A program made the position numbers and the translations under genes. A stretch of DNA of 63,769 nucleotides, filler included, from Parasitella parasitica NRRL 2501 (taxonomy: Eukaryota; Fungi; Mucoromycota), in NCBI GenBank assembly GCA_025201805.1. It is 11 parts of 11 records of this genome, joined end to end, with 100 filler letters (N's around TTAATTAATTAA, not from the genome) between each part and the next. Parts side by side here need not be neighbours in the genome. Positions count along the whole stretch, not along the records: positions 45,942 to 51,647 come from MU619274.1; 10 more parts are not named here. The stretch is one strand, 5' to 3'. Positions within the stretch are counted from its first letter, which is position 1; each line of letters opens with the position of its first letter. Positions 1-63,769 of the stretch are shown here, piece by piece. The notes under the pieces are model-generated. The model was not told the DNA's origin and did not search any database. It saw only the letters and a list, made by a program, of their open reading frames with translations.

Positions 1-1467
1 TTGTATATATTTTGAATCTTTCCAAGTGAGACAGCAATAAACCAAACCAACGCTTATTTTATACACTTTGTGTGCCCCTCGCTTCATGGGTTTTGGGACA
101 GCGCATCACAATTGACGATTGATGTTGTATTTTGTGATCCAGGAGATATGATATTAATTGAACTATTTGAAACCCAATAACCTCGTTTTGAGCATTTTCA
201 TTGGTCGTTTAGAATTAATTGCTCAATTTTATTGGCTTAAAACCACATTTAAACCCAATAACCTGTAAACTAGAGGTTATGATTGGATTACATGACCCCA
301 CTTATGAGCAGTGAGCCCGAGCAAGATGAAATTTTTGTTAAATAAAGGGAGCACAAACACCCATTACTTTTCCTATTGATAATAAGAATTATAAAGTTAA
401 TTATACCAGAAGTTGATGGATACAGAAATAAAATTTAATAATACGAAATGACCTTGCAGTTTAGCTGATATTAGTTTGACGCTTTAATTGAAAAGAGTGC
501 TAAAGGCGGTGAAGTAAGGTGCGGACTATATCTTCAGCGCATTCTCAAACAAGAATACTGCAATGGTCATAAACATGATGTAAAAACGGAATGATTCTTC
601 CCTTTCCGCCCTTCCAAAATAAAATGCTTGAAGATAATTACTAGATTATAGCTCAGAACTGGTTAACTGACATTACTCATAGAAGAGCATAAATGCGCTG
701 ATAAAGAATTTTGTTTGTTGCAATCATTAGGCACAGAACATGTTGAAAGTATTGAGAATTAAAATGTAAGTAAAAAATTTGAAGGTGGGGGGGTAACACT
801 CCTCTTTGACCTGCGAAGCTGAAATAATAGAGGATTCCGAGCATTTTTTAACGAGTAGCAATAACATTGTAGAACTTGTTTTATAAGTTAGTACTGGGCT
901 GAGAGTCGTCTTTCGCTAAATAGAAAAGTAAATATACACAAATCTTTGATGCGCTGAACAGAACTTGGCTAACATGAGTACATTATCGTAGCCAAGCAAA
1001 TGCCTAAAAAAAAGTTGGATTTATTCTATTAAGCTAATTGTTGCATTGGTCTCTCCCCGATATAGCGAGTATTTGCATGTATGGTAACTGCTTGGTTGTA
1101 ACACATTGGCCGTTTATTTAAAAGTCTAAAATATCATGACAAAAAAAAAGGTACTTTGACATGATCAAAATTACAACATACAATAACAAGAAAAATGTTT
1201 CAAACATTTTGTAATCTGTTCAATCTTTTTTTGTTGTTGTTGTAGGTTGACACGGAAAATTGGCAATGACCAGTCTTTTCCTCTCATATATCTTTTTCTA
1301 ATATTTGTTTTCAACATTTTTTTTTTGCCTCTGTGATATTATTGTAGTGCTACACAAAACAATGAAGTGAGTAGCTTGCATTTTGTTTCCATGTTTAAAC
1401 ACTAAGATACTTTGCAAGCGTCTGATCTGGCTATCATTGGCTACTGGCTCTGAATTTTCTACAATCA

Positions 1468-2103
1468 ATCTGATAAAAAATATTATCTAAATTCTATGAA
1501 ACAGTCATAAACAAATGCACTAGGATCTGATAAGATCAGATTAAAGTTCCATTCGATTCAATTAAGAGATTGAAGTACTAAAACTTAGGAAATTTATAGA
1601 GTCATATTAGATCAATAAGTTATATTTACTAGTTATAAGTTTTATGACTCTCAAGATAATTAATTTTGTACTTCCGGTACATTTTAGAAAAAAGAACAAT
1701 AGGAAGGTTAGTTGGATTACTTGAAATTCAGTTGATAATTGAAAGAATGAAGTCGCTTAAACCAATTATAAGCTTTATTTTATTAGGTGTGTTTTTCTAC
1801 CATAAATTTGTAAATTTTGATTTTATATCTTTACAAACTGTTTCCTCTACAAGAAATTACAAACGTAGAGTTGGACCTATTTGCAAATCAAACGATGATG
1901 GGAATAGGCAATTGAAAATAGTGCTTCAAGCATTATCTTCTTCTCAGCGGAGATGCCTCTAGACTTCAATGTACAACAAATGGGGTTACAAAGCTTAAAC
2001 TACACACCACAGGGGGTCTGATGATGATCCTTAACTTTATCAGATTCACTGTCACGAAAAACGTTGGCTATAAATAACTATCAGAGAAAAAAAGATCTGA
2101 TAA
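1468..2103 (+). promoter_or_regulatory. Cluster of ATCTGATAA GATA-repressor (SreA/Fep1/Urbs1-type) boxes plus TATA box upstream of heme oxygenase
   Basis: ATCTGATAA at 1468, 1525 and 2095, its reverse complement TTATCAGAT at 2037, near-match ATCAGATTA at 1535; TATAAATA at ~2069; ATG at 2144. Confidence 0.65.
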
Positions 2104-2143
2104 TATCCATTTCTATTTTCCTATCTATTTGTTTATATATATT

Positions 2144-3702
2144 ATGAGCGCCTCTACTACCTGTCCTGCTTTTGTTACAAAATCCAAGGATTCTTGTCCA
2201 TTTATGCTTGTAGATCAAGATGCTGAAAACGTTAGTTTGGCTACAATTGTTGACGGCTGGTAATTTTGTTACTTGAAAAGATCTTTACGCCAGCGATTAC
2301 TCATTAAAAATCTGATTTTTATTTTTTGTCAGCCCCACAGCTAAAAACGAAGGTAGGGGTACTTTTTATTCAAAAGAACCATATTATTCTGATGTTAACC
2401 TACAAGTTTTTAGGTGGATGTCCTTTTGTATCAAAGGCTAAGGACGACATTGAGGACATGATGACTCAGTCATCTGGTGGTCATCCAATCACTCATGGTA
2501 AATACGCATATTTATAATGCTATCTCAACAATAGACTAAATGTTGTACACAGATGTTAAAATAAATAAGTTGAATCATTATTTGCCTGGAACCAAGCCCA
2601 AGAGAAATCAGGAGTATCTTTCTGATCCTCAACTTGCTTCTGCCATGAAGGAAGGTACCAAGGTTGTTCACGCCGCTGCCGAAAACAGTGTTTTCACTAA
2701 GTAAGCTCTCACTAATTTTATTTATTTGGTCTGCTAACGGCTCAATATGGTATATAGGCGTTTCTTAAGTGGCTCTATTAGTCCTGATGAATATGGGAGA
2801 TACATGAACTCTTTGTATTTTGTTTACAAGTAAAGTTTTGTATGCCGTGATTCATAGAATGGCTTATTAACACGTTTCATTCACAGAACAATGGAAGACT
2901 TGTTGGCTCAACATAAAGAGAACCCAATTATCAAGTTGGTTTACTTTCCTTTCGAGCTTACACGTGAACCATCATTGCTTAAAGGTAAATAAACAACATC
3001 TTATGATTGACAGAATCATCTTTACTGATAGACTTAACGTAGATCTTGAGTTTTACTACGGTAAGGACCGCATTGCCGAATTAACCGATTTTGAGAACGC
3101 AACTCCTGCAGTAAAGGTCTATGTCAAAAGCTTGAAGGATGCTGCCGAAAGGAATCCTGCCCTCTTGATTGCTCATAGCTACTCTCGTTATCTTGGCGAT
3201 CTCAGTGGTGGTCAAATCTTGGCTAAACGCTTGAAGAAACATGTGCTCAAGAGAGATGTTACTGATGCAAGTTGGGATTCCCGTCGTGGCCTTGAGTTTT
3301 ACCATTTTGATCACATTCGTAATCATAATGAATTCAAGAATCTTTATCGCCAGCACCTGGACGAATCTCCTGTGACACAATATGTGAAAGGTAAACCAGC
3401 AATATTTGCCATCCCAAGACATGATCATCTAATCACGCCTTTTACTATTAGATTTGATTGTTGCAGAAGCTATTTACTCATTCGAACTGAATATCTCTCT
3501 GTTTGATGAAATTCAAGCTCTTTCAGATAGCAAAAAACTACACGCTACTTTGGATCTTGATGATGCCGAATCTGTTGATTCTCCTACAGAAAGTAAAAGC
3601 ACTACATTTCCTAATGGTGATTGGATTGTTGGCTTTGCTACCGGTATTGCCACTTTTGCCTTTGGTTTATCACTCTATCATCGTATTTATGAGAGACTTT
3701 AA
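2144..3702 (+). CDS. HMX1: Heme oxygenase, multi-exon, with C-terminal membrane anchor
   Basis: Spliced exons give AMKEGTKVVHAAAE (proximal His helix), LIAHSYSRYLGDLSGGQIL (heme oxygenase signature), GLEFYHF, IVAEAIYSFELN and a hydrophobic C-terminus WIVGFATGIATFAFGLSLY; GT-AG introns. Confidence 0.93.
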
Positions 3703-4023
3703 ATCCGTCTATGTCTTCCTTCTTTTATTTATTCGTGAATGCGATCCATCCCTTTCATTATTTATTGAAAGATAATCTATTTATTCGTCTTATTCTGTTG
3801 TTTTCATCCCTGATAAAACTTTCTACAGTAGTTGAACTTATCATTCAAAAATACAGTCGTTCCAGCGCCAAAGGGTGTACTAGTCTGACCTAAGTGTGAA
3901 ATGTGCAAAAATTTATGAACAGTGCCTTTTTTTTACACTCAAGTCTGTAACGACATTGCGTCTATTAATCGGACTTGTGGGCTGTCACCGTAAAAGTTTA
4001 CTAGATGTTTTTTAAGCTCTTGT

Positions 4024-4254
4024 CTAGCTGAGGCTACGGTCTAATAACCAAATAAGTACCATTGTATTTACCGTCGAAACTGCAACACGATTCTCCTTTG
4101 CAGCCTCTGCTGGTAAATAACCTTCTTGCAATACTTGATCAATGATTTTCCTACGCTTTTCAAGAATTCTTTCCCCGTAGGGCCCTCGCTTTGAGTCGGG
4201 ATGTCTTTGATCTGTGACATTTTGATTTCTGTTTGAGTTTTCACTTGTTGACAT
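4024..4254 (-). mobile_element. Helix-turn-helix fragment of a Tc1/mariner-IS630-like transposase (remnant)
   Basis: KRRKIIDQVLQEGYLPAEAAKENRVAVSTVNTMV resembles a transposase N-terminal HTH; no DDE domain follows. Confidence 0.5.
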
Positions 4255-4870
4255 GGCTAAAAATGTACCGTATTGTAACTTTTATTTGAAAAATTATATG
4301 TGATATACTGTAAAGTGTAAAGAAAAAGATGGATACACCATCGATTTTTGATTTATTATTTAAATCATAATTATTTTACGTATTCAACAAGGTGGTCAAG
4401 AGTAATACAGCACTACAGTATAGTTAGCCTCCACTATTACGAACTTCAAGGGTAATTCTGAAGAAATTGAATTTGAGATTTCATGAAATAAAAATTTAAT
4501 CGGTGGAATTGTCCTCAAAATACAGTACAAAATATGTTTAGTCTGAAATATTGAATTGTATTAACACCTTATTACTATGTGCTCAGACATTAAAATATAG
4601 CGCACTTGGTGCAATAAAGCTGCTGTCAACAGCTTTGTTATTGACATAGTCTAATTTACAGAAAGTTTTTGTGTTGAGCCGAAGTTGAGAGCCAAGGCCG
4701 CTTTTGTCATTGTCATCATTGACGAAAATCGCTACATCAGTCAGGTACGCTTCTTCAACGACGCAACCAAGAAGAAGTTTATAGTCAAACTACAATTGAA
4801 TATTAAAGAGATCACAGGCGTTTATTATCAATGAAATTTACACATACATATACAACTTAATACCAGTTAT

Positions 4871-4872
<2 letters not shown>

Positions 4873-4964
<92 letters not shown>
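4873..4964 (+). repeat. ~92-nt pure poly(A) tract, likely a retroposon tail
   Basis: Uninterrupted A run seen directly. Confidence 0.85.
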
Positions 4965-4966
<2 letters not shown>

Positions 4967-5420
4967 AGCTTCTGCATTTAAGCAGTAAAATATTTATGTA
5001 TATTGGGAGAAAGTTTCAATATGAGGAAGATGAACAGAATGTTTTTTTTTTGCTTTGTCAGATATTGCCGGAATCGCTTTTGGGCAACTTTTCTTCTTGA
5101 ATCAATAGAAAAATATCAGATCTTAATTATGGCTACATTGGCATCTTGCGTAAAGAATCCTTCTTCATTTTCTTTTTTCACCTTAAGTAGTCCCGTAAGC
5201 TTATAATGATCACGTTAATCTAGGGCAATAGTGTATTTGCCAGACCATCCTAAGACCTTTTTGTCCATAGTTTGCTTTTTTTTTCTTGTTTGCAATGGTT
5301 TCACACTCGCAACAAGTATTGTGTCAGGCACGGCAAACAATCGGTTTTTGTTAGTTATTTTGTAGAATTTTGTAATTTTGATTATACCTTTTTGTGATTT
5401 TAAAATCTGTTATAATGGGG

Positions 5421-5905
5421 AATCCGCTCGACCAACCAGCCAGTATCAGGACCTTTGTTGAAAAAGCCAATAGAGTTACTGGCTTCTGTCCAAACCCATA
5501 AGGCAAGGGAATGCAAGATTGATCCCACGTCTGGCGCCTTAGTTTTACTCTTTCCATCTATACTTGCTACAGTGTATAGAGCCTTAAAAGAGCAACCCAC
5601 CGGTATTAGGAATCTAATAAATCTGTTGAAAGAAATACAGAGAGCATAGCCAGCCCCATCTAACTGTAATGATAATCCGCTCGACCAACCAACCAGTATC
5701 AGGACCTTTGTTGAAAAAGCCAATAGAGTTACTGGCTTCTGTCCAAACCCATAAGGCAAGGGAATGCAAGATTGATCCCACGTCTGGCGCCTTAGTTTTA
5801 ATCTTTCCATCTATACTTGCTACAGTGTATAGAACCTTAAAAGAGCAACCCACCGGTATTAGGAATCTAATAAATCTGTTGAAAGAAATACAGAGAGCAT
5901 AGCCA
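5421..5905. repeat. Direct tandem duplication, ~230-bp unit, period 253 bp
   Basis: aatccgctcgaccaacc...agagcatagccag occurs at ~5421-5652 and ~5674-5905 with a few substitutions; duplicated ORFs in the track. Confidence 0.9.
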
Positions 5906-6450
5906 GTCATTACGCGATCTTTTTTTTAAGAAACAAAAGCAAAAGACGTGGTAGCTTTTTCATGGGAAAGCTTTAATTTTTGTCAGGCAAAAAAACGCTG
6001 GTTTTGGATTGTCGTGTAACAAATACCTCTTTGTGTTTATCTTCGAATACTACATCAATTTTGCAAATCCAAGTTACTAAATGACAATCTAATAAAAACC
6101 GAAGAATTGAAATCAAAATCTTCCATATTTAGAAGGAAAGTGAGTCTATACCGATACATTATTGTCTAATGCGAGTTAAGGTTGTTAAATGGAAAGGAAT
6201 TATGTTGTAATACCAATCCATGGCACCACCGCAAACAGAAGAATGGCGAAAAGCACATTTTCTTTGCCCATCTTTGTAATAAAGGCAAGTACTAATTTTT
6301 CATGGCAAAGTGAGCTTTGCGGCTCTTTGAGAAAATGAAAACCGCCCTGTGGCGCTTGGAACGGCTCTAACCTGTGTTGTCCTAAAATTACAATAGAAAA
6401 TCCGCAGTGGGGAAAACGCAATACTACGCATTTCTTTTTTCTTTTGATTA

Positions 6451-9400
6451 ATGGGTGTACAAGGTCTTTGGTCGTTAGTTGGTCCAGCCGCAAGACCAAC
6501 ACAGTTAGAGTCTTTGCGACAAAAAAGAGTTGCAGTCGATGCTTCTATCTGGATTCATCAATTTATAAGAACAATGCGCGACAAAGAAGGAAATACTTTG
6601 CGGAATGGCCATCTAATGGGTTTCTTTCGCCGTATATGCAAACTGTTGTTCTTTGATATCAAACCTGTTTTTGTTTTTGACGGTGGAGCGCCATCACTAA
6701 AAAAAAATACTATTGTAAGTATTCATGATACAATATCAAGCAAAAGTTAATGCATTTGCCACATAATAGAGAGAAAGACGACAACGGAGAGAAGGTGTCA
6801 GGGCAAATTTGAAAGTTACAGCAAAGAAAATCCTCAGCGCACAAGTGAAGTCCCGATTATTACATCAAGCAGAACAAAAGTACTTAAAATGCCACTCTGT
6901 ATTGAAAACCAGTATACTAATAATATTGGAAACTTAGATTATGTGGGGAAGATGCAGTTACAAAAGATCAGGATTTCGTCTACTACAATGCAGCAAAAGA
7001 CGTGCTTCAACAAAAGAGAAAGTTCGACCAATTTGAACTTCCAAAAGTCGAGAAAATAGAGACTCGCTTAAACAAACTTGATCCTCGATTGTCCACGAAT
7101 GAAGAAATCCGAGATTTTGTAAACGAATTTGATCCTAATGAGTTAGACATCGACTCTGAGGCCTTTTTTGCATTACCTCACGAAGTCCAATACGAAGTTA
7201 TTCAAGATTTAATGTGGAAATCTCGATCGACGTCTTGGGCTAGACTAGATGATATGATCCGCGGATCAAAGACAGCCTTGGACTTTTCGAAACAACAGAT
7301 AAAGCTTTTAAAGCATAGACACAAAATGTCTCAGAGACTAATGGAAGTAAGTACTGCATCAAGTGGGGCCAAGGTAGAACCTTCTCGTATTGCTGGTGAA
7401 CGAGGGAGACAGTACCTACTATACAAGAATGAAGACATTAGCCAAGGGCTAGGTTGGAAATTGCCTGGACTAAGTGCTTCAGAGCCTGTGATTTTAGATG
7501 CACCACTTATTACAAGATCTGAACCCAAATTGGAAGTCCTAAATGACAGGTTTGTTATTATGCTACATTTTATAATTTAGACTAATAATTTGCAAGTAGT
7601 TTTGTACCGAAAGTGGATAAATCCGTTGACAAAGTTGCAGCTGCTATGGCAAAGAACCCCAAGTTGGCAGCTTTATTTGATAATTTTCTTGACAGTGATG
7701 AGGACGAAGATGATGAAGACGAAATGCAAACCCTTTTACCTAATTGCATAGACGAAAGACAGCCTTTGGATGAAAATAATGGTAAATCGAATAATGACAT
7801 TTTGAATGATATTGGCACATACATGCTTCGTGAGAATGACGATGACGATGACGATGACGCGGCAATCAATCAAGTATTATCTCGTATTTATGAAGAGAAA
7901 GAGTTACAACAGATTCCTAAGGAAATCCAGCAATATCAAGATAATAATGATGCAATTCTTTCGTTGGATGCAGACGATTTCTTTGATTTATGGTTATCCC
8001 GGGTGCCCGATGCATTCCTATATCTACATTCATTCAATGATGAATATAAAACAATTCTAAGAAAAGCAATTGATGAAATAGACGTTGCACAATTATCGAA
8101 GAACCTACAGTCAATACGCAAGCAATTTGGCAAGACTAACGAAAGTGATGAATTGACGCTGGAGGCTCTACAGTTTCAAAAGTCGTTTTTGGAATGCACC
8201 TATAAATGGAGAGAAAAAAGAAACATGCATGCCATTCACTCACCACCATTGTATCAGCGCACAGAAGAGAACATTATCATAGACGACAATGATGAAGATG
8301 AAGACATTGAGTTTATGGATGCCTCAATAACCAATGTCGGCGGTTCTGCGAACAATGTACCGAGTAAATCTCCAAGCTGCGTGCATTTAGATATTTTACA
8401 ATCATCATTGCATTCAAAATCTCCTAGTATTTCAGTAGAGCTTTTAAATGGTCAAACACCAAACATTGTGAAATTTGTAAATAATATATCAACAGCTACC
8501 AATGACAACCGGTCATCAATTCAAAATAATCCTACAATAGAAGAATCGTTAAATGAAGAATATATGTCAAACGAAGCAACTATATCAAATGAAGCCGTTT
8601 TCGAAGAATCAGTAACTGGTCAAGTATCTACATCCACAATGGACCAAGGTTATAATTCTGAAAACGAAGCTCCTGACATACAAGGGGAAGAAGATGAATA
8701 CGCTCGTTTTGTGTCAGACATTGCATCTAAAAAATTAGAAGATGTTCGTTCCGAGCTTCACAAAGATTTGAGAGAACTAAACAAGCAACAACGCAAAGAC
8801 CTAGGCAATGCAGAGGATATCACTGACCAAATGGTTCGTGATATCCAGGAGTTGCTAAAGCTGTTTGGCATTCCTTATTTGGTATCACCGATGGAGGCTG
8901 AAGCGCAATGTGCAACCTTAGAAACTTTAAAACTTGTTGATGGCACTGTTACAGACGATTCGGATGTGTTTTTGTTTGGGGCATCGCGCGTATACAAGAA
9001 CATGTTTAATCAGCAACGTTATGTTGAATGTTACCTGGCAAAGGATGTTGAAAGGGAGATGCTGCTTTCACGCAAAAAACTGATACAATTGGCATTCTTG
9101 CTTGGAAGTGACTATACCGAAGGTATACCTGGTGTTGGGCCAGTTGCTGCAATGGAAATCTTATCTGAATTTTCAGAAATCGAGCAAGATGAGGCATTGG
9201 AGGCACCGCTACAAAGATTCAAACAATGGTATGATAATGGCATAGATGAAACTCCATTTCAGAAAAAATTTGTAAGAAAATCATCATTTTAAGTTTATTT
9301 GAACTTGACATTATTCTTCAAAACACAGAGAAAAAGACATGACACATTAGATTTACCAAATGATTTTCCGAATCCATTAGTTATCGCTGCCTATTACCAT

Positions 9401-9770
9401 CCTAATGTAGACGATACTCCGCAGAAGTTTGTGTGGGGCCAGCCCCAATTAGACTCTCTTCGAATCTTTTTGATGGAGGCCTTTGGATGGTCAGAAACAA
9501 AGGCTGACCAAGTACTCCTTCCTGTATTGCGTGAGATGAACGGCAGAAAGGTATGTCTACTACTTATTTCCATTATCTTGCTTGTATTTGATGTCATAAT
9601 TTCCTTCTTTCTAGTCTACGGGGGACCAAAGCACAATAGAATCCTTCTTTAGAGTTACGAGCTCTGTATCCTCCGGGTCAAACACTCAAGGTACCAAGCA
9701 TTCTAGCAAACGAGTACAAAACATTGTTGATAATTGGCGCAAACAAAAGAAACGCAAAAGTACAAAGTAG
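6451..9770 (+). CDS. RAD2: XPG/Rad2 structure-specific endonuclease (nucleotide excision repair)
   Basis: XPG-N MGVQGLW...AVDASIWI...KPVFVFDG; XPG-I GIPYLVSPMEAEAQCA...TDDSDVFLFG; H3TH LLGSDYTEGIPGVGPVAA; basic C-terminus RKQKKRK; several GT-AG introns. Confidence 0.96.
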
Positions 9771-11273
9771 ACAGTGCCCTCAACACTCACATTTTCGCTA
9801 ATCACCATACTCATTACTCTCAACGGTATTAATACCGTCATTCTTTTATAGAAACTAAACAACTTAATAGTTTATTTTTGCTAGTTAATTTTCGAAATGT
9901 TAAAGAAGAGGCGGTTGTTTATTGAAAAGATAAACTTTGCTTTGAAACACTTACTCAATGTCCTGCATTTAAAATGACACTCTTCTTCCCAATGAGACTG
10001 TATGATACGCTAAACAAACTATTTACTTTTGCAGCTACGATATTAATTATTTTTGCATACAACAAGATATATGATATGCTTAAAAAAACATAAATACCCA
10101 CCTTCATCTTCATCTTTTTCTAGTGCTTGATTTCTTTTTCACTTTCTTTCACTATATTTTCACAGTATTTTCATAGTATCTTCATTATGTCTGATCATAT
10201 GTACCTCAGTGATCATACGCTATCGTAGAAGCAATACTACTATCGGGAATGTAGCCATATATTAAACACATGTTTAGCATAGATTGTACAATCTTATTAG
10301 AAGACACTACCACCTAATTAAACTTATATCACTTTCAAAATCAATCCAAAAATTATACATGTCTGTGATGGAGTACAATTATCTAGTAGTAAGGGTAGAA
10401 TGGTGTATCTAATTGTTGACATTGCTATCAGGGTTATTACTTACTATATAATATATGTAGATATTATTGGTCAAGATGTAATTGACAGCAATGCGGCGAT
10501 GTTTATATGAACTATAAACTTATATGTAAACAACGATCGGTAGTGACAGGTCAGGTTTGCAATGATAAGGATGATTTATAGATAATAGATTTGCTAGTAT
10601 ATGAGAAATGTTTATGGTAATAAACTATAGTAGCTATTACAGATATTTTCACTAGCGTTCCAATATCTTGTAAAAGTTGAACCTATTTATAACAATTGGA
10701 TGTTTTATGTAAAATGAGACATCATGTAATGTGAATCATTACAATGTCAAAGTGTTTAACTAGCATTCCAACTTCCCATTACCTTCCAATATAAAAATTT
10801 ATTATGAGTCTTGTTACTTAAACAGAAACACATACTGTATATTACTGGTTCACTGATCTTAAAGCGTCTAAACACGCATGAGGTACACCAACAATAAACA
10901 AAGACAATACAACTGGTGTTTCTATTAGACTAATCAGGAAAAAGCTGCAATTTTGTACTGAGTTTCCAGCGAAATATGACAATTTTGGCCATACCATACC
11001 ACCAAAGAGACATCGAAAGCTGCAAAATAGGTTTCTAAATCCACAAAAGCTGCCACTATTTTCTCCCAGTTATTACGTGTAAGGATGACATGTATATCAA
11101 GCGTAATCGGCAAAAAGCAGCCATGATAGGCTGCGAAAAAGAGCAAAATAAAGCCTGTCTTATGCGCCATAAGTACAGGCATGATCATCGCTATATGAGC
11201 ATAACTTGGGTTCCACTGGGCGACCTTTCTATCAAAAGTTATGTGCAAAAACAGTTTATTTTTCCTTAATAAG

Positions 11274-11683
11274 TGTTGGATCAAAATAAATATAATAAAA
11301 GCCAAAGGTTAACGAGATACGAAAACTTAAAGCTACTTTATTTAAGATCGAAATTGCATCTGCTATTTATACTTTTTACAACTACATAAATTTATGGTCT
11401 TATTTAGATTACTAATTGACAAGACTAATTCACAGTGACAATCTACTTGACAGGGTACGATATGAGGTTATACAGCAAGGGCTACACGTCTTTGATCTGA
11501 CAGAGCCTTAACCTTTATCCTGGTGCTCAGATCTGTGTTACTTACAGGAATAACCTTCTTGATTTGAAACAGAGACTTTATTCTCCAATTTACACAAGCG
11601 TATCACATCACATCATTGGACAATCTTCAATCTTCAATTGAAGTACATTGCCATGATCTCCTATCTATAATTATGGCAGATCA
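11274..11683 (+). mobile_element. Solo LTR, family A (TGTTGGATCA...GGCAGATCA, ~410 bp)
   Basis: TG..CA ends; homologous copies at 18277, 56255-57320, 61105 and 63283; no matching TSD. Confidence 0.75.
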
Positions 11684-11843
11684 GTGAATTAGTCTTGTCA
11701 ATTAGTAATCTAAATAAGTCACCATAAATTTATGTAGTTGTAAAAAGTATAAATAGCAGATGCAATTTCGATCTTAAATAAAGTATCTTTAGTTTTCGTA
11801 TCTCGTTAACCTTTGGTTTTTTTATTATCTTTTTGATCCAACA
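11684..11843 (-). mobile_element. Inverted partial copy (first ~160 bp) of LTR family A abutting the full copy
   Basis: gtgaattagtc...ttttgatccaaca is the reverse complement of ~11274-11433. Confidence 0.85.
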
Positions 11844-11849
11844 GAACTG

Positions 11850-13169
11850 TCGATGCCGCTAATTCCAAATCAAAACCCTGGTGGTCGAAATACAGTTACG
11901 CTCTACGTGTTCCGGGTGCAATCTACTTTTGTACAGTGGATCGAGCAGAACCCCAAATTGGATGCCTTAAATATTTTTCAAGTGGTGAATCAAAAGAAAC
12001 ATCTAGCATTGCTCGACATTTGAAAAGATCGCATAATTTGAACGAAGATACAAGTAAATGTTGAGCCTTGGGTTGTTATAATCATTGCTTATAGTTAACT
12101 CATAACAAAATTAAAATGTTTATTTTAGATATCACTTTGCAAGCTAAAATTATTAAGGAAATCTCGGAAAGTAATGTTCAATTTGAAAACAAATTGCAGC
12201 TGATTGAATATCGACACATGGTTTTATTGTCTTTTTACTGAATCATAGTCAAGAATAAGATGCAGTAATTGTATACAATAACGTTATTATTACAACAACT
12301 TCCAAGGATGCTTTGTCATATTCAAGGCCCAATTTCTACAAAGTGCTTATGGACCTCATCATTCAAAAACAGCTACCGATGAGCCTCGTGGATAACAACA
12401 AACCACTACAGGATCTCTTGGATTTTTGCTTATCGAATGAAAGCCCTGAGATGAAAAATGTGATCAAATTACCCGTGAGAAATACTATCAGAAATCAACT
12501 CTTAGACTATTTTGATGTGATGAAACGAAAAGCAACTGATGAGAGCTTATAGCCCAAGACTGCATCGCTCTGACAACAGATCTCTGGACATCATCAACAG
12601 GTAAAGCAATCTGCATATCAGCCATATTCTATTGGCTGGTTACTCAATTGATTTGATTAATTATTAGGGCAAAGTTTTATTGGCTTGACCAATCATTTTA
12701 TATCAAAAGAGACATGGAAACCAAGACAAATCACCATAGGCCTAATTCATTTCTATGGATCAACACATTCTGGTATGCAGGAATACGACGTTTGCTTGTT
12801 TTTTGCAAATGATACTGATTTACATATATCAATTTTTAAGGTGACGATCAGGCAACAAAAATCTTTGAGGTGTTACAATCGTATGATCCAAGCATGCTTT
12901 CGAAAGTCTTTGCCGAAACCTGCGATAATGCCAGTAGCAATACAAAGCTTGCCGAAAAACTCGAGCGTCTAATGAGAAGCTCCTACGAGAACATCAAGTT
13001 TGTTGCTTCAAATCAAAGAATTCCTTGTATGAGCCATGTAATAAATTTGGTGACTCAAGACTTATTAAAACAGTGCACCTCCTTGGCATCATCAACACCC
13101 CCCTCAGCACCAACATCCTCCTCTACAACACCAAATATTCTATACAAGCCCAGAGAAAGAAGGATGTAA
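11850..13169 (+). mobile_element. hAT transposase pseudogene (BED-finger-like N-terminus plus first part of catalytic domain), 3' truncated
   Basis: LPMSLVD, ALTTDLWTS, FIGLTNHFI, TCDNASSN and RIPCMSHVINL are hAT motifs; frameshifts; no dimerization domain. Confidence 0.88.
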
Positions 13170-13284
13170 GAAGATAAAGCATGTAAACATACCCAATCTT
13201 CTCTTTAATGTAAAATAGAAAGATAGGTCTGTCCTGGAAATGCTGTGATTTAATAAGGTTAGACACTTTTTGTCAAACATCAGA

Positions 13285-13813
13285 TGTTATGTGGATTGCG
13301 ATAAAAAAATATAATAAAAAAAGCGGAAAGGATATACAATTATAACTCTTCGATATTTATTCAAAGTTAAAAATGTAAGCCAAGATCCATCAAGCTGAAA
13401 GATCTTGGATGTATTTATATAAAATATAATCTGTATGTTTCATGTTACTAATGCAGTAACTGGATTGTTATATGTCTCCAATTCAGGCTTCATGGGAAAG
13501 CAGTAACGATTGTGGTTCATAAGGAGCACAAAGGTGTACAATTGTCTTTATATGTTGAATGTTAATGGTGATATTTGTCATGTTCAATGTTGTTGTTCTC
13601 AAGGACACGGTTCTTAATAAAGAAATGTTGTCTTACTAATTCAAATAAGATGTGTGAAAGACTGCCAGTAGTTCACATCATGGATAAACATTGATTGGGA
13701 TATATTTTAGGATAAATAGAGATCATATCTTATGTCAATAAAAGTCTTCAGTTTTGTATCTGGTTTTATTCAGAAAGTCTTTATTACTTCATACAAATCT
13801 TATTTACATAACA
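13285..13813. mobile_element. Probable solo LTR (family E, ~530 bp)
   Basis: Terminal inverted TGTTATGT...ACATAACA; noncoding AT-rich interior; flanks do not match. Confidence 0.5.
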
Positions 13814-13870
13814 TTACGCTGCGCCCTTTGACTCTGGCACAAGAGTTTTCATTGTAGATACAATGCATTT

Positions 13871-14164
13871 TGTTGTGCCAGAAAGGCATGAGATTAAGCA
13901 ATTATTAGATTGGTAATTCTTTGCATACAATGACAAGGAATAATAAGCTATTAATGTACAGTAGAACATGTAATAAACTTGGTATGTAATACCAAGTTCA
14001 ATGTTAAACCATGATGACAAATAGTGTTACAATAGATATAATCTAGTATAAAAAGATGGCATTTTCTTATCAATAAAGTCATTAGTTTTTGTGTCTGATT
14101 TTATTTTTATAAAGTTATACATTTTTTTGAGCAGATCATATTTATATATCCTCTGCGCATAACA
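13871..14164 (+). mobile_element. Solo LTR, family B, with 5-bp TSD CATTT
   Basis: cattt|TGTTGTGCC...GCGCATAACA|cattt; second copy at 22749. Confidence 0.9.
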
Positions 14165-14189
14165 CATTTCGTTTTTCTTGTTGTGCAGC

Positions 14190-14720
14190 TAAAGTTAGGC
14201 ACTACAAAGCTTGTCTTTAAATGTCGAGCCAGATACCTTGACCAACACTGCGACAACAGCTGAAACAACAAGCTCTGTGAATATCAGCAAGGAGTCACCA
14301 CTTATTGAATCAACAGCATCAAACGTATCAACCGCGTCAACCACTTCCTCCACGTTATCTTCTTCAATTGTACTTGATGAGTTGAGGTTTTCTCCACCAC
14401 CAATGGAAGATCGTCTGCTCTTTAACAGTATCGACGTGTCTGCTCAGTTTTATTATTATAAGTTTCAGCTGGATGCGCAAAGCCGGCTGCGAGAAGATGC
14501 CGCCTTCACTATTGAAGAAAATATGCAACATATATTATTAGCCTTATCGTCAGTTCTCTTGCTAAAGCCTGCGCGCACTCATGAAGATTTGCACAGGCAT
14601 ATCGATCTTTAACACTTGTGAAGGACTTCGCCGACATATTATTTCTAAGCAGCAGACTGCGTATCGACCATTCCCAACTTCAACCAGGAACCGACTCGAA
14701 GAAATTATGGGACAAATGGA
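14190..14720 (+). pseudogene. Fragment of a repeat-associated hypothetical protein
   Basis: ORF ...SIDVSAQF...IEENMQHILLALSSVLLL... is frameshifted and flanked by TE pieces; function not recognisable. Confidence 0.4.
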
Positions 14721-14879
14721 TTTTTTGGTAATTTTATTTTACTGATGTGCTTTTCTTTTATATAGCAAATACCTCAGTAGCTGCTTCAATTTCAAATCGG
14801 GTAATAGCTAATCTTGCACTGTTTTCCATCATTGCCTGTGTCAACCAAAGGCTACAACATAATCAAGACAATATTGCAT

Positions 14880-15215
14880 GTGACGATATGAAATGAAAGC
14901 AATAATAAATTACTGGTCCATACTACAAAAATTAAGAAATAAACAAAAGCTAAAGCTACATTTTTATACGCAAATTTTACTTTTTTGAGCACATTTTTTT
15001 GAGTGTACGGGCACATTTTCGCCTCATGAGCACATTTTTTCAAGCCTTTTAAGCGCAATTTTAAGCCTATGAAACTAGTAATTTATGTGCTCATTTGAGC
15101 ATAAAAATGTGATCATAAGATGTTTCAATTTTTGTTCTCGCATGAGCACATTTATCGCCTTAACCTAGCTCGATAAGCACTTTTTTTGGCTCTAAAAAAT
15201 GTTCTCGGTCATGCA
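14880..15215 (-). mobile_element. CACTA/CMC subterminal region, truncated by an LTR
   Basis: Near-identical to 51748-52087; many GAGCACATT/ATGTGCTC subterminal motifs. Confidence 0.75.
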
Positions 15216-15426
15216 TGTTATGTCAAAAGTCTGATAAAATAAATCTGCCAAAGAATTACACCTTTATTCATAATACATCTCCCGATGTATTATATACACA
15301 TTCATTACACTAGGGTTCTACTGTCTAGCTGCATAATGTAAATCATGACTACCCATGATTTACTGTAAGACCCTGGGACTGATCTGAGATCCTGATGTGA
15401 GACCTTGCCATGTTATTGATATAACA
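15216..15426 (+). mobile_element. Solo LTR, family C (diverged)
   Basis: TGTTATGTCAA...TTGATATAACA; homologous to 21103 and 59918. Confidence 0.7.
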
Positions 15427-15496
15427 CCACCCCACACCAACATAAGCATTATGTGACAAAAGTAGAAGTAGTTCCCGAAGTCGTAGACCGTTGTAG

Positions 15497-15596
15497 NNNN
15501 NNNNNNNNNNNNNNNNNNNNNNNNNNNNNNNNNNNNNNNNTTAATTAATTAANNNNNNNNNNNNNNNNNNNNNNNNNNNNNNNNNNNNNNNNNNNN
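15497..15596. other. Artificial contig-joining linker (N..TTAATTAATTAA..N, 100 bp); same linker near 25968, 31957, 35981, 45842, 51648, 57461, 59540, 60903 and 62197
   Basis: Identical six-frame-stop 12-mer embedded in N runs ten times. Confidence 0.97.
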
Positions 15597-15933
15597 TCTC
15601 CGTTTTCCCAATATAAAGCGCACAGCAAAATGTTGTGCTAATGTGTTACTTTAACGTGGTGATAAAGACTCTGAATAAAACTCCAATACACAACTGGAGA
15701 ATTTTATAGACGTAAGCGTTGATCAATCGTTATCCATCTAACTTGCTATAAAATCAGCAAGATCTTGTTTTGGCAGTATCTCAACAACTAAAATAGATAT
15801 TGGAATTTGGAAAGTGTGGTGGTGTGAAGAGAAACAGTTATTGTATACTTTTCTTACAACCCAAATCCGTACCTAAAATTGACACTGAAGGTTTGCCCAA
15901 AGTTGATAATTGAAAATCGAATATGAGGTTTGG

Positions 15934-16252
15934 TGATGTGTCAATTTCCCAACCGGAAGTCAAACTCAAGTAAATTCAATCCTGAACACAATTCAGGAAC
16001 ATATCCCAATGGATTATGTTCCTTATTTATAACTCAACAACATGACATGTTCATGGACAACAATAGATACAATCTATCGTTCCACTCTTACTAAATCACA
16101 CCATGTCTCCTCACACTTGTATCTTATCCTCCCATCAGTTCACTTAGATTCACTAGTATATAAACCATCACTTTTTGCATGTAATGAACGAGATCTTTAC
16201 TTGATTAATTCACAACTGTTTTATTTGAATAGTTTCTCATTCCGATAAATCA
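15934..16252 (+). mobile_element. Solo LTR, family D, with 5-bp TSD TTTGG
   Basis: tttgg|TGATGTGTCA...GATAAATCA|tttgg; empty site visible in the paralogous repeat at ~17735 (gaggtttggggtcc). Confidence 0.9.
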
Positions 16253-16633
16253 TTTGGGGTTCAAACACATAGCAAAATCTGAAAAATAGTCAGAAATACA
16301 TGAGACTCGGATATGTTGTTGTAGAATGGTGCAAAAGAAAAATATTCTAACTATAAAGATTAAATTTCTATTGCTTAATAGTTTTTAAAGTTATTAGAGA
16401 TTGTAAATTAAAACTTTAAGCGTGAAAAAAGAAAATATTTCAGATTAGGTGATATTTATTTAATCCAAAGATAAAGGTATACAAAAATGGTTATTGAGCC
16501 CGAATTTTGCAGTATCTCAGCTATCGATTCATATGGAGACATACGCAAGGTACCTGTTAGAATGATGCTTTGCTCCTCAATTGAAAATAAGTGTTCCAAT
16601 CATTTACAACAAAAAAAAAAGGCTGTAGATTAA

Positions 16634-19600
16634 ATCTCAGCACTGTGTTTCCATTTGTCCCAAACCAGTTTCGAGCTTTTTTTCGCATCGTTCATTGCTA
16701 AATATCTCATAAACACAATAAGTATATCGGGTATGCGAACTAAGTGTTTTATAACAAAAATTAAATTCTGCATCCAACCATATATATTACAAGGCTATGG
16801 AAACACCTTTTTTTATTACCAATTTTCAAATATTCAAAAAACGCTATTTTTGATAGTTTTTGAGTAAAATCAAGTATATTTTGAGCACATTCAACTCTAT
16901 AAAGTTGACCAAACAAACCATCATGTCCATGCCTACAAAACAATACTTTGTTTACAACTGTAGCTTTATTATGTCTGCCAAAAATCAAAATCTTGTCTCG
17001 ACCAAAATGAATCCACCATTTTCCGGTCCTATGTTTAGAGGGCCAAAATGAAGCCATTCAAAAGGGTAAAAATCAATGTCGTTTTTCGAGATTTCCTCGC
17101 TCAAAAATTGGTATTTTCTGACCAAACTAAAATCTTTTGGTAGCTATTTTGTAGTTCCATTTTGGTATTGGTATATCATGTATCTTTAAATACCATTTAC
17201 TGCTCTGAAAACAGTGAAAATAAATAAAGCCTCTGCTAAAAACATCTGAAAAAAAATTTTTTTCGACATATCTATCTAACACTAATAAAACTAGCAGAAA
17301 ACTAAGTTTTAAAAATATTCTAGTAATTACTCAGGCCAAGTTGTCATAGTGGTTTGTAGAGAAATAGGGGGACAAAGTTTAACGTAAAAAGACAAAATTG
17401 GCTCTAATTTGTCGAATTCGAGCTTTTGTACAGCATGTTTAACACCAGTAAGTGTACCAAAATGTGCTTTATTACTTTACTTAGGAACGTAAACTTGGTT
17501 TAGTTGCAAAATAAGGTACTTGTAATAGGAACATATACTGTAAAATCCGCAAAATCTGAAAAATCTAGTTGTGGTAATATCTCGACAACAAAGATAGATA
17601 TCGAGAATCGGAAGACGTAGTGAGATACAGTTGCCATACTAGTATTAGCCTTTATTCTTAGTTTGGACCTCAAATCCGTACCTAAAAATGACCCTGAAGG
17701 TTGACCCAAAGTTGAAAATTGAAAATCGAATCTGAGGTTTGGGGTCCAAACATAGCAAAATCTGAAAAATGGTCAGTGATGCATGAAACTCGGATATGCT
17801 GTAGAAGGACGCAAAAAAAATAAGATGTTGGCTGAAGATTGTGTCTTTATCACTTACTAGTTTGTAAAAATATCAGAGATTGTAGATTATGCCTTTAAGC
17901 GGGGAAAAAGGTGATGCTCATGATTAGGTGGCATTTATTTTAATCTAAACATAAAGCTCATAAAAATAGCCTTTATATTCATATTTTACAGCATCTTGGG
18001 TATCGATTCATGTAAAGACATAACCAGATTGTTTTTGGGGTTCATGCTTTGCTCCTCATTTGAAATAGGTGCTTCACTGCAATAAAGAGCTGTATTCGCA
18101 GTGGTAAATTCAAGCACAGAAATATGTTTCCATTGCAACTTGCGCACATCCCAAACTTGCATTGCTTAATATCTCAAAAAATAGTATTGGAATGTGTTCT
18201 CTTTAAAATCGTCTCCGTTTTACCCAATATAATGCGCATAGCGAAATGTTGTGCAAATTTGTTATTTTAACGTAATTGTTGGATCAAAAAAGATAATAAA
18301 AACCAAATCTTAACGAGATACAGAAACTTAAAGATACTTTATTTAAGATCAAAATTGCATCTGCTATTTATACTTTTTACAGCTTCATAAATTTATGGTG
18401 ACTTATTTAGATTACTAATTTTTGACAACAAGACTAATTCACGGCGACAATCTACTATTACTTGACAGGGTACGATATGAGGTTATACAGCAAGGGCTAC
18501 ACGTACGTATTTGATCTGACAGTGCCTTAACCTTTATCCTGGTGCTCAGATCTGTGTTACTTACAGGAATAACCTTCTTGATTTGAAACAGAGACTTTAT
18601 TCTCCAATTTACACAAGGGTATCAGATTACAGCATTGGACAATCTTCAATCTTCAATTGAAGTACATTGCCAATAATCGCCTGTCTATAATTGTGGCAGA
18701 TCAAATATGATATTTATTGATGTGATGGGTTGTTTGGTCGACTGCATGCGTTTGTGTCTACTCTCAGAAGAATATAAGTTGTTTTGGCTGGGAAACAAAA
18801 ACATCATAAATTGAAAGAGAAAGACCATTTCAGGAATATGAAAAGATGATTTTAAAGGATAACTAATTAATATGGTTTGATGCAGAATTTAAAGGCTGAG
18901 GAAAAACATTTATGATGTATACGCATTGCTACATCTTCACTATATCAATCCCTACAAGTACTACACTTGCTGATTTGCTGCAAATATATTATATGATTGT
19001 ATCAGATACGAATCAGTATAATATCTCAACTGTCACTGGTTATCGCAATGTCTCGGCTGCCATGACATCAACAAGATATGCGGACTTGCTCAAATATCAA
19101 GGTGCGAACAAACTATTTGATATGTTACATAAGCTCATATTTGAAATATACATCAATTCAGCAAACAAATGCAACATTTTAGACTTACTTTTTGAGATAT
19201 TAAGCAATGCAAGTTTGGGATGTGCGCAAGTTGCAATGGAAACATATTTCTGTGCTTGAATTTACCACTGCGAATACAGCTCTTTATTGCAGTGAAGCAC
19301 CTATTTCAAATGAGGAGCAAAGCATGAACCCCAAAAACAATCTGGTTATGTCTTTACATGAATCGATACCCAAGATGCTGTAAAATATGAATATAAAGGC
19401 TATTTTTATGAGCTTTATGTTTAGATTAAAATAAATGCCACCTAATCATGAGCATCACCTTTTTCCCCGCTTAAAGGCATAATCTACAATCTCTGATATT
19501 TTTACAAACTAGTAAGTGATAAAGACACAATCTTCAGCCAACATCTTATTTTTTTTGCGTCCTTCTACAGCATATCCGAGTTTCATGCATCACTGACCAT

Positions 19601-20735
19601 TTTTCAGATTTTGCTATGTTTGGACCCCAAACCTCAGATTCGATTTTCAATTTTCAACTTTGGGTCAACCTTCAGGGTCATTTTTAGGTACGGATTTGAG
19701 GTCCAAACTAAGAATAAAGGCTAATACTAGTATGGCAACTGTATCTCACTACGTCTTCCGATTCTCGATATCTATCTTTGTTGTCGAGATATTACCACAA
19801 CTAGATTTTTCAGATTTTGCGGATTTTACAGTATATGTTCCTATTACAAGTACCTTATTTTGCAACTAAACCAAGTTTACGTTCCTAAGTAAAGTAATAA
19901 AGCACATTTTGGTACACTTACTGGTGTTAAACATGCTGTACAAAAGCTCGAATTCGACAAATTAGAGCCAATTTTGTCTTTTTACGTTAAACTTTGTCCC
20001 CCTATTTCTCTACAAACCACTATGACAACTTGGCCTGAGTAATTACTAGAATATTTTTAAAACTTAGTTTTCTGCTAGTTTTATTAGTGTTAGATAGATA
20101 TGTCAAAAAAAAATTTTTTCAGATGTTTTTAGCAGAGGCTTCATTTATTTTCACTGTTTTCAGAGCAATAAATGGTATTTAAAGATACATGATATACCAA
20201 TACCAAAATGGAACTACAAAATAGCTACCAAAAGATTTTAGTTTGGTCAGAAAATACCAATTTTTGAGCGAGGAAATCTCGAAAAACGACATTGATTTTT
20301 ACCCTTTTGAATGGCTTCATTTTGGCCCTCTAAACATAGGACCGGAAAATGGTGGATTCATTTTGGTCGAGACAAGATTTTGATTTTTGGCAGACATAAT
20401 AAAGCTACAGTTGTAAATAAGGTATTGAAGTGTAGGTATTGACATGATGGTTTGTTTGGTCAACTTTATAGAGTTGAATGTGCTCAAAATATACTTGATT
20501 TTACTCAAAAACTATCAAAAATGGCGTTTTTTGAATATTTGAAAATTGGTAATAAAAAAAGGTGTTTCCATAGCCTTGTAATATATATGGTTGGATGCAG
20601 AATTTAATTTTTGTTATAAAACACTTAGTTCGCATACCCGATATACTTATTGTGTTTATGAGATATTTAGCAATGAACGATGCGAAAAAAAGCTCGAAAC
20701 TGGTTTGGGACAAATGGAAACACAGTGCTGAGATT
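16634..20735. repeat. Long inverted repeat: ~1.55-kb near-identical arms (~16634-18180 and ~19188-20735) around a ~1-kb spacer
   Basis: Mirror ORFs in the track (17500-17709 minus equals 19660-19869 plus; 16655/20713; 16860/20508), with coordinate sums of ~37368. Confidence 0.95.
18277..18703 (+). mobile_element. LTR family A copy in the spacer of the inverted repeat
   Basis: TGTTGGATCAAAA...GTGGCAGATCA. Confidence 0.8.
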
Positions 20736-21102
20736 CAACCTGCAGTCTTTTTTTTTCGCTATAAAGGAGTGCATCACCTATTATTCTCAATTTAATAAAA
20801 AAAAAAGCACGACTCTAATGGGTAACTTGGGTATGATGTCTCAATGCGAATCAATAGCCGGAATACGAGCTCAAAAACCATTTTTATATACCTTCATTTT
20901 TGGGTAAAGTTCATATTACCAAATCAAAGTCATAACCCTTTTCCACGCTCAAAAGCATAATTTCCAATTACTGCTATGCTTACAAACTATTATGCGATGA
21001 AGGTACAACTTTCAGCCAAAAGAATTTCCATTTGAACTATTCTATATAACAAAATATCCAATTCTCAAATATTTCTGATCATTTTTCAGATTTTGCTATG
21101 AA

Positions 21103-21339
21103 TGTTATGTCAAAATAAGTCAGTAAAATGAATCTGCCAAAGAGTTACACTTTTATTAAAAATACATCCTCGTCTGAATGTATTTATATAAACTAACATT
21201 ATGTGCTAACGTCATCATACACAACTGTAACCAACATTTATATATAGAGCATGCGGTGTAAATCCCTGATTTACCACGTACATTGGCTTTTAGCCCTTTG
21301 ATCTTGCTACAAGATCTATGGCATGTTATTGACATAACA
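21103..21339 (+). mobile_element. Solo LTR, family C
   Basis: Perfect 11-bp terminal inverted TGTTATGTCAA/TTGACATAACA; near-identical to the reverse complement of 59918-60156. Confidence 0.8.
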
Positions 21340-22748
21340 CTGAGTTTGGACAAATTTGCGGTAACCTTCAGGATCATTTTAAGTTATGCATTTAGGGTCG
21401 AAGGAAAGTATCTACCTTGTTCTAGCACTAGTACAATATAACTGTATCTCGACCGCGCTTTCCGAATTCCAATATCTATCTCAGTTGTCAAGATAACGCC
21501 AAAACAAGATTTTGCTGAATTTATAGCAAGTTATATGGATAAAGATTGATCAAGTCTTACGTCTATAAAAGTCTCTAGTTGTGTATTTGGAGTTTTACTG
21601 TGAGAAAGTCTTTATTACGTTAAAATAGCACATTTGCACAAAATTTCGGTGTGCGCTTTATATTGGGTAAAACAGAGATAATTTTAAAGAGAACACAATA
21701 TTCCAAATTATACGGGAAAAGATGCTCTCTTAAAAAAGAATATATACATAATTTCAACAATTGCTTTGTCAAACTCACATTTAAGAGTGACATGAGAGAA
21801 ATGGTGTTTGTGGCATATTTCTTTTTATTTTTGAAGCTCAATAGGATATTGACAGTTGATGTTTATTTTCTTTGATGTTATTATGGTCGAATTGGTGGAA
21901 AGAGTTCAAAATATGGAATGAAAGGCTCTCAATTTGGATTTCATCTAATTAACAATAGCAATAACAACATATATATCTTTCTTACAACAGAAACAACAAG
22001 AATAATGTCAACAAAATCATCTCTTCAATTACATTCTTCTATTTAACTTTATTTTATTTTAATTTCTTATCATATTCAAGCATCTGCCGCACAGATTGCA
22101 ACATTTTCTAGTTAGCCATTTAGTATAAATATCTCTTTCAATTGCAGGATTCTAATAAAAACAACTTTCCATTCTTATTTTTATTGGTTTCATTTTGACA
22201 AGACAACATTAGACGTTATTTTCTGTGTTCCTTAATAACTTGTAAGTTACATGATGATGATTACAGAGAGGATCAACTGGATGATGTTTATTAACATAGC
22301 TCTGATTCATTTTGTAATTTTTAGCTTGTTAATTACATCTAAATCCAATATCCTTCAAGTTAAAGAATTTCCATTTGATCAAACCGATCATATTTCGAAC
22401 TATTCTCATTTATCCGTTTCAAGAGTAACTTGATTTGTGCCAATAGGGACAGAAAGCGTTTGGTATGCAGTAGTTTACGCAACCTAAAAAAAAAGCCTTC
22501 TTCTTGTGATTACAGATAAATTTTGTTGTTTTTGCTTTATTCAAACACGTTCATTGAACAGAACAAATATTCAGTTTGTAGATTGTAAAGACACTGCTAA
22601 GAATCTAGAGAATACTGTACATTACCTATTAGCTTTAAAAGTATGTCATCCACAATCTTTATTTATACATTAAAGTATAAAAAATTGGACAATTTGGCCT
22701 AAAATCAAAATTTAGGTTTTTCTGTTTAATCCAGTTAATTTTCAATAA

Positions 22749-23041
22749 TGTTGTGCCAGAAAGGCATGAGATTAAGCAATTATTAGATTGGTAATTCTTT
22801 GCATAGAATGACAAGGAATAAGCTATTATTAATGTACAATAGAACATGTAATAAACTTGGTATTACATACCGAGTTCATGGTTTAACCATGATGACAAAT
22901 AGTGTTACAATAGATATAATCTAGTATAAAAAGATGGCATTTTTTTATCAATAAAGTCATTAGTTTTTGTGTCTAATTTTATTTTTATAAAGCTATAAAC
23001 GTTTTGAGCAGATCATATTTATATATCCCCTGCGCATAACA
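22749..23041 (+). mobile_element. Solo LTR, family B, with 5-bp TSD AATAA
   Basis: aataa|TGTTGTGCC...GCGCATAACA|aataa. Confidence 0.9.
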
Positions 23042-24750
23042 AATAATACAATGTAATTTAATCTTTGCATATTAAGATGAAGCACCAGTTCTTGTATCAG
23101 TTTGTTTTATTATGCATGGAGACTATGTCATCAAATATATGCAATGAAAAAAATTACAAAATGTTTTTTTTTTTGACAAACTGAACGATTTAGAACAAAA
23201 AATGTGCTTGCTTTTTTAAATTCAGCTGAGTGCTCAATCAAAGGCTTTGGAGGTATAACTGATAACTATAACATGATAGATCAGTATGGAATCATCTCTT
23301 TTCCAGAAATCAGTAGTAAAAGATAGATCAGAATCTCTATATTCTGATACAGCACCAAAAAAAAGCACAAAATACGTTATAACCGTGCAATATCTTCAAA
23401 ATAATACTGATGTATGTCGCAAATTTCTCAATTTCGCATATTTGTTTTAAGCAGTGTAGAGATACGAGAAACAGCCCATATGTCAATTATAATACATCAT
23501 TCGAATGCTACAATGCATTCAAACTCGGCTGTCATAAGTAAAAATCTAGATCAGAATAATGAGACTTGATTTAACTGTTCTTCCCCTTTTTTCCTCTTTT
23601 CATCAAGACTTTAGATTGAAATAACTTTTCATCCAAACAACCAATTTTCAAAACATAAAAGATATTCTATTCAACNNNNNNNNNNTTCCCCTTTTTTCCT
23701 CTTTTCATCAAGACTTTAGATTGAAATAACTTTTCATCCAAACAACCAATTTTCAAAACATAAAAGATATTCTATTCAACAACATCAAGTTTACTTATCA
23801 TAAAGCTTTGATGCACCAGATTATAGTTTTCCCCTTAGTTTTGCCACTTTATATTGTTTACTGTGTTGCATGCATTTACTGTTTACGCAAAAATACGGTC
23901 ACTGTTAGGCGTAATAAAAAATTGGCAACTCACCCCCCCCTTTTTTTTTGCTGCTTCTCTACTTCTACTACGCTATTATGTTACTATTATATACTCTTAT
24001 CTTTGATTATCTACGATGCAAACGCATGCACTTTGTATTCATTATTGCTGGTATTATACGTTATACTACCTCTTTGATTGTGGGAAAGTCGAGTTTTTTC
24101 TTTAAAAGTAGTAAATATTATCCACGTTTTCTAAAAGACGCTAACTAACACTCTCATACGCGTTTTCTATAGAATCTATCACAAGAAAACAATCTACAGG
24201 ATGGCGTGTTCCTAGTGCAGTAATTCATTCAGGTATTATTATTTATCATGTTTTCGTAAGAGCTTTTTTTACTAACTGAAAAATCTTTTTTGTTCTACTC
24301 TTGTAGTTTGGTTCTCTCTTCATGTCAAATGGATGGCCTATCATTGAAGATGGCAGAACCGCTAATTGGATGTGAAAAAAGCGTAAGTTGGAGTGTTACA
24401 GAAGCATGTGGGGTGTTTCTACTCATTGACTGTGCTTACCCTAGCAGTTCTTGAGATGGGCCATTTTATCCGAAGCTATGAAGTGTGGTAAGGCATTTTT
24501 CGGCTATTGAGGGGGGGTATTCATTGAAATTCTACCAATTTCTATTTTTGGTCGAATTTCAAATTCCGCCTAACATCAAAACAGGGGGAAACCCTGTTTT
24601 TTTGTTTTTAGGATTTAGGTGTTTACTTAGCCAAATTGTTCGTGATTTTATGAGAAAAACAAAAACAAAAATAAAAAAAAATAAAAAATAAACAGAATCA
24701 AAAAATACATAATCATCTTCCCACTTTATTTGAACATAAGCAATGAGCAT

Positions 24751-25061
24751 TGATGTGTCAATTTCCCAACTGGAAGTCAATCTCAAGTAAACTCAATCCT
24801 GAACACAATGCAGGAACTTATCCCAATGGATCATGTTCCTTATTTCTAACTCAACATGACAACATGTGCATGGACAATAGATACAATCTATCGTTCCATT
24901 CTCTAAATCACACCATGTCTCACACTTGTATCTTATCCTCCCATCAGTCCACTTAGATCCACTAGTATATAAACCATCATTTTTTCCATGTAATAAACGA
25001 GATCTTTACCTGATTAATTCACAACCGTTTTATTTTAATAATTTCTCATTCTGATAAATCA
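24751..25061 (+). mobile_element. Solo LTR, family D
   Basis: Homologous end to end with 15934-16252; flanks agcat/atcag do not match. Confidence 0.85.
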
Positions 25062-25115
25062 ATCAGTAATCATATATATGTATCAATTCTCCAAGATATT
25101 AATATATGCTATAAT

Positions 25116-25450
25116 CACTATGGCCTCCTGGATGTTCTCGGTGAACACAAATGTGCTCAAATGGGAACATTATTAGGGTCATGGGAGCATTTATGTGCTT
25201 GTGAGAACATAAATGATTTTGCCCCAGAATGTTGTGCGTTTATAAAAAAAGTCGAGATAGCTCATTTTTAATTATATAATATTATTTCTGAAAAATTTCG
25301 GTTTTTTTTTTGTGCTTGTAGTAACTTTTGGTACCAAATATTCGTTATGACATTGCATTCCAAAGATCGCATCTCTGTTTTGAGTAAAAGTTTATTTATG
25401 GTCTTCTCACGACCATACAAATGTTCATTTGAGAGCAAAAAGTGAAGAAA
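25116..25450 (+). mobile_element. CACTA/CMC element terminus with subterminal repeats
   Basis: Starts CACTATGGCCTC, matching the reverse complement of the end at 52126; atgtgctc/gagcat motifs. Inner boundary approximate. Confidence 0.65.
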
Positions 25451-26067
25451 AAGTACCTACTGTTAACCAAAGTGTTGTTCAAGAAGTTGAAGAAGACGCT
25501 GGTGGTAATAATGCTAGCACCAGTAGCAATATACTTGAATAAAGTATATATTTTGTTTTTACATGGTTGCTTTCAATTGTTGAGATGACCTCTTGTAGCG
25601 GTGTTTTTCCATTGGCTTCTTTCTGCATGCTTAGCCCAAAACATTGCATATTGTGATGACCGAATGCATATTTTAGCTTCTTTGTTAGCTCTCCTTGGTC
25701 TTTTTCTTTTGTTTTATCTATCTTTTTACAACTTATGAACTGGTATTTTAACTTAAAAAACACACAATATTAGCACATTTGTGCCAAATATAAGTACATT
25801 ATACAGAGTAATAACATCTTCACGTATCTGTAGTTTCATCATAAGAAATAGTAGCTTCTCTTTCATTAAGGAACAGCTTGCAGTATAGCTTTGTGTGAAG
25901 AAATGATACGTACGCAACATATTTTGTGTTTTGCTATTATCATGGTATGTATTCGAGTTTATTCTAANNNNNNNNNNNNNNNNNNNNNNNNNNNNNNNNN
26001 NNNNNNNNNNNTTAATTAATTAANNNNNNNNNNNNNNNNNNNNNNNNNNNNNNNNNNNNNNNNNNNN

Positions 26068-26230
26068 ATGTTTTAACATGGTTCGTCAAGACCATGGTTT
26101 AATACTTTCTTCTCTTTCGTCTTTGGCAAGTGTTCAAGCTGGCACCTTGACCTTGCCTTTACCTAATCTATAGTTTCATGATGAAATGCTAATAAAAGAT
26201 ACACTTTAATACAAAAAAAAAAAAAAAAAA
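26068..26230 (+). mobile_element. 3' end of a non-LTR retrotransposon (AATAAA plus poly(A))
   Basis: ctAATAAAagatacactttaatac followed by A17. Confidence 0.5.
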
Positions 26231-26416
26231 ATCTCAGCTTTACAACATTTGTATCTGAATTTCAGAACGATTAATCTTCGTTTCGACATATTCTGAATTT
26301 TCGAACAATTAGCAATAGTAACACTCCATACGTGCTTTCATACACAAAAAAAAAAAACTCCATACGTGCTACATACACTACATCGCCGTTTTACGATAAC
26401 AGCTTAACAACGTACA

Positions 26417-26768
26417 ATGCCTACTATTCCTGAAGGAACTTGGGCAGGCAGCACTTGGGCAAAACTAGCTGCTCGTGGTGCTGGTATTCGACACTACGAA
26501 CACAACAAAAGACGTTCAGCCACGGCTACAGCGTCGTCTTATCAATTAGTAGGATCAGTAATTTATGAAGATGAGGATTTTACTGGAAGAATCCTAGCTA
26601 ACAAAGCAATGGAAATTTTGCAACAGTCGCTTACTCCTGGCTCTGTTCTGTTTACATTTCGAAAAGGTTTATTTGGTGATCGCGTCGATGCCTACAAGGC
26701 AATCCAGGCTCAGGTTTCTCCCTTGGTTGAATTTCGTCCTCTCAACATTTATGACTCCAAGGATGATG
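26417..26768 (+). mobile_element. LINE ORF1-like N-terminal fragment, cut by a CACTA terminus
   Basis: MPTIPEGTWAGSTWAKLAARG...LTPGSVLFTF...DAYKAI...FRPL resembles, from memory, Mucorales LINE ORF1; the reading frame is lost at CACTACGGCC (26769). Confidence 0.5.
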
Positions 26769-28481
26769 CACTACGGCCGAAGTAGTATTCCCATGGGTAT
26801 AATAATATGCAAAAATGGGCATAATAAAAAAAATTGGGCACATTAAGCTGTTCAAATGTGCATAGCAAGATGATCAAGGTTTTTAACGTAATTTATCAAA
26901 TTAACTAGATTGCGATATAATCACTAGTTGTGATAGCTTGGATGATTTAAGGAATATACGAGTTAATTTGGAGTCATTGCGAGCTCTCATTGTCGAGATA
27001 TATCAATTGTAATTTTATTAAATGGAAGTATTATGCACATGTGCATCTTAAGGTGGCCTAATGGTGACAGCGATAATAAGCCTCAGCTCATATAAATTAC
27101 AAAAAAATATCATACTGCGTATGTTCTGTTTTTTTTATTTACAGAAGGAAATAAGGTAAGCTATAAATTAACAATGTTGCCAGCATCTACTGACATATCA
27201 GCCTCAAATACATGAGATGGTGCTATGACCGAGAATTTGGTTCTGCTACCAATAAATTTCACCAAACCGACTTGTCTTTTTATGTCATATGGGATGGAGA
27301 TGACGGCGTACTTGGATGGAATGGTGGGGCTACCTTTGTCGACAACAGGAATGGCTTTATCGTGCTCAGCTGTTGTATGTCTTTTCATCACACGAAAAAA
27401 TGCCAAAAAGTACATACTACCTCTGAAAATGTGCTTGAAAAAAAACAAGACTTCTCCAACAAACCACTTTCTACGAGACACAAACTNNNNNNNNNNNNNN
27501 NNNNNNNNNNNNNNNNNNNNNNNNNNNNNNNNNNNNNNNNNNNNNNNNNNNNNNNNNNNNNNNNNNNNNNNNNNNNNNNNNNNNNNNNNNNNNNNNNNNN
27601 NNNNNNNNNNNNNNNNNNNNNNNNNNNNNNNNNNNNNNNNNNNNNNNNNNNNNNNNNNNNNNNNNNNNNNNNNNNNNNNNNNNNNNNNNNNNNNNNNNNN
27701 NNNNNNNNNNNNNNNNNNNNNNNNNNNNNNNNNNNNNNNNNNNNNNNNNNNNNNNNNNNNNNNNNNNNNNNNNNNNNNNNNNNNNNNNNNNNNNNNNNNN
27801 NNNNNNNNNNNNNNNNNNNNNNNNNNNNNNNNNNNNNNNNNNNNNNNNNNNNNNNNNNNNNNNNNNNNNNNNNNNNNNNNNNNNNNNNNNNNNNNNNNNN
27901 NNNNNNNNNNNNNNNNNNNNNNNNNNNNNNNNNNNNNNNNNNNNNNNNNNNNNNNNNNNNNNNNNNNNNNNNNNNNNNNNNNNNNNNNNNNNNNNNNNNN
28001 NNNNNNNNNNNNNNNNNNNNNNNNNNNNNNNNNNNNNNNNNNNNNNNNNNNNNNNNNNNNNNNNNNNNNNNNNNNNNNNNNNNNNNNNNNNNNNNNNNNN
28101 NNNNNNNNNNNNNNNNNNNNNNNNNNNNNNNNNNNNNNNNNNNNNNNNNNNNNNNNNNNNNNNNNNNNNNNNNNNNNNNNNNNNNNNNNNNNNNNNNNNN
28201 NNNNNNNNNNNNNNNNNNNNNNNNNNNNNNNNNNNNNNNNNNNNNNNNNNNNNNNNNNNNNNNNNNNNNNNNNNNNNNNNNNNNNNNNNNNNNNNNNNNN
28301 NNNNNNNNNNNNNNNNNNNNNNNNNNNNNNNNNNNNNNNNNNNNNNNNNNNNNNNNNNNNNNNNNNNNNNNNNNNNNNNNNNNNNNNNNNNNNNNNNNNN
28401 NNNNNNNNNNNNNNNNNNNNNNNNNNNNNNNNNNNNNNNNNNNNNNNNNNNNNNNNNNNNNNNNNNNNNNNNNNNNNNNNN

Positions 28482-29930
28482 AGCCAGTAATGCCTCTTTC
28501 AGCATCGCCGCGAATATACTCATCCAATGTTCTCAAATTGCTGTTTGTATAGCATAGGTACATTCCGTGGCTTCGGTTTGGTGGATGTTCAGCTCTTTGA
28601 ACGCAAATTCTACAAGGATAAAAGCTTTGGTGGGGAGCCACATGGCTAACGAGGTTGATAGCAGGGATGTCACCACCATTGAGCACCAGGTAAACTTTAG
28701 CACGACAAACAGTTTCACCAAATCTCTTAACAAGCATGCCATTTCTTTCGAGATAATGTAGTTCAGCCAAAATAGGTTTCAAAAAACTGTCCAGAGATGA
28801 TTTTGATGGCCCAGGAGTAAATAGCTAATTGAACATGATATGTCTGTCTATATCTAGTTCTGCTGTCATAATTGAGAACGACGAGGTGTACCATATTAAA
28901 AAGGCGTAATCCACGCTTGTCCGTTACAAATCCATCCGTAAAAAACATAACAGCAACATCATCAGGACTTTGGAATTTCCCTTGGTTTAGAAATTGCTGA
29001 TACAATGCACCATCAAAAAAATCTTTGAGATGGTTTGGTGTACTTTCATAATTTGCACGATACGCAAGTTTTTCTCGGGTGCTTTGGTTGCTCAACAATT
29101 TCGACACAATGTCACCAACAGACAAGATCTTCATTCTTTGGATTTCCCTGCCATTTTGATCAAAACGATCCTTTTCACAACTACTGCAAAATTCTTCATC
29201 GTCATCCAAGTTGTATAATTTACATCCATTGACACATGTATCATACTCGTGAGCGGTAAAAGCGATTTTTTTCTGGAGCAGATCATTGACGACAGAACCA
29301 TGTAAAATATGGGCATCAGGAGCCTCTATTCATAATGGTATATATTTAAAAACAATACTCTACCAATCCAATCCCAATCTATTTAACATACCTTCCATCA
29401 TAGTGTTATGGTCTCTAATCATAGTATTCATTAAGCGCACTATTTGACGGTGGCATTCGCGAGGAACAGCATATTCTTCCATAAGATCGGCAAGGTAGAT
29501 GCTATACAGCTCAAATTTCCTCAAGTCTTGGTACGTATGATAATCGTCATAAACACAGTGAGGATCTTCACCACCCACAAATTCACCAGACGTTTTATAT
29601 GGTATATCGAGATTAGCTCTGTCAAAGTCAACTTCGACATGATCATTCGGGCGTACATTGTTCTCAGCAGGTAAAGTAAAATTGTCATTGAAATCTAATA
29701 CGACAGCGGACAGGATATATTGTTGGATGTTAGGTTCTGCTGGCAGAATGCATAAAAAAAAATTACCTGCATCGGCTGGAACATCCTCCATTTGAGTATC
29801 ACCATCATAATCAACATTGGAAACATCGGGGAAATCAGTATGGCTGGAATTATCCAGATCCAGAGCATATGAAGTTTGTCTGCCATTAGACTGAGCGATA
29901 TCGCCATCTGTGGAATCGGTATAAATTGTT
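28482..29930 (-). mobile_element. CACTA/EnSpm (Transposase_21/Tnp2-like) transposase, frameshifted, runs into an N gap
   Basis: C..C..RF, DFFDGALY, FFTDGF, MKPILAEL, LNGGDIPA and FYPCRIC motifs. Confidence 0.85.
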
Positions 29931-31166
29931 ATATGGATTCACGGAAAAAAATTATAATAAAAAAACAATAAAGTCAACTTGATAAGGTATAGGTTTTATT
30001 ATCAAATCGACAGGTGTATAAAGCTCCAGTTCATCTACTGGCCAGGTAGATGAACCTTTATATGCTTAAACTGTGGAAAAATGTTCTATTCTCGCAATTT
30101 AACATGTACGACAATACTGCGTAACTAGCATCTTAACTTTGTGCTAACCTACATATCAGCAGACTCAAGATAACTTAAATCTATTTGAGTGAGGAGATAG
30201 ACACTTTACCCGAGGTAGTACCCTGATCAATCTTCTATGCGAAGATTATTAATATCGATCCATAAGCGTATATCATTCCTTGTATAGTCTTATCCAGTCT
30301 ATATTAAAAGTACATGTCTGAGTGTATATCACTTGGTATTCATCTTAGCATATACAGTATCGGTATATGTAGCATGTCTATAACATATCATAAGCATATC
30401 TATAGCATTGCACATATTGTACAAGTCTGTAGTAGTACATGATGTATCTGTAGCTAGTATCATGGATATAAGTATATGTCTTGTAGTGCGTATGTGAAAT
30501 TACTAGTAAAAAATATGTAAAAAAATACTTTTTAAAACTGTTATTTATTTTTTAGATGAAGCTCATCAAAATGTCAATTAAAAACTATCNNNNNNNNNNN
30601 NNNNNNNNNNNNNNNNNNNNNNNNNNNNNNNNNNNNNNNNNNNNNNNNNNNNNNNNNNNNNNNNNNNNNNNNNNNNNNNNNNNNNNNNNNNNNNNNNNNN
30701 NNNNNNNNNNNNNNNNNNNNNNNNNNNNNNNNNNNNNNNNNNNNNNNNNNNNNNNNNNNNNNNNNNNNNNNNNNNNNNNNNNNNNNNNNNNNNNNNNNNN
30801 NNNNNNNNNNNNNNNNNNNNNNNNNNNNNNNNNNNNNNNNNNNNNNNNNNNNNNNNNNNNNNNNNNNNNNNNNNNNNNNNNNNNNNNNNNNNNNNNNNNN
30901 NNNNNNNNNNNNNNNNNNNNNNNNNNNNNNNNNNNNNNNNNNNNNNNNNNNNNNNNNNNNNNNNNNNNNNNNNNNNNNNNNNNNNNNNNNNNNNNNNNNN
31001 NNNNNNNNNNNNNNNNNNNNNNNNNNNNNNNNNNNNNNNNNNNNNNNNNNNNNNNNNNNNNNNNNNNNNNNNNNNNNNNNNNNNNNNNNNNNNNNNNNNN
31101 NNNNNNNNNNNNNNNNNNNNNNNNNNNNNNNNNNNNNNNNNNNNNNNNNNNNNNNNNNNNNNNNNN

Positions 31167-31351
31167 TGCAGATCATCATGGTGAATGTATTTCACACCAT
31201 CGTTTCTGATTGTGTAGGTTACAGGCGAGACATTAGGATGGCTACGTGAATGGTTGTTTCTAGAAACATAGCCATCAAGTTCAGCTTGACAAATGTTGCA
31301 AACGTAAACGTTTCTTTGTCTTTGGAGAGGAGCTGATGAATTGTAGTTCAT
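31167..31351 (-). mobile_element. C2H2-finger-like ORF start, probably the N-terminus of a CACTA transposase
   Basis: YVCNICQAELDGYVSRNNHSRSH; a DNA fragment of it recurs at ~57578 and ~59465. Confidence 0.5.
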
Positions 31352-31597
31352 TGTCGATAGTAAATATGGCTTTTGTATAAAACTATGTTTGAATGTAAAA
31401 CAAGGTGAACTCGACTTGTCTTTTAAATAAAAACAGTATCTTTTTTCATGTTGTCACATCTAAGCTATTATAGCTTGTGTTCATGCATTAATTATGTCAT
31501 GCATACTGTAAATAGCTGAATTTACTAGTGGCGTTAAATATCATCATAACGAGCACAGAAAATACGCCTTTTTTATTCTTAATATTTAGTGTAAAAA

Positions 31598-31956
31598 TGA
31601 AGAACTCAATGAACAACGGCAATGGCAATGGTAACAACAACTACAACCATAACAGTAACTACAACTCGATTATGGATGCTATCACAGCATTGCAAAACCG
31701 AATCGATCAGCAAAACCATCAAATTCAAAATTTGATGAACCATCAACTATTGCCTGCAGCAACAAGCAACAACCAATTGCCAGCGTATAACAACGCCCCT
31801 TTAACCCCATTAGTTGGTATAGTATATCATATCTATAAAGAGTGAACTCCGGTAATAATGTTTTCCTTAATTTTAAGCCTATCTCGACCCGACTGTTAGA
31901 AGTCGATTAACTGAAAACCCGAATCGACTGGGCAACAGAGACATACTATTTTATCC
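31598..31956 (+). CDS. Asn/Gln-rich coiled-coil ORF start, likely the accessory ORF of the CACTA element (truncated by contig end)
   Basis: MKNSMNNGNGNGNNNYNHN...IMDAITALQNRIDQQ; divergent from the zinc-finger ORF. Confidence 0.4.
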
Positions 31957-32056
31957 NNNNNNNNNNNNNNNNNNNNNNNNNNNNNNNNNNNNNNNNNNNN
32001 TTAATTAATTAANNNNNNNNNNNNNNNNNNNNNNNNNNNNNNNNNNNNNNNNNNNN

Positions 32057-34137
32057 ATTGTTTTATCGTTCTCCCAGACTCTACATCCCAGCATCATCAT
32101 CCCATGGCTTTCCACATCCGGATCAACACAGCCATCCACCAGCATCTGATCGTTACAGGATACATTGATGGCACGAAGATAGAAATTACGAAGAGCAGAT
32201 AAAAACTTTGATTTTCCTATTTCGAGTGGAAGATGATAAAAATCTGAACAATATATTGGTTCCCACAGCTGCAGCATTTGTTCTTTATCTGGACAGAATA
32301 CATCCCGAAATGATTTGGCACAGTAGGAACGAGGAGCAAGCATATCAAGCGTGCCAAAGAATGAATCATCGAGCAAGTTGGCAATATACGAACGAACAGC
32401 AAGTCGTTCCAGCACCTTTGTTGCATTTTCCCCAACATTGCTCTTACTTTTGATCAGCTTCTTGTATCTGCCGATAGCTCGCTCTTGGGAGTAGCAACTG
32501 TATGCGGGCATGCAGCCATTCATTTGGATTGATTCGTGGACGTGAAGCAGATAGTGTTGTGTACGCCTCATCACACCAGGCTTGATATGCTTTGATGCCG
32601 CGACCAATTTTCCAGCCTCAATAAGGGCCTTTCTGTCAATCCAAAATGGAAAAGCCTCGTGTGACATGTACTCAAGATTGTTCATGGTAAACATAAACTT
32701 TGGTGCCTTGTTTGTGTCCTTGTTGAGTGAAACAGTGATCAAATCGTATACAGCCTTAGAAATGTTATGTTCAATCAAATGCATCGAGTCAAGCAACACA
32801 AAATAAGGGGAGTTCAATGTTACAAGGTCAGAAAACACTGCTTTTGATTAGATACCTAAATGCTACATATTGGAATGATTTAATAGAAAATTAGCCATTT
32901 TTTCATAACTTTACTCATTATTCATACTTACGTTTGCAGGATCTGGATGTTTAGAATCGTTGATATGCCTATCAGCTGCGGTACGCTCAAGAAAACATGT
33001 GTGGTGATTGACGTTTGTAGTTTCCGTTCGACAGATGCGACATTCATATTTAGAGTTGAAGCCAAAATGATTACAGAGCTATATAAGGTGTGTTAGTTTT
33101 TCATGAACTCACAACACATTGAGTAATAGTTATACAATAAACTTACGTCCACAGCGGCAGGCAAATCACCACCAGCAATTAAAATACACACATGACTCAA
33201 GCAGACTCTCATGTCGTTCTTCATTATAACCAGGCCGTGTTGTGCCAATTTGTCGGCTTCCTTCATTATGGGCTCTAGAAAGGTTTCAATCATAGGATTG
33301 TTTGGCCCAGGAATTATACCAATCTGGCGAGTGTATTCATCCTTTTATCGAATTTGCGGATCCAAGTGGTAATTGATCAGATGAAGGATGCACATCTTTG
33401 CAGATTGATTCAACTTTGTTGCCGTGAACCCATCAATGAAAAGCCCAAACGCAACGTCAGTAGAATTGGTGAAGCAGCCACCTTCAAGAAAAGTCTTGTA
33501 GCGTTCACCATTATATATATATCAGAATAGCCATCCGGGTTGTATTCATACTGATGTCGGTAATTCATCAGCTCTCTTGTTGCGTCATTAGCCAGTATCA
33601 ATGAAACGACCTTGGTCAATGTAAACATCTTCATCTGTCTAACTGGGGTAATTCCATCAGCTTTATATTGCGGCTCTTTGCAATCTTGATTGGCGCAAAA
33701 AAGATCAGCAAGTGCCATAAAATATACATACAAACAGCTCATCTATTAGGGCTTACCTTGATGGCGGTGTTTAACGGTGTTATGCTTCAATAGAGATCTA
33801 AAGAGATACAGACTCTCTCTAACTGCTTCTCTGAAAATCCCATATGTGTCTGTTATATTGGCATACTTGGTTGAAAACAGCTCGGTTTGAGTGTAACTTC
33901 GTCAGATGGCACCTGGCATACAATGGCTTGTGATTGTTGATTTTGATCTGCTTTTTAAGAGAGGGAAGTTAGAAAATTAGTTATTTTACAAGCATTATAC
34001 ATAATTACTGACTTTTGGGACTTAGCACGATGCTTGGCTTTTTCTTGGTGGATTTCGTCGGTAATGATTCTTTCGATTTTGCTTACATGGAAAGTACGGT
34101 TACAGCCTCTTTGGTAAGGATACGATACAGGGGGCAT
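32057..34137 (-). mobile_element. Second CACTA/EnSpm transposase pseudogene
   Basis: FLEPIMKE, AGGDLPA, ECRIC, LDSMHL, TQHYLLH and YSQERAIGRYKK motifs; frameshifts and introns. Confidence 0.88.
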
Positions 34138-34418
34138 AGTTAAAATAAGAGAGTATTTTGATAGAATAAAATGAAAGAAAGTGATGCAAAACTAAAGTCG
34201 CTCTACTTACATGTGTATGTTTTGTGATTTGTTTTTTATGCAAATGTTTTGAGAGAAAATGTATTTTTTTTTTTTGATCTGGCCATCAAAATTTCTATAT
34301 AGTTGGATAGAAAATAATCATACAAAACAAATCTACGGCTTTATAAAAATTGAGTATCGGTTAGAAATCAGCTTTGACATATTTTCTATACACAAATACT
34401 GTTAATAATACATTCAAG

Positions 34419-35218
34419 ATGACTAGCAGAAGAGTAAATCACGCCAACGCCATGTCTCATAAGACTAATTTGGAAAAGTTAATGGAGGAGCACAAGAAGA
34501 CTCAATGTCTGCTCAGGGATGTTCTTGAAAAACAAGTCATATCCAACGATTTGAATCTCGAGTTGATTAAGTTGATAGCACCCTTATTTCCACCATCAAT
34601 GAATATATATGGCGCAAGTACTAAAATAGAGGAAGCACCTGCTACAGGTAGTAGTAACCTCAAAACATTGTAAATATATAACATTGAGAGTTCTAACACA
34701 TTAATTCGCTAAATTGCACGATCAGTAGCTCAATTAACGGCTATTACAAACATAGCAAACTCGAATATTAAAGGCAATCGCGTTATACCCTCAAGCTTGA
34801 CTGGACCAGGAGTCAAAAAGATAACGGCTAGCTTAATGATGCTTTTGGAATATTTGCTTGACCATTATCCTCCAAGCGGGCCTGAAAAAACCTTGATGTT
34901 GATGCTGATCTTTCTCTTGGACGTCAAAATAACAGCAAAAACAAGACAGCTAAAGATTACTACGCTGAAATTAAGCTGATGACACGTAGGATTAGAGCCA
35001 CAGCTTGTGAAACTCATCTTGAGATCAAATCTTTGTCTTGGAAGGGTGTGGAAGACAAGTTCACTTCATTACATTGTAAGCAGCTAACTTGCAATCTTGA
35101 ATCCAAGGCCTATTTGCAAGGAGGTATTAAGCTGCACTTGTGTGAAAACCAATGGGGCGCTGATCGTTTTCTTTTTGAATGTTTTCGTGCGGCAGCCAAG
35201 GATCAAGTTAGCATATAG
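34419..35218 (+). pseudogene. Divergent accessory ORF of the CACTA element, degenerate
   Basis: Fragmented ORFs MTSRRVNHANA... and ...LSWKGV...LHLCENQWGADRFL, head-to-head with the transposase. Confidence 0.45.
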
Positions 35219-35534
35219 TATAATATGATATATCAGGCATACAATCAGACATATAATCTTCAGCGGATGTCACATAGCAAATAAACCAAATAATTAAATA
35301 CATTATATTCATCATGTTGAGACACTCAGATAATTAGATACATTATATTCATCATATTAAGACACTCAATACAACAGCTGTAGTATCAACTGCTTTCAAT
35401 TACTTCATTTGAGCAGCAATTTACTGTAAAATAAACTCATTCCGATAAAATGTGTAATCTTTAGGCATGTTTAACTAACAATTGCGTATCTTACGTTGTT
35501 TCCATGTGCTTCTTTTTTTTTTTTTTTTTTTACG

Positions 35535-35980
35535 ATGTTAGTACAATACTGCATCAATTATGTGTTTTCGAATGTTGAACCATTTCCTATCTTTCAATCA
35601 CCAACTCTTCAACTGGCCAATATCCATTTCTTCCAGAGGTCTTTGGTTGAGGATATTTCACGAGCCATTGTGTAAAAAGAAACACCGCCAGCAGTGTACT
35701 GAAGATGGTCTGGCAGAGTTGCGGTTGGGATAGCACAAGGTGATAAACATGGCTGGTGATTGGTACGTTGTTGCCACTGACAATATCCAGAATGCGTTGC
35801 TGGAATAGCTGGGCTTCCTTGTGTGCAGCTTTTTGCTTCTCACTAATTTCAGTCATTCCAGCATTGATTAGCCTTTTGATTTCTTCAAGCTGCTGTAGAA
35901 TCTCGAGGGCAACGCCACTGATGTTCAGAGAGTCCGGCTCTTTATCAGCATCTAAATGAGCATCCACTTTTCTGTAGGAA
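35535..35980 (-). mobile_element. GCR1_C-domain remnant (Crypton-type tyrosine recombinase transposon C-terminus)
   Basis: Minus-strand frames give YTMAREISSTKDLWKKW, WPVEEL and WFNIRKHII, matching the GCR1_C pattern; frameshifted. Confidence 0.6.
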
Positions 35981-36080
35981 NNNNNNNNNNNNNNNNNNNN
36001 NNNNNNNNNNNNNNNNNNNNNNNNTTAATTAATTAANNNNNNNNNNNNNNNNNNNNNNNNNNNNNNNNNNNNNNNNNNNN

Positions 36081-37794
36081 CACACGGCAATAGATTTGCC
36101 CAAACAAACCATCTTGCCATTAGTAGAGCATTTTGCACCATCTTCAATACCAGAATCGGTAGATTTACAGGTTGAGGACGAAGCACTTTCAGCAATGTCT
36201 GTTTCGTCAGAGCTTTCGGTTACTTCACCCTCTTCAGATTCTTCACTTTCTTCATTCTCTTCACTTTCTTCATTCTCTTCACTTTCTTCATTCTCTTCAC
36301 CTTCTTCAGACACTTCACTTTCTTCAGTCTCTTCATCTTCTTCAGTCTCTTCATCTTCCTCAGTCTCTTCATCTTCCTCAGTCTCTTCGTCTTCTTCAGA
36401 CTCTTCATCTTCCTCCGACTCTTCATCTTCCTCAGACTCTTCATCTTCCTCAGACTCTTCATCTTCCTCAGACCCTTCATCTTCCTCAGACTCTTCATCG
36501 TCTTCGGTTTCATCTTCAGTACCTATGGACTCTTTAGTACTTTGATCGTGGCTCTTTGTTGAATTTGGACTCTTTGCAGTCGATGTACCTTCTTCATCAT
36601 CTTCACCATTATTATCTTTGTCTTTTACATTTCCATCACCTGACAGACCATGAACCAAATCAGCAATCGCAGCTTGGTAACTAGGAGATACCTCCTTATT
36701 AGCGTATGAGGAGGCAGCATCCCAAAGAGTAACACCACCAAAACTTGAATAACTGGACTTTAACTTTTTTACTAAAGGCTCGAGAGTATCAAACTTGATA
36801 TAGCCGCTGCCAGCAGCGGCGCTAGAGCCAGGTGTGCCCAAGAAAACCTTCACATTTTTATTTGGCGAAGTCTTCTTGGCCCACTTATCCCAAGTATTAA
36901 AGTTAAATTGATCTTTTAAAGGAGAGCAATAATTATTATAGAATTGCACATTGACAAAGTCAAAGTCGGCGGCATTAAGAGCAGTGCTTAACATAGCATC
37001 AGGGTAAGGACATTGAGGAGCCGCAGAAATGTAATATTGTTTTGAAGAATCTGAAGCAAAATGTTTACGGAGACGTTTAACCAATGCCTGTTATGTAAAG
37101 CGTTAAAAAGATAACAATGGATGTCGGTTTCATTACTTACTGCATAGCCGATGGGTCCGCCACTCTCAATATCGAGATCGAAGCCATCAAGAACAGCATC
37201 ACCAAATGGGCGAGTCTTACTTTCACCACCGCCGAAAAGGTTCCAAAGGGTATCAGCAAATGCTTCAGCATTAGCATCATTTGTGAAACCATAAGCACCA
37301 TTTGCGCCACCAAGAGACATTATTACAGGCTTTCCCTTTTTTTGACAGGTTTTGATATCTATTTAATTGAACAGCAAACATGTTATTAGTAGATTGCTCT
37401 ATTGATGTATTTGTATATATACCTTCTGCTACTTTATCGCATTTCAATAATGTTGTACCTGGAAATACAGGCCCATCACAAGCGTTTGCTAGATTAAGCA
37501 AAGGAATACTGCCGTCTTTAAAGTCGAGCACAAACGACATAATCATTACATCTGATTTATCGTCGCAATAGGAAGCAAGGCTTTCTTGGCTATCTTCCTT
37601 ATTCACAGAGTTCTTTAATTTTCACAAAATAAAAAGAGAATTAACAAGAATATTCAAGCGCTATCTTATGCCAAGAAACTATTTACCTGGCCCCAATAAG
37701 TGGCAACGCTTGGTTTATCGAGAAAACTGGCTGCATTTGTTGTTGAGATCGTTAAGAGTATTGTTGCTGTAGCAACACTAATAAATTTACGCAT
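36081..37794 (-). CDS. GH18 class III (Cts1-like) endochitinase with signal peptide, acidic stalk and start of a Cys-rich CBM19-like domain; 3' end lost in gap
   Basis: MRKFISVA signal, [21 protein letters not shown] catalytic motif, [24 protein letters not shown], then C..NGKMVC. Confidence 0.95.
36230..36510 (-). repeat. 18-bp coding minisatellite encoding (EEDEES/T)n and (EENEES)n
   Basis: ctcttcatcttcctcaga-type units repeated ~14 times. Confidence 0.92.
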
Positions 37795-38598
37795 TCTTTT
37801 ACGTCAATTGAGCTGAAAAATGTAGAAAATGATTCAACTTGACCTTTATCTTCTTTTATAGCAGTTCACTCAATTGTAAACAATGGACAATGAATAATGG
37901 ATAATAATCCAACATCATAGATCTAGCCTCGCCTTGTTTGTTCATTCTATTGTAAAAAAAAAAAAGACTTGTACTTTTTTGACTTGGCTTGTCGCATTGT
38001 CCAGTGATTCGTCAATAATACAAAGGGAGTCAGCAGCTGTAGTTTAACCTGGTGTTTATTATTGTATTCTTGCAGCATTGATCGTCGTTTGATAGCAAAC
38101 AATCAACCAAATGCAATGTGTAGTAGTGTTTTTTTTTTTTTTTTTGCTAATTATTTTCAAGTAATAACTCGATTGAATTTTAAACCAAGAAAATGATAGC
38201 ATCTGGCAGCAGTGGTTATTCCTCAGTAAAATCATTAAAGTATCCCACACTTTCTATTCTTCTGAAAACGAGATCAAATCGATAAACGAAAATGCGAGCA
38301 TGTAGTGCAAGCTCCATACTAAGCCATCATGTATTAAAAATCAATTGAATTTCGAAAACAATCAGACATCAAGGCTTTTAATCTGATCGATTGGAGTCTG
38401 GGGGTCCTTTTTTTTGTTTGTTTAAATTTGTTAGCATAAATGATAAATATCATTGTTCCTTCGTTGGAAACAAACGGGATTTTTTAAGATATGTTTCAAT
38501 TGAGCAGCTAAAAGAGAAACATAAAACATGCTGCGGGAAAATACTCTGTTCTATACTTTTATTATAATTATTACTACTCACATATAAATCAAAAAAGA

Positions 38599-40269
38599 AT
38601 GTTTAAATCATTACATAAAAACGAAGATGTATCACTATCAATAAGAGTCTCTTCTGGTTTTACTGGGATTCTTCGAGGATTTGCACATGATGAATCCGAA
38701 GGCTGTACGTTGAGCGGAGAGCTGGTCATGACTACAACGCATCGTATTAAAATCAAAAAGCTGGAGACTGTATTTGCAGGCGTATGTCGAGTCAACCTCA
38801 AAACAACAAACAAAATGGGAGTGCCAACATCCGACGGAACAGAGAATCGAAGCGTGTATAGAAAGAAAATCACACATCTTGATGATACAGCCAACAGCAA
38901 TCAGGATAACAGCGTCGAAAAGTCGACCATTGAGCCTGGTGAATACGAGTTTCCATTTTCTTTCAATATACCACCAACTCTACCCCATTCATTCAAAGCG
39001 AAATATGGTTCTATTGAATACGAACTAAGTGCCTTTGTTACTCGAAGCATGTTTAATGCAGATGCACACACATCGAGACCAGTTACGCTAAGAAGATGTC
39101 TAATGAACACTTTGAACCCAATACCTCAAACTTTTCAAACTGTATTAGGTAAGAGGCATCCTGAAATTGTCAAATATTCTGCTACTGCTCCATCAATGGT
39201 TTACTGTGAAGGTGGACTTTTGGAATTGGGTCTTAATGTGGAATTAACGGATCCAAATCGATACTCTGTCAGGATGGTCACCTGTGGGTTAAAAGAGCGG
39301 GTTATTTATAGGACTACCGGCAGGAGTTCATTAACAAACCAAGCCATGCACCACAATGAATCCAGTTTTCCTTTAGGCTGCAGCACCTTCTTTCCATCGC
39401 AACATCCCGAATACAACCCTGCAGATCTCCACAACTATAATGCTATTTTTCGACTGTGTCCTCGTATGCACACTGACAATAACTCAATCTTGATTATAGT
39501 TCAACATTTATTAATGATTAGAATAATTATTGACGATAACGAGGTTAAAAACAACATTCTAAGAGAGAGATCAACTGATAGTGTAACGAGTATTGCAAGT
39601 GCTACCAGCAGCATAAGAGTAAAGTCAATCTTGTCTCATTTGTCAATCCAACAACACGAGCGATCTTCGCCTGTTAGAGTTGCGCCTAACGCTATTGATG
39701 CAACCAGGACGCCTTCTCTTAGTAGATCGCCTTCGACTTCAGAATTATCAGTGGAAACAACATCTGGTGACTCTACTTTGTCGACATCTCCACCTTTTTC
39801 ATCGTCAGAACTGGAATCCATTCAACGTCTTCAATCAAACATAGTTCGTGTGTCGAGTAGAAAAATGGATCAATTCAGCTCAAGAGATAATGATATTTTC
39901 CCAGTCGTTGAAGAGGCTGAAAATGACGACGATGAAGAAAGGCCTTTCCAAGATATTAATTGGGGCGGTGGATCTCAACATCATTTAGGCCATTCGTTAG
40001 CAATGCATCATCACTTTAACCCATTCCAATTCCACAAAGGTGTATCAGAAGAAGGTTCGTATGAATGTACTTTGCATATCCCAATCATTGTCACATCCCG
40101 AGAAGAATATCGTGAAGGAGGTGTTCCTGCTCTGCCTGATTATGAAACAGCCGTAGATGAACCTCCCAGTTATCGAGCAGCCCTCCAAAATCTTCCACCC
40201 GTTCCTATTTATCCATCAAATGACGAACTACGAAACGACAGCAATAATGGGATGTCTAACAGCCTTTAA
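38599..40269 (+). CDS. Alpha-arrestin (ART-type) adaptor, intronless
   Basis: Arrestin_N PGEYEFPFSFNIPPTLPHSF...GSIEYEL; C-terminal PY motifs LPDY and PPSY. Confidence 0.88.
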   Translation: MFKSLHKNEDVSLSIRVSSGFTGILRGFAHDESEGCTLSGELVMTTTHRIKIKKLETVFAGVCRVNLKTTNKMGVPTSDGTENRSVYRKKITHLDDTANSNQDNSVEKSTIEPGEYEFPFSFNIPPTLPHSFKAKYGSIEYELSAFVTRSMFNADAHTSRPVTLRRCLMNTLNPIPQTFQTVLGKRHPEIVKYSATAPSMVYCEGGLLELGLNVELTDPNRYSVRMVTCGLKERVIYRTTGRSSLTNQAMHHNESSFPLGCSTFFPSQHPEYNPADLHNYNAIFRLCPRMHTDNNSILIIVQHLLMIRIIIDDNEVKNNILRERSTDSVTSIASATSSIRVKSILSHLSIQQHERSSPVRVAPNAIDATRTPSLSRSPSTSELSVETTSGDSTLSTSPPFSSSELESIQRLQSNIVRVSSRKMDQFSSRDNDIFPVVEEAENDDDEERPFQDINWGGGSQHHLGHSLAMHHHFNPFQFHKGVSEEGSYECTLHIPIIVTSREEYREGGVPALPDYETAVDEPPSYRAALQNLPPVPIYPSNDELRNDSNNGMSNSL

Positions 40270-40662
40270 TTAAAAAAGCTTGAATCCGTGGTCATCGGCG
40301 CGCTGCGACATTATGCTAAAGAAGTGTGTTTTTGTATCTATATCGTTAACCATGCTATTCTTCTATTGAGGTAGTAAATGATCATCAGAAGCAGCATATG
40401 CTGTATTTGATTTGAAATGAAATGGTCATTTCAGACTTATAGTATGGTGTGGTTTAAAGGAGAAATTAGCTTGGTTATGATACATTCGCGGTGTGTGTGT
40501 GTCTAAGACTGGTTAATAAAGTAGTTGGTGGTTTTCAATTATTTCTCTCCTCTTCCCTTTTTCTCTCTTTTTATTTCATTCACTCTTCTCCCCTTCCGTT
40601 CCTTATTTCTCCTTAATAATCAATAATCAAGTTTCTTTAAAATTTGTTTTTTTTAAACTAAA

Positions 40663-43646
40663 ATGACAAATATTGAGGAAAAAAACTCATACATCCATTC
40701 TTTTCTTGTAAGATGATACTTTATATACATTTTGCCTTGATCTTATTCACTTTGATAGGATGAGAAACCAAAGGACGGGTTTGCTATTCCACATGCTCGT
40801 TTATTATCAGCTTTAAAGTTGTACGATGACTTTGCAGACTATTTTAGGGATCGGTAATGATAGAATAATCATGGTAGAACAATATATTAAAATAGAATTA
40901 TAGAGCACAAATCGAGGATACATATGCTAAAAGTATTATCAAATTGCAAAAGAAAAATTACATTGCAAACAATTCAGCATTAGGGTAAGAAGGAAATTAT
41001 CGTCATTTATTGCTTGGAATCAACACCATTCGCTATCATAGAACATTTTTACCGTTGTGGGAAATGCTTCAATTGGAACTCACTCAACTGGCATCAATTC
41101 ATGGCGAATTTTCAGCTGCACTAACTGAGCAAATTGAACAACCATTAAGAGTAGCAATACCAAATAACTGCGATTATATCAATATTCAAACGGTAATTTG
41201 ATTTCTTTACATCATACTTTCAGTCAATTAACGAGAAGTAAGATGGATGATCATATGCAAAAAATCGCTCGAGAATATGAAGATCTTCAAAACAAGATCC
41301 AAAAACAAAAGAAAAACTCTAAAGGCGAAGCGAAGACTATTGAATACGTAAAGTTACTGGAACGTAAATTAGCAGAATGGAAAAATGAAGCACCTGATTT
41401 TTTACAAGTAAGTATAATCATGATATACAAAGCAAAGTCCTCTAAAAACTTGAAATAGAAACATCAAAAAGTAGATGAGTTTACCTGGGAGAATTTAAAA
41501 ACCACGATCCATCAATTCGAAACTATCCAACAAGCACATGCTTTTAAGATGATTGAAACAACTGGCAACACCATGACAGCTGTAGCGAACTTGCGCGTTG
41601 ATGACGAGATTACTGCGTATTGCACATCTCATGGCAGTAACTTCAAAGCGATTGTGGATCAAGAGCAAACTCAATCATCTGGTATTGAAAACGTTGTGCC
41701 TGAGCCGTCTGTTTCGAACATTAGCTTTAGAAGTTCTGAAGCTGGAAACATCACTCATCATCCTCCATCTGTCAAAAAAGACAAAAAAAAATGTAAGCAA
41801 TGAAGATGGAACCTAAAAAATAAGATACTGACATTTTGGTAAAAACACAGTTTTCTCCTCTCTTGTTTCTATTAGACGCAAGCCAAAGTCGGATGCTAAT
41901 CTTCATCAACAGCTCGATCACAATTTGGGCGCATCTGAAAGAAGCAATCGTCAACGTAGTTTTAGTAATTCTGGAAGCTTTGTAGAGTCATCAAGCCTTC
42001 ATTCTATGAATACACCCAGCACATCTGATCGCCCTGATCCTAATATGGCTAAATCGGCAAGCGTAAACAATATTGGACAACATCTTACTGCACCAAGCTC
42101 ACCTAATTTATTGAAGCAGCCATCTATTAATAATGCTTCAAGTTTTGTAGGTAGCTCTACTAATGACGGATTATCGCAACCTGTATGTATTTTGTATCCA
42201 CTATTTTCTTATCGCAGATTCTGATCTATATATGCAGCCTCTTATTTTAATAGATGAGGAAGGTTATTCAATTCCTCCCGATCGAACTACATGGCCGGGT
42301 GATGCCAATACGCCTAGTGATTCTTTGATAGAAACAGATGATATGACCTCAGATGGTGGAAGGTAAAGTATTATATCTATTTACTATTTTAAAATCACTA
42401 GTAACATAAGATTTTTTTGTTAAGCATACTGAGCAATCCGCGTATCCGAGTCGATATCAAGAATGAGGCTGTTAGCGAAGAGGATGCATCACAATCAGCT
42501 GTAGCTCTTTCCCGCATGTCTACTTTATTAAGAGAGGTATTTGCATGGATTATTCTTGAAGCATCAAGGCTCAATAATTATGTAGAAAACCTCCAACTCT
42601 GTACCTGTGGCAAGAAGGTTGAGAGGACGGAGAGAGTAAATTTGGAACTTTATTCATTAGTAGAATATTACTAATCGACTTTCATTGCTAGGATACGGGC
42701 AACACAATTATATTCAGTTATCGAACAGGACCACATTGTTTCAAAGGTAGACGGTTCTCATGGACCTGCGCCTTCAGATACAGCAATAACTACGCTATCT
42801 AAATCGTCCTTGGAACCAGCGCTATCGCTATCACCGAATCCTTTTGAGATTGGCCAGAAAGAAATTATAGAATCACTCAAAGATGAGGAAGTAGTTACAA
42901 TGGATTCTGTGGAAAATTTACCGATCATCAATGTTTTTATTACAGAAACTGTACATGTCCTTTCCAAAGCAGGAGAAGCTGAGAAATCAGTTGTTTGGGG
43001 TGAAATTGGTGTTGAATACAAAGGACCTGCTATCAGTACCGCCCCCGTTTGTTTCCAACTTGATCATCAGCAACCGCTAGACATGATCGAGACAACTGAT
43101 TACGCACATGTGTTGGATGGTTATACATTGCAAGATAATATCTTCAAGATTAATACACAAATGTATAATGAAAACAAAAGCTCTGACCATCATGTAGCTA
43201 TATGTATCAAATATCAAACCAAACTGAACTACTTGCCCATCGTCGTAAAACCAATCTGGAAATGCGAAAAAGAAAAGAGTCGATTACTTGTAAAATATCA
43301 TAACAATGTAGCAGCAGTGCCAATTGAAAATGTCATGTTCGCTACTTCGGTCACAGGAAACGTGCAAAATGCTTTAAGTATCCCAGCGGGCGAGCTTGTT
43401 CTTCCTCAGCAGAGAATTAAATGGCATCTTGGAGAAATCTCGGATAATGATGAAGCTGTAATTAAGGCTCAATTCGTCACACTTGAGCAAGCCACGGCTC
43501 AACCTATCGCTGTCCGTTTTGAAATCAAAAATCACCTATTGTCTAATGTAAACGTGAAGCATGGTACAGATGCCTTGGTGCTTTGGCCTAAAATTTGTAA
43601 TACAACCAAGTTTGTAAAAGCTGGCAAATATCTTGCCGATGTATAA
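40663..43646 (+). CDS. SYP1: Muniscin Syp1/FCHo (F-BAR plus mu-homology domain) endocytic protein
   Basis: F-BAR DFADYFRDRAQIEDTYAKS; IDEEGYSIPP motif; muHD ITETVH...VWGEI...PIWKCE...IKWHL...PIAVRF...GKY. Confidence 0.88.
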
Positions 43647-45469
43647 GCTCAAGAAAGCACCATACTATAATAAAGTCAAAGATTATTGATAACATATACA
43701 TCTCAGCAGTTTGTTAGTTAATGCGACTACTAGTTTAGTACGACAATTTTCGATCTTTCGTTGGCCTTCGATTTTTGATAAACGCTTGATGAAAGTATAC
43801 TATCCAAGGCACATTAAATATAGTAAACAATCCTCATACGATAGCCAGTGAGCACTTCTGAAATCTTTTCTAAATAAGCCCACAAAGCGCAATATTTCAT
43901 CAATTTTAGTAAACGCAGAATAGATATAAACTAAATATCAATAGGTCGCCAGTAAGTAATTATATCACCACTGGCACTATATATTTTCGAAAGCATTGAA
44001 ATCAAGTCTTTCAAGCTATTGGCATATCATATTTTTTAATCAACAGCAATATATATTTTAAGGTGTATCTAGCTTAGTAATAATTAAGCCTTTACAATTT
44101 CATCATAAAGCATTTGTTATGCAGAAATAAGACTTCTGGTTATGTTAATGTTGCGAAGGATGTAATATTTAATACCTTTGTAATTGATAAAGCTCAAACC
44201 TCGCATTTGATTTTCTGTTTTTAACTTTTGTAAAAAACCTTCGAAATCGTTTTTAGGTTTAGATTTGGGTCCCAAGGCAAAAATGCTTTCTAAATTATTA
44301 AGACAGGTAAACTTCACTATATTTTCTATTTGTTTCCATACATTTCTTTGTTATTGTCGAGATATTCACTGATGTATCAATTCTAAAACCGGAGGCCACA
44401 TCAATATAACAGACCATAGGATATACGCTGGCAGAAATCATGTCTTTCGATATAATAGACCTGACAAGATGACATTTGGGTAGATAAAATCTACTATGAT
44501 CTCTGAACTTTGCTACCATCCTCGCATCACTGTTTCAAATCGAAAAGTATATAAAGCATCTTAGCTTGGTGTATAAACGAGAATAGCTTCTTCTCATTTC
44601 TAAATAAATCTGTTTAGGATGTGAAGTTTCTATTATGTGGTTAAGGCATCATATTCTGTGGGATATGTTTGAAAGTTATCTTTGGAGAATCAAGGATGAT
44701 CAATTTCTACGAATGTGCAATATTTTATGGTTTACTTTCAATGTGTTCAACTCAATTGACTTAATCTTACTTCATTTGTTCTCTCTTTTCCTGTTAATAA
44801 CCATTAAAAATCTCTCTCTATAGCTCATATAGATGAACTATACCTTAAATAAATGATACTTGTCGGAAAATGGAAATAGTTCTGGTATCTCCAAATACTG
44901 CCACTGAATGTTCGTAACACTTGTTTTAGTATAATCCTTTACTCTTTCGAAATGAATTTACTCCATTCTGTCCATACCGTCTTTCTGTCACGTTGTCCAC
45001 TACTCCAACTATCATTGGAAACACTGAACACTTTCTTTCTTCTCGTGGTGTCCTTTGAAGATTATCGTCTAGCATCAAGCCCTTTCTCAACAAACCCCTC
45101 GCCTCTTAACTTTTGCTTTTGAGGAATACGTTTTTCTTTCTCTATCTACAGCGATTACCGTACCCGATCGCACTTTTCACTTCCATTCTCCTGAATTTCT
45201 GTTCACCAAATTTTTGCCTGTATTTCTAATTGCGCTTTGCATTTAGCTTTTTACATAAATATAGAAATGATAAAAATAATACCCTGATAATGACTGATCT
45301 CGTCAGATTTTTAGGTACACACAGACAATATGTGTATCATATTTGATTATTATAAGGATCATACGAAAACAATATAATAAATATAATCTTTTATCCAAGT
45401 CCATTCTAATACGAACGTCGCTGCGACAATACTACATGCACTACAATTGTATATAACGTAAAAATTTAT

Positions 45470-45542
45470 TGCGGGTAAAGCGGATCGAACGCTTGACCTT
45501 TAGATCTTCAGTCTAACGCTCTCCCAGCTGAGCTATACCCGC
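45470..45542 (-). tRNA. tRNA-Phe (GAA), intronless
   Basis: Reverse complement GCGGGTATAGCTCAGCTGGGAGAGCGTTAGACTGAAGATCTAAAGGTCAAGCGTTCGATCCGCTTTACCCGCA folds as a cloverleaf with anticodon GAA. Confidence 0.97.
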
Positions 45543-45941
45543 AGGCACTTTTCTTTCTCCTAACCAATTTTTTACCTAATTTGGAACATTCACTTTTTGT
45601 AAGAAATTGTATAACACTTCATCCATCCATCTCGATAAAAGCTTCATCATTGCATCCTTCGAGAAAATTAGCTCACCTACTTTGTTGCCTTCAGATTCTC
45701 TTTTTTCTGGCTTGAAACGGCCTATTTCGTCTCGATCTCCACCTTTATTTGCGTTTGATCTCGTACAACAAATAAAGTCCAAAAGATCCTCAACAACATT
45801 TGGAGATCCCAAGCCCGCTCCTCCTGCCCAAATGAATCTATNNNNNNNNNNNNNNNNNNNNNNNNNNNNNNNNNNNNNNNNNNNNTTAATTAATTAANNN
45901 NNNNNNNNNNNNNNNNNNNNNNNNNNNNNNNNNNNNNNNNN

Positions 45942-46218
45942 CTGAGCCATGTACCCTTTCTTCTCTTTGTTGTCGCTCTTCCAGTTGGAGGCGCTTAAAT
46001 AATTCAAATGCCTCGGTAGTAGTAAGGTATTTTGTTGTTTGATCATCATTGATATCACTCATAGTTTGTTCCACGATGCGCGGCTTTGAAAGATATAGGG
46101 AAGAAAGGGATTCAAATTTATTATTACTATATATATGAAAAATAAAGCGTGGCTCTGAGAGCATTTACCACATTGGAAGCCGAAGCGGAGGCAACTGAGA
46201 TTGTTATAGGTACGACAA
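45942..46218 (-). mobile_element. 5' end of a possible DIRS-like retroelement ORF1
   Basis: MSDINDDQTTKYLTTTEAFELFKRLQLEE start runs into the gap and abuts a truncated repeat subunit; family assignment is from memory only. Confidence 0.3.
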
Positions 46219-46219
46219 A

Positions 46220-46412
46220 CAATTGAAAATCCAAAATGAGGTTTGCGGGGTCCAAACAGAGCAAAATCTGGAAAATGGTCAGAGGTGTGCAAGAGATTCG
46301 GAAATGTTGTAGAATGGTGCAAAAAAAGAAGATTTTAGCTGAAGGTTGTGCCTTCATTGCTTAATAGTTTGCAAAGATACTAGAGGTAAAAAATTATGCC
46401 TTTAAGCGGGAA
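46220..46412 (+). repeat. Dispersed copy of the foldback subunit
   Basis: aattgaaaatccaaaatgaggtttg...gcaaaatctggaaaatggtcag...gcctttaagcggg aligns with ~17717-17905. Confidence 0.8.
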
Positions 46413-46799
46413 GGGGGGGGGGAAGGTAACGATTAAACTGTGAAGTATTGATCAATGTTCGTTTTGATAATAGCTTTGTTACGATCATTCTTTTTTATTT
46501 TTTTATAAACGTCTCACCCAAATTAATAGCAACTTTCTCAATGTAAATTGTAGGGGGGCAGTGCTTTGGATGAACAGTGAAATGAGGCCACGGGTTTAGA
46601 AAGGGCTGTTACAATCTTGCATTTACCTTTCACATGAACTTTCGTCCAGCTGTTTGAACAATTGGTATTGCAATACATTATCAACTTGATTTTAAGCGTC
46701 ATAGTCTGGATTTGTTGATTTACGCCAATGAAAGTGGCCAAATTCCATTTCGAGCAACCTTGAGGATAGACACAAAAAAATAAAAAAATAAAAAAAAAA

Positions 46800-47619
46800 A
46801 TGCAAGATTCAGCGATAAAAGTGATACACCGTGATGAAAACTGGTTTATCATTGACAAACCGTATGATTGCCGAATTCAGACCTATGCCAATACAGATGA
46901 GTCATCAGGTAAAGACAATTTATGCTGTTCCCTTTTCTTTTTTCGCATGCTGATTGTGTCGCGTACTGTTCATGGTGGAACACAGTCGAGAGCTTATTGA
47001 AAGAGCAGTTTCCTGAAATTGACAAATTCCGCAATGTACATCAACTTGACTACGCAACCTCGGGCGTATTTGTATTAGCTTTGAATAAGAAAGCTGCTGC
47101 TGCTGCTAGTAAGCTGTTCAGAGAGCGAGCAGTAAAGAAAACTTATCTGGCACTTGTCAACGGCCACGTCAAAAAAGATGTGTAAGTCGTCGTGAAATAG
47201 CAGATGGATACACGGGCTAAAAAAAAAAAAAAAAAAAAAGGTATTTTGTAGATCAACCTATAGGTAACGATCCGAACCATAGCTTTAGAATGGCTGTTAT
47301 TGCGTCAGGGAAAACAGCACAGACCAAAATCCGGGTTTTACAGCGAGGATACTATACATTCCGCCAAGAAAAAACTGGACTAGAAAAGACAATTCCTGTA
47401 AGCAAAGTGAGTCTATCACCAATTTCTGGAAGAAGACATCAGTTGAGACTACATTTAAAGCACCTTGGCCATCCCATTGTAGGGGACTTTAATTACGAGG
47501 ATACATATACAGACACATTTCGAATGATGTTGCATGCACATCAGATTATCCTGCCTTTTTCGGAAGAAAAGGAGCTAAACGTAGTTGCAGATGATCCTTT
47601 TGCTGACCTTGTTGTTTAA
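46800..47619 (+). CDS. RluA-family RNA pseudouridine synthase (RPUSD1-like)
   Basis: IIDKP, HQLDYATSG (catalytic Asp), KTYLALV, SGRRHQLRLHL..LGHPIVGD..Y, MMLHA; two introns. Confidence 0.92.
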
Positions 47620-48077
47620 ATTAACAGTTTATTACAGTTTCCCAGCAATTTTGATATATATGCATATAGCCAGTAGAAAAGTAATAATGATTAAAGATTA
47701 GAAGGCTTTTTCTTTCTACCTCCTGTGCGCAGCAGCGTAGTGGAAGAACTAGACTTTGAATGATGGCCTGGTCTGATCCACCACAGTGGCGAGTATGCAG
47801 TGTTTTTACTTTATCCGGCTAGCACTCGGTATAAATGATCAATTATTGCTTTTGCAAAAGCAAGTGGTTTTGATTCAACATGTTTATGCTGCTACAGATC
47901 TTCATATTTTGGCATGTCATGTGTGTATGTATACAACATATTTGCAAATGCCCTGTAAATGGGAAATTCTCATATTACAGATTATATTTTGTCCATTTGA
48001 ATGATATTGTATTATACAAGTGTATGCAGTTTTTTTTTTTTCTTTTTTTGTGAAAATATATGAGCGTGCAGGCTTTT

Positions 48078-49546
48078 TCATTGATTCATAGGCGATCCAA
48101 TCCGTGTAGTTTTTAGATGTCCTCTTCTGTTACCACTGCCTATTTACCGCCTTGTTAAGCCATAAACCACGGTATTGGCAATTTAATTACAATATTTACC
48201 TTGGCTTGATGTGCGATTTACATGCACGATTTGCTGCGGTTCGTGCGAGCCATATTTATCTCGCCGACTGGGTGCAGTTTTACTCCTCCGCAAAGTCACT
48301 GTAGGCGGCGGTAGTTCCAGATCTGCATCTAGAATAGACTCAATGCCTGATCCAGAATAGGAACCAGCGGCTAGCGAGTATATCGTCGAAGCTCGTTGTT
48401 GTGGGGGGTTCGGGCGTTCCTCTTTTATAGCCTTGTTAAAATCTTTGACTGATAGAGAACGATTAAGTAAAGCCGAATGTAAAAGCATATAATATTTTTT
48501 TTTTTTTTTTTTGATTTTACTTTTCGGTGGTACGCTGTTGGATGGCGGCAGAGCGTTGTTTTGGTCTGTTGTATTAGCAAATGTATGCGCCCTTGGCATG
48601 GAAAATCTTTCTTGATGTTCTATCAGAAAAATCAACACTCTTTGCGACTCCAGATAGCCAGCAGGGTTTAGTTCATCATCAGGATGAGATAAAATACCCT
48701 ACATGATGTTTTAATACAAACAAGATGCCCGGTACCTGTACTTACAGGTGCAAATACAGCAGCCAAGCATGCCGTGTCCATTCGTGTGTAATCCTGCGCA
48801 GTGACAAACATCCCCAGCATATCCAGCAGATACAGCAAAAGATATTGATGGGCAATAGGCAGGCATTCGATGACCCCCTGAACTGCCTCTATTTTTGCGT
48901 CTACATTTGGGTATTCTGCAACTAAAATAACAAAGTGCAGATCAATGAGCCAAGGGAAAATAGTGTTTAGTTACAGCAAATAAACACTCAACTGGTTGTA
49001 TCCTTCAGCTTTCGGTAGTATTCCAATGTTATTACAGGCTCGGGCAAGAAGTTGAGAAACCTCTTCATCACATTTGCTGCATCGTGAACTGTGTATCCTC
49101 TCCAATCCAGCTGTGATCCGTAGAGTTCCGGTGTATCAAATATCGACTGTAGCATTCTGATTCTGCGTGAGCTGCCTGATATGCGAAAAATACCTTCGGT
49201 CGTCATGGCTTCCTCTTTCAAAAACGATCCACATTTCGCTATGATGGTTGGTATCGCACCAAAGCACTGCGTCTCTGTGACATCGTCGATATATGAAATG
49301 CTTGAATGAGCATATTTAATCGACTCTACAAGCAATATACCAAAAACGCCTTTGTCTATATCGCCGAAGATCTAGTCAGTGAAATGCAGATTCACAAATA
49401 TACTGTCTGTCCTTACCGACAATAGGCACTCTCATGTCCTTAAAGTTCCGTGCTGAAGGATGTGCTGCTGTGACCTTCCTCCACCAGCCTCTAACAAGCG
49501 CTTTTTGACCTGGAGTGAATACTCCGAGCATCTCGAATGAAGACAT
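48078..49546 (-). CDS. RhoGAP (Sac7/Bag7-like)
   Basis: GVFG, IPTIIAKCG, EGIFRISGS (arginine finger), VHDAANVMKRFL..LPEP; first exon MSSFEMLGVF..GWWRKV; 3' end approximate. Confidence 0.9.
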
Positions 49547-49735
49547 ATTTTAGTTAGTTGGCAAGAGATATATATATTTATAAAAAAAAAAGAGAGAGAA
49601 TCAATGCAGATTTCGGATGTGGCTAATGCCAATATGGCATACCCAGTGCAAGTACGTCATCCTCCCATTGCAAACAAAGCACTGGGCAATTCAATGGCCG
49701 TTGATCGTCAGCTGTCAAACTGTGAAGGTGCATTT

Positions 49736-50724
49736 TTATTTATCAGATTTGAGCTTTCCGCCATCCTCAAGATAGTCTTTCATGTAGTTTTTAAAGCTAT
49801 GCAATACTTGCTCAGATGTTGTGTCTCTCGCATAGCAATCAATAAATTTGCCTTGTGGATCCATCAAATAGATGAAAATCGAATGGTCTACCAGGTAGTC
49901 ATCATCCGCCGAAACGTTGGGCGGCAGATAAGAGTACACCCGATATGATCGAGCCACTCTTTTCAATTCTTCAGGCGAGCCTGTAAATCCTACCAGGTCC
50001 GGATGGAAATCCTGCACGTATTCACGCACAACATCGGCTGTATCTCTTAATGGATCACAGGTAATGAACACAGGCGTCAATACATTGCCACCAAATTCTT
50101 CCTTGACGGCATCCACAACTTGGGCCATTTTGTCCAATTCCTCGGGGCAGATGTCAGGACAATGTGTAAACCCGAAATATATCATGGTGAATTGGCCGTT
50201 CATAAGCTCTTCAGAGGTTGTGCGTTTGTTTTCGTTGACATTAAACAGCTCGAAAGGCTGTCCAATGTGCGGGCGACCCATGGCTTTGATTGTGTCGCGC
50301 TCACGCTTGGCTTTCTGTGCTCTCAATTTTTCCTTTTCTCCTCTGAAATAAACCACGAGCCCTACGGCTGTCATGCCCAAGACAACGGCAGATTTCCATG
50401 TGAAAGTCTATATATTTTTCGTAAATAAAAGCATAACATGAATGTATATATTGCATTACTTGAGGTGATGGTGATGATGATAGTGGCGGCGGTGGTGGTG
50501 GTGGGGTTGACTTTTGCGCTGTTGAATATAATCTGTTGTGCTTTTGTCTGCAGAGAGGTTGCCCTATCAAACATCTTTTAACAGTTGTTCCCGTCGACGA
50601 GCGAGTGAATAGCTGCACGTGTTAAAATTGCGTTAGTGAATATATACAACTGCTAAACTTTAGGATACATTACGCTAATGGTAGGCTGAGCAATGGCCAG
50701 TCTAGGAATTTTACTTGAAAACAT
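49736..50724 (-). CDS. SCO1: Cytochrome c oxidase copper chaperone SCO1/SCO2
   Basis: YFGFTHCPDICPEELDK (CxxxC), DYLVDHSIF, TM helix, presequence-like first exon MFSSKIPRLA; two introns. Confidence 0.96.
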
Positions 50725-51119
50725 GATAGGTAGTACACTAGTAAAAAAAAAAAAAAAAAAAAAAAAATGTTTGCAAGGCTTGCAATCAGCCGGGCAGCAA
50801 CAGCAGCGGAATCAGAATGAAATGCTTCAGTTGACATTATCTGGATTCCCTCCCTGAGCTGCTCAATAGTAATAGTGTATCCTATCGACAAAATGAAATA
50901 GCAGGAGAGTGCAGATTCTCTATGCTTTGAAAAATCTTGTACAATAAACAGTGCAAGTCTTTTATTCATCAAACTGCATATTGACGACTCTTTGTATTCC
51001 ATCAACCACTTGAAAATACTGTAACGGTATATCAAGCTAAATTCCGAAAGAAGAAACAGATGATTTTGGTTACTTTCTATAAACAATTTATAAATGGTAA
51101 ATGTCACTTACCCAATAGT

Positions 51120-51260
51120 ATTAAAAGGTCAAAGTCAAAGATGCAGCGCTCGATTAATATTGAGTTATCTCCACGTTTTATATTTCTTTACTAACCTTCA
51201 AAGAGTATTGCCTCCATCGAAAGGCGAGCCCAGCATCCGTTTTCTGTACAAAAAAGATAG
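51120..51260 (-). ncRNA. Candidate Fanzor omegaRNA region (boundaries unknown)
   Basis: Position at the ORF 3' end; hairpin GCCTT-TCGATG-GAGGC at 51225-51210. Inferred from TnpB/Fanzor architecture. Confidence 0.4.
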
Positions 51261-51647
51261 GACTAAATTGTTGAATTGTATGCGCTTGGCAGTGGTGGGG
51301 TTTGGGTCGAAGCAGGGAAAAGTTACTCCAAACAAAAGGCAACCAAGACCAGCAAGACCAATTGCAAGTGCTGAGACTTGGTCGCGGCACATTGTCTTGA
51401 AGGCATTGGGGCATTCTGAATTCAAGCAAAGAAATGAACCGGCTGTTCGCTGCATTTTGCCATTGAGAGCAGCCACAGGATGAGGAAGCTTGTGGAAGCA
51501 GAAAACACACGTTTGCGACGTATTATGTTCATTTGTTATCAGCGTAGGTGTATAGCGGCCATGTCGCTGCTGTTTCCAAAACCCGCCAAATCGTCTGTGT
51601 CCCTTGACACGAGAGCCGAATCCGTGTCCACGATCACCGACAAACAT
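51198..51647 (-). CDS. Fanzor1 (TnpB-like RNA-guided endonuclease), C-terminal RuvC-II/Zn-finger/RuvC-III part; 5' portion lost at contig break
   Basis: FVGDRG.G.GSRVKGH..FGG, TNEHNTSQTCVFC (RuvC-II Glu plus CxxC), CLNSEC, MCRDQVSALAI (RuvC-III Asp); open frame up to the gap. Confidence 0.88.
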   Translation of the reverse strand: MFVGDRGHGFGSRVKGHRRFGGFWKQQRHGRYTPTLITNEHNTSQTCVFCFHKLPHPVAALNGKMQRTAGSFLCLNSECPNAFKTMCRDQVSALAIGLAGLGCLLFGVTFPCFDPNPTTAKRIQFNNLVLSFLYRKRMLGSPFDGGNTL

Positions 51648-51747
51648 NNNNNNNNNNNNNNNNNNNNNNNNNNNNNNNNNNNNNNNNNNNNTTAATTAAT
51701 TAANNNNNNNNNNNNNNNNNNNNNNNNNNNNNNNNNNNNNNNNNNNN

Positions 51748-52126
51748 GTGACGATATGAAATTAAAGCGATAATAAATTACTGGTTCATACTACTACAAA
51801 AATTGAGAAATAAACAAAAGCTAAAGCTACATTTTTGTACGCAAATTTTACTTTTTTGAGCACATTTTTTTGAGTGTACGGGCACATTTTCGCTTCATGA
51901 GCACATTTTTCCAAGCCTTTTGAGCGTAATTTTAAGCCTATGAAACTAGTAATTTATGTGCTCATTTGAGCATAAAAATGTGATCATAAGATGTTTCAAT
52001 TTTTGTTCTCGCATGAGCACATTTATCGCCTTAACCTAGCTCGATAAGCACTTTTTTTTGGCTCTAAAGAATGTTCCCGTTCATGCACATCAATATTCTC
52101 ATAAGAACATCGGCGAGGCCATAGTG
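51748..52126 (-). mobile_element. CACTA/CMC terminus interrupting the Helitron gene
   Basis: Ends ...GAGGCCATAGTG (reverse complement CACTATGGCCTC); subterminal repeats shared with 14880-15215. Confidence 0.78.
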
Positions 52127-55100
52127 TCCTGAAGCTACGCCTGACCGTTTCAGAGATTTAATTATTGGAGAAGACAATGAGGGAAAAAGCATCAAATATT
52201 CTCACCCAAGTCTTTTAGCTCTTACCTTCCCTCATTTATTCACGACAAGCTCTGGTCATTATTCCCTCATGTCGAGCAAGAAACCGGCGCCAGAATATTC
52301 TACTCCGTTAGAGCAGCTTGCTTATGAGATCCCGGAGACCAAAGGAGGGGTAGCGCTCGCAACATTACGAGGCGAATCTCTTTCAAGCTTTGCAAAATCT
52401 CGTTTACTGATGAGGGATAGAAGATTCGCAAAAGACCCTTCGTTTTTATTCTTCATGCTTGATCTAGTCAAAAAGATGAATATTGCAACTGCAAACCGTT
52501 TTGTCGTGTCGACAAAGGGCAGAACTGAAAAATTAAAACAAAGCGACATCGTCAACAATACAACCAAAAAACCGAACAAGAATTTTGTATCAACTGTTCC
52601 TCCTCAAATTCGTTCTTCTTATGCTTACAAGCGCAAAAACTTTTTGGACCTACAATGCATTTTCGAGAATCTTGGATCTCCACAGCTATTTCTTACGTTT
52701 ACATGCAATGACAATAGTTTAGACTTCAAAGATTTGGTTGCTGACACTGCGCATCCATGGGATGACCCAGTAACTTTTGTAGCTCACTGGAAACAAAAAT
52801 GGTTAAAGTTTTTCAACAAATACGTCTTGGGTCATTTTGCTGATCAGATTGGTGGCGTAAAAGAGCACAGCTGGGTTATGGAAATTCAAAACAGACGAAG
52901 CCCACACATCCACCTTGTACTATGGACCGAAAAAACCGTAGATCAACTTATTGATATGGGTGTTGTTCACACAGGTTTTCCTCCGGGCGTATCGCAAAAT
53001 GATCCGTTAATGCATCACCTGGTCAATACTCATCAGTTGCATACTTGTAACAATAAGTGAGTATCTTAACACAATTTTCCAATGCAAAACTAACTGCTAT
53101 ATTATTTTAAAAAGCTATTGCAAACGAGGCCAACCTGACCGACCATGCCGTTTTGGTTTTCCAAGACCTCAATCACCTGTAACATATATGGACGAAAATC
53201 ACCAAGTAATTTATAAGAGGGATGTTACTGTTTGTATGGTAAACAATTATAATCCTTATTTACTGGCTGCATTTAGAGCAAACATGGACATTCAGTACAA
53301 TGATGGCCCGCAGGCAGTAAGATACCTTGCGAAATATATGGCGAAAGACGATTATAGCACTTCTGTCACTTTTAAAAACGTTGGAAGAACCAAAATCAAG
53401 GTCACTATCAGAAATCAGGGTATGTGAAAGAGTCTGAGCACCTGAAGACAAGAATTGTTGGCGCTGTTGAAGCAGTATACGATTTGTTAGGCTGGCACAA
53501 ACACAGCAATTCAAGAAACGTTATATTCTTAAAAACAGCTTTGATTGGTCATAGTTCTTTGAGGATACGAGGCGACGTAAAGCAGCTACCCGAAGACTCG
53601 GAAGATATCTATGCCAAAACTCAAATAGAAATTTACGAGAAACGAAATGGTGCAAACACTTTGACATTACCCCAGTTCTTTTGCTTTTATATTCGCAAAT
53701 CACAGGCACCAGAGAATACAGAAACAAGATTCAATAAACAGAAGATTTTATTCAGCATCTGAGCTGCCCAAGTTTGTGAACAGTGAAAAAACAACGTTTG
53801 TTTTGCGAACAAGAGACAGGGTGGCTTTCTGGAGAACGTATAACGAAAGTGAAATGAATGGAGAAACATTTTATTATCAACAAATAGTTACGAAGAAAGC
53901 TATTTTTAACACTACATTTGAAGAGGCAAAAGGTGCATATCGTACTTGGAAAGACTACTATGAATACTTAATTAGCATACCAGCTGAGGAAGGAGGAATT
54001 GAGCCGTCGACTGGAGGAACAAACATTCAAACTATAGACGATATTATTGATCTAGATAGAGGCGAAAAGGTAACCAAAAAAGAACTTAAAATTATGCTAC
54101 ACAATGCAAACAAAGATCAGAAGAGTATATACAACCAGATCAAGTATGAAATGGATGTCAATTCGGTAGTGTTTGTAAGTGGTGCTGCTGGGACAGGTAA
54201 ATCGTACGTGCTTAGAATGCTTGACCGATACTATCGTTTAAAAGGATATAAGGTATGCCATTTTGTATTGCAAAAATTGATTGCATTTGCCTGAAAACAT
54301 AATATCGTGGTGTGTAGGTTTTCAAGCTAGCTCCAACAGGTGTCGCAGCTCGTAACATTGGTGGACAAACATTGCATCGTTTTTTTGGCATGGCCAACAA
54401 ATCCATAATTTCAAATTTCCAAGTCCTAGATGAAAATGTCAAGCTCTATCCAAAACTCATCCTGCTCATAGACGAATACTCCATGATTAGCGCAACACTC
54501 TTGAAGTCGATGAACGATGCATTAGTAAAAACAACAAATAGGCCAGTAATAATGGGTGGCATAAAAACTATCTTTGGAGACATTGCACAGCTCCTACCAG
54601 TTCAAAAGAATGAGTCCTCAATATGGGCTACAAAAATCTACCATTCCGTAAACCGCTATGATCTACTTCGTCCTGTCAGGCAAAACGAGAAAGCCTTTAT
54701 CGATATTCTAAACAAAGTGCGTTTAGGTTATTTTGATGAAGATGTTATTCATTTCATCAATCAACAAACAATTTACAAAAAAGATCTGCCACTCAACTGT
54801 TTGCGTTTATATACAACGAGAGAAAGAGTCAAAAACGCAAATAAAAAAGATTTCAAAGAGTTTCCTGGCGACGAGATAAAATTCAAGGCAAATGATACTT
54901 TTGTGGGGACTGCTGGTACTGAAAGAAAAGCCTTGAAAGAAACTCGCCTTCTAGAAGATTTATGTCTGAAAGTCGGTATGCCTGTAATGCTTTTGCAGAA
55001 TATGAATGTTAGACTTGGATGGGTCAATGGGACAATTGCATGCGTTGTCGAAGTAGATGAAGATAACATTTGTTTAAGAAAGTTCACTGAAAATGATGAA

Positions 55101-55181
55101 GAGCATGGTGAAGAGCAATTGTACTGGATACAAAGGATTTCAAGGCAAGTACCAGGTACAAGCTATGTCAGATCGCAATGA
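52127..55181 (+). mobile_element. Helitron Rep-PIF1 helicase pseudogene, truncated at both ends
   Basis: Rep: LFLTFTCN, EIQNRRSPHIH (HUH), NNYNP, YLAKYMAK. PIF1: GAAGTGKS, LAPTGVAARNIGGQTLH, IDEYSM, FGDIAQLLPV, LKVGMPVMLLQN..GWVNGT. Introns and frameshifts. Confidence 0.93.
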
Positions 55182-55779
55182 TGAATAAAATTTTACAATT
55201 TCGTGCGACTTCTCGAAAACTGAAAGCAACTAGAATGGAATTACCAAACCCAAACAAAGCCTCCTTTTAAAGAAATTATAAATATCTTTAATTTATATTT
55301 GCTATATTCTTGTATCATTATAAACGATATACTTCTTCTATTGTTCGGATACAGTTGAAAGCTATGAATTATTACAAGTCTTTTTTTATTGTATTATATA
55401 TCTGAAATATACATCAAAGACCGATTTCAGGAACCAAGTGTCATAGGATATCCCCACTTTGTACTGGGATAAGCATCAGCCATTCAATTGCATCACTCAT
55501 TTTTAAATAAAGTCATCTCATTCTACTACGTATTTCTACTCATGCTCGCTTGATGATGTATTATACAGAGTGTAAGACATTACCGCTAAGATTTGATCTA
55601 TATCCCAAAAAGAACCCAAATACTGTAAATGGTTTCTCATGCAAGACATTTTATTTATTAACTCTACAGTATTTACTAAATAGAATAATCGATGCAATCT
55701 GACATTAGATTCGATTAGGAATGATTGCCATGACAACAGACTTAAAATAGTGGTAGCCATGGTAATCTATGATTCAACA

Positions 55780-56130
55780 CCGCAAACCGAAGCATTGCAT
55801 GCAGAAAATATAAAGCCAATTATTATCACATCTTCCGTTGGTGTTTTGATGACCAATATGCTATCAAAACAACTACACCTGATATTAAAGCACAAATGTT
55901 CAGGTTTTAAAAAGATGAGTCGGGAATCTCACGTCTTGAGGCTCCCAAAAATTGGCTTAAACATAACGAGAAATCAGCCGGCTACTTGCTCGTACAATTG
56001 CTGGAAGACAAACAGCCAGGATTTTCAAAAAATCCTCCATCCTGTCTCACTGGTGTGCCATGCAAAAGCACTCAGTCCAAGCTAGACGCCATCCACACAT
56101 TCTACATACTGATCTGTACACAGCCAAATA
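55780..56130 (+). mobile_element. LINE (L1/Tx1-like) ORF2 fragment from the linker between endonuclease and RT
   Basis: Alternative frames give NWLKHNEKSAGYL, ILHPV and SKLDAIHTFY, matching the W.E.GEK..YF...FY..LY pattern. Confidence 0.6.
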
Positions 56131-56254
56131 TATTGTTGTAAATTGTTTTAATATAATGTGGTGCCATATAAAGACCAGTCCTCCCCATTGATACCTTCAT
56201 ATTGCCGAAGCGGTCGATAGTGACGCCATATACAGTAGACGGGTCGTTTCACCT

Positions 56255-57320
56255 TGATCTGCCATAATTATAGATAGGAGATTATGGCAATGTACTTCAA
56301 TTGAAGATTGAAGATTGTCCAATGATGTGATGTGATACGCTTGTGTAAATTGGANNNNNNNNNNNNNNNNNNNNNNNNNNNNNNNNNNNNNNNNNNNNNN
56401 NNNNNNNNNNNNNNNNNNNNNNNNNNNNNNNNNNNNNNNNNNNNNNNNNNNNNNNNNNNNNNNNNNNNNNNNNNNNNNNNNNNNNNNNNNNNNNNNNNNN
56501 NNNNNNNNNNNNNNNNNNNNNNNNNNNNNNNNNNNNNNNNNNNNNNNNNNNNNNNNNNNNNNNNNNNNNNNNNNNNNNNNNNNNNNNNNNNNNNNNNNNN
56601 NNNNNNNNNNNNNNNNNNNNNNNNNNNNNNNNNNNNNNNNNNNNNNNNNNNNNNNNNNNNNNNNNNNNNNNNNNNNNNNNNNNNNNNNNNNNNNNNNNNN
56701 NNNNNNNNNNNNNNNNNNNNNNNNNNNNNNNNNNNNNNNNNNNNNNNNNNNNNNNNNNNNNNNNNNNNNNNNNNNNNNNNNNNNNNNNNNNNNNNNNNNN
56801 NNNNNNNNNNNNNNNNNNNNNNNNNNNNNNNNNNNNNNNNNNNNNNNNNNNNNNNNNNNNNNNNNNNNNNNNNNNNNNNNNNNNNNNNNNNNNNNNNNNN
56901 NNNNNNNNNNNNNNNNNNNNNNNNNNNNNNNNNNNNNNNNNNNNNNNNNNNNNNNNNNNNNNNNNNNNNNNNNNNNNNNNNNNNNNNNNNNNNNNNNNNN
57001 NNNNNNNNNNNNNNNNNNNNNNNNNNNNNNNNNNNNNNNNNNNNNNNNNNNNNNNNNNNNNNNNNNNNNNNNNNNNNNNNNNGTTAAGGCTCTGTCAGAT
57101 CAAAGACGTGTAGCCCTTGCTGTATAACCTCATATCGTACCCTGTCAAGTAGATTTTCACTGTGAATTAGTCTTGTCAATTAGTAATCTAAATAAGTCAC
57201 CATAAATTTATGTAGTTGTAAAAAGTATAAATAGCAGAGGCAATTTCGATCTTAAATAAAGTATCTTTAGTTTCGTATCTCGTTAACCTTTGGTTTTTTT
57301 ATTATCTTTTTGATCCAACA
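56255..57320 (-). mobile_element. LTR family A sequence spanning an N gap
   Basis: tgatctgccataattatag... on the left and ...ttttgatccaaca on the right. Confidence 0.75.
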
Positions 57321-59119
57321 CACACCACGGCGGTAAAAGGTTCAGTCTCTGAAGAGAGCTTCTTATTTTCTGCAGAAAATAGATTCAGACGGTGAAGATA
57401 TCTTCATTTTTTCTGAAAATTCTTAGAAATCGATTTAAAATAATGTTACTGTCATCCTTCNNNNNNNNNNNNNNNNNNNNNNNNNNNNNNNNNNNNNNNN
57501 NNNNTTAATTAATTAANNNNNNNNNNNNNNNNNNNNNNNNNNNNNNNNNNNNNNNNNNNNATGAATCTAGAAGTGGAATGCAGATCATCATGGTGAATGT
57601 ATTTCACAGATATGTTACATTAGCTCATATTCTTGGATCAATCTCAACAATGAAACATATCAAACCAATTGACAATGATAACACGGTGTATTTTCTATTC
57701 GTTCATCAACAGTGACAACATACTACCACATTAATCTATTGGTTATTACAGCTACCTGTCGGTTTTCGCCTATTAATTGAAGGTTGAATCTCATCTCAAT
57801 TCCAATATTGACACTGACATTCAAATGGAATTGTATAAAGACTTTTAGAAACCAGGACCAGAGCAATCCTGGCTTCCTTTTCAATCTTTAATAAAGACCC
57901 TACGTTCTCCGTGATATAATCGCTTGTAGTCTCTTTATTTAATTGTCTTTGGAAATAATCGTTATTCATATAACTCTCACTACCATCTCAGTTGTAGTAA
58001 ATAATTGAAGATATAAATACCCTGTATTTATATCATAATAAACGAGATACTTCTTTTATAGTTCGGATACAGTTGAAAGCTGTGAATTATTACAAGTCTC
58101 TTTTAATTGTATTGAAATATCTGAAATATACATCATTGAGTTTGACTTCCGATTGGGAAATTGACACATCACTTATTGATCAGGAGTGCAAGCTTCTACC
58201 AACACTTGTTAATGTTTACTTGTGCTTTTCATGTATTTCTTTCTTGGATGGATCAGCCATGATCCATTTGGATTTTATTGTAATGTAATTGTGGTGCCAT
58301 ATAATGGGTGGCATTTCATTACATACACAAGGGCGTATCACATCACATCATTATTATATTGTTGTGGAGGACAATCTTCAATCTTTAATTGAAGTAGGTT
58401 GCCATGATCTCCTGTCTATAATTATGGCAGATCACATATCTAGACGCGAAAGTATCCCATCATGTTGGTTAATCCGTTCAGTAACTGAAGTAAGTTGTTG
58501 AAGTTGCTGCAGTAGCAAATGTAGTTGATTCATGTCCATCATGTAATTTGTGGATTATCAGTCATGGTTGATAAAATATGAAGCAGTTGTTCGACAAGGC
58601 TGAAACTATAACGCAAGATACTATAATGTAAGGCAAGTATACTGGTATAATTTCGAGCTGGTTGTATTACTGACTGTCGAGAAAATATGTTTTTTGCTGA
58701 AGTGAAAGTATTTTTACTAGGATATAATTGTAATAAAGGTCGAAAAAACGAAAAAAATGCCTGTTTGGCTCAGGCGAAAATTTAGGATGTTTATTAATAT
58801 GAAATGAAGAATTAATAAAGCAAATGCTATATTGCATTCGATCTTTTGATCATTATTGCAAGTATTGGGAAACAAAAAGGTTGGGATCGGGAACTATGTC
58901 CGAAAAGAAAAAAAAGGAAGCAAAAGATATCTCAGATCACCAATGAAATCTATAGTTGGCAGGGTGGTGGATGGGAGACGCATGGCTACTAAGGAGGAAG
59001 ATCAATGACAACATGGATGCCCTCGCATCGTGCATAGAAAAAGATTGTAGCAGTGGAGGGACAAACAGAGGAAGCAAATCACGATCGGTTCACCACAGAG
59101 CAGGAAAGAAATTGGACGC

Positions 59120-59345
59120 CTGTTAGGCTGGGGAAGCCCACACTTGTCCAGGAGCAGGGTCTGTCGTGTAATCCCCGTCAGGATTACAGAGCTGGTCAAA
59201 ATGCCAAAGAAGAGTGCAGAGATCAGACCACCAAGGTGGACAGTTGGAGGAGGAGGGAGAGGTCGGCAACAGATTCAATGCATGGTCGATAATTGTACCA
59301 TGAAAAGTGTCATGAACCTGTCGAGCCTTCAAGCCCAAACAATTA
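59120..59345 (-). mobile_element. Probable C-terminal fragment of a non-LTR retrotransposon ORF
   Basis: IIDHALNLLP...WWSDLCTLLWHFDQLCNP resembles, from memory, Mucorales LINE ORF C-termini. Confidence 0.4.
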
Positions 59346-59917
59346 TACATCTTGATCTAAAAATATATATCACCTCGTTCTTCCCTAATCAATCCACATT
59401 GCATTCTTGCCTCTCTGATTCACACTGTCATTCTTGCCTTACTCATCCACATTATACTTGTAAAATACATTCACCATGATGATCTGCATTCCACTTCTAG
59501 ATTCATCCAGTTACCTTAAATTGATATAAACTACATATGNNNNNNNNNNNNNNNNNNNNNNNNNNNNNNNNNNNNNNNNNNNNTTAATTAATTAANNNNN
59601 NNNNNNNNNNNNNNNNNNNNNNNNNNNNNNNNNNNNNNNTTGTTTATATATATCATCTTGCATCCAACATATAATGAATCTCAATAATATCTTTAGTTGA
59701 AAATATATATTCATTTTTAAATAGAATTGTAATTGTAAAACAAAAACTCTAGCCCTATACATGCAGTGTTAAGACTAATTTTGCAATAAATATCTATCAA
59801 TGGTTCAGTGGATGAACAGTATCAGTAGTATATTTTTTTATGATTACGAATTATCCAGTAGTGATTGATATATAGGCAAAATCATTGATGTTTTACCGGT
59901 GATTGATTTATCAATGC

Positions 59918-60156
59918 TGTCATATCAATAACATGTCATAGACCTTGTAGCAAGATCAAGGGGCTAAAAGCCAATGTGCGTGGTAAATCACGGATTTACA
60001 CCGCATGCTCTACATTATATATAAATCTTGGTTACAGTTGTGTATGATGACGTTAGCACATAATGTTAGTTTATATAAATACATCCAGAGGATGTGTTTC
60101 TAATAAAAGTGTAACTCTTTGGCAGATTCATTTTACTGACTTATTTTGACATAACA
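59918..60156 (-). mobile_element. Solo LTR, family C, with 5-bp TSD AATGC
   Basis: aatgc|TGTCATATCAA...TTGACATAACA|aatgc. Confidence 0.9.
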
Positions 60157-61104
60157 AATGCTGCTAATTGCTAATCGCAAGCGATTATCGTATTTATCAC
60201 TGGTCATCAATTTAGTCTTTGTGATAAAAGCATCACTAGTGATAAAATGGTTTATCACCAGTCATCCAGTAATACACCTAGTCACTAGTCATTAGAACTG
60301 ATAATAAATCTGAAAAAAAATAGCACTGAACTTAGCCATGGTGTTCACACTCACGTAAGATTAGAATAGTTACGATAGAATTATTCTATTGTCCTGATGA
60401 TTGACCATCTCTAATCAACCCAAGTAGTATGATAGTATACTACTAAGCCAGAGCGTCTGATTAGAATTTATAACACGACATATAAAGAATAATGGAACCG
60501 TTAAGAAATAACGATACAACTGTCTGCTAGTAAGACGACACCCAAATAATATACATAGAGATATAAAATAAGAGCTTATTGCGCACTCAATCTACTTTCA
60601 AAATAAAGAAGGATTTTAATCGTATCTTGCACCATGGCGAAAAAAAATGATAAATCTTGATCATTATTGACGAATTTGTCAGTGTATTGATTGTTTTGTC
60701 AATAATGACAAATTTAAGCAGAAAAAAATTAACCTTTGATCGTTTTGTGTCAATTTGTTTTTTTTTTCCACTTGATTTAATTTTTTGGACCTGTTTTTTA
60801 AATAAAAAATAGCTGTAAAATATCTAAAATATTTCAAAATCATTGAAGACACAAATTCACTGATAAATCAATCATCAATGATTGAATTTTTGAATCTATT
60901 ATNNNNNNNNNNNNNNNNNNNNNNNNNNNNNNNNNNNNNNNNNNNNTTAATTAATTAANNNNNNNNNNNNNNNNNNNNNNNNNNNNNNNNNNNNNNNNNN
61001 NNTTATGATTGTAGTGGTGGAATAGGTCTTAAACTTAATTCTGGAACGTTTTAATGGAATAAAAGTTGAAATATACGTTTATTAACACAAAGATTAATTG
61101 GATA

Positions 61105-61448
61105 TGCTGGATCAAAAAAAAAAGATAATAAAAACCAAATGTTAACGAGATAAGAAAACTTAAAGATACTTTATTTAAGATCGAAATTGCATCTGCTGCT
61201 GTTTATACCTTTTACAGCTACATAAATTTATGGTGACTTATTTAGATTACTAATTGACAAGACTAATTCACAGTGACAATTTACTTGACAGCAGAGTACG
61301 ATGTAAGATTATACAACAAGGGCTACACGACTTTGATCTGACAGTGCCTTAACCTTTATCCTGGTGCTCAGATCTGTGTTACTTACAGAAATAACCTCTT
61401 GATTTGAAACAGGGACTTTATTCTCCAGTCTATAATTATGGCAGATCA
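61105..61448 (+). mobile_element. LTR family A, internally deleted
   Basis: TGCTGGATCAAAA...ATGGCAGATCA. Confidence 0.75.
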
Positions 61449-61975
61449 AAATGGTAAACAAAAATAGACGCCATATACGGATAAAAAGGCAAAACCTTAT
61501 TTTTTTTTTTTCATCTCGAAATGCTGGTTTCAATGATACGAAAAAAATGATGTGCTGTATACGCACTGCTACATCTTCACCCAAGTACTACGCTTCCAGG
61601 TTTAATGCAAATATAAAATATATATGATTGTATCAAATACATATTATTAGTATATTATTTCAACTGTCACTAGATATCGTAATACCTCGGCTGCCATGAC
61701 ATCAACAAAATATGCGGACTTATTCAAATGTCAAGAGGTGCAAACAAACTATTTGATATATATTATATCAGCTCATATTTTTCGATCAATCTCAAAAATG
61801 AAACATATCAAAGCAATTGCCATGGCTGACACGGTTTGTTCTCTATTCGTTCATCGAAACCGACAACATACTATCACATTTATCTAGATTTTTTATTACA
61901 GTTACTATCTCACTCGTAGTAAATAATTGAAGATATAGATACCCTCTATTTATTATCTTAATAAATGATATACAT

Positions 61976-62196
61976 TGTTATGCGCAGAGGATATATAAAT
62001 ATGATCTGCTCAAAAAAATGTATAACTTTATAAAAATAAAATCAGACACAAAAACTAGTGATGACTTTATTGATAAGAAAATACCATCTTTTTATACTAG
62101 ATTATATCTATTGTAATACTATTTGTCATCATGGTTTAATATTGAACTTGGTATGTAATACCAAGTTTATTACATGTTCTACTGTACATTAATAGC
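61976..62196 (-). mobile_element. LTR family B, truncated by contig end
   Basis: Reverse complement of ~13947-14164. Confidence 0.85.
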
Positions 62197-62296
62197 NNNN
62201 NNNNNNNNNNNNNNNNNNNNNNNNNNNNNNNNNNNNNNNNTTAATTAATTAANNNNNNNNNNNNNNNNNNNNNNNNNNNNNNNNNNNNNNNNNNNN

Positions 62297-62420
62297 TGCT
62301 TCGACATCTTGCGATGCAGATCACTGATCAAAGGAAGTGGGAATCGTTCGAGTTTCTCGGGATCCAATGCATTATTGATCAACCGACAGTCAATTACGAC
62401 ACGATGTTCTTTTCCAGTGT
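62297..62420 (-). mobile_element. Ty3/Gypsy reverse transcriptase fragment
   Basis: GKEHRVVIDCRLINNAL...RFPLPLISDL matches the R.viDyR.lN...fPlP.i.dl motif. Confidence 0.8.
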
Positions 62421-63282
62421 AGATGCCAGAAATGGCTTGTTTATTACACAATAAGGAAAGCTCAGTCGCATTAGAAATAATCAGGATCCTCAAAGATTAC
62501 AATCCTGCCCAAAACCATAATATCATCAATTTTAATACCAACATATCGAAATCTCAACTACAATACAAGTGAGAGAATGTCAAAAAAAGTCATTCTTCAA
62601 ATAAGCTGTAAAATAAGCATTCTCACTGTAGTGAGACAATTTTACAAGTAGTATAAATACAAGCTCTCTTAAAGAGCATGTATCTTATCTTCAGTTTTCT
62701 TTTAAATCGAAAATAAAGGTGGAAAGACTATAATTGTATTTCTCTGGCTTTATTTTTTTACTTTTCTTTATTTTCACATAAAATTGATTCCAATTTTATT
62801 GCACTGCCAAAAAAAATTGCATATCGAGCTAGCTTAAGGCGAGATTAATGTGCTCGTGTGAGAAGAACAATAATACCTAACCACTAACGTTGTCGTGACA
62901 TAAAGATATTATAAATGCTTAAAAAAGAACCAAGGAAGTGGCATCTTGAAAAAAGGTAGCAAGGGTTTTAACTTCATAAATTTTAACATATCCAGGGCAA
63001 ATATGATCAGCAAACCTCTCATATATTATTGTACGTGTTTAGATATTGGGCACAAAAATATACATGTAGCATGCGTAAGCAGTAGAAGAAGAGATCCAGT
63101 TTCAAAGTATTGTTAGCTGCAGTAAATTTTTGAATGATTCACGAACATGAAAAAATACAAAAATAGAAGCGTTATAAATTACAGTTATAATTAAGTTTGG
63201 GGTTCTTCTTTATTATAGAAATATACTGAGGTTTTAGCTAGAGAAAAACATCTTAGTTTTATAGGATTTAAATTGTCGTATA

Positions 63283-63711
63283 TGATCTGCCATGATTTAG
63301 GATAGGAGATCATGATAATGTTCTTCAATTAAAGATTGGAGGTTGTGTCCAATAATGATGTGTTGTTATACTTGTCGAAACAGGAGAATAAAGTCTTTGT
63401 TTCAAATCAAGAGGGTTATCTGTAACACAGATCTGTATGATTGACAAACAATAAGGTACTGTCAGATCAAAGATCAATAACCTTGTAGTATAATAATATA
63501 TCGTACCCTGTTAAGGATATGATGTTGCTTGCAAATTATTCTTATCGATTAGTATCGACTAGTATTTTAAATAAGTCACCAAAAATTTATGTTGTTGTAA
63601 AAAGTATATAAATAGCAGATGCAAAGTTGAATCTTTAATAAAGTAATCTCAAGTTTTCGTATCTCGTTAATTCAACGTTTTATATTATACTTTTCTTATT
63701 TTGATCTTGCA
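63283..63711 (-). mobile_element. Old diverged LTR family A copy
   Basis: tgatctgccatgat...ttttcgtatctcgttaa...ttttgatcttgca. Confidence 0.7.
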
Positions 63712-63769
63712 GATCTCAACAGTGCCATAAAATGGGTGCCATTTCATTACAGGCTGTAAAAAAATGCTC

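Follow-up and report, generated by a model that had tools for sequence, protein, structure and literature searches.

The minus-strand open reading frame (ORF) that terminates at position 51198 of the window (here the whole analysed stretch of DNA, 63,769 nucleotides from Parasitella parasitica NRRL 2501) is the C-terminal half of a Fanzor1 gene of this Mucorales fungus, and it comprises RuvC-II with an alternative glutamate, the TNB zinc finger and RuvC-III. Fanzor1 proteins are compact eukaryotic programmable nucleases. In the reading that we consider probable, the fragment is the 3′-terminal portion of a Fanzor1 gene on a high-copy mobile element that lacks TIRs, the copy in the window is internally shortened and either non-autonomous or decaying, and the last ORF codons and the tail downstream of them would encode the omega RNA scaffold. 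The coordinates of the features discussed below are collected in Table 1.

Table 1. Positions in the window of the Fanzor1 fragment and its parts, of the tail and element end, and of neighbouring host genes.
Feature	Position	Strand	Basis and remarks
Last 149 codons and stop of the Fanzor1 gene	51198..51647	-	RuvC-II alternative Glu, TNB zinc finger, RuvC-III and C-terminal helices; cut by the scaffold gap at 51647
E40 codon, Fanzor-type alternative RuvC-II glutamate	51528..51530	-	Opposite SpuFz1 E541 in profile alignment; at least 90% conserved; six residues ahead of the zinc finger
TNB zinc finger, C47-x2-C50 ... C74-x4-C79	51411..51509	-	Pfam PF07282 over residues 34-96, E 0.0022, below cut-off; C47, C50 and C79 at least 90% conserved
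D89 codon, RuvC-III aspartate in RD..SALAI	51381..51383	-	Aligned with SpuFz1 D606; at least 90% conserved
6-bp RNA hairpin GCCTTT-CGAT-GGAGGC, then AATAC	51210..51225	-	Over the last ORF codons; covariation; candidate first omega RNA stem-loop
Putative intron 1, 47 nt	51149..51195	-	Donor AG/GTTAGT 2 nt past the stop; acceptor ..CGAG/
Middle exon, ~37 nt	51112..51148	-	Bounded by the signals of both introns
Intron 2, 75 nt, GTAAGT...TTTAG	51037..51111	-	Joint 51036->51112 in run X7 only (2 contigs)
Terminal 21 nt of the element (right end, RE), ending in TATACCGTTACAGTAT	51016..51036	-	Homology to L001 stops at 51015; loose contig ends at 51016
Flank just outside the RE, putative guide part of read-through omega RNA	50996..51015	-	Analogy with TnpB and Fanzor
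SCO1/SenC copper-chaperone gene	49736-50618	-	Pfam E 1e-42; ~400 bp downstream of the element RE, same strand as the fragment
RhoGAP-domain exon	48988-49335	-	Host gene; annotated likewise in MU619274.1
Two-exon RluA-type pseudouridine synthase gene	46922-47619	+	Host gene; annotated likewise in MU619274.1

The frame is uninterrupted over its 149 codons and closes with a TGA stop at 51198-51200, just as the sequence-only reading described it. All the motifs listed there, i.e., the Gly-rich GDRGHGFGSRVKGHRRFGG block, NEHNTSQTC (which contains E40), CxxC...CxxxxC and RD..SALAI, were found in the ORF. Its leading ATG encodes an internal methionine of a conserved M/I-F-V/I-G-D beta strand, and the frame is still open at 51647, where the piece ends. 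The piece is 100% identical to its source scaffold MU619274.1 of the JGI assembly GCA_025201805.1, and since 1,094 N adjoin the ORF there, the break at 51647 is a genuine gap of the assembly. A DNA contig of a different run extends 53 nt past this position and translates as ..KKPI-L-FVGDRG, as in relative P0001. The NCBI annotation of MU619274.1 holds solely a 53-aa “hypothetical protein, partial” at the fragment. Across 87 relatives, residues G7, G21, E40, S44, C47, C50, N76, C79, R88 and D89 are at least 90% conserved, and the window copy retains both visible catalytic residues and all four zinc ligands.

A phmmer search of 1.84 billion representative proteins with the fragment returned 396 matches at E ≤ 1e-3, 18 of them at E ≤ 1e-30, so the ORF is more than a product of chance. 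Most of the proteins retrieved are short gene-call fragments, and there are also proteins of 505-975 aa with a RuvC-I motif, FSGTDNG, which was found in relatives P0021, P0004 and L012. Single-sequence searches were less informative: phmmer with the fragment and with the 713-aa relative P0021 gave no match among PDB sequences, and no NCBIfam family was matched by the fragment. Pfam PF07282 (Cas12f1-like TNB) reached E 0.0022 for the fragment, which is under the gathering score, and E ≤ 0.01 for 11 of the 87 relatives.

Although the single-sequence PDB search found nothing, the profile search proposed in the sequence-only reading did match a known Fanzor1. A profile built from 12 family members retrieved SpuFz1 (8gkh) at E 1.2e-5, with Cas12f next at E 0.019. 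In the profile alignment, MFIGD of the fragment family (MFVGD is the corresponding strand of the window copy) lies opposite VVMGD of SpuFz1, NE of the NE.xTSQTC motif lies opposite the DE that contains E541, and RD lies opposite the RD that contains D606. The spacing between E541 and D606 in the SpuFz1 chain is 65 residues, in agreement with the published catalytic triad D383/E541/D606 (PMC11423790). A glutamate six residues before the zinc finger, combined with a glycine at the canonical RuvC-II position, defines the “rearranged” catalytic site of Fanzors (PMC10530073, PMC13565253). In the fragment, E40 precedes C47 by six residues, and the canonical RuvC-II strand carries Gly-Asp.

The fold leads to the same proteins. 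The structure of the fragment was predicted with AlphaFold2 on the 87-relative alignment (pLDDT 86.7) and compared with solved structures. Foldseek placed SpuFz and PpFz at the top (E 5e-3 to 8e-3, probability 1.0), and all remaining meaningful matches were to Cas12, TnpB or Fanzor2. VIA-align superimposed the model on PpFz1 residues 719-844 with Z 9.1 (110 residues aligned, rmsd 3.8) and on SpuFz1 residues 502-633 with Z 8.8; mimivirus Fanzor2 (9b0l) scored Z 4.7. A Fanzor2, or IS607-type, element was rejected because of this difference in Z scores and because no serine recombinase was seen at any locus examined. The profile match, the conservation of the residues, the fold and the position of the glutamate thus identify the fragment as the C-terminal half of Fanzor1, and the assignment made from the sequence alone is supported.

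Solved Fanzor1 structures include those of SpuFz1 from Spizellomyces punctatus (8gkh/9ce*) and PpFz1 from P. parasitica (9cf0/9cf1), which makes the fungus studied here the source of one of three solved Fz1 structures. Both proteins share with the fragment the C-terminal fold, an alternative RuvC-II glutamate placed six residues ahead of the zinc finger, an RD motif with the RuvC-III aspartate and Gly-Asp at the canonical RuvC-II strand; both are also encoded by multi-copy elements with a conserved 3′ non-coding tail that reaches to the right end. The fragment differs from PpFz1 and SpuFz1 in that the structural alignments show 17-18% identity and there is no pairwise sequence match. At this level of identity, it belongs to an Fz1 lineage separate from PpFz1.

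The boundary of the carrier was mapped by aligning Logan contigs of four runs (three DNA and one RNA-like, X7) on 50400-51647; contig depth was not used as copy number. Every run contained 4-9 contigs with loose ends exactly at 51016 and unlike flanks, and summed contig depth rose at this position from 30-140 in the flank to several hundred up to tens of thousands. The homology to L001, a 93.75% identical paralogue that, like paralogue L004, is located at another genomic locus, ends at 51015. Position 51016 is therefore the right end of a high-copy repeat that carries the fragment. The end motif TATACCGTTACAGTAT also closes the homology in L011, L012, L013 and L014, which represent subfamilies with protein identity of only 59-70%. 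The Fanzor1 family has been active recently, as contigs that are 99% or more alike make up about half of those aligned in the best DNA run.

On the other side of the assembly gap, the 524 bp directly to its left match, at 92% identity, a region that precedes the Fanzor remnant of L001 and, at 78%, its counterpart in L004; judged from this homology, the stretch is the shared 5′ region of the element. The sequence-only reading had placed both RuvC-I and the carrier transposon beyond the contig break, where they could not be assessed. For the former this stands, as the RuvC-I aspartate, along with the WED and REC parts, would fall within the 1,094-N gap. The carrier proved partly accessible, through its RE at 51016 and the 5′ region left of the gap.

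When the intact metagenomic element L010 was searched for TIRs, its inverted repeats did not exceed chance level. No target-site duplication was seen at L003 and L001, where both ends are visible, and no recombinase was seen in the loci examined. Bao & Jurka (2013) described Fanzor1 in Mucorales, with ten families in Mucor circinelloides (e.g., MCi-2 and MCi-5), some of them TIR-less and with fuzzy 5′ ends. As far as descriptions can be likened, the MCi families and the window family have in common a Mucorales host, several Fz1 families per genome, no TIRs that can be recognised, 3′ ends that are sharply conserved and 5′ parts that vary or are “fuzzy”. Unlike the elements of Bao & Jurka, the window family shows no target-site duplication at the two loci with both ends visible.

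Several further observations concern the contigs and the surroundings of the element. In runs X1, X2 and X5, summed depth peaks over the last ~180 nt (51016-51197) and drops toward the 5′ side of the ORF, which suggests that many copies keep the tail alone, as solo ends or 5′-shortened copies. All contigs break in a low-complexity A/T run at 50736-50777, and the depth dip there is an assembly effect, not a deletion. Run X5, which is labelled as a different organism (“organism B”), contains the same flank-to-element junction (50400-51044) without a mismatch; a mislabel, a synonym or a co-culture of the mycoparasite with a host could be the cause. The 61-nt GT-AG intron of SCO1 (50613-50673) is removed in run X7 alone, and X7 was therefore taken as RNA.

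With the gap estimate included, the element spans ~2.25 kb at this locus. L001 (1.78 kb) and L004 (~1.83 kb) have the same ends; both contain many stops and frameshifts and lack RuvC-I. MFVGD is preceded by ~1.6 kb of coding sequence in L012, an intact relative with 68% identity over the fragment. From L012 and the shared 5′ region, a full length of at least ~2.9 kb is expected, which leaves the window element ~0.6 kb short. No N-terminal Fanzor homology was found by tblastn and tblastx left of the scaffold gap or in L001 and L004, and the shared 5′ region has no similarity to the N-terminal part of L012. The gap length is the assembler's estimate, and were the gap ~0.6 kb longer than estimated, the copy could have its full length; if the estimate holds, the span argues for a shortened copy. 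Most likely, then, the window copy is internally shortened, non-autonomous or decaying, and would not be an active nuclease gene.

The fragment was also compared with six relatives. The family is under purifying selection and has been functional over the long term, with dN/dS of 0.10-0.17 and the 149 codons open in all six. At eight sites of the ORF the window copy departs privately from the family majority, by five nonsynonymous and three synonymous changes, and its private residues V14 and P55 are I and S in the wider family; these substitutions look neutral. RNA contigs of X7 match the ORF of the window copy with 0-1 mismatches over 51250-51639, so this copy or a near-identical one is transcribed.

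In the best surviving alternative, what the window shows is the end of a complete, intact and perhaps active Fanzor1 gene, the 5′ two-thirds of which are simply unassembled. The open 149 codons with both catalytic residues and four zinc ligands, the upstream extension of the frame in other copies, the closely matching RNA contigs, the low dN/dS of the family and a gap size that is only estimated all agree with it, but it has to contend with a span of ~2.25 kb where at least ~2.9 kb is expected, with two dead paralogues that share the ends of the window element and with private substitutions, V14 for I and P55 for S among them, that look neutral. On balance, we regard a full-length gene as possible yet rather unlikely. 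For the same reasons (the short span, the 5:3 ratio of private changes and the dead same-end paralogues), the suggestion of the sequence-only reading that this is a young or active copy and a candidate programmable nuclease gained no support: an open stretch of 149 codons says little about activity.

Intact, near-full-length relatives were retrieved from metagenomes, and a metagenome scan used a 12-sequence alignment. L012:296-2444 (JGI metagenome contig Ga0164241_10060398) is near-full-length and apparently intact. Its gene consists of 414 codons, a 67-nt GT-AG intron (1539-1605) and a further ~280 codons, and it combines FSGTDNG, the alternative glutamate, the zinc finger and the RD motif with the same tail and right-end motif. 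For bench tests, L012 is preferable to the window copy. In L010:704-4611 (ENA metagenome contig k141_641928), a 487-aa ORF stands ahead of P0021, an uninterrupted relative of 713 aa. This ORF has no Pfam match and is similar to the N-terminal extensions found in the relatives P0094 and P0097 (937-975 aa). Some members of the family may thus be proteins of ~1,100 aa, divided either by an intron or in gene calling.

The scaffold of the omega RNA in TnpB and Fanzor systems extends from the 3′ end of the ORF to the RE, and the guide comes from the flank (PMC10530073, PMC13565253). By analogy, the last ORF codons and the ~183-nt tail (51016-51197) would encode the scaffold of the guide (omega) RNA, and transcripts reading past the right end would acquire the guide from the flank. 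RNA contigs of X7 cross 51016 and continue in flanks that differ.

A hairpin over the last ORF codons covaries among nine diverged loci: 96% of the cells pair, and the covariation of 0.59 compares with 0.31 after shuffling (0/500), slid controls being much lower. One of its pairs is seen as UA, AU, CG and GC, partly through paired synonymous changes. In L013:874-905 and L006:7063-7094, where the ORF stops earlier, the hairpin and AATAC/AGGTAAGT are kept downstream with compensatory changes, and the RNA element seems to be conserved independently of coding at these two loci. The minimum free energy fold of the 245-nt tail was no better than that of shuffled sequences (z -0.18) and did not include the covarying hairpin, and an Rfam search with the tail gave no match at E ≤ 1.

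The tail contains the signals of two spliceosomal introns. AGGT directly follows the stop codon in 11 of 11 loci, within a conserved AGGTAAGT-like donor, and an ACTAAC-like branch site and an AG acceptor of intron 1 are present in most of them (L012 and L014 have no clear acceptor). RNA support for the splicing of this intron is suggestive: a single low-depth contig has its joint exactly at 51196, with four unmatched letters. Intron 2 is spliced in RNA. In addition to the two X7 contigs, its junction was found in a paralogue-type contig with a depth of 525, and it was absent from the three DNA runs. In the 11-locus alignment, the GGTAAGT/GGTATGT donor, the branch site, the pyrimidine tract and the acceptor of intron 2 are conserved across subfamilies. 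The terminal exon that follows is 21-24 nt long among loci and bears the end motif TATACCGTTACAGTAT.

In the published omega RNA of PpFz1, the first stem-loop has 7 bp and is followed by a linker of 10 nt and AGGTAAGC. This order parallels the hairpin, 12-nt linker and AGGTTAGT of the window tail, and because of this likeness the donor-like motif of the tail may also serve as scaffold. The two elements differ in the distance from the AGGTAAGT motif to the right end, which is ~180 nt with two spliceosomal introns here and ~30 nt in PpFz1.

A tentative reading, which goes beyond the preferred one and which we hold to be doubtful, is that the guide-RNA-coding tail is split by two conserved spliceosomal introns and that splicing either builds a short scaffold or destroys it. 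In the former case, the mature scaffold would be composed of the hairpin, ~37 nt, 21 nt and the flank-derived guide. In the latter, the scaffold would be lost upon splicing, and transcripts would be partitioned between mRNA and guide RNA. Bacterial IStrons are IS605/IS607 elements in which a group I intron overlaps the omega RNA of TnpB (10.1101/2023.11.20.567912). In both IStrons and the window element, splicing signals and the guide-RNA-coding region share a few hundred bases at the right end, and by this analogy we hypothesize that splicing and guide maturation could compete in the window family. The introns themselves are of different kinds: the IStron intron is self-splicing and removes the whole element, whereas the window introns are spliceosomal (GT-AG, 47 and 75 nt) and lie inside the tail. 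Spliceosomal introns within the guide region of a Fanzor did not come up in the Fanzor literature that was searched.

Co-option by the host was considered as well. A short C-terminal Fanzor peptide or transcript might have been domesticated, for example for the regulation of the downstream SCO1 gene: the two share a strand, with the fragment ~580 bp upstream of SCO1, and NCBI annotates a partial 53-aa hypothetical protein at the fragment. We find this very improbable, given that the sequence belongs to a repeat with many near-identical copies and a sharp transposon end, that nothing suggests selection on the window copy and that a RuvC half without RuvC-I has no known activity. That the ORF is a chance frame or belongs to an unrelated zinc-finger protein is refuted, even with the fragment as a single sequence matching nothing in the PDB and PF07282 under its cut-off, by the profile match to SpuFz1, the structural matches to PpFz1 and SpuFz1 and the conserved motifs, all of which point to Fanzor1.

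Fanzor1 has been known in Mucorales since 2013, and the lineage described here belongs to that known kind. The window copy, which is probably truncated, provides no new enzyme. Beside PpFz1, P. parasitica has in this family a second Fz1 lineage that is both very divergent and very abundant and the right end of which has now been mapped, and near-full-length L012 and L010 from metagenomes provide testable proteins. If splicing does destroy the scaffold, the tail would correspond, in a eukaryote and with spliceosomal introns, to the intron/omega RNA conflict in bacterial IStrons. The conserved, used splice sites and the covarying hairpin raise the testable question of how transposons of eukaryotes obtain their guide RNAs from transcripts of Pol II.
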